Shown: positions 1-46,671 of the stretch, piece by piece | Layout: each line of letters starts with the position of its first letter | Position numbering within the stretch: the first letter of the stretch is position 1 | NCBI GenBank assembly: GCA_018715985.1 | Contig: DVKO01000114.1 | Coordinates: 1 to 46,671, forward strand | Origin: Candidatus Enterenecus avicola | Lineage (GTDB): Bacteria > Bacillota > Clostridia > Oscillospirales > Oscillospiraceae | DNA length: 46,671 nucleotides | Direction of reading: 5' to 3' | The notes under the pieces: generated by a model | The model's input: the letters and a program-made list of their open reading frames with translations, nothing else | Database searches by the model: none | What the model was told of the DNA's origin: nothing | Translations under genes and position numbers: made by a program

Positions 1-47
1 CCGCAGGGCGGCAATCGCTCCCTGCGGTGGGGACAGACCAAAACTCC

Positions 48-76
48 CGCGCCTCTGTCTCAGGGGCGCGTTTTTT
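48..76 (+). terminator. Intrinsic terminator of an upstream unit outside the window
   Basis: Stem CGCGCCTCTG/CAGGGGCGCG followed by TTTTTT. Confidence 0.7.
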
Positions 77-86
77 GATGCCCGCT

Positions 87-116
87 GTATCCTTTTTCCC
101 TTTACCGGCTATACTA
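87..116 (+). promoter_or_regulatory. Putative forespore sigma-F/sigma-G-type promoter
   Basis: GTATC-N15-GGCTATACTA resembles the B. subtilis sigF consensus GYATA-N15-GGnnAnAnTR; lies 32 nt before the ATG at 149. Confidence 0.45.
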
Positions 117-148
117 GCTATGCAGGCCAACCGGCGGGAGGTGATACG

Positions 149-301
149 ATGGCGTATATAGATCCGGCGATCCGGCCCCAGTTTGATTCCATGCCGCCCC
201 ACCTGCGGGAGCATATTCTCAATATGGGCGTCCGTCTGGAAACCATGGCCGATCTGATGGGCTGCCTGGAGCGCATCATCGCGGAAGAGGGCAAGAAATA
301 A
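149..301 (+). CDS. Small hypothetical protein, 50 aa (MAYIDPAIRPQFDSMPPHLREHILNMGVRLETMADLMGCLERIIAEEGKK), below the ORF-track cutoff
   Basis: Read by hand: GGGAGGTG RBS, ATG 149, TAA 299-301, GC3-rich codons. Confidence 0.75.
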   Translation: MAYIDPAIRPQFDSMPPHLREHILNMGVRLETMADLMGCLERIIAEEGKK

Positions 302-339
302 GTCCTCTGAAATTTTTTGAAAAAATTTTAAAAAAACTC

Positions 340-368
340 TTGCATTCTGTCTGAAGCTGTGCTAATAT
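340..368 (+). promoter_or_regulatory. Sigma-A promoter of the tRNA
   Basis: TTGCAT-N17-TAATAT with extended -10 TG and an upstream A/T-rich UP element. Confidence 0.65.
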
Positions 369-408
369 AACTAAGCTGTCAGCGAGAGATAAACGCTTAA
401 GCTGATAT

Positions 409-485
409 GCGGCTGTAGCTCAGTTGGATAGAGTGTTTGGCTACGAACCAAAAGGTCGGGGGTTCGAATCCCTTCAGCCGTACCA
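409..485 (+). tRNA. tRNA-Arg (anticodon ACG)
   Basis: Cloverleaf: acceptor GCGGCTG/CAGCCGT, D-arm, anticodon stem TTTGG-CTACGAA-CCAAA, GGTTCGAATCC T-loop, encoded CCA. Confidence 0.97.
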
Positions 486-522
486 AAAAGAAAGACACGC
501 TGGAAAGCGTGTCTTTCTTTTT
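485..522 (+). terminator. Intrinsic (bidirectional) terminator after the tRNA
   Basis: AAAAAGAAAGACACGCT-GGAA-AGCGTGTCTTTCTTTTT. Confidence 0.85.
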
Positions 523-549
523 GGTTGCCATGAGTCATTTCTATGCTCG

Positions 550-822
550 GAGAAGAACCACATGGTGATGATGCCCAAGACCCGCTGCCTGGAAATCACC
601 CCCAACAGCGTAAAGGTGGAGAACGCCGACGGCGTGCAAACCCTGGAGGCCGATACCGTCATCTACGCTCTGGGTATGCGCAGCGTGGACATCTCCGCTT
701 TGAAGGAGGCCGCTGAGACTAAGGGCCTGAAGACCTGGGTCATCGGCGACGCCATCGCTCCCGGAAAAGTAGATCAGGCCACCCGTTCTGGCTATCTGGC
801 CGGCATCGAGGTAGGCAAGTAA
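550..822 (+). pseudogene. 3' fragment of an FAD-dependent oxidoreductase (NADH:flavin oxidoreductase / 2,4-dienoyl-CoA reductase-like C-terminus)
   Basis: Contains LEADTVIYALG and WVIGDA..PGKV..A..SG motifs typical of the C-terminal FAD/NAD domain; about 90 aa only, no RBS, N-terminal domains missing. Confidence 0.65.
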
Positions 823-837
823 TCTCTCACACCTCTC

Positions 838-881
838 ATACTGCACATATTTCCCCCCGGGGAGATATGTGCAGTATTTTC
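838..881 (+). terminator. Intrinsic terminator
   Basis: ATACTGCACATATTTCCCC/GGGGAGATATGTGCAGTAT followed by a T run. Confidence 0.75.
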
Positions 882-986
882 ATCTTTTGCTTCCATTATT
901 TTACTCCCTTCCGCTGACCTACGGGCTTCTCCCATTAGATTTTGTATAATACCCTGTCGAATCCAATATTTTTGTGCAATTAAGAA

Positions 987-1015
987 TTGCGCAATAGATG
1001 GTTTTCGGGTATAAT
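987..1015 (+). promoter_or_regulatory. Sigma-A promoter of the pyr operon
   Basis: TTGCGC-N17-TATAAT. Confidence 0.6.
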
Positions 1016-1062
1016 GTAACGAATGTATTCCAATGACTTGTAACATTTTAGGAGTGATGAAC

Positions 1063-2343
1063 TTGAAATTACTGGTGAAAGGTGGACACGTGGTGGACCC
1101 CTCCTCTGGCCTGGATCAAGTCTGCGATGTTCTCGTGGACCATGGCCGCATTGTGGCAGTAGGAGAGTCCCTCCCCGCACCAGAAGATAACGGCTCGGTG
1201 CTGGATGCCAGCGGTCTGGTGGTGGCTCCCGGTCTGGTGGATCTCCACGTCCATTTGAGAGAGCCGGGTTTTGAGGATAAGGAGACCATCGCCACCGGAT
1301 GCGCTGCCGCCGCCCGGGGCGGCGTGACCACTCTGGTGGCCATGCCCAACACCCGTCCTGCCACCGACTGTCCGGAGATGGTGGCCCGTGTCAAAGAGAA
1401 AGCGGCCCATACCGGCATCAACGTCTATCCAGCCGGCGCCGTGACCCAGGGACAGAAGGGGGAAGCCCTCACCGATTTTCAGGCGCTGTGGAAGGCCGGA
1501 GTCCCCGCCCTCACCGACGACGGGGTGCCCATTCAGAACTTGGCCCTGCTGCGCCAGGCCATGCAGCAGGCCCGCACGCTGGGGCTTCCCATTCTGGATC
1601 ACTGTGAGGATCGGGACATGGTGCGCAATTATGCCGTCAATGAGGGCATGGTTTCCCAGCAGCTGGGCCTCCCCGGCCGCCCTGCCATCGCCGAAGAGCT
1701 GCAGGTGATGCGGGATGTGATGCTCTCCAAAGATACAGGGGCTCGGGTACACATCTGCCACATCTCCACCGCCGGTACTGTGGACATCATCCGCCGGGCC
1801 AAGGCGCAGGGGATCGCTGTGACCTGTGAGACCTGTCCCCAATATTTCACCCTGACCGAGGAGGAGATTCTGCGCCAGGGCACTATGGCTCGGGTGAATC
1901 CCCCCCTGCGCACCGAGGCGGACCGAGCCGCCATTTTAGAGGGGCTGAAGGACGGCACCATTGATGCCATTGTCACCGACCACGCCCCCCACTGTGCCTG
2001 GGAAAAGGCCCAGCCGCTGGAAAAGGCGCCCAGCGGCATGGTGGGGCTGGAGACCTCTCTGGGCCTGGCCCTGACCTACCTCTACCACGCCGGACACATG
2101 AGCCTGATGGAGGTCATCCGGCGTATGAGCACCGCCCCCGCCGCCCTGCTGCGCCTGCCCAAAGGCACCCTTCAGGTGGGACAGCACGCAGACCTGGTGC
2201 TCTTCGATCCCAACCAGACCTGGACGGTGGACAAGGAGGCCTTTGCCTCCAAGGGGCGCAACACCCCCTTCCACGGGTTCCAGCTCAAAGGCAAAGTGAA
2301 ATACACCATTTCCATGGGTCAGATCATTTATCAGGAGGATTGA
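1063..2343 (+). CDS. pyrC: Dihydroorotase
   Basis: DLHVHLREPG, AAARGG..MPNT, VNPPLR and TDHAPH motifs; TTG start 8 nt after AGGAG (ATG 1057 is an alternative). Confidence 0.95.
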   Translation: MKLLVKGGHVVDPSSGLDQVCDVLVDHGRIVAVGESLPAPEDNGSVLDASGLVVAPGLVDLHVHLREPGFEDKETIATGCAAAARGGVTTLVAMPNTRPATDCPEMVARVKEKAAHTGINVYPAGAVTQGQKGEALTDFQALWKAGVPALTDDGVPIQNLALLRQAMQQARTLGLPILDHCEDRDMVRNYAVNEGMVSQQLGLPGRPAIAEELQVMRDVMLSKDTGARVHICHISTAGTVDIIRRAKAQGIAVTCETCPQYFTLTEEEILRQGTMARVNPPLRTEADRAAILEGLKDGTIDAIVTDHAPHCAWEKAQPLEKAPSGMVGLETSLGLALTYLYHAGHMSLMEVIRRMSTAPAALLRLPKGTLQVGQHADLVLFDPNQTWTVDKEAFASKGRNTPFHGFQLKGKVKYTISMGQIIYQED

Positions 2344-2346
2344 GCG

Positions 2347-3270
2347 ATGTCATTTGATGTTTTACAGGAGAAGATCAGAGAAAAAGCAAACCCCACTGTG
2401 GCCGGTCTGGATGCCCGGGTGGAATATGTTCCCCCCCACATTCTGAAAAAGCACACCGACCGCCTGGGCGAAACCCTGGAGGCCGCTGCTGAGGCCATCT
2501 GTGAGTTTGACTGCGGCCTCATCGACGCTCTGTACGACGTTGTCCCCGCCGTGAAGCCCCAGGCCGCCTACTTTGAAATGTTGGGCTGGCGGGGCATGAA
2601 GGTGATGGAGGATGTCATGGCCTATGCCAAGAACAAGGGGCTGTACGTCATCGCCGACATCAAACGGGGCGACATCGGCACCACCGCCACCGCCTACGCC
2701 GAGGGCTGGTTGGGCGCCACCCAGGTGGGCAGCGCTTCCCTGTCCGCCTTTGACGCCGACTGCGTGACCCTCAACGGTTACATGGGCTCTGACGCCATCA
2801 ACCCCTTCCTGAACGAGTGTGTGGCCCGGGGAAAGTCCGCCTTTGTCCTGGCCAAGACCTCCAACCCCTCCTCTGCTGAGCTCCAGGACATGGTGGCAGG
2901 GGATCGCAGCGTGTATACTGTCATGGGCGACCTCATCGAACAGTGGGGCAAAGGCACCGAGGGCGCCTGCGGCTATCAGGCCCTGGGCGCCGTGGTGGGC
3001 GCCACCCACCCCTCTGTGCTCCGTGAGCTCCGTCTCCGCCTGCCCAAGACCTTCTTCCTGGTTCCCGGCTACGGCGCCCAGGGCGGCACCGCCGAGGATG
3101 TGCGCAATGCCTTTGATGAGCTGGGCCGCGGCGCCATCATCAACGCCTCCCGCTCTATCATGTGCGCCTGGAAAAAGACCGGCAAAGACGGCGCAGACTA
3201 CCAGGAAGCTGCCCGGGCGGCCGCGGAAAAGATGCGGGATGAGCTGAAGGAATTCATCACCGTGCGCTAA
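2347..3270 (+). CDS. pyrF: Orotidine-5'-phosphate decarboxylase
   Basis: GLD, KPQ.AYFE, DIKRGDIGTT, VVGAT and LVPGYGAQGG motifs. Confidence 0.95.
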   Translation: MSFDVLQEKIREKANPTVAGLDARVEYVPPHILKKHTDRLGETLEAAAEAICEFDCGLIDALYDVVPAVKPQAAYFEMLGWRGMKVMEDVMAYAKNKGLYVIADIKRGDIGTTATAYAEGWLGATQVGSASLSAFDADCVTLNGYMGSDAINPFLNECVARGKSAFVLAKTSNPSSAELQDMVAGDRSVYTVMGDLIEQWGKGTEGACGYQALGAVVGATHPSVLRELRLRLPKTFFLVPGYGAQGGTAEDVRNAFDELGRGAIINASRSIMCAWKKTGKDGADYQEAARAAAEKMRDELKEFITVR

Positions 3271-3292
3271 ACTGAGAGAGAGGGAGAACACT

Positions 3293-4063
3293 ATGACTGT
3301 TGAACAAAGCTGCACCATCGTGGAAGCTGTCCAGCTCCCCTCCGGTGGCGTGTCCATGACCTTCCAGAGCCATGGGATGGCCGCCCAGATCACCCGCCCC
3401 GGCCAGTTTGTCCATGTACGCTGCGGCGAGGGATTGCTGCTGCGCCGTCCCATCTCCATTTGCAGCTGGTCTGTGGACGGAGATCTGATTCGTATGGTCT
3501 TTGAGGTCCGCGGCGAAGGGACCCGCTGGCTGGCCCAGCGCCAGGTGGGCGAGAACCTGGATGTTCTGGGCCCTCTGGGCCACGGCTTCCAAATGGAACC
3601 CCAGGGCCGCTACCTGTTGGTGGGCGGCGGCATCGGTGTACCTCCCATGCTGGGCTGCGCCAAGCACGCCGGCATGCACAACACCGCTGTTTTGGGCTTC
3701 CGTTCCGCTTCCAATTCCATGCTGGTGGAGGAGTTTGCCGCCTGCTGTGAGTCTGTGCGGGTGGCCACCGACGATGGCAGCATGGGCCACCACGGTTTTG
3801 TGGACGCCCTGGTGCGGGAGGAACTGGAGCGCAGCTCCGACTATACCGCCGTTCTGGCCTGCGGCCCCAAACCCATGCTCCGCTCGGTGGCCAAGGTGGC
3901 CGAGGCCTTTGGCGTCCCCTGCCAGGTCTCCATGGAGGAGCGTATGGGCTGCGGCGTAGGCGCCTGCCTGGTGTGTGCCTGTAAGGGCTCTGACGGACAC
4001 CAGAAGCACGTATGTAAAGACGGCCCCGTATTTGATGCCAAGGAGGTGGCCTGGGATGACTGA
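3293..4063 (+). CDS. pyrK: Dihydroorotate dehydrogenase electron transfer subunit
   Basis: PGQF, RRPIS, GGGIG, CGP.PM and the 2Fe-2S motif MGCGVGACLVC...C.DGPVF. Confidence 0.93.
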   Translation: MTVEQSCTIVEAVQLPSGGVSMTFQSHGMAAQITRPGQFVHVRCGEGLLLRRPISICSWSVDGDLIRMVFEVRGEGTRWLAQRQVGENLDVLGPLGHGFQMEPQGRYLLVGGGIGVPPMLGCAKHAGMHNTAVLGFRSASNSMLVEEFAACCESVRVATDDGSMGHHGFVDALVREELERSSDYTAVLACGPKPMLRSVAKVAEAFGVPCQVSMEERMGCGVGACLVCACKGSDGHQKHVCKDGPVFDAKEVAWDD

Positions 4064-4973
4064 GCCCTGTATGAAGGTAAATCTGGCTGGAGTCGAGCTG
4101 AAAAATCCAGTGGTAGTGGCCTCCGGTACCTTTGGGTTTGGCCGGGAGTACGGCCAGTTCTATGATCTCTCTCGGCTGGGCGGCATCTGTGTCAAGGGTC
4201 TGACCGCACAACGACGGGAGGGCAATCCCGCCCCCCGCATTGCGGAGACCCCCATGGGCATTCTCAACTCCGTGGGCCTGCAAAACCCCGGCGTGGACGC
4301 TTTTATCGCCGAAGAGCTTCCTTTCCTGCGTCAGTATGACGTGAAGGTCATCGCAAACATCTCCGGCAACACCCCCGAAGAATACGGCGAAATGTGCGAA
4401 AAGCTCTCCGAGGCCGGGGTGGACATGATCGAGGTCAACATCTCCTGCCCCAACGTCAAGGCCGGCGGCCTGGCCTACGGCACCAAGCCGGAGCTGGCCG
4501 CTGAAGTGACTCATATGGCCAAGTCCCACGCCACCGTCCCCGTGATGGTCAAGCTCTCCCCCAACGTCACTGACATTACCGAGATTGCCCGGGCAGTGGC
4601 CGATGCCGGGGCCGACGCCCTCTCCCTCATCAACACGCTGCGGGGAATGCGTATTGACATCAACACCCGCCGCCCCATTCTGAAAATGAACACCGGCGGG
4701 CTCTCCGGCCCCGCCGTCCTTCCCGTGGCCGTGCGCATGGTCTGGGAGGTCTCCCAGGCCGTCAATCTGCCCATCCTTGGCATGGGCGGTGTGTCCACCG
4801 CCGCTGACGCCGCCCAGTTGATGCTGGCCGGAGCCAACGCCGTTGCCGTAGGCACCGCCTGTTTTGCAGACCCCTACGCCCCTGTAAAGGTGTGCGACGG
4901 ACTTCGGGAGCTGGCCTGTACGCAGGGCCTGGACTCCATCGCCCAGCTCACCGGCGGCGTACGCCCCTGGTAA
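4056..4973 (+). CDS. pyrD: Dihydroorotate dehydrogenase (class 1B)
   Basis: ASGTFGFG, NSVGLQNPG, NISCPN, KLSPN and GGLSG motifs; AAGGAGG RBS; overlaps the pyrK end. Confidence 0.95.
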   Translation: MTEPCMKVNLAGVELKNPVVVASGTFGFGREYGQFYDLSRLGGICVKGLTAQRREGNPAPRIAETPMGILNSVGLQNPGVDAFIAEELPFLRQYDVKVIANISGNTPEEYGEMCEKLSEAGVDMIEVNISCPNVKAGGLAYGTKPELAAEVTHMAKSHATVPVMVKLSPNVTDITEIARAVADAGADALSLINTLRGMRIDINTRRPILKMNTGGLSGPAVLPVAVRMVWEVSQAVNLPILGMGGVSTAADAAQLMLAGANAVAVGTACFADPYAPVKVCDGLRELACTQGLDSIAQLTGGVRPW

Positions 4974-5001
4974 TTGTCCCACGAAAGAAGAGAACAACGA
5001 C

Positions 5002-6147
5002 ATGACCACAATCTATCTCATTCGGCACGCCCAGGCTGAGGGCAATCTGTATCGACGCTGTCACGGCTGGTATGACAGTATGCTCACCGCTCTGGGCCGC
5101 CGACAGGTGCAGGCTCTGGCCGCCCGTTTTGAAGGGGTCCACATCGACGCCGCCTATTCCAGCGACCTCACCCGCACCATGGAGACAGCCAAGTCCGTCT
5201 GTCTCTCCCGTGGGCTGTCCCTGTGCCTGGACCCAGATCTGCGTGAAATTGGTGCCGGATGCTGGGAAGACCGCAGCTGGGGCGACCTGCTCCACGCCGA
5301 CCCGGACAATCTTCGGAAATTTTTTCTCTGTGATCCCCAGTGGCACGTGGACGGAAGTGAGACCTTCCCCGGCGTGCGGGAGCGGATGATGTGCGCCATC
5401 ACCAGCATTGCCGCCTCTCACCCCGATCAGACGGTGGCCATCTTCTCCCACGGCAGCGCCATCCGCGCCGCCCTCTCCGGTTGGCTGGGTATCCCCCTGG
5501 AGGAGATTGGGAACATGGCTTTGGGTGACAACACCTGTGTGGCCAAGCTGGAGGTCCAAGGCGACCAGGTTCAGGTGGACTACTACAACGACAACGGCCA
5601 TCTGGGCGATCTGGCCAACCGCATCCATCCCAAAGACAACTCCGGCGGTGATATGCTGGAGAACCTGAAGCACACATCCCTGCGTTTTCGCCCCCTTCGG
5701 CTGCCACAGGAAATCGAGTTCTATCAACAGGCACGGCAGGAGGCCTGGCTTACCAGCCATGGAACCATGGACTGCTTCACCCCCGACTCCTTTTTGGCGG
5801 TGATGCTCCGCAATTCCGACTACGCCCCTGAGAGCGTGCTGGTGGCCCTGCTGGAGGATCGTCCCGCTGGTATCCTTCAGATGGATTGGCAGCAGCAGGC
5901 CGACGAAGGGGTTGGCCGTATTCCCTTCTTCTGTGTGCTCCCCCCCTACCGTTCCCACGGGCTGGGGATTCAGATGCTGGGGCAAGCCATCTCCTCCTAC
6001 CGGAAGCTGGGCCGCAAGCGGCTCCTGTTACGCTGCGCTCCCGAAAATGAGCGGGCTAAAAACTTTTATCTCCGCCATGAATTTCACAAGATCGGTGAGG
6101 AACCCGGAGGTACCGGCGTTCTGGACACCATGGAAAAGTACATCTGA
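5002..6147 (+). CDS. Histidine phosphatase family / GNAT acetyltransferase fusion
   Basis: N-terminal LIRHA.AEGN, YSSDL.R, LRE and SHG motifs; C-terminal R.HGLG and N..A..FY...F GNAT motifs. Confidence 0.85.
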   Translation: MTTIYLIRHAQAEGNLYRRCHGWYDSMLTALGRRQVQALAARFEGVHIDAAYSSDLTRTMETAKSVCLSRGLSLCLDPDLREIGAGCWEDRSWGDLLHADPDNLRKFFLCDPQWHVDGSETFPGVRERMMCAITSIAASHPDQTVAIFSHGSAIRAALSGWLGIPLEEIGNMALGDNTCVAKLEVQGDQVQVDYYNDNGHLGDLANRIHPKDNSGGDMLENLKHTSLRFRPLRLPQEIEFYQQARQEAWLTSHGTMDCFTPDSFLAVMLRNSDYAPESVLVALLEDRPAGILQMDWQQQADEGVGRIPFFCVLPPYRSHGLGIQMLGQAISSYRKLGRKRLLLRCAPENERAKNFYLRHEFHKIGEEPGGTGVLDTMEKYI

Positions 6148-6156
6148 GACATGATT

Positions 6157-6197
6157 GGGCAGCTGCCAAGGCAAACACACCTTGGCAGCTGCTCTTT
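6157..6197. terminator. Terminator between convergent genes
   Basis: GGGCAGCTGCCAAGG/CCTTGGCAGCTGCTC stem. Confidence 0.7.
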
Positions 6198-6199
6198 GA

Positions 6200-6580
6200 T
6201 TATTTGGTTGACTCCGAGGCCTTGTCTTTCATGCGGGTCATCTCGTCCTGCACTTGATCGCCCGCATTTTCGATGCCGCGTTTTACGTCATCAATGCCAC
6301 GCTCCACGTCGTCCTCCACCCGGTCCACGCCGTTCTCCACGTCCTGTTTGACGTCGTCCATGTCATCCTTTCCCTGCTCGTCCGGACCAGGGGTTGAATC
6401 CGGCTTTCCATCGTTGTTCTTGTCATTGGTCCCCCCGGCGCCACCTCCCTGGTCGGCGTCATTTTCCACCTGAACAGACGGACTTGGCTGAGGCGTCACC
6501 TCCGCCGGACGTTTGGCACAGCCGGCAAACATCAATACCGCCAAAACAGATAAAACTATGATTGACACTTTGCGTTTCAT
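6200..6580 (-). CDS. Hypothetical lipoprotein, acidic and low complexity
   Basis: AAGGAG/GAGG RBS; MKRK plus hydrophobic stretch plus lipobox FAG-C; C-terminal acidic 11-residue-like repeats. Confidence 0.75.
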   Translation of the reverse strand: MKRKVSIIVLSVLAVLMFAGCAKRPAEVTPQPSPSVQVENDADQGGGAGGTNDKNNDGKPDSTPGPDEQGKDDMDDVKQDVENGVDRVEDDVERGIDDVKRGIENAGDQVQDEMTRMKDKASESTK

Positions 6581-6649
6581 ATCCTCACACTCCTTCACGA
6601 GATAGTAGAAGTATGAGTCAAATTTGAAAAAACAATTAATAATTTTTTC

Positions 6650-6678
6650 TTGCCACCGGAACACCCGCGTAGTATGAT
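6650..6678 (+). promoter_or_regulatory. Sigma-A promoter of rubrerythrin
   Basis: TTGCCA-N17-TATGAT. Confidence 0.6.
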
Positions 6679-6722
6679 GTAGAAAAGCTCATGCTATGAG
6701 CATCACTAAAGGAGGTACTACC

Positions 6723-7256
6723 ATGGAACTCAAAGGAAGCAAGACCGAGGCCAATCTGTGGGCAGCATTTGCCGGCGAGAGCCAGGCTCGCAACAAGTAT
6801 ACCTACTTTGCCAGCAAGGCCAAAAAGGAGGGCTATGAGCAGATCGCCGCTCTGTTCGAGGAGACTGCCGGAAACGAAAAAGAGCACGCCAAGCTCTGGT
6901 TCAAGGAGCTGGGTGGCATTGGGAATACCCGCGAAAACCTGAAGGCAGCCGCGGAAGGCGAGAATTACGAGTGGGTGACCATGTATAAGGAGATGGCTGA
7001 GACCGCCCGAGAGGAGGGTTTTGATCGCATCGCTACCCTCTTTGAGGGGGTTGCCGTCATCGAAAAGCAGCATGAAGAGCGTTACCTGAAGCTGCTGGCC
7101 AACCTGGAAAATGATATGGTCTTCTCTGCCGGTGAGCAGACAGTCTGGATCTGCCGCAACTGCGGACACGTCCACGTGGGCAACGACGCCCCCAAGGTCT
7201 GCCCCGTGTGCGCCCATCCCCAGGCCTATTTTGAGCGCCGGGCCATCAACTATTGA
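6723..7256 (+). CDS. rbr: Rubrerythrin
   Basis: AFAGESQARNKY, EKEHA and E..HE diiron ligands; C-terminal CRNCG...CPVC rubredoxin-like site. Confidence 0.93.
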   Translation: MELKGSKTEANLWAAFAGESQARNKYTYFASKAKKEGYEQIAALFEETAGNEKEHAKLWFKELGGIGNTRENLKAAAEGENYEWVTMYKEMAETAREEGFDRIATLFEGVAVIEKQHEERYLKLLANLENDMVFSAGEQTVWICRNCGHVHVGNDAPKVCPVCAHPQAYFERRAINY

Positions 7257-7273
7257 TTCTACCCCGATATTTC

Positions 7274-7314
7274 AAAAATGCCCCGTGTCCACCCAGGACA
7301 CGGGGCATTTTTTT
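7274..7314. terminator. Bidirectional terminator
   Basis: AAAAATGCCCCGTGTCC/GGACACGGGGCATTTTT. Confidence 0.85.
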
Positions 7315-7318
7315 CAGA

Positions 7319-7687
7319 TCAGTTTTCCGGATGCTCCAGGTATTCCGTCACATCCACCTGGGTGGCGTCCGACCATAGCCGCTCCAGAGAGTAAAACTCC
7401 CTGGCCTCCTCGGTGAACACGTGAACCACAATGGCGGAGTAGTCCAACAGCGTCCACTGGCCACCCCGGTGGCCCTCCACGTGGTGGGGCTCCTCGCCGG
7501 CACGGGTCATGGCGTCCTCCACCGCGTCCGCCAGGGCCTTCACCTGCGTATTGGAGGTGCCGGTGCAGAGGACAAAGTAGTCCGCCAGGGTGGTCTGGTC
7601 GGCGGTGTAGAGTACCTTGATGTCCTTACCCTTCTTGGCGTCCAGAGCACGGATCGCCACAGCAATCATTTCCTTTGATGTCAACAA
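7319..7687 (-). CDS. rsfS: Ribosome silencing factor
   Basis: KKG.DI, DYFV.CTG.S..QV, W.LLDY..IVVHVF and REFY.LE.LW motifs. Confidence 0.93.
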   Translation of the reverse strand: MLTSKEMIAVAIRALDAKKGKDIKVLYTADQTTLADYFVLCTGTSNTQVKALADAVEDAMTRAGEEPHHVEGHRGGQWTLLDYSAIVVHVFTEEAREFYSLERLWSDATQVDVTEYLEHPEN

Positions 7688-7714
7688 TGTAGTTTCCCCT
7701 TTCGTGGTCACCCG

Positions 7715-8914
7715 TCACGGGTGAATGGATGTCGTTTCGTTTTTCAGCCAGTGATAGGCCTCCAGCGTATTGGTGTGGATGGGCTGATTTCGCTCCTGCA
7801 TATCCTCCATGGACATCTCAACGCCCATGAGCATAGCCTCCTTGAGATCCCGGTAGGCCAGCGTCCGCATCTCCTCCACCCCGTCAAAGTCCCGGTTGGG
7901 TTCGATATAATCCGCCATGTAGAGGATCATCTCCTCCAGCGTCATGTGTCCCCGCCCGGTGGTGTGGTAGGAGATGGCCTGGCACACGATGGGCTCCTGA
8001 CCGAACACATACTGGGCCAGAGCGGCGCCGCTTTTGGCGTGAAGCAGCTTCACTGCCCCCCGCTCCATGTCGTCCAGAGGCAGGCCGTATCGGTCGCAGA
8101 TCTCCAGGTGCTCTTCCAACGTCAGATACTTGGTGCAGTCGTGCAGAATCCCCGCCCGGCGCATCTGGTCCTCATCCGCGCCCCAACGGCGGGCCAGGCG
8201 CACCGCCTCCTCCTCAGTCCCCTTGATGTGGGCCAGCCGCTTGGCCTTGACCATGGAGTTGGACACACATCGCAGGTCCTCCACCGATAAGTTGGACAAG
8301 TCCGCATGGGTATGGTAGAGCTTTTCCCTCAAAATATAACCGTATACCGGCTGTGAGAGGTACTCTCGTCCCTGACCGCAGGGGAGCATCTCACGGATCT
8401 GGGTGGAGGAGACCTCCAGCAAGTCAGGGATGGAAATGACCCGGATGTTGGCCTGGTAACGCTGGGCCAACTCTCTCTGGTGGGTTTCGCATCGCTCCAC
8501 ATCACGGGCCGTTCGGGCAAAGGCGCAGATCCCCGCCATCTCCATAATCTTCTGGGGCTGGTACCACTCCTCCAAGGTGAGGAACATATCAGACCCCATG
8601 AGCAGCCACAGCTCGTCCTGTGGCCACCGCTCTTTCGCCTGCTCCAGAGTGTGTACCGTGTAGCTTTTCCCGTTGCGGTGCAGCTCCACATCCCAGGTAT
8701 CCACCTGCGGCCCCAGCTGATCGGCAGCCAGTGCCGTCATGGCCATCCGCTGCCCCGGGCTGGGGCTGCCCGGAGGCAGCTGCTTGTGGGGCGGCTGGCT
8801 GTTGGGCACCAGCACCAGACGATCCAATTTCAGTTCGGCCAGCGCCGCCCGAGCTGCTGCCATATGGCCCAAATGGGGAGGGTTGAAGCTTCCGCCGTAA
8901 ATGCCGATTTTCAT
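7715..8914 (-). CDS. nadD: Nicotinate-nucleotide adenylyltransferase fused to a YqeK HD-domain Ap4A hydrolase
   Basis: GGSFNPPH.GH, SYT..TL and SST.IR in the N-terminal part; R..H, LHD.TK, H, HTT and ADYIEPNR in the C-terminal HD domain. Confidence 0.9.
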   Translation of the reverse strand: MKIGIYGGSFNPPHLGHMAAARAALAELKLDRLVLVPNSQPPHKQLPPGSPSPGQRMAMTALAADQLGPQVDTWDVELHRNGKSYTVHTLEQAKERWPQDELWLLMGSDMFLTLEEWYQPQKIMEMAGICAFARTARDVERCETHQRELAQRYQANIRVISIPDLLEVSSTQIREMLPCGQGREYLSQPVYGYILREKLYHTHADLSNLSVEDLRCVSNSMVKAKRLAHIKGTEEEAVRLARRWGADEDQMRRAGILHDCTKYLTLEEHLEICDRYGLPLDDMERGAVKLLHAKSGAALAQYVFGQEPIVCQAISYHTTGRGHMTLEEMILYMADYIEPNRDFDGVEEMRTLAYRDLKEAMLMGVEMSMEDMQERNQPIHTNTLEAYHWLKNETTSIHP

Positions 8915-8961
8915 CTTGCCATCACGTTCCTTTCCCTCTGGATAAAATCTTGCCAATGGGA

Positions 8962-9267
8962 TTACTTCACCAGCTTGATACGCTTGTCCTTCTCCTTGCT
9001 GTGGGTCTCCCGATAGAGCACAAACTTGGTGCCGATGACCTGAACCACCTGACTGCGGGTAGCCCGGGCCAGCTCCTCCGCTCCCTCTCGGGCGGAGAGC
9101 ATGGAGTTTTCCAGCACCTTGCCCTTGATGAGCTCCCGAGCCTCCAGGGCGTCATCCGCCTGGCGGATGAGGTTGTCTCCAATCCCATCCTTGCCGATGT
9201 GGAGGATGGTGTCAATGTTGTTGGCCAGCCCGCGCAGCTGGGCCCTCTGCTTGCTTGTCAAATCCAT
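8962..9267 (-). CDS. yhbY: YhbY/CRM-domain RNA-binding protein
   Basis: LT.KQRA.LR.LA, IGK.G, RELIK and VQVIG..FVLYR motifs. Confidence 0.92.
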   Translation of the reverse strand: MDLTSKQRAQLRGLANNIDTILHIGKDGIGDNLIRQADDALEARELIKGKVLENSMLSAREGAEELARATRSQVVQVIGTKFVLYRETHSKEKDKRIKLVK

Positions 9268-9282
9268 ACGTTTGGAACTCCT

Positions 9283-9873
9283 TTATTTCTCCAGATAGTC
9301 TTGCAGCTTTTCCCGGAACAGGGCCAAAGCCTTCCCCCGATGGGAGATTTCGTTTTTCTCCTCTGCGGTCAGTTGCGCAAAGGTCTTTTTCCGCTGGGGC
9401 AGGAAGAACACGGGATCATAGCCAAAGCCGCCCTCCCCCTGGGGGGCATAGGCGATGGTACCCTGGCACTCTCCGCGGGCGGTGAGCACATCCCCGTTGG
9501 GGAAGCAGCAGGTGATGACGGAGACGAATTTGGCGGTGCGAGGGGTCTGCCCCCGCATATTCTCCAAAAGCAGTCGATACCGTCCCGTGTCGTCCAGGCC
9601 GGGGCCGCCGTACCGGGCGGAATACACCCCGGGCGCCCCGCCCAGGGCATCGACACACAGCCCTGAATCGTCGGCAATGGCGGGCATACCGGTGGCCTCC
9701 ATCACCGCCTGGGCCTTGAGCCGGGAGTTTTCCTCGAAGGTGTCTCCCGTCTCCTCCACCTCCACGTGTACCCCCAACTGGGACTGGAGGCACACCTCAA
9801 TGCCCAGGTGGGAGAGGATGTCATTCATCTCTTTGAGCTTTTTCTCGTTTTGGCTGGCCAATACCAGTTTCAT
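9283..9873 (-). CDS. rdgB: XTP/dITP diphosphatase (HAM1 family)
   Basis: ADDSGL.VDAL.G.PG.YSAR, GFGYDP.F and KN.ISHR motifs. Confidence 0.94.
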   Translation of the reverse strand: MKLVLASQNEKKLKEMNDILSHLGIEVCLQSQLGVHVEVEETGDTFEENSRLKAQAVMEATGMPAIADDSGLCVDALGGAPGVYSARYGGPGLDDTGRYRLLLENMRGQTPRTAKFVSVITCCFPNGDVLTARGECQGTIAYAPQGEGGFGYDPVFFLPQRKKTFAQLTAEEKNEISHRGKALALFREKLQDYLEK

Positions 9874-10592
9874 TGCGCTCCCTCCAAAATCTCTCTCTGG
9901 CGCTGGATCAGCTCCTCAATGCCCTTCTGGCACAGAGCCACCAGCTGCTGCTGCTCGGCCAGGGTGAAGGCCCGTCCCTCTCCGGTGCCTTGCAGCTCCA
10001 CCAGGGCCCCCTCCTCGTTCATCACACAGTTCAAATCCACCATGGCGGAGGAGTCCTCCTCATAGCACAGGTCCAGCATGGGGACGTCGTCCACAATGCC
10101 GGCGGAGATGGCCGCCACATAGTGCTTCACCGGAGAGGCGGGCAACACCCCGTCCTTCACCAGCTTGTTGCAGGCCATGGCCAGGGCCAAAAAGCCGCCG
10201 GTGACACTGGCGGTACGGGTGCCGCCGTCCCCTTGCAGCACATCACAGTCCACAGTGATGGTCATATCCGGCAGCATGGCCAGATCCACCGCCGCCCGAA
10301 GGGAGCGGCCGATGAGCCGCTGGATCTCTGCCGAACGGGGGGAGAGCTTCAGCTTGGACACATCCCGCCGAGAGCGCTCCCGGTTGGCCCGGGGCAGCAT
10401 GGAGTACTCCGCCGTCACCCAGCCGGTCCCCTCAGCCACATGGCGAGGGGCCGTCATCTCCACGCTGGCACAGCACAGCACTTTGGTGTTGCCGCAGGTG
10501 ACCAAAACGCTTCCCTCTGGGAACTTGACAAAATTGGTCTCAAATTTGATGTCTCTCAGCTGGTCTACGGTTCTTCCATCCAAACGAGTCAT
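9870..10592 (-). CDS. rph: Ribonuclease PH
   Basis: R.DGR...LR, GWVTAEYSMLP, EIQRLIGRSLR and DGGTRTA motifs. Confidence 0.95.
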   Translation of the reverse strand: MTRLDGRTVDQLRDIKFETNFVKFPEGSVLVTCGNTKVLCCASVEMTAPRHVAEGTGWVTAEYSMLPRANRERSRRDVSKLKLSPRSAEIQRLIGRSLRAAVDLAMLPDMTITVDCDVLQGDGGTRTASVTGGFLALAMACNKLVKDGVLPASPVKHYVAAISAGIVDDVPMLDLCYEEDSSAMVDLNCVMNEEGALVELQGTGEGRAFTLAEQQQLVALCQKGIEELIQRQREILEGAQ

Positions 10593-10610
10593 GTCATTTC
10601 CTCCTTACAC

Positions 10611-10817
10611 TTAACCCAAAAGCCCAAGGCCCACGGCCTGGAACACAGCCACCGCAACACCCAACACTGCAAGCACAATGCCCACGATCCGGGCGGTCTT
10701 GACCGAGTGCTCCGGTACGTCCTTCCGCTTCATCCGCCGCTGCAAATAGGGCAGTGGGTTGACGGCGTACCACACGCCATAGACGGCCACCAACAGGCTC
10801 ACAATCATCCAAATCAT
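10611..10817 (-). CDS. Small membrane protein with two predicted TM helices
   Basis: Two hydrophobic segments; start overlaps the ftsY stop (TAATG); upstream GGAGG. Confidence 0.7.
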   Translation of the reverse strand: MIWMIVSLLVAVYGVWYAVNPLPYLQRRMKRKDVPEHSVKTARIVGIVLAVLGVAVAVFQAVGLGLLG

Positions 10818-11683
10818 TACAGCAGCGCCTCCACAAACGCTTTGGCGTCAAAGGGCTGCAGGTCGCCCACTTGCTCGCCCACTCCCACATACTTGACGGG
10901 CACACCCAACTCCTTGGCAATGGCAATGACAATGCCGCCCTTGGCCGTGCCGTCCAGCTTGGTGAGGACAATACCGGTGATGCCCGCGCTCTCCCCGAAC
11001 TGCTTGGCCTGAATGAGGCCGTTCTGCCCGGTGGTGGCATCCAGTACCAACAGGGTCTCCCGGCTGGAGTCGGGACATTCCCGGTCAATGACCCGGGAGA
11101 TCTTATTGAGCTCGTTCATCAGGTTCTGCTTGTTGTGCAGACGTCCGGCGGTGTCCACCAGCACCACATCCGCCTTTCTGGCCTTGGCGGCGCTCATGGC
11201 GTCGTACACCACGGCGGCGGGGTCCGCCCCCTCGTGCTGCTTGATGATGTCCACCCCAGCCCGCTCAGACCAGATGGTGAGCTGGTCGGCTGCGGCAGCC
11301 CGGAAGGTATCGCCGGCGCACAGCAGCACCCGCTTGCCCTCTCCTTTCCAACGGGCCGCCAGCTTGCCGATGGAGGTGGTCTTACCCACTCCGTTGACGC
11401 CGATGAACAGCACCACGGCGGGAGTTCGGCTCATATCCACGCTGGGGTCCCCCACGGTGAGCAGCTCGGCCAAAATCTCCTTCATGCAGGCCTTGGCGCC
11501 CTCGGTGTCCTTGATCTTGCCGCGCTTGCAGCGCTGCTTGAGTTCCTCCACGGCCTCCATGGTGGTCTCTGCCCCCATGTCCGCCATCACCAGAGACTCC
11601 TCCAGTTCATCATAGAAATCGTCGTCCAGCTGAGAAAAGCCGTTGAAAATGCCGATCTTCTTTATCTTATCAAAAAAGCCCAT
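10817..11683 (-). CDS. ftsY: SRP receptor FtsY (NG domain, no acidic extension)
   Basis: GVNGVGKTT, DTFRAAA, DTAGR and TKLDGTAKGG motifs. Confidence 0.95.
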   Translation of the reverse strand: MGFFDKIKKIGIFNGFSQLDDDFYDELEESLVMADMGAETTMEAVEELKQRCKRGKIKDTEGAKACMKEILAELLTVGDPSVDMSRTPAVVLFIGVNGVGKTTSIGKLAARWKGEGKRVLLCAGDTFRAAAADQLTIWSERAGVDIIKQHEGADPAAVVYDAMSAAKARKADVVLVDTAGRLHNKQNLMNELNKISRVIDRECPDSSRETLLVLDATTGQNGLIQAKQFGESAGITGIVLTKLDGTAKGGIVIAIAKELGVPVKYVGVGEQVGDLQPFDAKAFVEALL

Positions 11684-11701
11684 ATTGTTTCTCCTTACAC
11701 T

Positions 11702-14700
11702 TCATTGATCCTTCAAATCCAGCGCCTGCTCCATCTCATTGAGATTGATGGTGAGGATGCGGCTGATTCCCTGTTCCTGCATGGTCACACCGTAGAGCAC
11801 ATCTGCCTCTTCCATGGTGCCCCGGCGATGGGTGATGGCGATAAACTGGGTGCGATCACTCATACGGCGCAGATACTGGGCATAGCGCACCACATTGGCG
11901 TCGTCCAGGGCCGCCTCGATCTCGTCCATCACACAGAATGGTGTGGGCCGAACCTTCAAGATGGCAAAGTACAGGGCAATGGCCACAAACGCCTTTTCCC
12001 CGCCGGAGAGCAGACTGATGATCTTCAGCGCCTTGCCGGGAGGCTGGGCCTTGATCTCGATGCCGCAGTTGAGGATGTCCTCCGGGTCCTCCAGCTCCAG
12101 AGTGGCCTTGCCGCCCCGGAACAGCTCCACAAAGGTCTCCTGGAAGGTCTCCCGGATCTGCTGAAATTTCTCCTGGAAGATCTCCTTCATTTCCCGGGTA
12201 ATCTGGCGGATGATCTCCTCCAGCTCCCGCTTGGAAGCCGTGACGTCATCTCGCTGGTCGGTCAGGTAGCTGTACCGCTCATAAACCCGCTGGTATTCCT
12301 CCACCGCATCCGGGTTGATGCTGCCCAGGGCGGAAATACTCCGTTTCAGCTCACCGATGCGTCGTTGCGCCTTGGGCACTGACTCCAACTCCACCCGCTG
12401 CAAGCGGGCCGCCTCATGGGAGAGCTGATAGCCCTCCCACAGCTTGTCCAGAATCTGGCTCTCCTCCATGGCCGCAGCCATGGATTTCTGCTCCAGCACT
12501 GAGACCTCCCGCTCCATGGACAGCAGGTCGCTGTTTTTCTCCCGGGCCTGCTTATCCGCCTGGTTGCGCTTGCCCTCCAGTTCCAGCTTGTCCCGGTTGA
12601 CTCCAGCCAGCTGGCGGGCGGACGCCTCCTTCTGTACCAGCAGCGCCTGCACCTGCTGATCCTGCTCCATCATCTGCTGCTGGATCTGTCGGTTCTCCTC
12701 TTCCAGCTTGGCGATCCTATCCTGACGGCCGGCCGTGTCCCCGGAGAGATCCCGCTGCAGCTGCTCCAGCTGGGTGAGGTTGGCCTGCATGGCGGTCTGC
12801 TCTCCCTCCAGTCCGGCCCATTGGGCCCGGAGGGCCGCCTTTTCCTGGCTGCACGCCTCCAGCTGCTGCTGCAAGGTGGTCTGCCCCTGGCTCTTGTCTT
12901 GGGACTGGGCCTGGAGAGCCGCGGCGGCCCCTTCCAGCTGGGCAATCCGGGCTTTGGCCTGGTTGGCCGCCTCCACATTCTCCTCATTGCGCCGCTGAAG
13001 CCCTGCCCGCTCCTGGCGCAGCGCCTCACAGCGCTGCTGTACCTGTTCCAGCTGCTGGGCCCCGTGCTCCACCTGCTGAGACTGGGTGAGCACCCCGTCC
13101 TCCGCCTGGCGCAGCTGGGCCTGGGCGGTATCCAATTCATACTGGGCCGCCGTCTGCTCCCGCTGGGCCTGCGCCAGCTGTTCTTTGGCGCCCTCCGCCT
13201 CCCGGCTGAGGGTGCTCATCTGTCCTCTCAGCCGCTCCAACTCGTTGGCCCGGGAGAGGATTCCCGCAGAGCGGGAGACAGAGCCGCCGGTCATGGAGCC
13301 GCCGGCATTGAGCACCTGGCCATCCAGAGTGACGATACGGAAACGGTGTCCATATCGACGGGCCATGGCCATGGCACGGTCCAAATCCTGGGCGATGACA
13401 ATGCGCCCCAACAGATTGGACATCACATTACGATAATCCTGGTGGTATTCAATAAGCTCGTTGGCCATGCCCACATATCCGGGCTGTTCCTCCAGCCCGG
13501 TCTCCCGCAGGCTTCCCGGACGGATGGTATTCATGGGCAGGAAGGTGGCCCGCCCGCCATCCCGGCGCTTGAGCCAACCGATGGCCTGTTTGGCGTCCTG
13601 ATCCCGCTCCACCACCACGTGCTGCATGGCACCGCCCAGGGCAATCTCGATGGCCACGGCATAGGCGTCGGGAACGTGGATCAGCCCCGCTACCGGGCCG
13701 CGCACACCGGTCAGATTCCCCCGCTTGGCCTCCCCCATCAGCAGCTTCACCGATTTGGAGTATCCCTCATAGAGTTTTTCCATCTCAGAGAGCATATGGA
13801 TGCGGGATTGCAGGTTGTTCTGTTCCATCTCCAGCCTGCGATGGGTCTCCTGGGTCTGCTGGGCCTTGCGCTGTCTGGTTTGCAGGCGCATCTGATAGCC
13901 GGACACAGTGTTGGCGATGCTGTCCCGCTGGCTCTCCAGCTGAGCCAGCTGGGCCTTTCTCTGCTCCTGCTCCCCCTCCAGTTCCCGCTTTTTGGCCTCC
14001 TGCTCCAGGAGCTCCCGGGCAATGCTCTCCTCCCGGTCCATAAGCTCCTGGCCTGCGGCGGACAGGGCGGACAGCAGCGCCCTGGCCTCTCCAGCCGAGG
14101 CCTGCTCCAGCCGCTCCCGCTCCCGCAGCTGAGCCAGTTCTTCATCCAGCCCACCCACGGAGTCCATCAGATGCCGACTCTTCTCCTCCAGCTCATCCAG
14201 CTGGGTCTGGAGCTTGGCCATCTCTTCCTCCACTTGGTCCAGACGCTGCCTGCGCTGGGCCACCTGCTGGGCCAGAGATCCCGCCCGGCCCGCCTGTTGC
14301 TCCAACTCATCCTGAATGCGCTGGATGTTTTCCGTGTTGTTTTTCTGATCCCGGCGCAGCAGCTCCAGCTGGCTCTGTCCCTGGTGCACCTGCTGTTCCA
14401 GGTCACTCTGGGCGCGCCGGATCTCCTCCGCCTGCACATCCTGCTGCTGCATTTGGCCCGCATACTCCTCTGTGAGCCGGTACAGACGGTCCAGTTCCTG
14501 GCGCAGGGCCTCTCGCTGGGCTGTGGCGGTATCCAGCGCCGTTTTCAGCTGGATTCCATTGGCTCTGAGCTGCTCCAGCTGCTCCAGCCACACAGAGATC
14601 TCCAGGCCCCGCAGCTCATCCCGCATGACCAGGTACTTCTTGGTCTTTTCCGCCTGCTGTCTCAGGGGCTCCACCTGCAGCTCCAGTTCATCGATCTTAT

Positions 14701-15277
14701 CATTGATCCGCACCAGGTTCTCCTGGGTGCGCTCCAGCTTGCGCTCCGCCTCTTCCTTTCGGTGACGGAATTTGGAGATTCCCGCCGCCTCTTCAAACAC
14801 CTCTCGCCGGTCCGAGCTCTTCACAGAGAGGATCTCGTCGATTTTCCCCTGGCCGATGATGGAGTACCCCTCCCGGCCCAGGCCGGTGTCCATAAACAAC
14901 TCGTTGATGTCCCTCAGACGGCAGGAGCGACGATTGATGTAGTACTCACTCTCTCCTGAACGGTAGTAGCGCCGGGTCACCGCCACCTCCTGCTCCTCCA
15001 GGTCCAGCAGATGCTGGCTGTTGTCCAGCACCAGCGTCACCTCGGCAAACCCCAAGCTCTTGCGCTTGGCTGTGCCGTCGAAGATCACGTCCTCCATTTT
15101 GTTGCCACGGAGGGTGCGGGTAGACTGTTCCCCCATGACCCAGCGGATGGCATCGGCAATATTGGATTTTCCAGATCCATTGGGCCCCACGATCACGGTG
15201 ATGTCGGCGCCGAAGGTCAGCACCGTCTTCTCCGGAAAGGACTTGAACCCCTGGATCTCCAGCGCTTTCAAATACAA
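11702..15277 (-). CDS. smc: Chromosome segregation protein SMC
   Basis: GFKSF, VGPNGSGKSN, coiled coils, hinge GRATFLP, LSGGEK and DEIEAALD; TTG start chosen (15286 is an alternative). Confidence 0.96.
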   Translation of the reverse strand: MYLKALEIQGFKSFPEKTVLTFGADITVIVGPNGSGKSNIADAIRWVMGEQSTRTLRGNKMEDVIFDGTAKRKSLGFAEVTLVLDNSQHLLDLEEQEVAVTRRYYRSGESEYYINRRSCRLRDINELFMDTGLGREGYSIIGQGKIDEILSVKSSDRREVFEEAAGISKFRHRKEEAERKLERTQENLVRINDKIDELELQVEPLRQQAEKTKKYLVMRDELRGLEISVWLEQLEQLRANGIQLKTALDTATAQREALRQELDRLYRLTEEYAGQMQQQDVQAEEIRRAQSDLEQQVHQGQSQLELLRRDQKNNTENIQRIQDELEQQAGRAGSLAQQVAQRRQRLDQVEEEMAKLQTQLDELEEKSRHLMDSVGGLDEELAQLRERERLEQASAGEARALLSALSAAGQELMDREESIARELLEQEAKKRELEGEQEQRKAQLAQLESQRDSIANTVSGYQMRLQTRQRKAQQTQETHRRLEMEQNNLQSRIHMLSEMEKLYEGYSKSVKLLMGEAKRGNLTGVRGPVAGLIHVPDAYAVAIEIALGGAMQHVVVERDQDAKQAIGWLKRRDGGRATFLPMNTIRPGSLRETGLEEQPGYVGMANELIEYHQDYRNVMSNLLGRIVIAQDLDRAMAMARRYGHRFRIVTLDGQVLNAGGSMTGGSVSRSAGILSRANELERLRGQMSTLSREAEGAKEQLAQAQREQTAAQYELDTAQAQLRQAEDGVLTQSQQVEHGAQQLEQVQQRCEALRQERAGLQRRNEENVEAANQAKARIAQLEGAAAALQAQSQDKSQGQTTLQQQLEACSQEKAALRAQWAGLEGEQTAMQANLTQLEQLQRDLSGDTAGRQDRIAKLEEENRQIQQQMMEQDQQVQALLVQKEASARQLAGVNRDKLELEGKRNQADKQAREKNSDLLSMEREVSVLEQKSMAAAMEESQILDKLWEGYQLSHEAARLQRVELESVPKAQRRIGELKRSISALGSINPDAVEEYQRVYERYSYLTDQRDDVTASKRELEEIIRQITREMKEIFQEKFQQIRETFQETFVELFRGGKATLELEDPEDILNCGIEIKAQPPGKALKIISLLSGGEKAFVAIALYFAILKVRPTPFCVMDEIEAALDDANVVRYAQYLRRMSDRTQFIAITHRRGTMEEADVLYGVTMQEQGISRILTINLNEMEQALDLKDQ

Positions 15278-15347
15278 TCCATGCACCCCATTATTTCCAG
15301 CTCAGCAATTCTGCCCTCTGCGAAACACCGCAAGGCAATACAGGTTG

Positions 15348-15376
15348 ATTGTATCATTATTTCCCTTTTGTTGCAA
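15348..15376 (-). promoter_or_regulatory. Sigma-A promoter of the smc operon
   Basis: Minus-strand TTGCAA-N17-TACAAT with extended -10 TG. Confidence 0.65.
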
Positions 15377-15405
15377 CCATTTCCCCTGTTTTTCCCGTGG
15401 AGTAC

Positions 15406-15435
15406 AAAAAGGGGCGGCCCCCAGGGCCGCCCCTT
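15406..15435 (-). terminator. Terminator after lysC
   Basis: AAGGGGCGGCCC/GGGCCGCCCCTT stem with a T run on the minus strand. Confidence 0.8.
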
Positions 15436-15442
15436 CCCGGCG

Positions 15443-16669
15443 TCATTGTGCGCCGTTGAACTCGTCATAGAACCGGTCGTGCACCACCTGCACTGCCCGG
15501 TCTGCGTCGTTGATGTCCACCAGCACAGAGACTTTGATCTCACTGGTAGAAATCATATTGATGTTGATGCCAGCATTGAACAGAGCCTCGAACATGGCGG
15601 CGGCCACGCCGGGGTTGTTGATCATTCCTGCCCCCACAATGGACACCTTGGCAATGTTGTCCGAGACGTCGATGTGGTCGAAGGCAATCACTTCACGGTT
15701 CTCCTCCAGCAATCTCCGGGCCAAATCCAGATCGTTCTTGGACACGGTGAAGCTGATGTCTTTGGTCTCGCTGCGGCCAATGGACTGGAGGATGATGTCC
15801 ACATTGACGTTATTTCGGGCCAGCAGGGAGAAGATCTTAAAGGCGATGCCCGGGGTGTCCTCCAACCCCACCAGAGCCAGCCGGGCAATGCTTTTATCCT
15901 TGGCCACACCGCTGATATGAGACTTTTCCATGTGCTTGACTACCTCCTTGACTTTTGTACCAGGTGTACCGGAAAAGCTGGAGAGCACCTCCAGCTCCAC
16001 ATCATATCGTTTCGCCATCTCCACCGAGCGGTTGTGCAGGACCTGTGCCCCCAGGGTGGCCAGCTCCAACATCTCCTCATAGGTGATCTCCTCCAACTTG
16101 TGGGCGCTGGGCACCAGTCGGGGATCGGCGGTGTAAATCCCGTCCACATCGGTGTAGATCTGACACAAATCTGCGTGGAGCACTGCGGCCAGCGCCACCG
16201 CCGAGGTGTCCGACCCGCCTCGGCCCAGGGTGGTGATGTCTCCGTATTTGTTGATCCCCTGGAAGCCGGTGACGATGACAATGCGCCGCTTATCCAGCTC
16301 CTCCAAAATACGTTCCGGCTTGACCCGCTTGATGCGGGCATTGGTATACCCGGAATTGGTGTGAAATCCAGCCTGCCATCCGGTCAGGGACACCACCGGA
16401 AATCCCATGTCCTCTATGGCCATGGCGCACAGCGCACAGGAGATCTGCTCTCCCGTGGACAGGAGCATATCCATCTCCCGCCGGGAGGGGTTTGGATTGA
16501 GTTCCCGGGCCTTTTCAATCAAATCATCGGTGGTGTCCCCCTGGGCAGAGAGTACCACCACCACGCTGTTTCCCTTTCGATATGTCTCCGTGATGATGCG
16601 GGCCACGTTGTGCATCCGCTGGGCATCCGCCACGGAAGATCCTCCAAATTTTTGTACGATCAGTGCCAT
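15443..16669 (-). CDS. lysC: Aspartate kinase
   Basis: VQKFGGSSV, TTLGRGGSD and TDVDG..TADPR motifs; two ACT domains. Confidence 0.94.
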   Translation of the reverse strand: MALIVQKFGGSSVADAQRMHNVARIITETYRKGNSVVVVLSAQGDTTDDLIEKARELNPNPSRREMDMLLSTGEQISCALCAMAIEDMGFPVVSLTGWQAGFHTNSGYTNARIKRVKPERILEELDKRRIVIVTGFQGINKYGDITTLGRGGSDTSAVALAAVLHADLCQIYTDVDGIYTADPRLVPSAHKLEEITYEEMLELATLGAQVLHNRSVEMAKRYDVELEVLSSFSGTPGTKVKEVVKHMEKSHISGVAKDKSIARLALVGLEDTPGIAFKIFSLLARNNVNVDIILQSIGRSETKDISFTVSKNDLDLARRLLEENREVIAFDHIDVSDNIAKVSIVGAGMINNPGVAAAMFEALFNAGININMISTSEIKVSVLVDINDADRAVQVVHDRFYDEFNGAQ

Positions 16670-16726
16670 CGCTCTCTCCATCCTTTCGGGCCGCTTTCCC
16701 GCCCCATTCTATGCCGGTTTCCCGGT

Positions 16727-17941
16727 TTAGTTGAGCACTCGAATCAGGGACAGTACGGCTATCCCGCTCAGCTTTGCCCTCAGTTGACCCTCAGTCATGA
16801 CCTGCTCGGTGATTCCCGCTGCCTCACCGGGGGTGGCTCCGCTGCGGGCCAGCAGCTTCATCTCTCCCACTTGGCTGCGCAGGGTGTCAGCCGATGCCTG
16901 CACCCGCACATAGAACCGACTGGCCAGCTCGTCGGTGCCGCACACCAAGGCGGCGTCACCCTGCTCCCAGGTCATGGCGCCGCGGAGTCCCTTGCTGCGG
17001 GCGATGTCCATCACATCGGCCACCACAGCGGAAGCCGTGGGCAGCTTGCCCGCGCCGCGGCCATAGAACATCACGTCCCCCACCGCATTGCCACGGACGA
17101 ACACCGCATTGAACACATCATCCACGCCGGCAATGGGGTGGCTGGCATCCACCAGATGGGGGGCCACATAGGCGCATACCCGGCCATCCTCCTGACGAAC
17201 CGCCCGGCCCAACAGCTTAATTTTCTTTCCCGCACCGTCCGCATAGTCCACATCGGCCAGAGTGATGCCAGTAATTCCCTCGGTGGGCACCAGCTGGGGG
17301 TCCACATTCTTCCCAAAGGCCAAATCAGCCAAGATGCAGATCTTCCGGCAGGCGTCGTAGCCCAGAATATCCGCCGACGGGTCACGCTCGGCATATCCGT
17401 TTTCCTGGGCCTCCTTCAGGGCCGCCTCAAAGGACAGCCCCGCCCCAATCATACGGGTGAGAATGTAGTTGGTGGTGCCGTTGAGAATGCCGCAGATCTC
17501 CTCCACCCGGTTGGCGGCCAGACACACAGTCAGGGGGCGGATAATGGGAATACCGCCGCCTACACTGGCCTCAAAGAGATAGCACACACCCTTTTCCTGA
17601 GCCAGCCGGGTGAGCTCCAGCCCGTGGCAGGCCACAAGTTCCTTATTTGAGGTCACCACGTGTTTCCTGGCCCGCAGCGCCCGCTGGGTAAAGTTGTGTG
17701 CCACAGTTGCCCCACCAATGGTCTCCACCACAATGGACACCTCGTCGTCCTCCTCAATGACAGAAAAATCTTTGACAAAGGTACCGCCGTAGGGGGAGTG
17801 GTCAAAATCCCGGACATCCAGAATGTACTTGACTGACACCTCCTCCCCCACGCTGTGGGTGATGGCGTCCTTATTTTCAAACAATACCTGAGCCACGCCG
17901 GAGCCCACAGTACCATATCCCAAAATTGCTACTTTTACCAC
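16727..17941 (-). CDS. hom: Homoserine dehydrogenase
   Basis: G.GTVG.G, VVT.NK, FEASVGGGIP, GILNGTTNYIL and G.GAG.LPTASAV motifs. Confidence 0.94.
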   Translation of the reverse strand: MVKVAILGYGTVGSGVAQVLFENKDAITHSVGEEVSVKYILDVRDFDHSPYGGTFVKDFSVIEEDDEVSIVVETIGGATVAHNFTQRALRARKHVVTSNKELVACHGLELTRLAQEKGVCYLFEASVGGGIPIIRPLTVCLAANRVEEICGILNGTTNYILTRMIGAGLSFEAALKEAQENGYAERDPSADILGYDACRKICILADLAFGKNVDPQLVPTEGITGITLADVDYADGAGKKIKLLGRAVRQEDGRVCAYVAPHLVDASHPIAGVDDVFNAVFVRGNAVGDVMFYGRGAGKLPTASAVVADVMDIARSKGLRGAMTWEQGDAALVCGTDELASRFYVRVQASADTLRSQVGEMKLLARSGATPGEAAGITEQVMTEGQLRAKLSGIAVLSLIRVLN

Positions 17942-17968
17942 GTCAGTCACCTCATACGATTCCGATTT

Positions 17969-18409
17969 TTACCCTGCCAACACTTCGCAGCGCAGCACCT
18001 CAGGCAATTCCCGCAGCGTGGACAGCAGGTCCTCCAACTCCATGCTCAGCCCGGATGTCTCCAGGCCCAGCGTCACCGCCGCAGACTCTCCGCCCGGAAT
18101 GGCCTGGGTGATGGTAAGCACATTCCCGCCCCAATCCGCAAACATATTCAGCACTCCGGACAGTGCGCCGGGCTGATTGCGCAGCAAAATTTGAATGGTC
18201 ACAATACGTCCGTGCAGCATATCGCGAAAGGGCCGCACTGCATCTTTATATTTGTAAAATGCACTCCGGCTAATGCCCACACGCTGGGTGGCCGCATTCA
18301 CCGTCTGCGCCTCTCCGGTCTCCAACATCCTCTTGGCATCGGCCACCTTCAAATAAATTTCCGGCAAAGCCGATGCCTCAACGATGAAATACCTGGGTCT
18401 TTGCGACAT
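17969..18409 (-). CDS. ACT-domain protein (UPF0735; PheB/ThrR-like regulator)
   Basis: LPE...KV..AK.LLE.G, ISRSAFYKYKD HTH-like segment and a C-terminal ACT domain; heads the hom-lysC operon. Confidence 0.85.
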   Translation of the reverse strand: MSQRPRYFIVEASALPEIYLKVADAKRMLETGEAQTVNAATQRVGISRSAFYKYKDAVRPFRDMLHGRIVTIQILLRNQPGALSGVLNMFADWGGNVLTITQAIPGGESAAVTLGLETSGLSMELEDLLSTLRELPEVLRCEVLAG

Positions 18410-18464
18410 AGATTTGATCCTCCCTTTCACAGAGCACTTCACTGATGTCTTTCTGTTGTGGTCT

Positions 18465-18493
18465 ATTGTATCACGTAGATGGACAGATGGCAA
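18465..18493 (-). promoter_or_regulatory. Sigma-A promoter of the ACT-hom-lysC operon
   Basis: Minus-strand TTGCCA-N17-TACAAT. Confidence 0.65.
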
Positions 18494-18566
18494 TTTCCTT
18501 TTTCACGCATTTTATACAAAGTTACACCCCTCATCCTCCCGGTTTCTGTGTGATTGGTGGAGAGGC

Positions 18567-18602
18567 AAAAATACTCCCCGGCCTATGGTCGGGGAGTATT
18601 TG
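18567..18602 (-). terminator. Terminator after the PBP gene
   Basis: AAAAATACTCCCCG/CGGGGAGTATTT stem. Confidence 0.8.
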
Positions 18603-18625
18603 GGTATGCTGCACGGAAGATTCCG

Positions 18626-21364
18626 TCAGTCGTCCGGTTCCTGTGAAGTGCTGGGCTCTGGCTCCGGATCCTGGCTGACGCTGGGTTCCGGCGAGGTTGT
18701 CGGCTCACTGGGGGGCAGTGACGGTGAGGGCTCTGGCTGTGCCTCTGTGTGCACCGTGCACGCGCCGTCATTTTCCAGGCCATCAAAAATGGACATCAAT
18801 GCGTAGTAGTCCAGAATGGTAGCTCCATTGCCTGCCGGTTCCCGCTTATAATCCACCATATACACCTGCTTCACCGTCTCCTCCGGACAGTAGGGCCCGG
18901 CTTTGTGGTAGGCACCTGTGGGATTGCCCTTGGCATCGAGAATGGGGCAGTCGGTACAGATGGACACCGGCACATGGCAGGTGCAGTGCTGGGTGGGCAC
19001 ATCGCTGCTGAGCAGGACCATGTTGGTTACCCGGCTGCCGCGAATATCCTGAGAGCACCCGTCTGTGGCCAACTGGCCGCAGTCCTTGCAGATGCTCACG
19101 GTCACCAGTCCCGCAGGATCGGTAAAGGACTCCTGAGGCAGGTTCTCATGGACGCGGCTCATCACCTTCTGCCACAGAATGGTGGACGGGCTGGGCCACA
19201 TGTCGCCGATGCTCTCGCTGTTGGGATAGCCGATCCACACCGCAGCGGTGTAGTGCTTGGTGTAGCCCGCGAACCACTGGTCGTTGGCGGCATCGGTGGT
19301 ACCCGTCTTACCGGCCACCACCTGGCCTGAGATGCGGGCGGCGGTACCAGTACCGTTGCTGACTACGTTGGTGAGCATCTGGTTGATATAATAGGTGGTG
19401 CGCTGCTCCAGGATCAGTTCCGTAGAGGGCACATTGTCAATGAGCACGTTGCCGTCGTGGTCCTTCACCGTCAGGTACGTGGTGGCCTCAGTAAAGGCGC
19501 CGTCCCGGGGGAAGGTGGCATAGGCAGCGGCCATCTCAAAGGTGGAGATACCCTTGGTCAGACCACCCACAGCCAGCTGGCTGTAGCCCAGGTCGGTCTT
19601 TACCTCCCCGTTCTCCAACACCATTTCATCCACCATCGTGGAGATCTTGAACTTCTCCGTCATATATTCGTAGGAGGTCTGGAAGCCCAGCTTCTCCAGC
19701 ACGTTGGCGGAGACGGTGTTGATGGACTGGGTGACACCCTCCAGCACCGTGGTCAGGCCTCGATACTTGAGCGGAGAGTTCTTCAGCCAATAGGAGCCCA
19801 TCCAACGGGGCACATCGTCGGTGACGGTATTGGGGGTGATAAGGTGCTCATTGATGGCCGGGGCGTACACAGCCAAAGGCTTGATGGACGAACCGGGCTG
19901 ACGCACCGTATCCGTAGCGTAGCTCCAGCCCCGGTTGATGGTCTTTTCGCCCACGTCGCCGCCAATGGCCACCACGTAGCCCGTGGTGTTGTCCACCACG
20001 GTGATGCCGGACTTCATCTCCTGGCCCGAGCTGGAGATATAATTGAGGTTGCTCTTGTCGTTGTATACCTCGTCCACAGCCGCCTGCACGTCCGGATCAT
20101 AGGGGACGACAATCTGTAGGCCGCCGCTGTATACCATCTTGGTCACCACTTCATAGGAGAGATTCGTCTGCTCCATGAGATCCTTGGTGACCTCGTCGAT
20201 GACCGCCTCCACATACCAAGAGTAAATGGTCTGGGTGCTGGTGTTGGCGTTGTGCTGAGCCTCGGTCTCCTCGTCCCAGTCACTGCGGAATACCAACTCC
20301 TGTTCCTTGGCCTCCTGAATCACCTGGGCGTCATAGACCTTGTCTCCCATGGTATCCGGGTCCGACATCAGGTTCAGGATGGTCTCTTGCCGGAGCTTAT
20401 TGTAGTCACGAGCCGTCCACACGGTGCCGTCGTCAAAGCTGTCCTTCGCTCCGCACTCAGAACACACATCATCCTTGGTCAGAGAATACGCCTTGCAGTT
20501 GGAACACTGATAACGAGTGACCTCCAAGGTGGAGTAGGGGCTATACAGAGAGGGGTTGTTGGTGATGCCGGCCAGGCTGGCACACTCGGCCAGGGACAGC
20601 TCGGACACATCCTTGCCAAAATACACCTGGGCCGCAGATTGCACGCCGTAACACCCCTGTCCCAGGAAGATCTCATTGAGATAGTAGGTGAGGATCTCTT
20701 CCTTGGAGTAATTTTTCTCCAATTCCAGAGCGGTGAAGATCTCCAGAATTTTACGTTTGACCGTTACGTCATCGTATTCTGTAATATTCTTTACCAGCTG
20801 CTGGGTGAGGGTAGAACCGCCGAAGGTATTTCTCATGCCGATAAACATATTCACAAAAGCTCCGGCCGTGCGATACCAGTCCACACCGTTGTGCTCGTAG
20901 AAGCGATGGTCCTCCACTGCCACCACGGCGTTGATCAGGTCTTGCGGAATGTCCTCGTAGTCCACCCACTGGCGGTTTTCCGCACCCACCAGGGTCTGCA
21001 ATTCCACCAACTGTCCATCTTTCTCATAGGAAATCACAGAGTTTTCGTTGAGGGTATACGCAGACAAATCCAGTGTGGCCTCTGGGATGATGACCGACTT
21101 GATATACACCGCGGCATAGCAAGCCATAAACGCCCCGGTCACGATGCCCAGCAGCAGCAGAGTGCCCAGCACTTTGCCGACGCGCAGGGCTATGGCCGCC
21201 CCCCTGGACTTCGTTTTCTTCTCCCCGGCACCGCTGTGGCCCTGTCCTGCGTGGCTCTGACTGTGCGCCGTTTTCCCCGCACTGTGGTCCTGGGTCCGGG
21301 ATGTGTCGTGTCGACGCCTGGGCCTGCGCTCCGGTGAGGGCCGATGTTGATTCATCTCTGACAT
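18626..21364 (-). CDS. Class A penicillin-binding protein (transglycosylase/transpeptidase) with Cys-rich insertions
   Basis: EDHRFYEH.GVD, GGSTLTQQLVKN, RK..E and YLN.I..G (GT51); S.IK (GSSIKP), SIN and KTGT (transpeptidase). Confidence 0.92.
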   Translation of the reverse strand: MSEMNQHRPSPERRPRRRHDTSRTQDHSAGKTAHSQSHAGQGHSGAGEKKTKSRGAAIALRVGKVLGTLLLLGIVTGAFMACYAAVYIKSVIIPEATLDLSAYTLNENSVISYEKDGQLVELQTLVGAENRQWVDYEDIPQDLINAVVAVEDHRFYEHNGVDWYRTAGAFVNMFIGMRNTFGGSTLTQQLVKNITEYDDVTVKRKILEIFTALELEKNYSKEEILTYYLNEIFLGQGCYGVQSAAQVYFGKDVSELSLAECASLAGITNNPSLYSPYSTLEVTRYQCSNCKAYSLTKDDVCSECGAKDSFDDGTVWTARDYNKLRQETILNLMSDPDTMGDKVYDAQVIQEAKEQELVFRSDWDEETEAQHNANTSTQTIYSWYVEAVIDEVTKDLMEQTNLSYEVVTKMVYSGGLQIVVPYDPDVQAAVDEVYNDKSNLNYISSSGQEMKSGITVVDNTTGYVVAIGGDVGEKTINRGWSYATDTVRQPGSSIKPLAVYAPAINEHLITPNTVTDDVPRWMGSYWLKNSPLKYRGLTTVLEGVTQSINTVSANVLEKLGFQTSYEYMTEKFKISTMVDEMVLENGEVKTDLGYSQLAVGGLTKGISTFEMAAAYATFPRDGAFTEATTYLTVKDHDGNVLIDNVPSTELILEQRTTYYINQMLTNVVSNGTGTAARISGQVVAGKTGTTDAANDQWFAGYTKHYTAAVWIGYPNSESIGDMWPSPSTILWQKVMSRVHENLPQESFTDPAGLVTVSICKDCGQLATDGCSQDIRGSRVTNMVLLSSDVPTQHCTCHVPVSICTDCPILDAKGNPTGAYHKAGPYCPEETVKQVYMVDYKREPAGNGATILDYYALMSIFDGLENDGACTVHTEAQPEPSPSLPPSEPTTSPEPSVSQDPEPEPSTSQEPDD

Positions 21365-21507
21365 ATTGGGTACCTCCGATGTATTGGGGCGAACGCTCGC
21401 CCACGTTGTCTTCCTGTTTTCGGCTATGGTTTACATTCATGTCCAATCTGACATTGATTCCTGTACAACTTAGAAATTGTCACACATCTCCAGAATGAAC
21501 TCCAGGT

Positions 21508-21536
21508 ATTATAGCACATACCCCCTGATTTGTCCA
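21508..21536 (-). promoter_or_regulatory. Sigma-A promoter of the PBP gene
   Basis: Minus-strand TGGACA-N17-TATAAT with extended -10 TG. Confidence 0.6.
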
Positions 21537-21590
21537 CCCTCCCCCCTGTGCCGCCCCACGCCTTCGCCTTTCTTTTCTCAATTCTCCCCC

Positions 21591-21619
21591 TTGCAATTTT
21601 TCCTCATTCCAGTTACAAT
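21591..21619 (+). promoter_or_regulatory. Sigma-A promoter of the DUF1292 gene (possibly also of 6S RNA)
   Basis: TTGCAA-N17-TACAAT. Confidence 0.6.
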
Positions 21620-21669
21620 GAAACCAGCGAAAGAGATTCGCCCCAATAAGCCAAGGAGGACTTCAAGGC

Positions 21670-21957
21670 ATGAGCGAAGAATTTGGACCTGATTTTGTCA
21701 CCGTCACCGACGAGGACGGCAACGAATTTGAACTGGAGCATCTGGGCACACTGGAGTATAAGGACAACACCTATATGGCCTTTGTCCCTGCAGATATGGA
21801 CGAGGATGATGAGGACTTTGGCCTCATTCTTCTGCGCGTGGCAGAGGACAATGGAGAGCAGATTCTGGCCGACATCGACGACCAGACCGAACTGGACGAA
21901 GTCTATGAGCAGTTTATGACAGAGTTGTTCGCAGAGGACGAAGAAACCTCGGAATGA
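21670..21957 (+). CDS. DUF1292 family acidic protein
   Basis: T.TDEDG.E.E.E.L...EY....Y and L..I.D..E...V...F pattern; AAGGAGG RBS. Confidence 0.85.
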   Translation: MSEEFGPDFVTVTDEDGNEFELEHLGTLEYKDNTYMAFVPADMDEDDEDFGLILLRVAEDNGEQILADIDDQTELDEVYEQFMTELFAEDEETSE

Positions 21958-21964
21958 CCTGTTT

Positions 21965-22158
21965 TCCCTGCCTTGTCTCGTGACCACTTTTTTAAAACCC
22001 ACATCTCTATAACGGGACGTCCCCTCATCTGGCGGAACGCAGGCCTCCCGGTCCTCTTCGGAGGGTCCCGGATGTTGGAAGTGTAGAACCCAGATGGAGA
22101 CGACCCACCTGCATTTGCGTGCAGGTTTTTAATTGAGTGGCACGGCTATGGCGGGGGT
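21965..22158 (+). ncRNA. ssrS: 6S RNA
   Basis: Long self-complementary rod (5' CCCTGCC..CGTG.CCACTT..TAAAACC pairs with 3' GGTTTTTAA..AGTGG.CACGG..GGCGGGG) with a central bubble and the Firmicutes-type ACCCACCTG...GCAGGTT...CACGGC motif. Confidence 0.85.
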
Positions 22159-22169
22159 CTTGAATCATC

Positions 22170-22200
22170 AGCGATGCGGGGTGATCTGCATCGCTTTTTT
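22170..22200 (+). terminator. Terminator after 6S RNA
   Basis: AGCGATGCGG/CTGCATCGCT stem followed by a T run. Confidence 0.8.
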
Positions 22201-22236
22201 ATTTGCGGTTTTTCCCTGCCAATTTCTGATTTTTTC

Positions 22237-22265
22237 TTGAAAGCTCTGCCCCGCCGTGCTATAAT
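22237..22265 (+). promoter_or_regulatory. Sigma-A promoter of the foldase gene
   Basis: TTGAAA-N17-TATAAT with extended -10 TG. Confidence 0.7.
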
Positions 22266-22351
22266 ATGCCCGTTCGGCGCATCCTATGGTTTAGGTGCGC
22301 CGATGTCCCCATGTGTGAGGACATCACTGCTAACTTGAGAGGATTGATACC

Positions 22352-23899
22352 ATGAGCGCATCCAGAGAGAAGAAGCAGCGCCAGGGCGTTGCCCCTTCTG
22401 ACAAGAACGCCAAAGCCCGTTCCGAACAGGCCGCTTACAAACGCAAGGTCCGTACTTACACCGCCATTGGCGTTGTGGTCGTGATCTTGGTGGCCGCCCT
22501 GCTCACCTGGAACTCCGGTTTTTTTCAGCGCCGAGCCACCGCTGCGACCATCGGTGATTACAATCTGACGGTGTCGGAGCTGAGCTACTACTACAACGGC
22601 GTTCGTTCCGTCTATGCCAACTACGGCATTATCGACAACACCAAGGCTGACAACGATCAGATGTACAATGCGGATGAGGGTCAGACCTACCGGGACTACT
22701 TCCTGGAGTCCGCTCTAAGCCAGGCCCAGACCACCAAGGCCCGCTATGATGCCGCCCTGGAGGCAGGCTACACCCTGGACGATGTTCAAGAGGATCTGGA
22801 CGCTGAGATCCAGTCTGTCAAGGATGCCGCCTCTTCCGGTCTGTACAGCTATTCTGCCTATCTGAAGAATATGTACGGCCGCTACATGACTGTGGGCACC
22901 TTTGAGGATCTGGTGGCCCAGGGGCTGCTGGCCACCAAGTACTACAACGACACTCTGGAGCAGACCTCTGACGGGTTCACCGACGAGGATCTGAACACCT
23001 ACTATCAGGAGCACAAGGACGATGTGGATACCTTCGAGTACTCCTACCTCTACTTTAAGGCTGACGACGTGGAAGATACCGATGCCGAAGGCAACACCCT
23101 GTCCAATGACGAGGTGTCCAAGCTGAAGGAAGAGGCTATGGCCGCTGCCAAAACGAAGGCCGACGAAGCGCTGGCGGACTATCAGGGCGGCACCTCTGTG
23201 GCCAAGCTGATCGCCCAGACTTCTCCCACCGACTCCAAGGACCACACCACCGTTGTGGGCACCAGCACCCTGTCCAGCATCTACAAGGATGAGCTGCTGG
23301 AGCTGGACCAGGATGCCGCTGTGATCGTGGAAAACGCAGACGCCGGCTATTATCTGGTCATCAACCACGGCCGCTATCAGAACACTGAGACTCCCGCCAC
23401 CATCCGCGACATTCTCATCCAGGCCGAGGCTACCACCGACGAGGACGGCAACACCTCCGCTCCCTCCCAGGAAGCCTGGGATGCCGCCAAGGCCAAGGCC
23501 GACGAAGTGATGGCCAAGTGGGAGGAGAGCGACAAGACCGCTGAGGCCTTTGGCAAGCTGGCCGAGGAGTACTCCGACAGCTCCACCGCCTCCAACGGCG
23601 GCCTGACCACCGGTGTGACCTCCGGCACCCTCAGCGACGACCGGGAGAGCTGGCTGTTTGAGGAGGACCGCACTGCCGGCGATGTGACCTGTGTGCAGCA
23701 CCAGGACAACCCGGATTCCTCCACAGCCTACTGGGGCTATCACATCACCTACTTCCAGGAGTGGGAAGAAGAGTCCTGGAAGCAGACCGTCCGCTCTGCC
23801 CTGACCAGCGATGCCATGACCGAATGGTCTGACAATCTGCTGGGCGGCGACGCCTACGCCATCAATCAGGCTGACGGCGCCAAGTACTTCGGTTTCTAA
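22352..23899 (+). CDS. Membrane-anchored peptidyl-prolyl isomerase (PrsA/SurA-like, parvulin domains)
   Basis: N-terminal TM anchor; parvulin-like AK.KA......W, F..LA.EYS.S....NGG and WGYHI motifs. Confidence 0.75.
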   Translation: MSASREKKQRQGVAPSDKNAKARSEQAAYKRKVRTYTAIGVVVVILVAALLTWNSGFFQRRATAATIGDYNLTVSELSYYYNGVRSVYANYGIIDNTKADNDQMYNADEGQTYRDYFLESALSQAQTTKARYDAALEAGYTLDDVQEDLDAEIQSVKDAASSGLYSYSAYLKNMYGRYMTVGTFEDLVAQGLLATKYYNDTLEQTSDGFTDEDLNTYYQEHKDDVDTFEYSYLYFKADDVEDTDAEGNTLSNDEVSKLKEEAMAAAKTKADEALADYQGGTSVAKLIAQTSPTDSKDHTTVVGTSTLSSIYKDELLELDQDAAVIVENADAGYYLVINHGRYQNTETPATIRDILIQAEATTDEDGNTSAPSQEAWDAAKAKADEVMAKWEESDKTAEAFGKLAEEYSDSSTASNGGLTTGVTSGTLSDDRESWLFEEDRTAGDVTCVQHQDNPDSSTAYWGYHITYFQEWEEESWKQTVRSALTSDAMTEWSDNLLGGDAYAINQADGAKYFGF

Positions 23900-23912
23900 T
23901 TGACGGTATCTC

Positions 23913-23949
23913 TTTCCCCGGCGTACTTGATACGCCGGGGAAACTTTTT
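23913..23949 (+). terminator. Intrinsic terminator
   Basis: TTTCCCCGGCGTA/TACGCCGGGGAAA followed by CTTTTT. Confidence 0.75.
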
Positions 23950-23963
23950 ATCAGGAGGTTTGT

Positions 23964-24689
23964 ATGGAAGACCAATTCATTCGCACCCGGATGCTGCTGG
24001 GAGACGAGGCCATCCAGCGGCTGCAAACCAGCCACGTGGCCGTCTTTGGCCTGGGCGGCGTAGGCAGCTGGTGCGCGGAGGCCCTGTGCCGCTCCGGGGT
24101 GGGCGAGCTGACCCTCGTCGACCTGGATGAGCTGTCGGTGAGCAACATCAACCGCCAGTCCTTTGCCGTCCACTCCACCGTGGGGATGAAAAAAGCGGAG
24201 GCCGCCGCCCTCCGCCTCCACGACATCTCCCCCACCTGTCAGCTTCACCCTGTGGCCGCCCGGTACGAGGCCCAGACCAGGGACGCATTTTTTAACCGCC
24301 CCTACGACTGCATCGTGGATGCCATCGACCTGGTCTCCTGCAAACTGGATCTCATTGAGACCGCCCACGCTCGCGGCATTCCCATAATTTCCGCTATGGG
24401 CACCGGAAACAAGCTGGACGCCCAGCAGCTGCACATCTCCGACCTGTCCAAAACCCAGGGGTGTCCCCTGGCCCGCATTGTGCGCAAAGAATTGAAAGCC
24501 CGGGGGATCATCCACCACCCTGTGGTGTTCTCCCCCGAGCTTCCTCACCGGGCCAACGACGGAAGTGAAACCCCTCCGCCTGGCCGCCGTTCCATTCCTG
24601 CCAGCTCCATGTGGGTGCCTGCCAGCGCAGGCCTGTTGCTGGCCCAATGGGTCATCTCTCTGCTCTCCGGCGTTCCCAAACGCCCCTGA
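23964..24689 (+). CDS. tcdA: ThiF-family tRNA threonylcarbamoyladenosine dehydratase
   Basis: FGLGGVGS, SNINRQ, DAID, ISAMG.GNK and CPLAR..RK motifs. Confidence 0.85.
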   Translation: MEDQFIRTRMLLGDEAIQRLQTSHVAVFGLGGVGSWCAEALCRSGVGELTLVDLDELSVSNINRQSFAVHSTVGMKKAEAAALRLHDISPTCQLHPVAARYEAQTRDAFFNRPYDCIVDAIDLVSCKLDLIETAHARGIPIISAMGTGNKLDAQQLHISDLSKTQGCPLARIVRKELKARGIIHHPVVFSPELPHRANDGSETPPPGRRSIPASSMWVPASAGLLLAQWVISLLSGVPKRP

Positions 24690-25215
24690 GCCACGGGACC
24701 AGACGGCTGGCCAGCACCCCGCACACCGTGCCAATGACCATTCCCGCCACCACATCGGTGGGGAAATGCACCCCCACATACAGCCGGGACAATCCCATCA
24801 AGGCCGCAGCAGCGATTGCTGCGGCCTTTGCCCATTTCTGGGGCAGCGTCAGGCACAGCGCCACACCGAAGGCAAAGGCCGCCGTGGTGTGCCCGGATGG
24901 AAAGGAATTGGGGTCTGAGCTGGTAACCAGCGAGGCAAATCCATCCATGACCACCCACGGTCTGGCCCGGGTGACCAGCGGCTTGATGGTCAGATTTGTC
25001 ACCACCATTCCCAGGGCCATAGCTGTCAGGGCCGTTGCCCCGCTCCACCGAGTCTTGCGGATGGCAAACAGCAGCACCGCAACGGCAATAAAGCCCAGCC
25101 CCGCATTGCCCAGGCTGGTGTAAACCGACACCAGGGGGTTCAACCAGTCCATACGGATATTCTGGGCGATCCACCACAGGATGGACTCATCCAGATGTTG
25201 TATTGCTTCCAACAT
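24652..25215 (-). CDS. PAP2-family phosphatase
   Basis: K......RP, SFPSGH and SRLY.GVHFP.DV motifs; AAGGAG RBS. Confidence 0.9.
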   Translation of the reverse strand: MLEAIQHLDESILWWIAQNIRMDWLNPLVSVYTSLGNAGLGFIAVAVLLFAIRKTRWSGATALTAMALGMVVTNLTIKPLVTRARPWVVMDGFASLVTSSDPNSFPSGHTTAAFAFGVALCLTLPQKWAKAAAIAAAALMGLSRLYVGVHFPTDVVAGMVIGTVCGVLASRLVPWLRGVWERRRAER

Positions 25216-25348
25216 GGTACATACTCCTTCCCTTGACCAATCGGCCAAGCGTATTGTATAATTCTTGATAGGGCAAAATACGATTTATTCTACTGTATTT
25301 CCCCTGGACTTGCAAGAACATTTCCACGTTTACTTTGAGGTGAGTGAC

Positions 25349-26428
25349 ATGAAGCAACTGCTCTGCCTGTCCCATACTCCATGGCAGGCTCGCCCCAACC
25401 GCACGCAACAGCTGCTGGCCCGGCTGACCGATGTTCAAATTCTCTTTTTTGAACCGCCCTCTCCCCACCGGGCTTCCAACCCCAAGCAGGGCCGTAAAAT
25501 GCGTCCCCACATCACCGTCTACACCCTCCCCACTCCCATGCTGGCCCGCTGGGAGAACCCTGCCATTCAAAGGCGCAATGATACCCGGGCAGCGGACTTT
25601 ATCCAGCGAATTCTAGCCCACCACCATTTTGTGGAGCCGGTGCTCTGGTGTACCAGTCCCCAGCACTCCATCTTCCTGGACCACATGGCGTACAGCGGCC
25701 TCATCTACGACTGTTATCGGGAATGGCCGGAGGAGTACCTGGACCAAGAGAGCGACCTCACCTGCCACGCTGACGTGGTGTTCGCCGCCTCACCCGGCCT
25801 GGTGCAGCGCCTCTCTCCCTGCAATGACAGTGTGGTTCTCCTCCCCAACGGCGTCAACGACCGGATGTTCACCCGCTCCGGTCTCACCGTTCCCATTCAG
25901 TTGTCCCAGCTCTCCTCCCCGGTTTTGGGGCGGGTGGGAGACATCAACGGTCGGCTGGAGTTGGAGCCCATGCTGCGGGCTGCCCGGACCCACCCGGAAT
26001 GGACCTTTCTACTCATGGGCCGCGTGACCTCCGGTGTGAAGGTACACCTCAAGGCCTACCCCAACATCATCCTCACCGGGCCTGTCAACCCGGTGGAACT
26101 GCCCGATTATCTGTTTGCCTGTGATGTGGTGTTCGACCTGTTCCGCACCGACCTCAAGGGAAGCGACGTGATCCCCTCCCGCATCTACGAATATCTTGCG
26201 TCCGGGAAGCCCATTGTGACCATGATTGAACCGGACCAGGTGGAGCCATTCCCCGATGTGATCTACACCGCTTACGATTCCTCTGGATTCATCCGACGCT
26301 GCCGCAAAGCCCTGGAGGAGGAGTCCTCCCTGGCCGCCCCCCGCAGGCAGGAGTACGCCCGGCAGGCTTCCTGGGCGGGAAGGGCCCGGACCGTCATGGA
26401 AATTCTGGAGCACACCGGGTTATTCTGA
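25349..26428 (+). CDS. Glycosyltransferase (GT-B fold, TuaH-like)
   Basis: W..R..R.Q, IYDC, ADVVF..S..L, PNGV, P..IYEYLA.GKPIV and SW..R motifs. Confidence 0.8.
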   Translation: MKQLLCLSHTPWQARPNRTQQLLARLTDVQILFFEPPSPHRASNPKQGRKMRPHITVYTLPTPMLARWENPAIQRRNDTRAADFIQRILAHHHFVEPVLWCTSPQHSIFLDHMAYSGLIYDCYREWPEEYLDQESDLTCHADVVFAASPGLVQRLSPCNDSVVLLPNGVNDRMFTRSGLTVPIQLSQLSSPVLGRVGDINGRLELEPMLRAARTHPEWTFLLMGRVTSGVKVHLKAYPNIILTGPVNPVELPDYLFACDVVFDLFRTDLKGSDVIPSRIYEYLASGKPIVTMIEPDQVEPFPDVIYTAYDSSGFIRRCRKALEEESSLAAPRRQEYARQASWAGRARTVMEILEHTGLF

Positions 26429-26490
26429 CCAGCGGCACTGGAACTTGTTCCCTGTGAGATTGTATAAGCTCACAAAAAATTTTTTATGCC

Positions 26491-26668
26491 TTGATTTGCA
26501 CAGGAATTTATGTATAGAATAAAGGTACTTTTTGTAGAGAGGTGTTGCCCTGTGAAGGCCGAGCATTTTTCTGTTGCATCCGGTTTGATTCAGGGCATCT
26601 CTGCGTCCAAATTCCGCCAATAATCCAACAGGCCGACTACGCTGGTGTGGTTGGCCTGTTTGCTTTTT
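26491..26668 (+). promoter_or_regulatory. purE promoter and structured 5' leader with an intrinsic terminator (attenuator-like)
   Basis: TTGATT-N18-TAGAAT; long stem 26534-26604; terminator stem 26627-26660 plus TGCTTTTT upstream of the purE RBS. Confidence 0.5.
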
Positions 26669-26698
26669 GGCCTGCGTTTTGTAAAGGAGAATGGAACA

Positions 26699-27199
26699 AT
26701 GAGTAAAAAAGTTGCAGTTATCATGGGTTCTGACTCAGATTGGCCCGTGGTGAAGGGCGCCTGTCAGCAGCTTGCCCTGTATGGCATTCCCTACGAGGCT
26801 CACATCATGAGCGCTCACCGTACACCGGCCCAGGCTGCAGAGTTCGCCCGCTCCGCCCGTCAAAACGGCTTTGGCGTGATTATCTGCGCTGCCGGTATGG
26901 CCGCTCATCTGGCCGGCGCCTTTGCCGGAAATTCCACCCTCCCTGTCATCGGCATCCCCCTCAAGGGCGGCGCCATGGATGGCCTGGACGCTCTGCTGGC
27001 CACGGTACAGATGCCCAGCGGCATCCCTGTGGCCACCGTTGCCCTGAACGGCGCCAAGAATGCCGCTGTGCTGGCCGCCCAGATCCTGGCCGTGTCCGAT
27101 GACGATCTGGCTTCCCGCCTGGACTCCGACCGTCAGATCATGGCTGCCCAGATTGCCGCCAAAGAGGACAAGCTCCAGCAGGAGATCTCCCAACTGTAA
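26699..27199 (+). CDS. purE: N5-carboxyaminoimidazole ribonucleotide mutase / AIR carboxylase
   Basis: [28 protein letters not shown] and [12 protein letters not shown] motifs. Confidence 0.96.
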
Positions 27200-27237
27200 T
27201 TCCCACCACTTGGACATAGAGAAAGGACGAGTTTATC

Positions 27238-27948
27238 ATGAACAAACTGGAACAGCTGTATGAGGGCAAGGCCAAGAAGGTATTCGCCACCGAAGACCCC
27301 AACGTTGTGATTGTCTCCTACAAGGACGACGCCACCGCCTTTGACGGCGCCAAGAAGGGCACCATCATGGGCAAGGGCGCCATCAACAACCAGATGAGCA
27401 ATTTCCTCATGTCCCAGCTGGAGAAGGCCGGCGTTCCCACCCACCTGGTGGAGGAGCTCAACGAGCGTGAGACCGCCGTGAAGAAGGTGTCCATCGTCCC
27501 CCTGGAGGTCATCATCCGCAACATCTCTGCCGGTTCCTTTGCCAAGCGCTACGGCGTGAAGGAGGGCATTGTGTTTGACCAGCCCACCATCGAGTTCTCC
27601 TACAAGAACGACGACCTCCACGACCCCCTCATCAACTCCTATCACGCTGTGGCTTTGAAGCTGGCCACCTGGGAAGAGATCGAGCAGATCAAGACTTACG
27701 CCTTTGCCGTCAACGAGTTTTTGAAAAAGACTCTGGCCGAGTGCGGCGTGACCCTGGTGGACTTCAAGCTGGAGTTTGGCAAGACTTCCGATGGCACCAT
27801 CGTCCTGGCCGACGAGATCAGCCCCGACACCTGCCGTTTCTGGGACTCCAAGACCGGTGAGAAGCTGGATAAGGACCGCTTCCGTCGGGACCTGGGCAAC
27901 GTGGAGGGCGCTTATCAGGAGATGAGCCGCCGCCTCATGGGCAAGTAA
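27238..27948 (+). CDS. purC: SAICAR synthetase
   Basis: [33 protein letters not shown] and DKD.FR motifs. Confidence 0.96.
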
Positions 27949-27967
27949 TGGACTGAGGAGGAACAGC

Positions 27968-29392
27968 ATGGGAGGTTTTTTTGGCGCCGTCTCCAAGCGG
28001 GACGTGACACTTGACATCTTTTTCGGCGTGGACTACCACTCTCACCTGGGCACTCGCCGCGGCGGCATGATCATTCATGACGCCACCGATGGGTTCCAGC
28101 GTCAGATCCACTCCATTGAAAATACCCCCTTCCGCACCAAGTTTGAGAAGGATCTCCACGACTTCCACGGCTGCAGCGGCATCGGCTGCATCAGCGACAC
28201 CGATCCCCAGCCCCTGCTGGTGCGCTCCCACCTGGGCCTGTACGCCATCACCACCGTGGGTGTCATCACCAACACCGACCAGCTGGTGGCCCAGCACTTC
28301 TCCACCCCCGGCCACCAGTTCATGGCCATGAGCTCCGGCAAGGTCAACGCCACCGAGCTCACCGCTGCCCTCATCAATCAGAAAACCAACCTCATCGACG
28401 GCATCCGCAACGCCCAGGAGAAGATTGAGGGGTCCATGACCCTGCTCATTCTCACTGAGCACGGCGAGATCATCGCCGCCCGGGACCGTCTGGGCCGTCT
28501 GCCCGTGCTCATCGGCAAAGGCCCCGAGGGCCACTGTGTGTCCTTTGAGTCCTTCGCCTATCACAAGCTGGGCTACGAGGACGCCTACGAACTGGGCCCC
28601 CGGGAGATCGTCCGGGTCACTGCCGACGGGTTCCAGACCCTGGTCCCCGCCGGTGACGAGATGAAGATTTGCGCCTTCCTTTGGACCTACTACGGCTACC
28701 CCAACTCCAACTACGAGGGGGTCAACGTGGAGGTCATGCGCTATCGCAACGGCGAGATCATGGCCCGGAATGAAGAGGCCCGTGGCGTGATGCCGGATGT
28801 GGACTTTGTGGCCGGCGTGCCCGACTCCGGGCTTCCCCACGCCATCGGGTATGCCAACAAGAGCGGGAAGCAGTTTGCCCGCCCCTTTGTGAAATACACC
28901 CCCACATGGCCCCGCTCCTTCATGCCCGCCAACCAGGAGGTGCGCAACCAGGTGGCCAAGATGAAGCAGATCCCTGTGCCCGAGCTCATCCAGGACAAGA
29001 AGCTCCTGTTCGTGGATGACTCCATCGTCCGGGGCACCCAGCTGCGTGAGACCGTGGACTTTCTCTACGAGTCCGGGGCCAAGGAAGTGCATATGCGCTC
29101 TGCCTGCCCCCCCATCATGTACAGCTGCAAATACCTGAACTTCTCCCGGGGCAACTCCGACATGGACCTGCTGGCCCGGCGCACCATTCAGGAGCTGGAG
29201 GGCGACGAGGGGCAGAAGCACCTGGAGGAGTATGCCGACGCCAACACCCAGCGGGGCCAGTGTATGCTCAAGGCCATTTGTGAGAAGATGGGCTTTGACT
29301 CCCTGGGCTATCAGTCTCTGGACGGCCTGCTGGAGTCCATCGGCCTGGACCGGGACAAGGTGTGCACCTACTGCTGGAACGGAAAGGAGTAA
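27968..29392 (+). CDS. purF: Amidophosphoribosyltransferase (atypical MGGFFG N-terminus)
   Basis: [25 protein letters not shown] motif and C..CW; located between purC and purM. Confidence 0.9.
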
Positions 29393-29397
29393 TCTTC

Positions 29398-30447
29398 ATG
29401 AATCATTCTGACTCTCACTCTGCCTCCTACGCCGCCGCTGGTGTAGACGTCACCGCCGGTTACGAGGCGGTACGCCGCATCAAGCCCATGGTGGAATCCA
29501 CCTACATTCCCGGCGTCATGGGTACCCTGGGCGGCTTTGGCGGGATGTTTGCCCCGGACCTGTCCGGCATGAAAAAGCCGGTTCTGGTCTCCGGCACCGA
29601 CGGCGTGGGCACCAAGCTGAAGTTGGCCTTCCTCATGGACAAGCATGACACCGTGGGCATCGACTGCGTGGCCATGTGTGTCAACGACATCATCTGCGGC
29701 GGCGCCATGCCTCTGTTCTTCCTGGACTACATCGCCTGCGGCAAGAACGACCCCGCCCGCATTGCCGACATCGTCACCGGCATCACCGAGGGCTGCCGCC
29801 AGGCCGGCTGCGCCCTGGTGGGCGGCGAGACCGCCGAGATGCCCGGCTTCTACCCCGTAGACGAATACGACCTGGCCGGATTCTCCGTAGGGTTAGTGGA
29901 CGAGGAGAAAATCATCGACGGCAAATCCCTTGCCGAGGGTGACGTTCTCATCGGCCTTGCCTCCTCCGGCGTCCACTCCAACGGCTTCTCCCTGGTGCGC
30001 AAGGTCTTTGACGTGGAGCACGCCGATCTCAAGACTCCCATGGACGAGCTGGACGGCAAGAGCCTGGGCCAGGCCCTGCTGGAGCCCACCCGCATCTACG
30101 TCAAGGCGATCAAGGCCGTGCTGGGCGCCGGTGTGGACGTTCACGCCGTCAGCCACATCACCGGCGGCGGCTTCTATGAGAATGTGCCCCGCATGATGGT
30201 GGACGGCCTCACCGCCCGCATCAAGCTGGACTCCTTCCCCACCCTGCCCATCTTCTCCCTCATCCAGAAGGCAGGCAACATCCCCACGCGGGATATGTAC
30301 AACACCTTCAACATGGGTATCGGCATGATTCTGGCCGTCCCCGCCGCCCAGGCCCGGACCGCCCTGGATGCCCTGGCCCAGGCCGGTGAGACTGCCTATG
30401 CCATCGGCAGCGTGGTCTCCGGCCAGGCTGGCGTAGAGTTGGTGTAA
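29398..30447 (+). CDS. purM: AIR synthetase
   Basis: [38 protein letters not shown] and FNMGIG motifs. Confidence 0.96.
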
Positions 30448-30450
30448 TCC

Positions 30451-31089
30451 ATGGGAAAGCGTATTGCCGTTCTGGTGTCCGGCGGCGGCACCAACCTGCA
30501 AGCCCTCATTGACGCCCAGGCCCGGGGCGAGCTGTCCGGCGGCACCATCGCCGCGGTCATCTCCTCCAAGCCCGGAGCCTACGCCCTGGAGCGGGCGGAC
30601 AAGGCGGGCATCCCCCACTTTGTCATCCCCCGCAAGGACTATCCCTCCAACCAGGCCATGACCCAGGCCCTGGTGGCCAAGCTGAAGGAACTGGACATTG
30701 ACCTGGTGGTGCTGGCGGGCTTTATGATTATTCTCACCTCTGAAATGGTCAGCGCCTACCCCAACGCCATCCTGAACGTCCACCCCGCCCTCATCCCCTC
30801 CTTCTGCGGGGAGGGCTGCTATGGCCTCCACGTCCACGAGAAAGCCCTGGAATACGGGGTGAAGGTGTCCGGCGCCACCGTCCATTTCGTCTCTGAGGAG
30901 TGCGACGGCGGCCCCATCGTCCTGCAACGGTCTGTGGCCGTAGAGGAGGGGGACACCCCCGAGACCTTGCAGCGGCGCATCATGGAGCAGGCCGAGTGGA
31001 AGATCCTGCCCCAGGCCGTCTCCCTGTTCTGCCAGGACCGCCTGCGCGTCCAGGGCCGCGTGGTCCACATCCTGCCCCCCAAAGCTTGA
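30451..31089 (+). CDS. purN: GAR transformylase
   Basis: VSGGGTNLQA, LAGFM, N.HP.L.P.F.G and GATVH.V....D.GPI motifs. Confidence 0.96.
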   Translation: MGKRIAVLVSGGGTNLQALIDAQARGELSGGTIAAVISSKPGAYALERADKAGIPHFVIPRKDYPSNQAMTQALVAKLKELDIDLVVLAGFMIILTSEMVSAYPNAILNVHPALIPSFCGEGCYGLHVHEKALEYGVKVSGATVHFVSEECDGGPIVLQRSVAVEEGDTPETLQRRIMEQAEWKILPQAVSLFCQDRLRVQGRVVHILPPKA

Positions 31090-31115
31090 CAAAAGCGCTC
31101 AGGGCATGATATATT
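31086..31115 (+). promoter_or_regulatory. Internal sigma-A promoter for the ZTP-regulated unit
   Basis: TTGACA overlapping the purN stop, N18, then TGnTATATT. Confidence 0.55.
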
Positions 31116-31120
31116 TAACA

Positions 31121-31219
31121 GGCTATATGACTGACGGAAGTGGGTTGACCACAGGGAGTATAGCCGTAGAAATGCCGACCGTCTGGGCGCACCTATCCGG
31201 GGATGGGTGCGCCCTTTTT
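31121..31219 (+). ncRNA. ZMP/ZTP (pfl) riboswitch with overlapping terminator
   Basis: P1 GGCTATA/TATAGCC, TGACTGACGGAA, GTGG..CCAC.GGGAG, P3 GCCGACCGTCTGGGC; terminator GGGCGCACCTATCC/GGATGGGTGCGCCC-TTTTT; upstream of AICAR transformylase. Confidence 0.93.
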
Positions 31220-31250
31220 GTTGCACCAACACCACTGAGGAGGTACCACT

Positions 31251-31964
31251 ATGACAACTTTGGATCTGTGCCAGGAGCTGTCCCGAAACCCCTACCCCGG
31301 CCGCGGCATTGTGCTGGGCCGCACCGCCGACAACAAGCACGCGGTCATCGCCTACTTTATCATGGGCCGCAGCGAGAACAGCCGCAACCGCATCTTCGAG
31401 GAGACGGAGGACGGCATCCGCACCCGGGCCTTTGATGAGAGCAAGATGACCGATCCCTCCCTCATCATCTACCATCCCGTGCGCCAGGTGGGTGAGGACA
31501 CCATCGTCACCAACGGCGACCAGACCGACACCATCCAGCAGGGTCTGCTCTCCGGCAAGACCTTCGCCGAGTCCCTGCGCTCCCGCTGCTTCGAGCCTGA
31601 TCCCCCCAACTACACCCCGCGCATTTCCGGACTGCTCCTCAAGGACGGCAGCTACAAGCTGTCCATTCTGAAGTCCGCCTACGGCAACCCCAACTGCAAC
31701 CTGCGTTACTTCTATGAATATGACGCTCCTCTGCCTGGCACCGGACACTTCATCCACACCTATCAGGAGAACGCCGATCCCCTGCCCTCCTTTGAGGGGG
31801 AACCCCGCCTGGTGGCCATCACCGCCCCCGATGCGGAGACCCTGGCCGGGGATCTGTGGCTGTCCCTCAACGACGAGAACAAGGTCTCCCTCTTCGTCCG
31901 CTACATCGACCTGGAGACTGGCGACAGCGAGACTTCCATCATCAACAAACACTGGGAGGTTTAA
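31251..31964 (+). CDS. Stand-alone IMP cyclohydrolase (PurO-like family)
   Basis: YPGRGI, YFIMGRS.NSRNR, DPSLIIY.P, IVTNGDQTD and EPD.PNYTPRISG motifs. Confidence 0.88.
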   Translation: MTTLDLCQELSRNPYPGRGIVLGRTADNKHAVIAYFIMGRSENSRNRIFEETEDGIRTRAFDESKMTDPSLIIYHPVRQVGEDTIVTNGDQTDTIQQGLLSGKTFAESLRSRCFEPDPPNYTPRISGLLLKDGSYKLSILKSAYGNPNCNLRYFYEYDAPLPGTGHFIHTYQENADPLPSFEGEPRLVAITAPDAETLAGDLWLSLNDENKVSLFVRYIDLETGDSETSIINKHWEV

Positions 31965-31967
31965 TCC

Positions 31968-33140
31968 ATGCGTGAACTGGAACTGAAATACGGCTGTAAC
32001 CCCAACCAAAAACCCGCTCGTATCTACATGGACGAGGGAGAGCTGCCCCTGACCGTGCTCAACGGCAAGCCCGGGTACATCAACTTTATGGACGCCCTCA
32101 ACTCCTGGCAGCTGGTGAAGGCCCTGAAGAAGGCCACCGGCCTGCCCGCTGCCGCCTCCTTCAAGCACGTCTCCCCCGCCGGTGCCGCCCTGGGCACCCC
32201 CCTCACTGAGGTAGAGAAACAGATCTACTTTGCCGACGGCTTTGACACCTCCCCCATCGCCTGCGCCTACATCAAGGCCCGGGGCGCCGACCGCCTGTGC
32301 TCTTACGGCGACTGGGCCGCCCTGTCCGACGTGTGCGATGAGCCCACCGCCCGCTTCCTGGCCATGGAGGTGTCCGACGGCATCATTGCCCCCGGCTACA
32401 CCGACGAGGCTCTGGCCATTCTCAAGGCCAAGAAGAAGGGCAACTACAACGTGGTGCAGATTGACCCCAACTACGAGCCCGCCCCCATTGAAACCCGCCA
32501 CATCTACGGCATCACCTTCCAGCAGGGCTACAACAACTTTGAGATCAACGAAAGTCTGCTGGACAACATTGTCACAGAGAACAAGGAGCTGCCCGCGTCT
32601 GCCCGCCACGACCTGCTGCTGGCCCTGCTCACCCTGAAGTACACCCAGTCCAACTCCGTGTGCTATGTGAAAAACGGCCAGACCATCGGCGTGGGCGCCG
32701 GACAGCAGAGCCGCATCCACTGCACCCGTCTGGCCGGCTCTAAGGCGGACAACTGGATGTTGCGCCAGCATCCCAAGGTGCTGGGGCTTCCGTTCGTGGA
32801 CGGCATCCGCCGCCCCAACCGGGACAACGCCATCGACGTGTACATCTCCGACGAGTATGAGGACGTGCTGGCCGAGGGCGTGTGGCAGGAGACCTTTAAG
32901 GTCAAGCCTGAGCCCCTCACCGCCCAGGAGAAAAAGGCCTGGATCGCCCAGATGCAGGGGGTGTCCCTGGGCTCTGACGCCTTCTTCCCCTTCGGTGACA
33001 ATGTGGAGCGGGCCCACAAGTCCGGCGTGGCCTACATCGCCCAGCCCGGCGGGTCCATTCGGGATGACAACGTCATTGACACCTGCAACAAGTACGGGAT
33101 CGTCATGGCCTTCACCGGAATGCGCCTGTTCCACCACTAA
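31968..33140 (+). CDS. purH: AICAR transformylase (PurH lacking the N-terminal cyclohydrolase/MGS domain)
   Basis: LKYG.NPNQ, SFKHVSPAG, KYTQSNSV, GAGQQSRIHC, SDAFFPF and GMRLFHH motifs. Confidence 0.92.
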   Translation: MRELELKYGCNPNQKPARIYMDEGELPLTVLNGKPGYINFMDALNSWQLVKALKKATGLPAAASFKHVSPAGAALGTPLTEVEKQIYFADGFDTSPIACAYIKARGADRLCSYGDWAALSDVCDEPTARFLAMEVSDGIIAPGYTDEALAILKAKKKGNYNVVQIDPNYEPAPIETRHIYGITFQQGYNNFEINESLLDNIVTENKELPASARHDLLLALLTLKYTQSNSVCYVKNGQTIGVGAGQQSRIHCTRLAGSKADNWMLRQHPKVLGLPFVDGIRRPNRDNAIDVYISDEYEDVLAEGVWQETFKVKPEPLTAQEKKAWIAQMQGVSLGSDAFFPFGDNVERAHKSGVAYIAQPGGSIRDDNVIDTCNKYGIVMAFTGMRLFHH

Positions 33141-33155
33141 GAGGAGGGTCCATTC

Positions 33156-34412
33156 ATGAGAGTACTCGTAGTGGGCGGCGGCGGCCGAGAGCACGCCATC
33201 TGCTGGAAGCTGGCCCAGTCCCCCAAGGTAACTGAGCTCTTCTGCGCCCCCGGCAACGCCGGCATTGCCCAGGTGGCCACCTGCGTGGATGTGAAGGCCA
33301 CCGATGTGCCCGGCATGGTGGCCTGGGCTAAAGAAAATCACATGGATTTTGTCATGGTGGCCCCGGATGATCCCCTGGCTATGGGCATGGTGGACGCTCT
33401 GGAAGCCGTCGGCATTCCCGCCTTCGGCCCCCGGGCCAACGCCGCCATCATCGAGGCCAGCAAGGCCTTCTCCAAGGAGCTGATGGCCAAATATCATATT
33501 CCCACTGCACGCTATGCCACCTTCACCGAACTGGACAAGGCTCTGGCTTACATTGACCAGCAGGGCGCCCCCATTGTGATCAAGGCCGACGGCCTGGCCC
33601 TGGGCAAGGGCGTGGTAGTAGCTGCCACCGTAGAGGAAGCCAAACAGGCCGCCACCGAGATGATGGCGGACAAGAAGTTCGGCGAGTCCGGCTCCACCGT
33701 GGTCATTGAGGAGTGCATGACCGGCCCCGAGGTCACCGTTCTGGCCTTCGCCGACGGCAAGCACGTGGTGCCCATGCCCGCCAGCCAGGATCACAAACGG
33801 GCCTTCGACGGCAATCAGGGTCCCAACACCGGAGGGATGGGCGCCATCTCTCCCCCGCCCCAGTACACCCCGGAGATTGCCCGGCAGTGCATGGAGGAGA
33901 TCTTCCAGCCCACCATTGACGCGCTTCAGACCGAGGGCCGTCCCTTCCATGGCGTCATCTACTTTGGTCTGATGCTCACCCCCAAGGGCCCCCGTGTGGT
34001 GGAGTACAACGCCCGCTTCGGCGACCCCGAGTGCCAGGTGGTGCTCTCCCTGCTGGACACCGACCTGATGGACATTCTCCAGGCCTGCGTGGATGGCACT
34101 CTGGACCAGCTGGACATCCGTTGGAAGAACGAGGCCGGGTGCGTGCTGGTGCTGGCCTCCGGCGGCTATCCCCTGTCCTACCAGAAGGGCTACCCCATCT
34201 CTGGCCTGGAGGAGGCGGGCAAGACCGCCGTGGTGTTCCACGCTGGCACTGCCCTCAAGGATGGGCAATATGTCACCAACGGTGGCCGGGTGCTGGGCGT
34301 CACCACCACTGCCCCCACCCTGGAGGAAGCCATCTCCAAGGCCTATGAAGCTGGTAAGCATATCTCCTTTCCCGATATGCACTACCGCACCGACATTGGC
34401 CACGCCTTTTAA
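33156..34412 (+). CDS. purD: Phosphoribosylamine--glycine ligase
   Basis: GGGGREHA, KADGLA.GKGV, QDHKR...G..GPNTGGMG, EYNARFGDPE and GGRVL motifs. Confidence 0.96.
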   Translation: MRVLVVGGGGREHAICWKLAQSPKVTELFCAPGNAGIAQVATCVDVKATDVPGMVAWAKENHMDFVMVAPDDPLAMGMVDALEAVGIPAFGPRANAAIIEASKAFSKELMAKYHIPTARYATFTELDKALAYIDQQGAPIVIKADGLALGKGVVVAATVEEAKQAATEMMADKKFGESGSTVVIEECMTGPEVTVLAFADGKHVVPMPASQDHKRAFDGNQGPNTGGMGAISPPPQYTPEIARQCMEEIFQPTIDALQTEGRPFHGVIYFGLMLTPKGPRVVEYNARFGDPECQVVLSLLDTDLMDILQACVDGTLDQLDIRWKNEAGCVLVLASGGYPLSYQKGYPISGLEEAGKTAVVFHAGTALKDGQYVTNGGRVLGVTTTAPTLEEAISKAYEAGKHISFPDMHYRTDIGHAF

Positions 34413-34433
34413 CTCATTCAAAGGAGCATTTCC

Positions 34434-34877
34434 ATGATTACTTTGGCCCAGCGCATCACTGAGCTGCGCACCCAGAAGGGTATGAGCCGCCCCGAACTGT
34501 CCCTGGCTCTGGGGCTGCCCAAAACCGCTGTGGAGAAATTTGAAACCGGGCGTCAGACCCCCACCCAGGAGCAGCAGAAGAAAATGGCCACCTATTTCGG
34601 CGTGTCCTTGTTCTACCTCCGGGGGGAGAGCAACGACCCCACCACCCAGGAGTCCTGGATGACCGGCTCTGTCCCCGACGAGCCGGTGGTGGAGCCCGTC
34701 CGGCCCCGCCGGGCTCCGGCCCCCCAGCCTCCTGTAAAGGAAGGCTCCATGCTGGACCCCATTTTGAAAAGCGCCGGGTTCCGCCAGGCCGTCCATGACG
34801 CCGTGCTGGACGTTCTCCGCTCCAAGGAGGGCCAGCAGCTGCTGGAGCAGGCTGTGGCACGGTATCTGCGCAAATGA
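34434..34877 (+). CDS. XRE-family HTH transcriptional regulator
   Basis: RI.ELR..KG.S..EL...LG......KFE.G..TP and A.YFGVS..YL.G pattern; AAGGAG RBS. Confidence 0.8.
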   Translation: MITLAQRITELRTQKGMSRPELSLALGLPKTAVEKFETGRQTPTQEQQKKMATYFGVSLFYLRGESNDPTTQESWMTGSVPDEPVVEPVRPRRAPAPQPPVKEGSMLDPILKSAGFRQAVHDAVLDVLRSKEGQQLLEQAVARYLRK

Positions 34878-34880
34878 GAG

Positions 34881-34916
34881 AAAACGGACCGAATGGAACT
34901 CCATTCGGTCCGTTTT
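34881..34916. terminator. Terminator hairpin (insertion target of MITE copy A)
   Basis: AAAACGGACCGAATGGA-AC-TCCATTCGGTCCGTTTT. Confidence 0.8.
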
Positions 34917-35102
34917 GAGCGTGTCGAAAAAGTTCGACACGCTTCTCAAAAATGCAAGCATTTTTTCGAGGGGATGCAGCCCGCTGTATGCATAATCGGG
35001 TCAAAGTACGACCCGATTCCACACTGGCGGGCTCCAGAAGTGTTTTTTTCGATGCTCATGTCCCCGAAAAAACAGATTTTCGATTTATTTTTCCATCTTC
35101 GG
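34917..35102 (+). mobile_element. MITE copy A (right end lost)
   Basis: Near-identical to 44130-44313; begins GAGCGTGTCGAAAAAG directly after the hairpin; similarity stops at CCATCTTCGG. Confidence 0.8.
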
Positions 35103-35225
35103 CTCCAGCTGGGCCAGCGTGGTTTTCCCCAACCGCAGCCGCCAGAGGACGATGGGCTTCCACTTGCCCCGGATCATGTCGTGTACCAGTTCCAGCGGGC
35201 AGGTATAGGTATCTCTGAGTTTCAT
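35085..35225 (-). pseudogene. Truncated HxlR-family winged-HTH regulator
   Basis: GGAGGAGG RBS; MKLRDTYTCPLELVHDMIRGKWKPIVLWRL has the CP...I.GKWK..IL HxlR signature; runs into MITE copy A and stops after 46 aa. Confidence 0.8.
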
Positions 35226-35246
35226 CTGTTCCTCCTCCCTGCTCTT

Positions 35247-36794
35247 TTACAACAGCGGCGCGAAAACCTGCAAAATCTCCCGGACCAGGCGGTGATAGTA
35301 GGGCACGCTCTTACATTGCGCCAGCGTCACCTCCACGCTTTTCTCCTGGGTGCGTAAAAAGTCACTGCGAATTTCGTGGACGGTGGGCGTGCCGTAGAGC
35401 AGCACGCCATTTTCAAAATGCAGGAACATACTCCGGTAGTCCAGATTGACCGTGCCCACGGTGGCATAGCAGTCGTCCACCACAAAGTTTTTGCTGTGGA
35501 TGAAGCCAGGAGCATATTCGTAGATCTTCACGCCCGCCTCCAGCAGCTCCTCATAGTATGCCCGGGTCACCTCGAACACCGTCTTTTTGTCTGGAATATG
35601 GGGGGTGATGATGCGCACATCCACCCCTGACTTGGCCGCCGTAGTCAGGGCAACGGTCATGGAGTAGTCGATGACCAGATATGGCGTAGTGATATATACA
35701 TAGCGCTTGGCCCGGTTGATGAGGTTGAGATACACCGACAGCCCCACCGCCTCATTGTCCCAGGGGCAGTCCTGGTAGGGCTGCACATACCCCACCTCGC
35801 TCCATCCCGAGGGCTGGGGCCGGTATGCGTCAAAGTCCTCCTGGCTGTTCTCGGTGAAATCCCACATGGACAGGAAGGACACGGTCATGGACCACACCGC
35901 ATCCCCTTCCAGTCGGATGGCGGAGTCCTTCCAGTGACCAAACCTGGATTTGACATTGATGTACTCGTCGGCCATATTGATTCCCCCGGTGAAGGCCACC
36001 TGACCGTCGATAATCATATACTTTCGGTGGTCCCGGTTGTTCTGCCGCAGGGAGATCACCGGAAGAATGCGGTTAAACACCCGGCACTGAATGCCCAGCT
36101 TCTCCATGCGCTCTGGGTAGTCCGCAGGCAGAGTGAAGATGGAGCCCACATCATCGTAGATGACCCGGACCTCCACTCCCTGCTGCACCTTCACCTGGAG
36201 CACATCCAGGATGGAGTTCCAAAGTTTTCCCTCTTCAATGATAAAGTACTCAATGAAGATGTACCGCTTGGCCCCCCACAGGGCGGCCAGGATGTCACTG
36301 TAACAGTTGTCCCCCAGGGGATAATAGTGGCTTTTTGTGTTGCCATATACGGGGCAGTGGGCCATCTGCTCCAGATAGTTGGCCATGCACGCCGCATCCG
36401 AGCCGATAAGCTGGGTCAGAGCCCCGGATTTGTGGCACTCCTCCCCCAGATTTTGCTGAATCTTCTCCTCCATGATGCGCAGCCGCTTCTGGTTGAAGCT
36501 GGACAGATGGTTGCCGCCCAACAGCAAATAAGCCAGGGAGCCGAAGGGCATCAGCCCCAGGACAATGATGATCCAGCTGATCTTATACCCCGGATTGCTG
36601 CTGCTGGCCACAATCCACACCACCACCAGGATGGACAGCACCAAAAAAGCCCAGTGTACGACATTGTAAATGGGGGTCTCCTGGAGAATGGACAGAGCAA
36701 AGACGTAGAATCCCATCTGAATGACAATGAGACTGGCCATAATGCCCACCCGATGAAAGAGCAGGCTTCCAATGTGTGTGAGTATCCGATTCAT
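35247..36794 (-). CDS. cls: Cardiolipin synthase
   Basis: N-terminal TM helices and two HKD motifs (HRKYMIIDG, HSKNFVVDD). Confidence 0.93.
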   Translation of the reverse strand: MNRILTHIGSLLFHRVGIMASLIVIQMGFYVFALSILQETPIYNVVHWAFLVLSILVVVWIVASSSNPGYKISWIIIVLGLMPFGSLAYLLLGGNHLSSFNQKRLRIMEEKIQQNLGEECHKSGALTQLIGSDAACMANYLEQMAHCPVYGNTKSHYYPLGDNCYSDILAALWGAKRYIFIEYFIIEEGKLWNSILDVLQVKVQQGVEVRVIYDDVGSIFTLPADYPERMEKLGIQCRVFNRILPVISLRQNNRDHRKYMIIDGQVAFTGGINMADEYINVKSRFGHWKDSAIRLEGDAVWSMTVSFLSMWDFTENSQEDFDAYRPQPSGWSEVGYVQPYQDCPWDNEAVGLSVYLNLINRAKRYVYITTPYLVIDYSMTVALTTAAKSGVDVRIITPHIPDKKTVFEVTRAYYEELLEAGVKIYEYAPGFIHSKNFVVDDCYATVGTVNLDYRSMFLHFENGVLLYGTPTVHEIRSDFLRTQEKSVEVTLAQCKSVPYYHRLVREILQVFAPLL

Positions 36795-36804
36795 GGCTTC
36801 TCCT

Positions 36805-39800
36805 TTAGCGCAGAACGACGCTTTCTATGCCCAGTTTCTCCTTGAGCTCCTCCAACAGCGCGGTATGGTGGAGGCAGGCGGTGAGCAGCTTTTTCCCACT
36901 GTCCTGCAAGTACACCACCGTTCTCTCCCTGCCGGGGAACATATTCAGCAGTTTTTTCAGCCACACCAGGGACCCCTCCCCGTCGGGCAACCGGATCCAC
37001 AGGGTGTCCCCCCGGTCGCTCTCCTCTTTCTGGCTTTTGGACTGTGCCTCCTGGCTGAGGGGCCCCACCCAGTCAGCCATGATCTGGGGTGCCTTCTCAT
37101 CCCGCTGGGACACACGCCCTGTCACCGCCACCGGAAGCCCAGCCTTCAGGTAGTGGCCGCACTCGGCCAGCACCCGGGAAAACACCATCAGTTCCATGGA
37201 CCCCGTGGCATCCTCCAGATCCACATAGGCCATGAGGGAGTTGTTCTTGGTGGTCTTGGTCTTGACCGATGACACGACGCCAGCCACCGTCACCTTTTGG
37301 CCGTCCGAATACCGGGGCGGTGGATCCCCTTCCTCCGAACAGCCCTGAAGCAGGGTACCGATGGGCACCGCCCGGAGCTTTTTCACCTGGCTGCGGTACT
37401 GGTCCATGGGGTGGCCGGAGAGATAGAGTCCTGTGACCTCCTTTTCCATGGCCATGAGCTCTGCGGGAGAGAATTCCGGAATGTCCGGCAGTTTCATCTC
37501 CGCCTCACTGCTCTCGGAGCCGCCGAAGAGGTCAAACTGCCCCTCCAGTTTCTGGCGCTGGTCCCTGAGAATGGAGTCTACCGCCTGCTCATACGCCTTC
37601 AGCAGCTGGCTGCGGCGGTAGCCCATGCGATCAAAGCATCCTGCCCGGATCAGGCTCTCCAGCACCCGCTTGTTCAGGTCGCTGTGACTCATCCGCGCAC
37701 AGAAATCGGGGAAAGAGGTGAAGGGCCCTCCCTGCTCCCGCTGGGCCAGCACGGCGTTGACAAAACCTCGCCCCACCCCCTTCAGAGCGGCCAGGCCGAA
37801 GCGGATGTCATTTCCGGAGACCGTAAAACTCAGGCCCGACTCGTTGATGTCGGGAGGCAGCAGGGCAATTCCGTTTTCCTTGCACTCGGCAATGTATTCC
37901 GCCACCTTGTCCTGGGAGTCCAGCACCGAGGTCAGGAGGGCCGCCATGTACTCCCGGGTATAGTGGCACTTAAACCACGCCGTCTGATAGGCCACAATGG
38001 CGTAGCTCACCGCGTGGGCCTTGTTGAAAGCGTAGTTGGCAAAGGCGTAGATCTCGTCGTAGATGGCCTGGGCATCTTCTGTGGGAATGCCTCGCGCCAC
38101 ACAGCCCTCGATGCTGCGCTGGGGGTCGCCGTGGATGAAGGCCTCCCGCTCCCGCTCGATGTCCTTGACCTTTTTCTTACTCATAGCCCGGCGCACCATA
38201 TCGGCCTGGCCCAGAGAATAACCGGCCAAGCGGCGGAAAATCTCAATGACCTGCTCCTGGTAGACAATACACCCATAGGTCACGGACAAAATGGGCTCCA
38301 GGGCGGGGTTGCGGTAGGAGATGCACCTGGGGTCATGCTTGCTGGCAATGAACTTGGGAATGGAGTCCATAGGGCCGGGGCGGTAGAGGGCAATGATGGC
38401 GGTGATGTCCTCAATGTTCTGGGGCTTGAGCCCCACACACACGCCGGTCATGCCGGAGGACTCCATCTGAAACACTCCGGAGGTGCGTCCTTCCGAGAGC
38501 ATCCGAAACACCTCCGGGTCGTCGTCCCGGATGTCGCTCATGGAGAAGTCGGGGTGATGGGTCTTGACCATCTTCACTGCGTCGTCCAGGATGGTCAGGT
38601 TGCGCAGACCCAGGAAGTCCATTTTCAGCAGCCCCAGTTCCTCCAGGGTCACCATGGTGTACTGCGTTACCGGTACGCCGTCGTTGGTGGCCAGAGGAAC
38701 ATACTCGTACACCGGCAGGCGGGTAATGACCACGCCGGCGGCGTGGGTGGAGGCATTGCGGGGCATTCCCTCCAGCTTGCGGGCCATGTCCACCAGCTGT
38801 TTCACCTGTTCGTTCCCGTTGTACAGGTCTGCCAGCCCCTTGGACAGCACCAGGGCCTTGTCCAAGGTCATATCCAGAGCGAAGGGCACCTGCTTGGCAA
38901 TGGCATCCACCTCCGCATAGGGCATATCCATCACCCGGCCCACATCCCGGATGGCCGCCTTGGCCTTCATGGTGCCGAAGGTGACGATCTGGGCCACGTG
39001 GTCCTCCCCGTACTTCCGGGCCACATAGTCGATGACCTCTTGACGGCGGCGGATGCAGAAATCGATGTCAATATCCGGCATGGTGACCCGCTCGGGGTTG
39101 AGGAATCGCTCAAAGTAGAGGTTGTACTTCATGGGGTCAATGTCGGTGATATACAGGCAGTAGGACACCATGGACCCGGCTGCCGAGCCACGTCCCGGCC
39201 CCACGGGGATCCCCTGGCCCTTGGCGTAGCCAATGAAGTCGGAGACAATGAGAAAGTAGTCCACAAATCCCATGCGGCGGATCATGTTCATCTCCATCTC
39301 CAGCCGCTGCCGGTACCCCTCCCCCGCCTGGGGATACCGCTGTTCAAACCCCTGGCGGCACAGCCGCTCGAAGTAGGCGTCTCCATCCGTCTCCCCGGGA
39401 GGCAGCTTGAACTCGGGCAGGTGGTGCACCCCAAACTGGAAATCCACCTGACACATCTGGGCGATTTTGGCCGTGTTTTCAATGGCCTCCGGGCATTGGG
39501 GAAAGAGACTGCGCATCTCCTCCTCGCTTTTGATGTAAAACTCCTGGGTCTCAAACCGCATCCGGTCGGTGTCCTCCAACCGCTTCCCTGTCTGGACGCA
39601 CATGAGCACGTCCTGCATCACCGAGTCCTCCCGGGTCAGGTAGTGGGCGTCGTTGGTGGCCACCAGGGGGATGCCGGTCTCGGCGTGGAGACGGAAAATC
39701 CCGGCGTTCACGGCCTGCTGCTGCGGAATGCCATGGTCCTGAATCTCCAGGTAGTAGCTGTCCTCCCCAAAGATCTCACGCATCTCCAGGGCATGGGCCA

Positions 39801-40263
39801 GAGCCCCCTGGTAGTCCCCTGCCATCAGCCGCCGGGGAATTTCACCGCCCAGGCAGGCGGACAGGGCGATGAGGCCCTCACTGTGGGCCCGCAGCAGCTC
39901 CATATCCACCCTGGGTTTCCCGTAAAATCCCTCCACATAGGACATGGACACCATGTAGCTGAGGTTGCGGTACCCGGTCTCATTTTTACACAGCAGCACC
40001 AGGTGACGGGGAGAGCCGTCCAACTCCCGGGTGTGATCAAAGCGGGTACGAGGTGCCACATACACCTCACAGCCGATGATGGGCTTGACCCCTGCCCCCA
40101 GGCAGGCCCGGTAGAAATCCACCGCGCCAAACATCACGCCGTGGTCGGTGATGGCCACCGCCTCCTGACCCAACTCCTTGACCCGCCCCGCCAGCTGTTT
40201 GATGCGGCAGGCTCCGTCCAGCAGGGAATATTCGGTATGTACGTGTAGATGGACAAATGCCAT
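36805..40263 (-). CDS. dnaE: DNA polymerase III alpha subunit
   Basis: FVHLHVHTEYSLLDG PHP domain, GPGRGSAAGS, PDIDIDF, KMDFLGL and FNKAHA..Y motifs; GGAGG RBS. Confidence 0.96.
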   Translation of the reverse strand: MAFVHLHVHTEYSLLDGACRIKQLAGRVKELGQEAVAITDHGVMFGAVDFYRACLGAGVKPIIGCEVYVAPRTRFDHTRELDGSPRHLVLLCKNETGYRNLSYMVSMSYVEGFYGKPRVDMELLRAHSEGLIALSACLGGEIPRRLMAGDYQGALAHALEMREIFGEDSYYLEIQDHGIPQQQAVNAGIFRLHAETGIPLVATNDAHYLTREDSVMQDVLMCVQTGKRLEDTDRMRFETQEFYIKSEEEMRSLFPQCPEAIENTAKIAQMCQVDFQFGVHHLPEFKLPPGETDGDAYFERLCRQGFEQRYPQAGEGYRQRLEMEMNMIRRMGFVDYFLIVSDFIGYAKGQGIPVGPGRGSAAGSMVSYCLYITDIDPMKYNLYFERFLNPERVTMPDIDIDFCIRRRQEVIDYVARKYGEDHVAQIVTFGTMKAKAAIRDVGRVMDMPYAEVDAIAKQVPFALDMTLDKALVLSKGLADLYNGNEQVKQLVDMARKLEGMPRNASTHAAGVVITRLPVYEYVPLATNDGVPVTQYTMVTLEELGLLKMDFLGLRNLTILDDAVKMVKTHHPDFSMSDIRDDDPEVFRMLSEGRTSGVFQMESSGMTGVCVGLKPQNIEDITAIIALYRPGPMDSIPKFIASKHDPRCISYRNPALEPILSVTYGCIVYQEQVIEIFRRLAGYSLGQADMVRRAMSKKKVKDIEREREAFIHGDPQRSIEGCVARGIPTEDAQAIYDEIYAFANYAFNKAHAVSYAIVAYQTAWFKCHYTREYMAALLTSVLDSQDKVAEYIAECKENGIALLPPDINESGLSFTVSGNDIRFGLAALKGVGRGFVNAVLAQREQGGPFTSFPDFCARMSHSDLNKRVLESLIRAGCFDRMGYRRSQLLKAYEQAVDSILRDQRQKLEGQFDLFGGSESSEAEMKLPDIPEFSPAELMAMEKEVTGLYLSGHPMDQYRSQVKKLRAVPIGTLLQGCSEEGDPPPRYSDGQKVTVAGVVSSVKTKTTKNNSLMAYVDLEDATGSMELMVFSRVLAECGHYLKAGLPVAVTGRVSQRDEKAPQIMADWVGPLSQEAQSKSQKEESDRGDTLWIRLPDGEGSLVWLKKLLNMFPGRERTVVYLQDSGKKLLTACLHHTALLEELKEKLGIESVVLR

Positions 40264-40292
40264 GGCTCGCTCCTCCTGTGTAAAACTGTGGT

Positions 40293-41186
40293 TTAGATCT
40301 CCGCCAGCTGGGCCAGCTTGCGCAGCCGGTGGTTCAGCGCAGACTTGCTCACCGGCGGGGTGCACAGCTCTGCCAGCTGGGCCAGGGTCAGCTCCGGGTG
40401 GGCCATGCGCAGGTCCACGGCCTCCTTGAGCTTCTCCGGCAGGTCCTCCAGCATCCCCCGCTCTTCCAGGCGATAGATGGCCTCCATCTGCCACCGGGCC
40501 GCCTCCACCGTCTTATCCAGATTGGCGGCGTCACAGTTGACCCTGCGGTTGACGCTGCCCCGTAAATCCCGCTCCAGCTTGGCCGTCATAATCTCCATGG
40601 CGGACACCGGGGCCCCGATGGTGGTGAGAAAATCTTCAATATGGTCACTTTGCTTGAAATAGGTCACGTGATTTCCCTTTCGCTGGGTGTCCTTGGGGGT
40701 GAACCCCAGCTCCCGGAGCAGCGCAATGCTCTCCCGGCCCACCGCAGCGTGGGAGGTGGCCAGCTCCAGATGGTAGCTCTTGCCCGGATCGGTCACGGAG
40801 CCGCCGGCCAGGAAGGCCCCCCGGAAAAATGCCGTCTGGCAGTGCTCCTCCTCCAGATGGGCAAAGTTGATGTGCAGCGAAACCGCACTGTCCCGCTCCA
40901 ATCCAAAGGTGTCAAATACCGTGTGCAGTTTGGCCGGGTCCTCCAGCAAAAAACTGCCCTTTCCCTCACCGGGAGACGGGACCACATCAAACTCCACCCG
41001 AAACGCCTTGCGAAACAGCTGGGGCAGCCGCAGCTTGAACTGGGGCGACTCGGTGATGATGCGCACTTGGTTGGCTTGAAAGGTGTTGCAATAGAGCAAG
41101 ATCCCATAGGCCTCGGCCTGGGCGCAGCAGCGGCGGCTCATGGATTGCTTGCACAGTTCTTGTTTTACCTGGGCAGAAAAGGTCAC
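40293..41186 (-). CDS. whiA: DNA-binding protein WhiA
   Basis: FS..VK.EL, F.RGAFLAGGS..DP...YHLE, VNR..NCD.AN..K and SKS.LNHRLRK motifs; GTG start (ATG 41192 is an alternative). Confidence 0.93.
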   Translation of the reverse strand: MTFSAQVKQELCKQSMSRRCCAQAEAYGILLYCNTFQANQVRIITESPQFKLRLPQLFRKAFRVEFDVVPSPGEGKGSFLLEDPAKLHTVFDTFGLERDSAVSLHINFAHLEEEHCQTAFFRGAFLAGGSVTDPGKSYHLELATSHAAVGRESIALLRELGFTPKDTQRKGNHVTYFKQSDHIEDFLTTIGAPVSAMEIMTAKLERDLRGSVNRRVNCDAANLDKTVEAARWQMEAIYRLEERGMLEDLPEKLKEAVDLRMAHPELTLAQLAELCTPPVSKSALNHRLRKLAQLAEI

Positions 41187-41210
41187 TTGCATCTGCTCCT
41201 TTATCAAATC

Positions 41211-42200
41211 TCAAAATATCTGGGTGTGTCCCCGCTGCTTGTAGAGTTCCATGACCGCATTGGCCACCTTTTCCCCGGAATGTCTGGCGTATCCGATGTT
41301 CTCGTCGGTCAAGGGACGGCACACCACCTCGGCCCCCAGCAGCTCCATCTCCCGGCGATCCACCACCAGCGGCTCAGAATCCTCCTGCCGGTAGCGGCTG
41401 AGCAGCTCACCGGAGAGCGTAGCGTTGTTGCACAGGCACAGATCCACCAGCTTAGGCCCGCCGTGCTCCAGCAGGGCCGCCAAATGATCCGAGGCGGTCA
41501 TACCCTCCGTCTCCCCGTCCTGGGTCATGATGTTGCACACATAAATCTTCAAAGCGGCGCTTTCCTCAATGGCATGGGAAATCCCATCCACCAGCAGATT
41601 GGGAATGACGCTGGTGTACAGACTTCCCGGCCCCAGCAAAATCACATCTGCCCGGGCAATGGCCTCCAGGGCCGCAGGCAAGGCCGGCGGATGCTCGGGG
41701 ATGAGCCGTACATGGTGAATGCCGCAGTTCTGCTGCTTTTTGAAGGCGAAAATTTTGGACTCCCCGCATACCCGGGTGCCGTTTTCAAATACGGCCTCCA
41801 GCTGAATGTTCGCATTGGTCACGGGCAATATGGTGCCGCGGATGGCCAGCACCTGGCTCATCTGGGCCACCGCCTGGTCGAAGGAGGGGGAGATCCCGTC
41901 CAACGCCGCCAGAAGCAGGTTTCCAAAGGCCTGCCCGGCCAGTCGTCCCTCCGGGTAGCGGTAGGCCAGCAGGGTGCGCATGAGGGATTCCTCATCTGCC
42001 AGGGCCTCCATGCAGTTTCGGATGTCTCCCGGTGGGGGCATCCCCAATTCCTCCCGCAGTGTCCCGGAGCCTCCTCCGTCATCCGCCACGGTGACAATGG
42101 CGGTCAGATCATCTGTGCAATTTTTCAGGCCGCGCAGCACCGCAGAAAGCCCATGCCCGCCGCCAATGGCCACAATAGCCGGACTGTGTCTCTTTCCCAT
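41211..42200 (-). CDS. yvcK: YvcK/GlmR (CofD-like) UDP-GlcNAc-binding protein
   Basis: IGGGHGLS..LRGLK, VTVADDGG.SG, PPGD.RNC and GPGSLYTS.IPNL motifs. Confidence 0.92.
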   Translation of the reverse strand: MGKRHSPAIVAIGGGHGLSAVLRGLKNCTDDLTAIVTVADDGGGSGTLREELGMPPPGDIRNCMEALADEESLMRTLLAYRYPEGRLAGQAFGNLLLAALDGISPSFDQAVAQMSQVLAIRGTILPVTNANIQLEAVFENGTRVCGESKIFAFKKQQNCGIHHVRLIPEHPPALPAALEAIARADVILLGPGSLYTSVIPNLLVDGISHAIEESAALKIYVCNIMTQDGETEGMTASDHLAALLEHGGPKLVDLCLCNNATLSGELLSRYRQEDSEPLVVDRREMELLGAEVVCRPLTDENIGYARHSGEKVANAVMELYKQRGHTQIF

Positions 42201-42203
42201 CGT

Positions 42204-43067
42204 TCAAGCCCTCGTCATATCCCGGTGATTTTCCGACACCTGATAGCCCAGTTCCCGGACGTGCTGAGCCAAGGCGTGGGTCATGGCTACCGAGCGGTGA
42301 TGCCCTCCGGTGCAGCCAATGGCCACTACTACCATACTCTTCCCCTCCTCCACAAACTGCGGCAGAAGGAAGTCTATCATATCTTTCAACTTCTCCAGAA
42401 ACTCGTTGCTCTGGGGAAACTGAAAGACGTAGTCCCGTACTCCGTCATCCAGACCAGTCTGGGTGCGCAGCCCCTCCACATAAAAGGGATTGGGGAGGAA
42501 TCGCACATCAAAGACCAGATCAGCCTCCATAGGCAGGCCGTATTTGAAGCCAAACGACGTGACGCAGACGTTCAGTTCGCTGTCCTTTTTCCGCCCCGGA
42601 TAAACCAGCTCCAGCACTCGGTCCCGCAGCTTGCGGGTGGACATGGCGTCGGTACGCAGCACGATATTGGAGCGGCTGCGCACCGGCTCCATGAGCTCCC
42701 GCTCCTTTTGCACGGCCCGGGCCAGGGTGCCCTGGGTTTCCATGAGCGGGTGGCTGCGCCGGGTCTCTTTGTAGCGCTTGATGATGGTCTGGTCATCCGC
42801 CTCCACAAACAGGATCTGGTATTTCACCTGCATTCGGTCCAAGGTCTCCAGGGCCTCAAACAGCCCATCAAAGCTGCTGCCGCCCCGGATGTCGCACACC
42901 ACCGCCGCCCGCTTGTGGGCCTCGCTGCCCATCTGGCACAGCTCCGCAAACTTTGGGATGAGTACTGGAGGCAGATTATCCACGCAGAAATAACCGCTGT
43001 CCTCCAAAATGGACATTACCGTGGACTTTCCTGCCCCGGAAAGTCCAGACACAATGAAAAGCTCCAT
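42204..43067 (-). CDS. rapZ: RapZ/YvcJ nucleotide-binding protein
   Basis: SGLSGAGKS, CVDNLP, RYKETRR.HPL, SFGFKYG.P, DVRFLPNP and GCTGG.HRSV motifs. Confidence 0.93.
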   Translation of the reverse strand: MELFIVSGLSGAGKSTVMSILEDSGYFCVDNLPPVLIPKFAELCQMGSEAHKRAAVVCDIRGGSSFDGLFEALETLDRMQVKYQILFVEADDQTIIKRYKETRRSHPLMETQGTLARAVQKERELMEPVRSRSNIVLRTDAMSTRKLRDRVLELVYPGRKKDSELNVCVTSFGFKYGLPMEADLVFDVRFLPNPFYVEGLRTQTGLDDGVRDYVFQFPQSNEFLEKLKDMIDFLLPQFVEEGKSMVVVAIGCTGGHHRSVAMTHALAQHVRELGYQVSENHRDMTRA

Positions 43068-43080
43068 ATCAACTGCCTCC

Positions 43081-43992
43081 TCACTTGAGGTATCGCACCT
43101 CTGGCTCCAGCCCCACGCCGGTGGCCTCATACACCCGCCCTCGAACCTCATCCATCAGGCGTAAAATATCACTGCACGTGGCATTCCCTGTGTTGATGAC
43201 AAATCCGGCGTGCTTTTCCGATACCATGGCTCCGCCCACCCGCAGGCCCTTGAGACCACACTGGTCAATGAGGGCTGCGGCAAAATGTCCCTGGGGCCGC
43301 TTGAAGGTGGACCCGGCGCTGGGGTATTCCAGCGGCTGTTTCTCCCGGCGTCTTGCGGAAAAATCACGCATGGTCTCCCGTATCTTCTCGGGATCCCCCC
43401 GCTGGAGCCCCACCTTTGCCCACAGCACCAGGTGAGTGCCGTCGCTGAATGCAGAGTGGCGGTAGCGGAATTGGCACCGCTCCCCCTCCCAGGTCTCCAC
43501 TGTTCCGTCGGGACAGAGCACCCCCACCTGGCGCACCACCTGCACCATCTCTCCGCCATAGGCTCCCGCGTTCATGGTCACGCCGCCGCCCAGGCTTCCG
43601 GGAATGCCGTGGGCAAATTCCAGCCCCGTCAAGCCCTCCTGGGCAGCCTTGGTGGCCAACTGGGAGAGAAGAATACCGGACTGCGCGGTGAGTTCTTTCC
43701 CGCAGACCTGGCAGTCGGCATATTGAGGCACCGTTTTCACCACAAAGGCGTTCACCCCACTGTCATCCACCAGCAGATTGGAGCCGTTTCCCACCATCAC
43801 CGTGGGAACCTCCCACGCCCGGGCCAGTTTTACCGCTTCTACCAGCTCCTCTGTCTGCCGGGGACAGGCCATGAGTGCGGCAGGACCGCCCACCCGAAAG
43901 GTGGTATGGTGGCTCATGGGCTCGTCCAGTCGCAGCTCCAGCTCCGGCAGCTGCTGGCGCAGCTGTCGGTGCAGATTATGTATCTCATTCAT
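43081..43992 (-). CDS. murB: UDP-N-acetylenolpyruvoylglucosamine reductase
   Basis: HTTFRVGG.A, GNGSNLL, GIPG..GG...MNAGAYG, QPLEYPSAGS.FKRP and S.KHA.F motifs. Confidence 0.95.
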   Translation of the reverse strand: MNEIHNLHRQLRQQLPELELRLDEPMSHHTTFRVGGPAALMACPRQTEELVEAVKLARAWEVPTVMVGNGSNLLVDDSGVNAFVVKTVPQYADCQVCGKELTAQSGILLSQLATKAAQEGLTGLEFAHGIPGSLGGGVTMNAGAYGGEMVQVVRQVGVLCPDGTVETWEGERCQFRYRHSAFSDGTHLVLWAKVGLQRGDPEKIRETMRDFSARRREKQPLEYPSAGSTFKRPQGHFAAALIDQCGLKGLRVGGAMVSEKHAGFVINTGNATCSDILRLMDEVRGRVYEATGVGLEPEVRYLK

Positions 43993-44098
43993 ATGCAAAC
44001 CCTCCGGCTTGTGTTACGCAATCTATATTCGGTCATAAAGACACAAGTGTATTATACCAGACTTCCCCGAAAAATAAAAGTCTCCTTCGCCTGGAACG

Positions 44099-44129
44099 TG
44101 AGAGGGGCGTTGACGTGCAACGCCCCTCT
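44099..44129. repeat. Target-site duplication, left copy (terminator hairpin)
   Basis: TGAGAGGGGCGTTGACGTGCAACGCCCCTCT is identical to 44395-44425. Confidence 0.9.
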
Positions 44130-44396
44130 GAGCGTGTCGAAAAAGTTCGACACGCTTCTCAAAAATGCAAGCATTTTTGAGAGGGGATGCAGCCCGCTGC
44201 GCGCATAATCGGGTCAAAGGACGCCCCGATTCCACACTGGCGGGCTGAGAAGTGTTTTTTTCGATGCTCATGTCCCCGAAAAAAACAGATTCAATTTATT
44301 TTCCCATCTTCGGATGGGAAAACTCTGCCGAGGGCTTTTTGACGATGCAAGATCATCTGCCCTTCTTGCATTGACGTGAGCTTTTTCGACAGCCTG
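44130..44396 (+). mobile_element. MITE copy B (complete, about 265 bp), probably IS1182-family derived
   Basis: Terminal inverted repeats TGTCGAAAAAGTTC / GAGCTTTTTCGACA; no transposase; flanked by a direct repeat of the terminator hairpin. Confidence 0.85.
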
Positions 44397-44425
44397 AGAG
44401 GGGCGTTGACGTGCAACGCCCCTCT
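44395..44425. repeat. Target-site duplication, right copy (terminator of the split spore gene)
   Basis: Identical 31-mer; self-complementary AGAGGGGCGTTG/CAACGCCCCTCT; 9 nt beyond the stop at 44434. Confidence 0.9.
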
Positions 44426-44433
44426 CAGTTTGC

Positions 44434-44841
44434 TTACCCTTGACAGCAGGGGTCGCAGTGTTTGGCCTCCTGGTACCCTTCCGGGGGTGCAACAGTGTTG
44501 GGCGGGAAGAACTCTTCGGTGGGGAACTGTACCTTGCGGAACAGGGCGCAGGGGTCCTCCTCGCTGCCGCCCGTGCACTCCTTGCTGGGAATGCAGTAGT
44601 CATAGGCAGGGATGAGCAGTTGACTGTCCCGCTCCAGGCGGATCAAGGAGAACTGTCCCAAGGTCACATACACCCGTTTCCCCTCGCTGCCCATGGACAG
44701 CTCACCGGGGAAGCAAGAGGTGATGCAGGGCGGGATGTCGCTGGGGTCACAGCCACAGCTGCAGCTGCATCCGTTGTTCTCACAGTTCTCCACCAGCTTC
44801 ATGCTGAGGATGATGGGATCCACAGCCTCTACTGTTGCGAT
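44434..44841 (-). pseudogene. 3' half of a Cys-rich spore coat/exosporium (CsxA-like) gene interrupted by a serine-recombinase element; probably restorable
   Basis: 135 aa starting IATVEAVDPIILSMK...; no RBS or start; motif VYVTLGQFSLIRLERDSQLLIPAYDYC.P.KEC...DPC..F resembles (from memory) the C-terminal part of clostridial CsxA; begins at the att-like dyad centre. Confidence 0.7.
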
Positions 44842-44855
44842 CAACCAGGTAGGCT
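44824..44855. other. Putative att (recombination junction) site
   Basis: Dyad AGCCT-N5-GTTG-CGAT-CAAC-N5-AGGCT centred on GA 44839-44840, at the gene/recombinase junction. Confidence 0.65.
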
Positions 44856-46292
44856 CCCCCTTGCCCGGCAAAAGATCACCCGGACCTCTCCCTCGCCGTC
44901 CACAGTGATGCGCTCCACCAGTCTGGCCATGTCCGTCCGGGTCATCTCCCGCCAGTCCATCTGTCTGCGCACCCATTCCTGCGCCTGTTGTACATCCAAT
45001 AAAGATTTATTTTGCAAGGACTGTAAAGTTAAAATCCTTGCCTGAATTTCTCTGCGCTTTTCAAGAAAATCTTCCAAGGTCATAGCCTCGTTGGCGTAGA
45101 GCTGCGCATATCGCTGTTCCTTTCGTTCCAGCCGTTTCCACTCATCGGCAGCTTTTCGCCCCTCATCCCGGTGCTCCAGCGCCCAGTGTACCAGCCTCTC
45201 CTCCACCTGCCCCGCAGGCGGGCCACCCTGCATCACATATCCGGCAATGGCACGCAGAAGCTGATTCTCCTCCACTTTGGTTCGGTTTTCACACAGCCCC
45301 TGGTCGTTTCCCGCGCACTTCCAGTAGATGCGGGTATGGGCATAGGTATAGGTTTTCCGACAAAAGCTCCTCCCACACTCCTGACAGATCATCAATCCGC
45401 TGAATGCATGACAGGCGCTGTATCGCCTCCGTACCTCATGTCCGTCCCGCTCCTGGATTTGGCTGCGGGCCTTCCGCTGGGCCTGGGCCTGTTCAAATTG
45501 CTCCGGTGTGACAATGGCCCACTGCGGGCGGAGGTGGTGATATTGCTCCTGGGGCAAAAGTTTTCTCTGACGCCCCGTGAGGTAGTTTTCCACCTCATAC
45601 TTGTGGTTGACGTGATGCCCGCAGTAGATGGGATTGGTCAAAATGCGGTGGACGGCCGACGGAGTCCAGCCGCAGCCCTGCTTGGTGCCATATCCCCAGG
45701 CATCCAACTGTTGGGCAATGGTACGACACCCCAGCCCCTGCTCCACATACATCTGATAGATCAGACGCACCACATCCGCCTCCGCCTGGTTGATCTGAAG
45801 GGTGAAATTATCTATCCGGTCATATCCATAAATGCACCGGGGCACCCTCCCCTTCTGAGCGTTGAGCTTTTTCCCGAACTTTACCCGCTTGCTCAAATTG
45901 GCGCTCTCCTCCTGGGCTAAGGCCCCGAATACGGTGAGGACGAACTCGGATTCCCCGAGGCTGTCCATATCCGCGGTGAGAAAGCGAGTATTCACCCCCA
46001 ACTCCTTCAGGGCCCGGACACTCTGGAGAAAGTCCACGGTATTTCGGGCAAACCTGGAAATGTCTTTGACCACCACCAGTTCAAACCGGTGGTCTTTCGC
46101 GTCGTGGAGCAACGCCTGAAACTGCTCCCGCTTTTGCAATCGTGTTCCGGAAATCCCTTCATCTGCATAGATCTTTACCAGCTCGTATCCGTTGCGCTGG
46201 GCATATGCCTGAAAGAATTCCTTTTGATGGGCCAAGCTGTCCAACTGCTCCTCTTTGGCGGTGGAGACCCGACAATAGGCTGCGATCCGCAT
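44841..46292 (-). CDS. Large serine recombinase (SpoIVCA/CisA-like: resolvase, recombinase and Zn-ribbon domains)
   Basis: YCRVST catalytic Ser, DEGISGT...R..F, KDISRFARN, ES...SKRV..G, YGY, IL.NP.Y.G and CQECG...C...C; GGGAGGAG RBS. Confidence 0.93.
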   Translation of the reverse strand: MRIAAYCRVSTAKEEQLDSLAHQKEFFQAYAQRNGYELVKIYADEGISGTRLQKREQFQALLHDAKDHRFELVVVKDISRFARNTVDFLQSVRALKELGVNTRFLTADMDSLGESEFVLTVFGALAQEESANLSKRVKFGKKLNAQKGRVPRCIYGYDRIDNFTLQINQAEADVVRLIYQMYVEQGLGCRTIAQQLDAWGYGTKQGCGWTPSAVHRILTNPIYCGHHVNHKYEVENYLTGRQRKLLPQEQYHHLRPQWAIVTPEQFEQAQAQRKARSQIQERDGHEVRRRYSACHAFSGLMICQECGRSFCRKTYTYAHTRIYWKCAGNDQGLCENRTKVEENQLLRAIAGYVMQGGPPAGQVEERLVHWALEHRDEGRKAADEWKRLERKEQRYAQLYANEAMTLEDFLEKRREIQARILTLQSLQNKSLLDVQQAQEWVRRQMDWREMTRTDMARLVERITVDGEGEVRVIFCRARGSLPG

Positions 46293-46310
46293 CTTCTTCA
46301 CTCCTCCCAT

Positions 46311-46338
46311 AAAAAAAGAGAAGGGATCTCCCCTTCTC
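46311..46338 (-). terminator. Intrinsic terminator between the small ORF and the recombinase
   Basis: Minus-strand AGAGAAGGGA-GA-TCCCTTCTCT followed by TTTTTT. Confidence 0.65.
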
Positions 46339-46445
46339 TATCTCCAGCAGCTGCACAGCTTCTCCATTAAAATCTGCATCCACAATTCTGCCAATTCTCC
46401 GCCTCGATTGGGGTCTTCCATCACAAAATGCACCGTTTTTTTCAT
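46338..46445 (-). CDS. Small hypothetical protein, 35 aa (MKKTVHFVMEDPNRGGELAELWMQILMEKLCSCWR); candidate recombination directionality factor
   Basis: Strong GGGGAGGAGG RBS before ATG 46445; directly upstream of the recombinase. Confidence 0.55.
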   Translation of the reverse strand: MKKTVHFVMEDPNRGGELAELWMQILMEKLCSCWR

Positions 46446-46466
46446 GGGGCTTCCCTCCTCCCCAAC

Positions 46467-46497
46467 AGCATATGAGCATCTCCCCCGCCCATATACC
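46467..46497 (-). promoter_or_regulatory. Putative mother-cell sigma-E-type promoter
   Basis: Minus-strand GGTATAT-N16-CATATGCT matches the B. subtilis sigE consensus ATA-N16/18-CATAcanT; directly upstream of the small ORF RBS. Confidence 0.5.
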
Positions 46498-46517
46498 AAG
46501 GGAGCTGGGCATAAAAA

Positions 46518-46544
46518 CAGGGGCCGACCCATGGTCGGCCCCTG
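46518..46544. terminator. Terminator hairpin (insertion target of MITE copy C)
   Basis: CAGGGGCCGACC-CAT-GGTCGGCCCCTG preceded by an A run (T tract on the minus strand). Confidence 0.75.
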
Positions 46545-46671
46545 AGCGTGTCGAAAAAGTTCGACACGCTTCTCAAAAATGCAAGCATTTTTTCGAGGGG
46601 ATGCAGCCCGCTGCGCGCAGAATCGGGTCAAAGGACGACCCGATTCCACACTGGCGGGCTGAGAAGTGTTT
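46544..46671 (+). mobile_element. MITE copy C (cut by the window end)
   Basis: Near-identical to 44130-44257; starts GAGCGTGTCGAAAAAG right after the hairpin. Confidence 0.85.

Follow-up and report, generated by a model that had tools for sequence, protein, structure and literature searches.

So far, a handful of Bacilli and Clostridia in culture have been shown to rebuild genes during development. The locus studied here shares with the known intervening elements (skin, SPbeta, vfbin, vrin, gin and yin) a split coding sequence, a serine recombinase gene at the element edge and an att dyad. Among these, skinCd in sigK of Clostridioides difficile has 19 genes, including the recombinase CD1231 and a directionality factor of tested function, CD1234 (PMC5025042). 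As far as the accessible text of that paper goes, skinCd likewise has a single edge serine recombinase, a small sigma-E-controlled protein (in our case a sigma-E-like motif) and a precise in-frame restoration of a mother-cell gene, a role that is presumed here. Our element differs in that its target is likely a structural spore-surface protein and not a sigma factor, that it has 4 genes instead of 19, and that its directionality factor is predicted.

The gin element in gerE of Bacillus cereus ATCC 10987 is 28.6 kb long, of low GC, with 31 genes and three recombinases (PMC5595907). According to the available portion of that report, gin resembles our element in having no phage genes and a serine recombinase with a helper factor (predicted here), and its target is a late sporulation gene; our element, in contrast, is ~4 kb long, with host-like GC, one recombinase, housekeeping cargo and a target other than gerE. 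SPbeta of Bacillus subtilis (SprA/SprB) is an active prophage in the polysaccharide synthesis gene spsM (PMC4191935, accessible part). There, too, a spore outer-surface gene is rebuilt and a serine integrase works with a helper (both predicted here), whereas our element lacks phage genes.

In Laceyella sacchari (cotJC) and Ruminiclostridium cellulolyticum (spoIIID), skin-like elements are single, genome-inferred cases (bioRxiv 2022.02.25.481979). The nearest relatives of our recombinase also lie in spoIIID, and our own target differs from both genes; the accessible part of that preprint describes no rejoined transcript for either case and does not mention CsxA. Similarly, the accessible parts of the CsxA literature (PMC7333573, bioRxiv 2026.09.03.749163) make no mention of a split csxA. 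We found no published work on this split target; supplementary tables of existing surveys could list more interrupted genes or homologues. A preceding sequence-only reading had taken the target to be undescribed, which, as far as we found, holds for the CsxA-like gene, but the novelty was somewhat overrated, as elements in the coat gene cotJC and in spoIIID are published. The locus would add to the class a structural spore-surface target and a minimal phage-free module with housekeeping cargo.

In the chicken-gut bacterium in question (genome G000), the gene for a likely spore-surface protein lies in two halves with a ~4.2-kb insert between them. We estimate at roughly 0.77 the probability that this insert is a phage-free element which splits a CsxA-related gene at codon 153 and is excised by its own recombinase, probably in the sporulating mother cell.

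Two halves of a Cys-rich gene

The window, i.e. the whole 46,671-nt stretch of DNA analysed, holds the 3′ half of the gene on the minus strand (44434–44829), beginning at the shared Glu codon 153 and ending with the stop codon; it aligns to residues ~153–278 of intact relatives. The previously noted 135-aa stop-to-stop frame around it (44434–44841, minus strand), devoid of a ribosome-binding site and a start codon, was reproduced. The 5′ half with a matching half-site, which had been predicted, is present on an off-window contig of the same assembly (C125, 4281–4738, plus strand). Rejoined at a GA core, the two halves form an in-frame ORF of 283 aa, which belongs to a conserved Cys-rich family of ~278 aa; the window frame is its C-terminal half. 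Orthologues do not naturally start at the fragment's position, since 49 of the 70 genus genomes with a match carry a full-length, uninterrupted gene. The gene order around the target is purA, CsxA-like gene, murB. No full-length protein more than 75% identical to the 3′ half was found among the best 120 matches, and in two fragment clusters the 29 members listed are all 84–217 aa long. Annotation pipelines will label both halves hypothetical fragments.

Across seven carrier species, dN/dS is 0.029 for the 5′ half, 0.044 for the 3′ half and 0.032 for purA. Judged by these ratios, both halves are under strong purifying selection, as had been supposed for the half in the window. In a structural model of the intact relative P0003, the insertion break falls within a predicted beta-strand (residues 149–154).

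The sequence-only reading had proposed a join at GA 44839–44840. A join at this site, 11 nt away from the actual one, yields a 291-aa protein with eight surplus residues and disagrees with the RNA junction described below, which rules it out. The dyad seen at the recombinase end does exist, with its centre, and the crossover, at 44829–44828 on the minus strand, which makes the first four codons of the 135-aa frame part of the element. Of the reported stop and terminator, the former stands; the hairpin past the stop (44394–44428, no strand assigned) carries its T-run on the other strand, and another repeat copy (44130–44401) duplicates it.

On profile evidence, the split-gene product is a remote homologue of CsxA, so that the resemblance noted earlier proved real but distant. 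The family profile matches P0461, a named exosporium protein CsxA, at E 7.7e-9; hhalign of the family against it gives a probability of 99.3% over 211 profile columns, and the window fragment is 35% identical to CsxA over 92 aa. Under the rule of Janganan 2020 (BLASTp identity >20% over at least 50% of CsxA), the intact relative P0003 falls short, with 33% over 88/293 aa of P0461. The rejoined protein has 18 Cys, compared with 28 in P0461. In the available text of the CsxA papers cited above, CsxA of C. sporogenes and of group I C. botulinum is alike in length and Cys-rich; unlike it, the split gene lies between purA and murB and not beside collagen-like genes, and its product's spore location is predicted. 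The collagen-like/glycosyltransferase cluster is absent at the purA–murB locus and present beside P0461, and a synteny bridge through a divergent csxA neighbour gene is a weak one, at 21% identity along 258 aa (E 3e-5).

The P0003 model is beta-rich (pLDDT 83; a SPOCS/DUF3794-like fold was considered). Foldseek found no match for it in the PDB at E≤0.001, and the family profile found nothing below E 0.36 among PDB sequences. The gene halves and intact relatives matched no Pfam, NCBIfam or PHROGs family; the named CsxA is likewise matchless in the Pfam copy used. PF27077 occurs on 12% and 33% of the members of two Atlas look-alike clusters, with a recognition value below the mark.

The recombinase, its sites and the nagBA cargo

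The attR site (44806–44844, minus strand) comprises an element-side arm (44844–44830), the GA core (44829–44828) and a host-side arm from 44827, the host extent being approximate. Its partner attL lies around C125 4737–4738. Both share a short core with inverted arms, and excision would restore the reading frame. The element arm of attR is complementary to the arm right of attL at 13 of 15 bases, a result that 3 of 200,000 random pairs equal. In 7 of 7 clade genomes the dyad is best centred on this GA; the dyad search was ambiguous in G506, G622 and G682, ranked GA second in G564 and gave no clear centre in G464.

As claimed before, the large serine recombinase (44841–46292, minus strand; 483 aa, with a longer ATG start possible at 46310) is full-length: it has resolvase (PF00239), recombinase (PF07508) and zinc-ribbon (PF13408) domains, and its TGA (44843–44841) lies inside attR, at the element edge. 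The N-terminal catalytic motif is invariant in 16 relatives, and dN/dS is 0.118.

The 35-aa ORF (46338–46445, minus strand) and the sigma-E-like promoter motif upstream of it (46467–46494, minus strand) were found where they had been reported. The ORF is conserved upstream of the recombinase. In structure prediction, the complex of the two proteins scored 0.73, against 0.24 for the best control (116 of 157 solved complexes attain the mark used, as do 2 of 215 mismatched pairs), with contact agreement of at least 84% and a partner pLDDT of at least 74. The 35-aa protein is predicted to bind the C-terminal DNA-binding region of the recombinase, like a recombination directionality factor.

Matched to the sigma-E consensus, a sigma-E-like box precedes the small ORF in all 7 nagBA-clade genomes and at 0 of 12 other loci examined. 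Additionally, a sigma-K-like box precedes the CsxA-like gene at 39/39 loci versus 1/110 control loci, here before the 5′ half (C125, 4191–4216). Both promoter assignments come from matching motifs among related genomes. A terminator-like hairpin (46317–46339, minus strand) separates the 35-aa ORF from the recombinase and bears on how the latter gets expressed; such a hairpin is visible in G002, G009, G013 and G036 and absent in G008 and G457.

The element order is attL, nagB (C125, 5014–5757), nagA (C125, 5748–6878), 35-aa ORF, recombinase and attR, ~4.2 kb in total. In G000 the whole element is reconstructed across a contig break at a ~270-bp dispersed repeat inside it, the right half of which ends the window (46544–46671, minus strand). 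The nagA terminator hairpin (46518–46544, minus strand), present on both sides of the repeat, links the window end to C125 through a 25-nt exact match, with no second such pairing across the 36 left and 48 right flanks. In C125, the repeat's left flank matches the window end over 25 nt and its right flank matches C48 over 20 nt; because of this pairing, C125 is mis-joined at the repeat, and we rejected sigK as a part of the element. In relatives without the repeat, nagB, nagA, the ORF and the recombinase lie on a single contig. Five relatives have 3.8-kb elements of the same order, each on one contig and in direct orientation.

The nagB and nagA of the element are the sole amino-sugar breakdown genes found in the genome, and no second nagB was found. 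Their GC is host-like (nagBA 0.60, genome 0.61). This nagB is at most 68% identical to those of other genus members, unnamed proteins reach 72–88%, and the nagB tree conflicts with the host tree for G013. The element of G013 has no nagA; the cargo is therefore not indispensable. Besides the recombinase, PHROGs revealed no phage genes and a single weak nagA match (E 0.007). The best match among phage records, MT838016 (42%), was considered as a circular form of the element and dismissed: it is a linear 6.4-kb scaffold that bears no annotation and lacks the target gene, and thus no evidence of a circle.

Probable excision and its alternatives

In three of four chicken-gut RNA runs, contigs cross from the window exactly into the 5′ half, which is evidence that the gene in its rearranged form occurs inside an animal. 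In run X16, a 582-nt contig agrees with the window over 404 nt (0 differences) and with the 5′ half over 184 nt (2 differences), the join lying at the predicted GA. Contigs of X19 and X15 leave the window at 44829 into 5′-half-like sequence, the loose end of X15 blending two contigs into one consensus (agreement 0.77). The fourth run, X14, shows unrecombined attR. In DNA, the unrecombined left end (attL) is bridged by a single contig in 3/3 runs. The RNA and DNA runs are different samples, contigs drop rare variants, and the source strain of the rejoined RNA contigs is a presumed one. X16 also holds nagB-nagA contigs near-identical to those of the element (1254 nt, 5 differences), with almost no cover over C125 4744–5169. 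RNA cover is absent over parts of the recombinase, which we kept out of the evidence. Of the two products to look for, the rejoined site was thus found in RNA, but the circle junction (attP) was absent among the contig ends listed and from the assembly; contigs lose such rare forms. JGI metagenomes gave 0 matches to a 28-nt pattern taken from the junction's 3′ side.

In the proposed mechanism, sigma-E would switch on the 35-aa ORF, whose product would bind the C-terminal DNA-binding region of the recombinase and redirect the enzyme to attL × attR. The element would leave the chromosome as a circle, and sigma-K would transcribe the rebuilt gene, the product of which probably serves as a coat or exosporium scaffold linked by disulphides. 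In the forespore the element would stay in place, and it would therefore be inherited. In this clade the element appears to have taken in a host nagBA operon, a cargo that likely penalises element loss in growing cells. We infer the sporulation link from the promoter motifs, from the family to which the protein belongs and from the sister recombinases located in spoIIID. The clade relatives carry spo0A (5/5) and spoIVA (4/5); in G000, sigE is above the cut-off, and neither spo0A nor spoIVA was found in the 91.6% complete assembly.

An unlikely alternative is that excision is precise but random or stress-driven, with no sporulation control, and that the rebuilt gene is read only in cells lacking the element. 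The timing of excision is itself deduced, and yin of C. botulinum is excised at all time points, according to the accessible part of PMC10747680. Elsewhere in the genus the element is patchy (6 split genomes, with 5′ halves 86–95% identical to the intact P0003), which suggests mobility. However, the sigma-E-like box is conserved on the predicted directionality factor, the recombinase is retained in all 8 clade genomes, attL was unbroken in every DNA run, loss during growth would delete the sole nagB found, and sister enzymes are located in spoIIID.

We regard it as quite improbable that the rejoined RNA came from element-free strains of the same species, the gene of the carriers being dead or rarely rebuilt. 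The separate RNA and DNA samples, the minorities hidden by contigs and the gene left intact in most of the genus speak for it; yet no intact allele of this clade was found among 78 genus genomes or among the best matches of protein searches, X16 holds the element's nagBA, and both halves show strong purifying selection in seven carrier species.

The halves could also be joined by RNA splicing, or act as two proteins, with the DNA unmoved; in favour, it is RNA libraries that supply the direct evidence for the join. This reading is very hard to credit: Rfam revealed no intron or ribozyme in either contig (the element had no match at all, and tRNAs, 6S and a ZTP riboswitch were all that turned up elsewhere), the junction coincides with the centre of a recombinase-type dyad, a terminator hairpin stands behind nagA, the 3′ half lacks a ribosome-binding site and a start codon, and the break lies within a predicted beta-strand. 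Equally improbable is a much larger rearranged segment in G000 with sigK and flavodoxin, or an inversion: C125 does continue from nagA to these genes, the halves are on separate contigs, and other sites of the CsxA-like gene do offer examples of large and of inverted segments, but the repeat flanks mark C125 as mis-joined, the five relatives have short direct elements, and a DNA contig of X4 that extends 2114 nt past nagA would, by length only, end at window position 44405, in the downstream hairpin.

The split across Clostridia

Across Clostridia, related recombinases interrupt the CsxA-like gene at an identical codon (the class search left out G567). Among the 80 closest GTDB recombinases, 17 lie at the CsxA-like gene and 58 directly upstream of a spoIIID 3′ half. 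In a recombinase tree (FastTree, first 300 residues per match), the enzymes from this insertion site do not appear as a single clade, and the spoIIID group is nested among them.

Somewhat short of an even chance, in our view, is the broader proposal that the CsxA-like gene is a class-wide programmed-editing site in gut Clostridia. If so, a two-gene excision module without phage genes would have captured core chromosome pieces (here the sole nagBA, elsewhere an aldehyde dehydrogenase, lrgAB or a pilus cluster), and the cargo would lock the module into the lineage. Every sporulating mother cell would excise housekeeping genes to make its spore shell; at least four sites in the gene would be used, and some species would unscramble three pieces by inversion plus excision, G037 and G106 being genomes with such three-piece loci.

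The rejoined junction could mark late sporulation in uncultured gut bacteria, and the recombinase, att sites and 35-aa candidate directionality factor could form a compact genome-engineering set. A cultured carrier exists (L127, in a record titled Pseudoflavonifractor capillosus An386a), with which timing and function become testable.

Reassembly of the split gene and its element

The minus-strand frame at window positions 44434-44841 is open and lacks both a ribosome-binding site and a start codon. As the sequence-only reading had described, a 35-aa ORF and a full-length large serine recombinase lie upstream of it. While the 3′ fragment had no match in Pfam or NCBIfam, 1667 longer proteins match it, typically about 278 aa in length. 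It aligns to their C-terminal half; orthologs do not begin at the fragment start.

The assembly (G000; 1.74 Mb, 91.6% complete) includes the window as the entire contig C76. A tblastn search with intact relatives as queries located residues 1-154 on another contig of this assembly, at C125:4281-4742. The 5′ half with a matching half-site, which the earlier reading had called for, was thus found, its dyad lying at C125 4737-4738. Enumeration of in-frame joins placed both the best-scoring rejoined protein and the sole strong dyad at one GA, located at 44829-44828 in the window and at 4737-4738 on C125. The dyad arms are complementary at 13 of 15 bases, a level reached by 3 in 200,000 random pairs. 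The predicted in-frame rejoining holds and yields an ORF of 283 aa with 18 Cys; the join point first proposed lies 11 nt upstream of this GA, would add 8 residues and was abandoned. Eleven genomes were examined for the dyad. Its best centre is GA in seven of seven from the clade carrying the nagBA-bearing element and also in G114; GA is tied in G401, G225 has CA instead, and the dyad search gave no clear centre in G464.

In five genomes (G002, G008, G009, G036 and G457) a single contig carries purA, the 5′ half, nagB, nagA, the small ORF, the recombinase, the 3′ half and murB in this order, with the halves in direct orientation and about 3.8 kb apart. Many intact relatives have the gene, free of any insert, flanked by purA and murB. 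C125 itself continues past nagA, via a repeat of ~270 bp, to flavodoxin and sigK. We rejected this as the true order and consider it a mis-join at the repeat, because duplicated terminator hairpins flank the repeat copies and the two flanks on C125 have different partners: only the window end matches the left flank (25 nt), while the right flank pairs with contig C48. The element in G000 is therefore about 4.17 kb long. A contig from the gut DNA run X4 reaches 2114 nt beyond nagA; judged by length, it would end at the hairpin downstream of the gene if the strain had no copy of the repeat.

The element contains no phage genes except the recombinase. In 7/7 clade genomes where it was found, nagB is single-copy and lies within the element; the G013 element has lost nagA. 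A sigma-70-type promoter just inside attL (L001:4855-4883; 2 found against 1.0 expected by chance) would drive nagBA in growing cells.

The non-coding ~270-bp repeat occurs at window 44130-44401, 34917-35102 and 46544-46671 and at dozens of other sites in G000. Its copies bear an identical terminator hairpin of 20-32 nt on both sides, as if it inserted at terminators and duplicated them. It breaks many contigs, and the flanks are mismatched through mis-joins in 4 of 6 internal copies; these flanks can be used for re-scaffolding the genome. In G030 (L044, G030:C373) this repeat seems to have entered the locus at the hairpin that separates the small ORF from the recombinase. The window also holds an ordinary 6S RNA and ZMP/ZTP riboswitch (21962-22161 and 31117-31195).

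The sequence-only reading had pointed to a CsxA-like motif. Homology was borne out: the family profile (75 members) matches P0461, a protein named exosporium protein CsxA, and profile-profile comparison of the family with CsxA gave 99.3% over 211 columns. P0461 adjoins collagen-like and glycosyltransferase genes, an arrangement also published for CsxA. The kinship is distant, since the family falls short of the BLAST coverage by which CsxA homologues have been recognized and the split gene lacks such a cluster; the window fragment alone gave 35% over 92 aa. Judged by its sequence, the product is most aptly described as a remote homologue of CsxA. An intact relative was modelled as beta-rich, the break point falling inside a strand, and the model had no match in the PDB. 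According to bioRxiv 2026.09.03.749163, CsxA builds the exosporium lattice and a SPOCS fold is predicted for it; by analogy, the split gene's product may play a similar lattice role.

Rejoined form in gut RNA

The species is present in chicken-gut sequencing runs: at least half of its words are contained in 13 of the 23 runs listed. Four of the six RNA runs were compared with the window. On the DNA side the comparison covered X4, X5 and X7, which are 3 of the 13 DNA runs containing the species and come from three studies. The search for the rejoined site, suggested by the sequence-only reading, succeeded: contigs from RNA runs X16, X19 and X15 (three studies) leave the window exactly at 44829. 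In X16, a 582-nt contig equals window 44426-44829 with 0 differences and then 30/30 shown letters of the 5′ half; it covers C125 4560-4743 before running into the 3′ half. The same run also contains the element's nagB-nagA. The X19 contig has 29/30 letters of the 5′ half after its exit, and the X15 contig carries one difference and ends loosely in a mixed consensus. RNA run X14 yielded unrecombined attR and recombinase pieces. Each DNA run spans attL in a single contig at a depth of 7.6-18, with no break there among the contigs listed. Run contigs omit rare forms and carry no strand; therefore the junction evidence, among the contigs listed, shows that the rejoined form is present in RNA libraries and the split form is dominant in DNA.

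The rejoined RNA might instead derive from an element-free strain. This is unlikely because no intact allele of the clade was found among 78 genus genomes or in protein searches, and because purifying selection acts on both halves in seven carrier species (dN/dS 0.029 and 0.044, next to 0.032 for purA and 0.126 for murB). For the recombinase, dN/dS is 0.118, with dS near saturation. Its tree pairs G008 with G009 and G002 with G013, as do well-supported nodes of the host tree; vertical inheritance would lead one to expect this.

A candidate directionality factor and a proposed link to sporulation

The element is probably tied to sporulation. A sigma-K-like motif precedes the gene in 39/39 loci, which are kin; it occurs in 1/110 control loci, and its background rate in the genome is 0.006 per 130 nt. 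The sigma-E-like motif already seen upstream of the small ORF recurs in 7/7 clade genomes, also kin, and in 0/12 other loci within 330 nt of the small ORF. Both calls are matches to presumed consensus patterns. PMC517825 gives the spacing of the promoter elements.

The predicted complex of the 35-aa protein with the recombinase scored 0.73, the best control 0.24; the mark adopted for this score is reached by 116/157 solved complexes and 2/215 mismatched pairs. Contacts in the model agree to at least 84%, with a partner pLDDT of at least 74. On the recombinase, the predicted contact sites of the 35-aa protein are residues 338-374 and 440-478. We judge these to lie in the region where known directionality factors attach, namely the second DNA-binding domain close to its coiled coil (PMC12286644). 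In C. difficile skinCd, sigma-E controls the small factor and the recombinase is constitutive (PMC5025042). The hairpin between the 35-aa ORF and the recombinase fits separate control of the two genes.

In G000, sigE scores above the cut-off and a sigK-like gene is present. Searches of this 91.6% complete assembly did not find spo0A or spoIVA; among clade relatives, five have spo0A and four have spoIVA.

Sporulation gene-intervening elements are an established class with skin, SPbeta, vfbin, vrin, gin and yin as members, and skin-like inserts are also on record in cotJC and spoIIID. The element shares with this class the insertion within a coding sequence, the large serine recombinase at its edge, att sites whose recombination restores the frame, and the existence of a rejoined gene; it probably works as skinCd and gin do. 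It does not qualify as a prophage, and it differs from gin itself. Listings of open-access papers gave no split csxA-like gene, and nothing pairing 'csxA' with 'recombinase' was found in open-access papers. Three things are added by our analysis: gut RNA in which the two halves are joined at exactly the base predicted, a small protein that is a candidate directionality factor, and an element that carries the nagBA of its host as cargo.

Other split loci and related recombinases

In the genus, 70/78 genomes match: 49 are intact, 13 split at codon ~153 (G030 being a probable addition), 5 split or cut near codon 33 and 2 fragmented. Within the order, G114, G225, G246 and G401 are split at codon ~153 too. 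Among 300 Clostridia, 168 match, and at least 15 of the matches listed are split there outside this order. Nine of these loci were examined. Every one encodes a related recombinase, which in six is truncated to about 280 aa, and the elements span roughly 1.4-11.8 kb. In the same-site elements L097, L098, L100, L101, L104 and L105 the recombinase match stops near residue 280 and so lacks the zinc-ribbon region; G622 has the smallest of them, about 1.4 kb.

Cargo of same-site elements varies (aldehyde dehydrogenase, NUDIX hydrolase, LrgA/B, type IV pilus cluster) and looks host-like. A same-site element of ~20 kb (L053-L054, G114:C2:79950-99900) holds a type IV pilus or competence cluster, an S-layer-homology protein and a tyrosine recombinase. 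In the best 80 viral-collection loci, the 3′ half adjoins the recombinase in one.

Further sites in the gene, near codons 26, 33 and 76, serve other recombinases. In G037 and G106 the gene lies in three pieces that can be rejoined in frame at dyads. In G037:C2 (L039:4544-16757, L040:14533) the middle piece is inverted and two recombinases are present; rebuilding would take inversion plus excision. The pieces in the one-contig genome G106 (C1 743257, 926355 and 961392; L106, L107, L108), split at codons ~26 and ~76, all point the same way and are separated by 183 kb and 35 kb, and excision would take out a very large chromosome segment. In the elements of the same gene at L131, L139, L141, L103 and L058, the recombinase is either reversed or found at the attL end.

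The closest relatives of the recombinase also point to sporulation. Eighty were taken from GTDB, several of them probably the same records as loci already described. Of the 20 with an identity of at least 46%, 17 are located at this gene; below 46%, 56/60 lie just upstream of a spoIIID 3′ half. One paper found in the literature search notes a single case of this kind. The spoIIID-associated recombinases (L144-L205, L051, L052) are 41-47% identical to the one in the window and lie directly upstream of the spoIIID 3′ half in 58/80 loci; known from 3′ halves, their records are titled Lachnospiraceae, Oscillospiraceae, Christensenella and others.

Follow-up and report, generated by a model that had tools for sequence, protein, structure and literature searches.

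The 46,671-nt contig DVKO01000114.1 of Candidatus Enterenecus avicola (GCA_018715985.1; the whole contig is referred to below as the window, and the genome as G000) carries one end of an element that splits a Cys-rich host gene. Both junctions with the host gene are present in this genome, and the element holds its single detected copy of nagB and nagA (nagBA). The predicted order of the parts is attL, nagB, nagA, a 35-aa ORF, a large serine recombinase and attR, the last of these being the site analyzed here (Table 1). The likely interpretation is that this is a domesticated, fixed element of about 4 kb that is excised only in the mother cell of sporulating cells, by crossover at positions 44828-44829.

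Table 1. Coordinates of the split gene, the element and its predicted attachment sites (window positions unless another contig is given)
Feature	Position	Strand	Basis or remark
3' half of host gene, Glu codon to stop	44434..44829	-	tblastn, in-silico join
5' half of host gene	G000:C125:4281-4738	+	tblastn, in-silico join
Predicted crossover dinucleotide GA (TC on + strand)	44828..44829	-	shared core GAG with far junction; attP axis
Crossover partner on far contig	G000:C125:4737-4738		first two Glu-codon bases
Predicted attR host (B') arm	44803..44827	-	outer limit approximate
Predicted attR element (P) arm	44830..44855	-	pairs with P' arm of far junction
Dyad of the original prediction	44824..44855	.	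in sequence, not functional axis
Large serine recombinase, 489 aa from first ATG	44841..46310	-	PF00239, PF07508, PF13408; phrog_95 integrase
35-aa ORF, candidate recombination directionality factor (RDF)	46338..46445	-	conserved; predicted complex
Sigma-E-type motif upstream of 35-aa ORF and recombinase	46467..46496	-	motif search, alignment
Hairpin after nagA, probable terminator, duplicated by repeat insertion	46518..46544	.	links contig end to C125
Partial copy of ~270-bp dispersed repeat inside element	46543..46671	.	assembly breaks there

Large serine recombinases bind imperfect dyads around a 2-bp crossover. The original prediction took the sequence for an att-like site of the large serine recombinase next to it, and this assignment is upheld: the 32 bases and the GA at 44839-44840 read as given, the TGA at 44841-44843 ends the 489-aa ORF, and the split host gene adjoins it. 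The predicted crossover itself, however, can be corrected with high confidence, by 11 bases, to the GA of the host Glu codon. The 5' half of the host gene matches the orthologue consensus through N-L-P-V-A-V-V-E and diverges after it, and at the 3' junction the match to orthologues begins with E-A-V-D-P, i.e., at the Glu codon and not at 44839-44840, where identity to uninterrupted orthologues had been expected to switch. Accordingly, only part of the arm that had been read as host codons A-T-V-E-A is host sequence: E-A onward is, but A-T-V is not host coding. The corresponding A-V-V is already supplied by the 5' half on the far contig, C125, and AVV is present in 109 of the 110 intact proteins with a readable motif (120 fetched), whereas the three codons ahead of Glu at the 3' junctions of relatives vary freely (ALV, AMV, LSV, AIV, LTV, PTV, AAV, FMV, SMT). 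The P arm contains these non-coding A-T-V look-alike codons along with the recombinase stop and the GATC at the center of the original dyad.

In six elements, all pairs of matching dinucleotides lying no more than 40 bases from the two junctions were scored; the in-register Glu-codon GA is the top or joint-top axis in all six, and it is the sole top pair that preserves the frame. The attP dyad at 44828-44829 has 15 of 20 pairs here and 12-16 of 20 in each of 10 nag-type elements, a score of 12 being reached by 0.24% of random pairs, and this symmetry is maintained with several alternative pair types; the symmetry of attB is low (5-7 of 20). The crossover dinucleotide is common to both junctions in 16 of 16 elements, and at 44828-44829 it lies on the attP axis. 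Six sister elements have Asn instead of Glu at this codon, and in four of them exactly AA, its first two bases, is shared. The axis is therefore fixed at 44828-44829 from the attP symmetry of the nag-type elements and the exact AA core of these four sisters. The B' arms share 88% identity among 7 species, and the element arms 68-70%. Cognate arms pair better than permuted ones (120 vs a mean of 113.9, p=0.033, 5040 permutations) in a comparison of 7 related species, which are kin and not independent. In silico, joining at the GA yields a 283-aa ORF with 18 Cys in this genome and ORFs of 276-283 aa in all 16 elements, with no insertion in frame, so that precise excision would restore the frame of the split gene in every case.

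The dyad originally centered on 44839-44840 does exist (9 of 15 pairs), but its axis is wrong and the pairing by itself is within chance: at least 9 of 15 pairs are reached by 0.84% of all genome positions under the same scoring, and the homologous center has only 4-8 of 15 in 15 related elements. A GA/TC crossover inside the Ile codon fails at the far junction, where the register partner is a Val codon without TC; the same central dinucleotide and arms had been expected there, but the in-register TC is absent and so are symmetric arms after excision. An in-frame TC partner is available in only three of six elements, and attP symmetry then drops to 3-4 of 20, with 4 of 20 in this genome. The join through the Ile codon would, as proposed, be in frame, but it adds 8 codons that are absent from intact orthologues. 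A crossover at the TC or AT of GATC was considered first because GATC is present at both junctions in this genome; it is rejected by the far-junction register and the dinucleotide scoring. The near and far GATC mirror each other across the Glu-codon axis, the far one being a copy of the same P-arm motif. The proposal that excision leaves the recombinase stop on the circle holds for this genome but does not reflect a conserved design, with the stop in the P arm in four of ten clade elements and beyond the crossover in six. The recombinase reads through the crossover in L003 (genome G036), L005, L006 and L160-L162, so that excision would change its C-terminus there (6 or 83 residues longer). L003 and L004 are loci of isolate genomes.

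The element is contiguous in the genomes of 5 species and on 3 metagenome contigs, with a length of 3763-3874 bp; in this genome, two contigs taken together would give about 4173 bp. Intact orthologues (~280 aa), used as tblastn queries, place the 5' half of the host gene at 4281-4742 of contig C125, where it is followed by nagB, nagA and a copy of a ~270-bp repeat; another copy of this repeat closes the window. Next to the copy in the window is a hairpin with a unique 22-nt match to the nagA-side flank of C125 (next best 7), and the other repeat flank of C125 matches contig C48. G036, a relative in which the element is contiguous, also has this hairpin, there situated between nagA and the 35-aa ORF. 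Because the hairpin flanks pair the left side of C125 with the window and its right side with C48, and the order in G036 agrees, C125 is probably mis-joined at the repeat; the location of the two halves on different contigs, with C125 running past the repeat into unrelated genes, may also represent a real rearrangement. The flavodoxin and sigK genes that follow the repeat on C125 had been considered as part of the element; a position of sigK inside it is rejected by the flanking-hairpin pairing, and both genes are absent at this locus in contiguous relatives. The element contains no phage structural or replication genes in these relatives, its 3.8 kb being taken up entirely by nagB, nagA, the 35-aa ORF and the recombinase.

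The ~270-bp repeat is non-coding, occurs in the window also at 44129-44398 and 34916-35102, and has 83 BLAST matches in G000. It sits in hairpins, and the entire hairpin (14-34 bp) is duplicated so as to flank it on either side, which presumably resembles the behavior of terminator-targeting IS. A partner of at least 14 nt is found for 28 of 46 left flanks. The two flanks do not match in six of the nine full copies, so many contigs of this assembly may be mis-joined at the repeat.

Both halves of the host gene are under purifying selection (dN/dS of about 0.02-0.09 vs six relatives), even though only 10-56 open codons precede the 3' half. The host gene, searched as halves and as 3-4 intact orthologues, matches no family in NCBIfam or in a Pfam copy that lacks the CsxA family PF27077, and it has no plasmid match. 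The model of the protein is beta-rich with a pLDDT of 62, and structure searches give no Foldseek match at E 0.001 and a best VIA-align Z of 3.8 in PDB. A weak lead comes from an Atlas neighbor cluster in which 12% of the members are CsxA, at 0.94-0.96, with a recognition value below the mark of the tool; it hints that the protein might be CsxA-like. A murB, rapZ-like, CofD/YvcK-like and whiA cluster lies next to the site (40293-43998), and the order purA - host gene - murB is kept in relatives. We infer that this is probably a spore-envelope or spore-surface gene. In six other genomes of the genus (G020, G028, G071, G087, G094, G099), the gene is also broken at about codons 31-50, a second insertion hotspot.

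The recombinase scores over the Pfam cut-offs for the Resolvase, Recombinase and Zn-ribbon domains and thus has the composition of a large serine recombinase. The catalytic YCRVST motif and the four zinc cysteines are invariant in an alignment of 15 sequences, and dN/dS is about 0.13-0.27. Its dS (1.1-1.75) exceeds that of the host gene (0.4-1.0), which may indicate module exchange. An alignment of 11 elements shows the 35-aa ORF to be conserved; it has 19 representatives at E 0.001 and matches no PHROG or Pfam family. The predicted complex of its product with recombinase residues 150-489 scores 0.74, as against 0.09 for the best of three controls; of 157 solved pairs 116 attain the mark for this score, compared with 2 of 215 mismatched pairs, counts that are rough for our own alignments. 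The runs agree in at least 80% of the contacts, the partner has a pLDDT of at least 75, and the predicted contacts involve recombinase residues 344-380, 443-464 and 474-484, i.e., the zinc domain beside the coiled coil. This predicted site matches the one where known RDFs are predicted to bind, according to PMC12286644. The modeling supports binding of the 35-aa protein to the recombinase and, because of this predicted binding, the ORF is a candidate directionality factor.

Searches with simple promoter motifs detect a sigma-E-type motif ahead of the 35-aa ORF in all 10 nag-type elements and in neither of two sister elements; the spacer was widened after the alignment had been seen (three of ten match at 16-18, ten of ten at 15-18). 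The motif has 20 matches genome-wide, one of which is this site, and the ORFs behind seven others are spoIIIAA-like, spoVD-like, spoIIR, ssb, D-Ala-D-Ala carboxypeptidase, amino-acid carrier and glyA genes, two of the seven being non-sporulation genes. In Clostridioides difficile, sigma-E-dependent genes listed in PMC7438776 (Table S6) include spoIIIAA, an ssb and the skin RDF gene, and the sigma-E promoter of the latter has the same spacing as the motif here (PMC7438776, Table S6). At 16 of 16 loci, the host gene has a sigma-K-type motif 86-105 bases upstream (51 matches to the pattern in the genome), and nagB is preceded by a motif of the sigma-A type in 7 of 7. This genome contains an intact sigK (on C125), spoIIR and a spoIIIAA-like gene; spoIVA is not found in it (91.6% complete) or in G008, and is found in three of five genomes.

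From these features, we infer excision in the mother cell. Sigma-E would transcribe the 35-aa ORF and the recombinase; the 35-aa protein would bind the zinc domain of the recombinase at the base of the coiled coil and permit recombination of attL with attR; and this would release a circle and rebuild the 283-aa gene, which would then be transcribed by sigma-K. The element would be retained in the forespore. In growing cells, nagBA would run from its own sigma-A-type promoter and, because these genes would be expressed during growth, loss of the element at that stage should be costly, most of all in species without glmS.

Among 78 genomes of the genus, the recombinase is present in all eight of the clade (this one and seven at 67-75% identity), and six more contain a 49-56% identical recombinase at the same codon. 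In a host-gene tree of 31 rows, in which the intact loci are a chosen subset, the nag-type rows form one clade (100/99) with all eight split, and split and intact alleles are mixed in the sister clade. The sister elements (L145 in G088, L146-L147 in G097, L148-L153, L158-L159) occupy the same codon, which is Asn there, with an AA crossover. The G088 element spans 4.0 kb and contains a 506-aa ORF that is aldehyde-dehydrogenase-like as read from its translation; the G097 element spans about 32 kb, with other recombinases inserted within its recombinase gene. Distant hosts are split at the same Glu codon (L033, L178, L180, L184, L032, L176, L283), some with recombinases that are 25% identical. 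At L282:4113-4625, the 5' half of the host gene comes after a 53%-identical recombinase but in the opposite orientation, joined at the same Glu codon, an arrangement that would result from either opposite insertion or inversion.

This distribution bears on the alternative that the element is still selfish and integrative, with the same crossover, but excised under stress or at random and moving between hosts, with nagBA as ordinary beneficial cargo. The patchy occurrence of the sister elements, with split and intact alleles side by side, their differences in size and cargo, the unrelated recombinases at the same codon (L033, L178, L180, L184) and the high dS of the recombinase would all fit such a history. 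The nag-type element, however, is fixed in its clade, its cargo has the dS of chromosomal genes, it contains no replication, transfer or phage genes, and its recombination unit carries a sporulation-type promoter motif, so that this explanation appears unlikely.

Less probable still is a fossil insertion that no longer excises, leaving the host halves as separate polypeptides or dispensable. No rejoined form or excised molecule appears in any collection searched: of the best 120 of 2123 matches, no intact protein is more than 75% identical to the 3' half; 80 metagenome loci, of which 70 are intact and distant, 7 are split and 3 are truncated at a contig end, include no intact form above 70% identity; and none is present at 6 viral loci or in the best phage-record match. 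An in-frame Met lies 9 codons past the crossover codon, and the element of this genome has received the repeat at which the assembly is broken. Nevertheless, the catalytic motif and zinc cysteines of the recombinase are intact and its dN/dS is low (about 0.13-0.27), attP symmetry is kept by alternative pairs, and the 35-aa ORF is conserved together with its promoter motif. The weakest alternative puts the crossover in the Ile codon and has the recombinase bind the local dyad. It accounts for that dyad and for the in-frame GATC of the far junction, which here permits a join in frame, but against the extra codons, the poor attP symmetry, the partner missing in half of the elements and the mirrored GATC it retains hardly any credibility.

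For the domesticated element proposed here, the cargo is of particular relevance. On C125, nagB and nagA both score over the NCBIfam cut-offs, and the nagBA of the element are the only genes for N-acetylglucosamine (GlcNAc) use detected in the clade. A single nagB is present in the seven clade genomes where the gene is found, the exception being G030 (82% complete), where it is not found, and nagA is single over the cut-off in five of five. Element-free relatives encode nagBA beside rsuA, a locus without nagBA in five of five clade genomes. The dS of nagA (0.58-0.64) equals that of purA (0.57-0.66). L002:1-445 from G013 is an element with nagB and no nagA before the 35-aa ORF; G013 retains glmS.

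Four of the eight clade genomes have lost an intact glmS, which is deleted with the flanks joined in G036, G009 and G030 and truncated here, and is present in G002, G008, G013 and G081. The remnant in this genome (G000:C107:30947-31351 and C123:6340-7614) has a frameshift and foreign DNA after about 50 codons, and the remainder of the gene is not found. Since glmS is not found in 22 of the 78 genomes of the genus, 18 of them outside the element clade, its loss is not caused by the element. A Streptococcus mutans glmS mutant is described as growing only with GlcNAc (PMC3306399). A NagE-type transporter is detected over the cut-off in three of five genomes and is not found in this one; direct uptake of glucosamine would weaken the dependence on nagBA.

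The closest counterparts are gene-intervening elements of sporulation, a group that includes skin, gin, vfbin and SPbeta. In Bacillus cereus ATCC 10987, gerE is interrupted by gin (with GirC and GirX), likewise a non-phage element that splits a mother-cell gene and combines a serine recombinase with a small RDF, and its excision is sporulation-specific (PMC5595907). Unlike the element described here, gin has a size of 28.6 kb, 31 genes and three recombinases, and only some strains carry it (PMC5595907), compared to about 4 kb, one recombinase, single-copy metabolic genes and fixation across species. The skin elements in sigK of Bacillus subtilis (SpoIVCA/Skr; PMC6957869) and C. difficile (CD1231/CD1234; PMC5025042) have a small RDF gene under sigma-E, which in B. 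subtilis lies directly upstream of the recombinase gene, as in the present case (PMC6957869). Here, by contrast, the target is not sigK, and there are no phage remnants; the C. difficile skin was reported to be deletable without loss of sporulation (PMC5025042), whereas this element contains the only detected nagBA. SPbeta in spsM (SprA/SprB) also combines a spore-surface target with a large serine recombinase and an RDF, but is an active prophage with stress-induced excision (PMC6957869), in contrast to the lack of phage genes here.

As for the host protein, CsxA of the Clostridium sporogenes exosporium (PMC7333573; bioRxiv 10.64898/2026.09.03.749163) is similarly Cys-rich, with a beta-rich predicted core and a late-sporulation-type promoter motif. 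Spore proteins of the CsxA and SPOCS type would be expected to have a SPOCS (DUF3794) fold and to form a trimer; the host model, at a pLDDT of 62, has a best Z of 3.8 in PDB. A direct sequence or structure match between the two was not obtained, and csxA lies in a zapA/U32 peptidase cluster (PMC7333573; bioRxiv 10.64898/2026.09.03.749163) as opposed to the purA - gene - murB order. A literature search found no description of the element or its target, with the provision that the supplementary lists of PMC10083194 may contain the gene and that most subscription papers lie outside the search. By analogy, the element would work in the manner of gin, skin and SPbeta.

The attachment site as first drawn is of little interest, and the finding is the element itself. 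It also yields a predicted base-exact attP/attB pair, GA and AA variants that form a natural series at a single codon, and a candidate RDF of very small size. Gene-intervening elements of spore-formers are usually explained as decayed prophages, retained through the need to reconstitute the interrupted gene (PMC6957869). In the present case, the only nagBA detected in the lineage have been taken over by a minimal element that is fixed across several species, some of them without glmS, so that the cargo would be a second force of retention, acting during growth. A more tentative possibility is that, in the species without glmS, a programmed-deletion element has turned into an essential metabolic locus, a two-way lock that could not be lost during growth and would be excised in the mother cell for the spore surface, triggered by a new family of 35-aa RDFs. 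If this is the case, nagBA would be the sole detected route from GlcNAc to glucosamine-6-phosphate for the cell wall in species that lack glmS.
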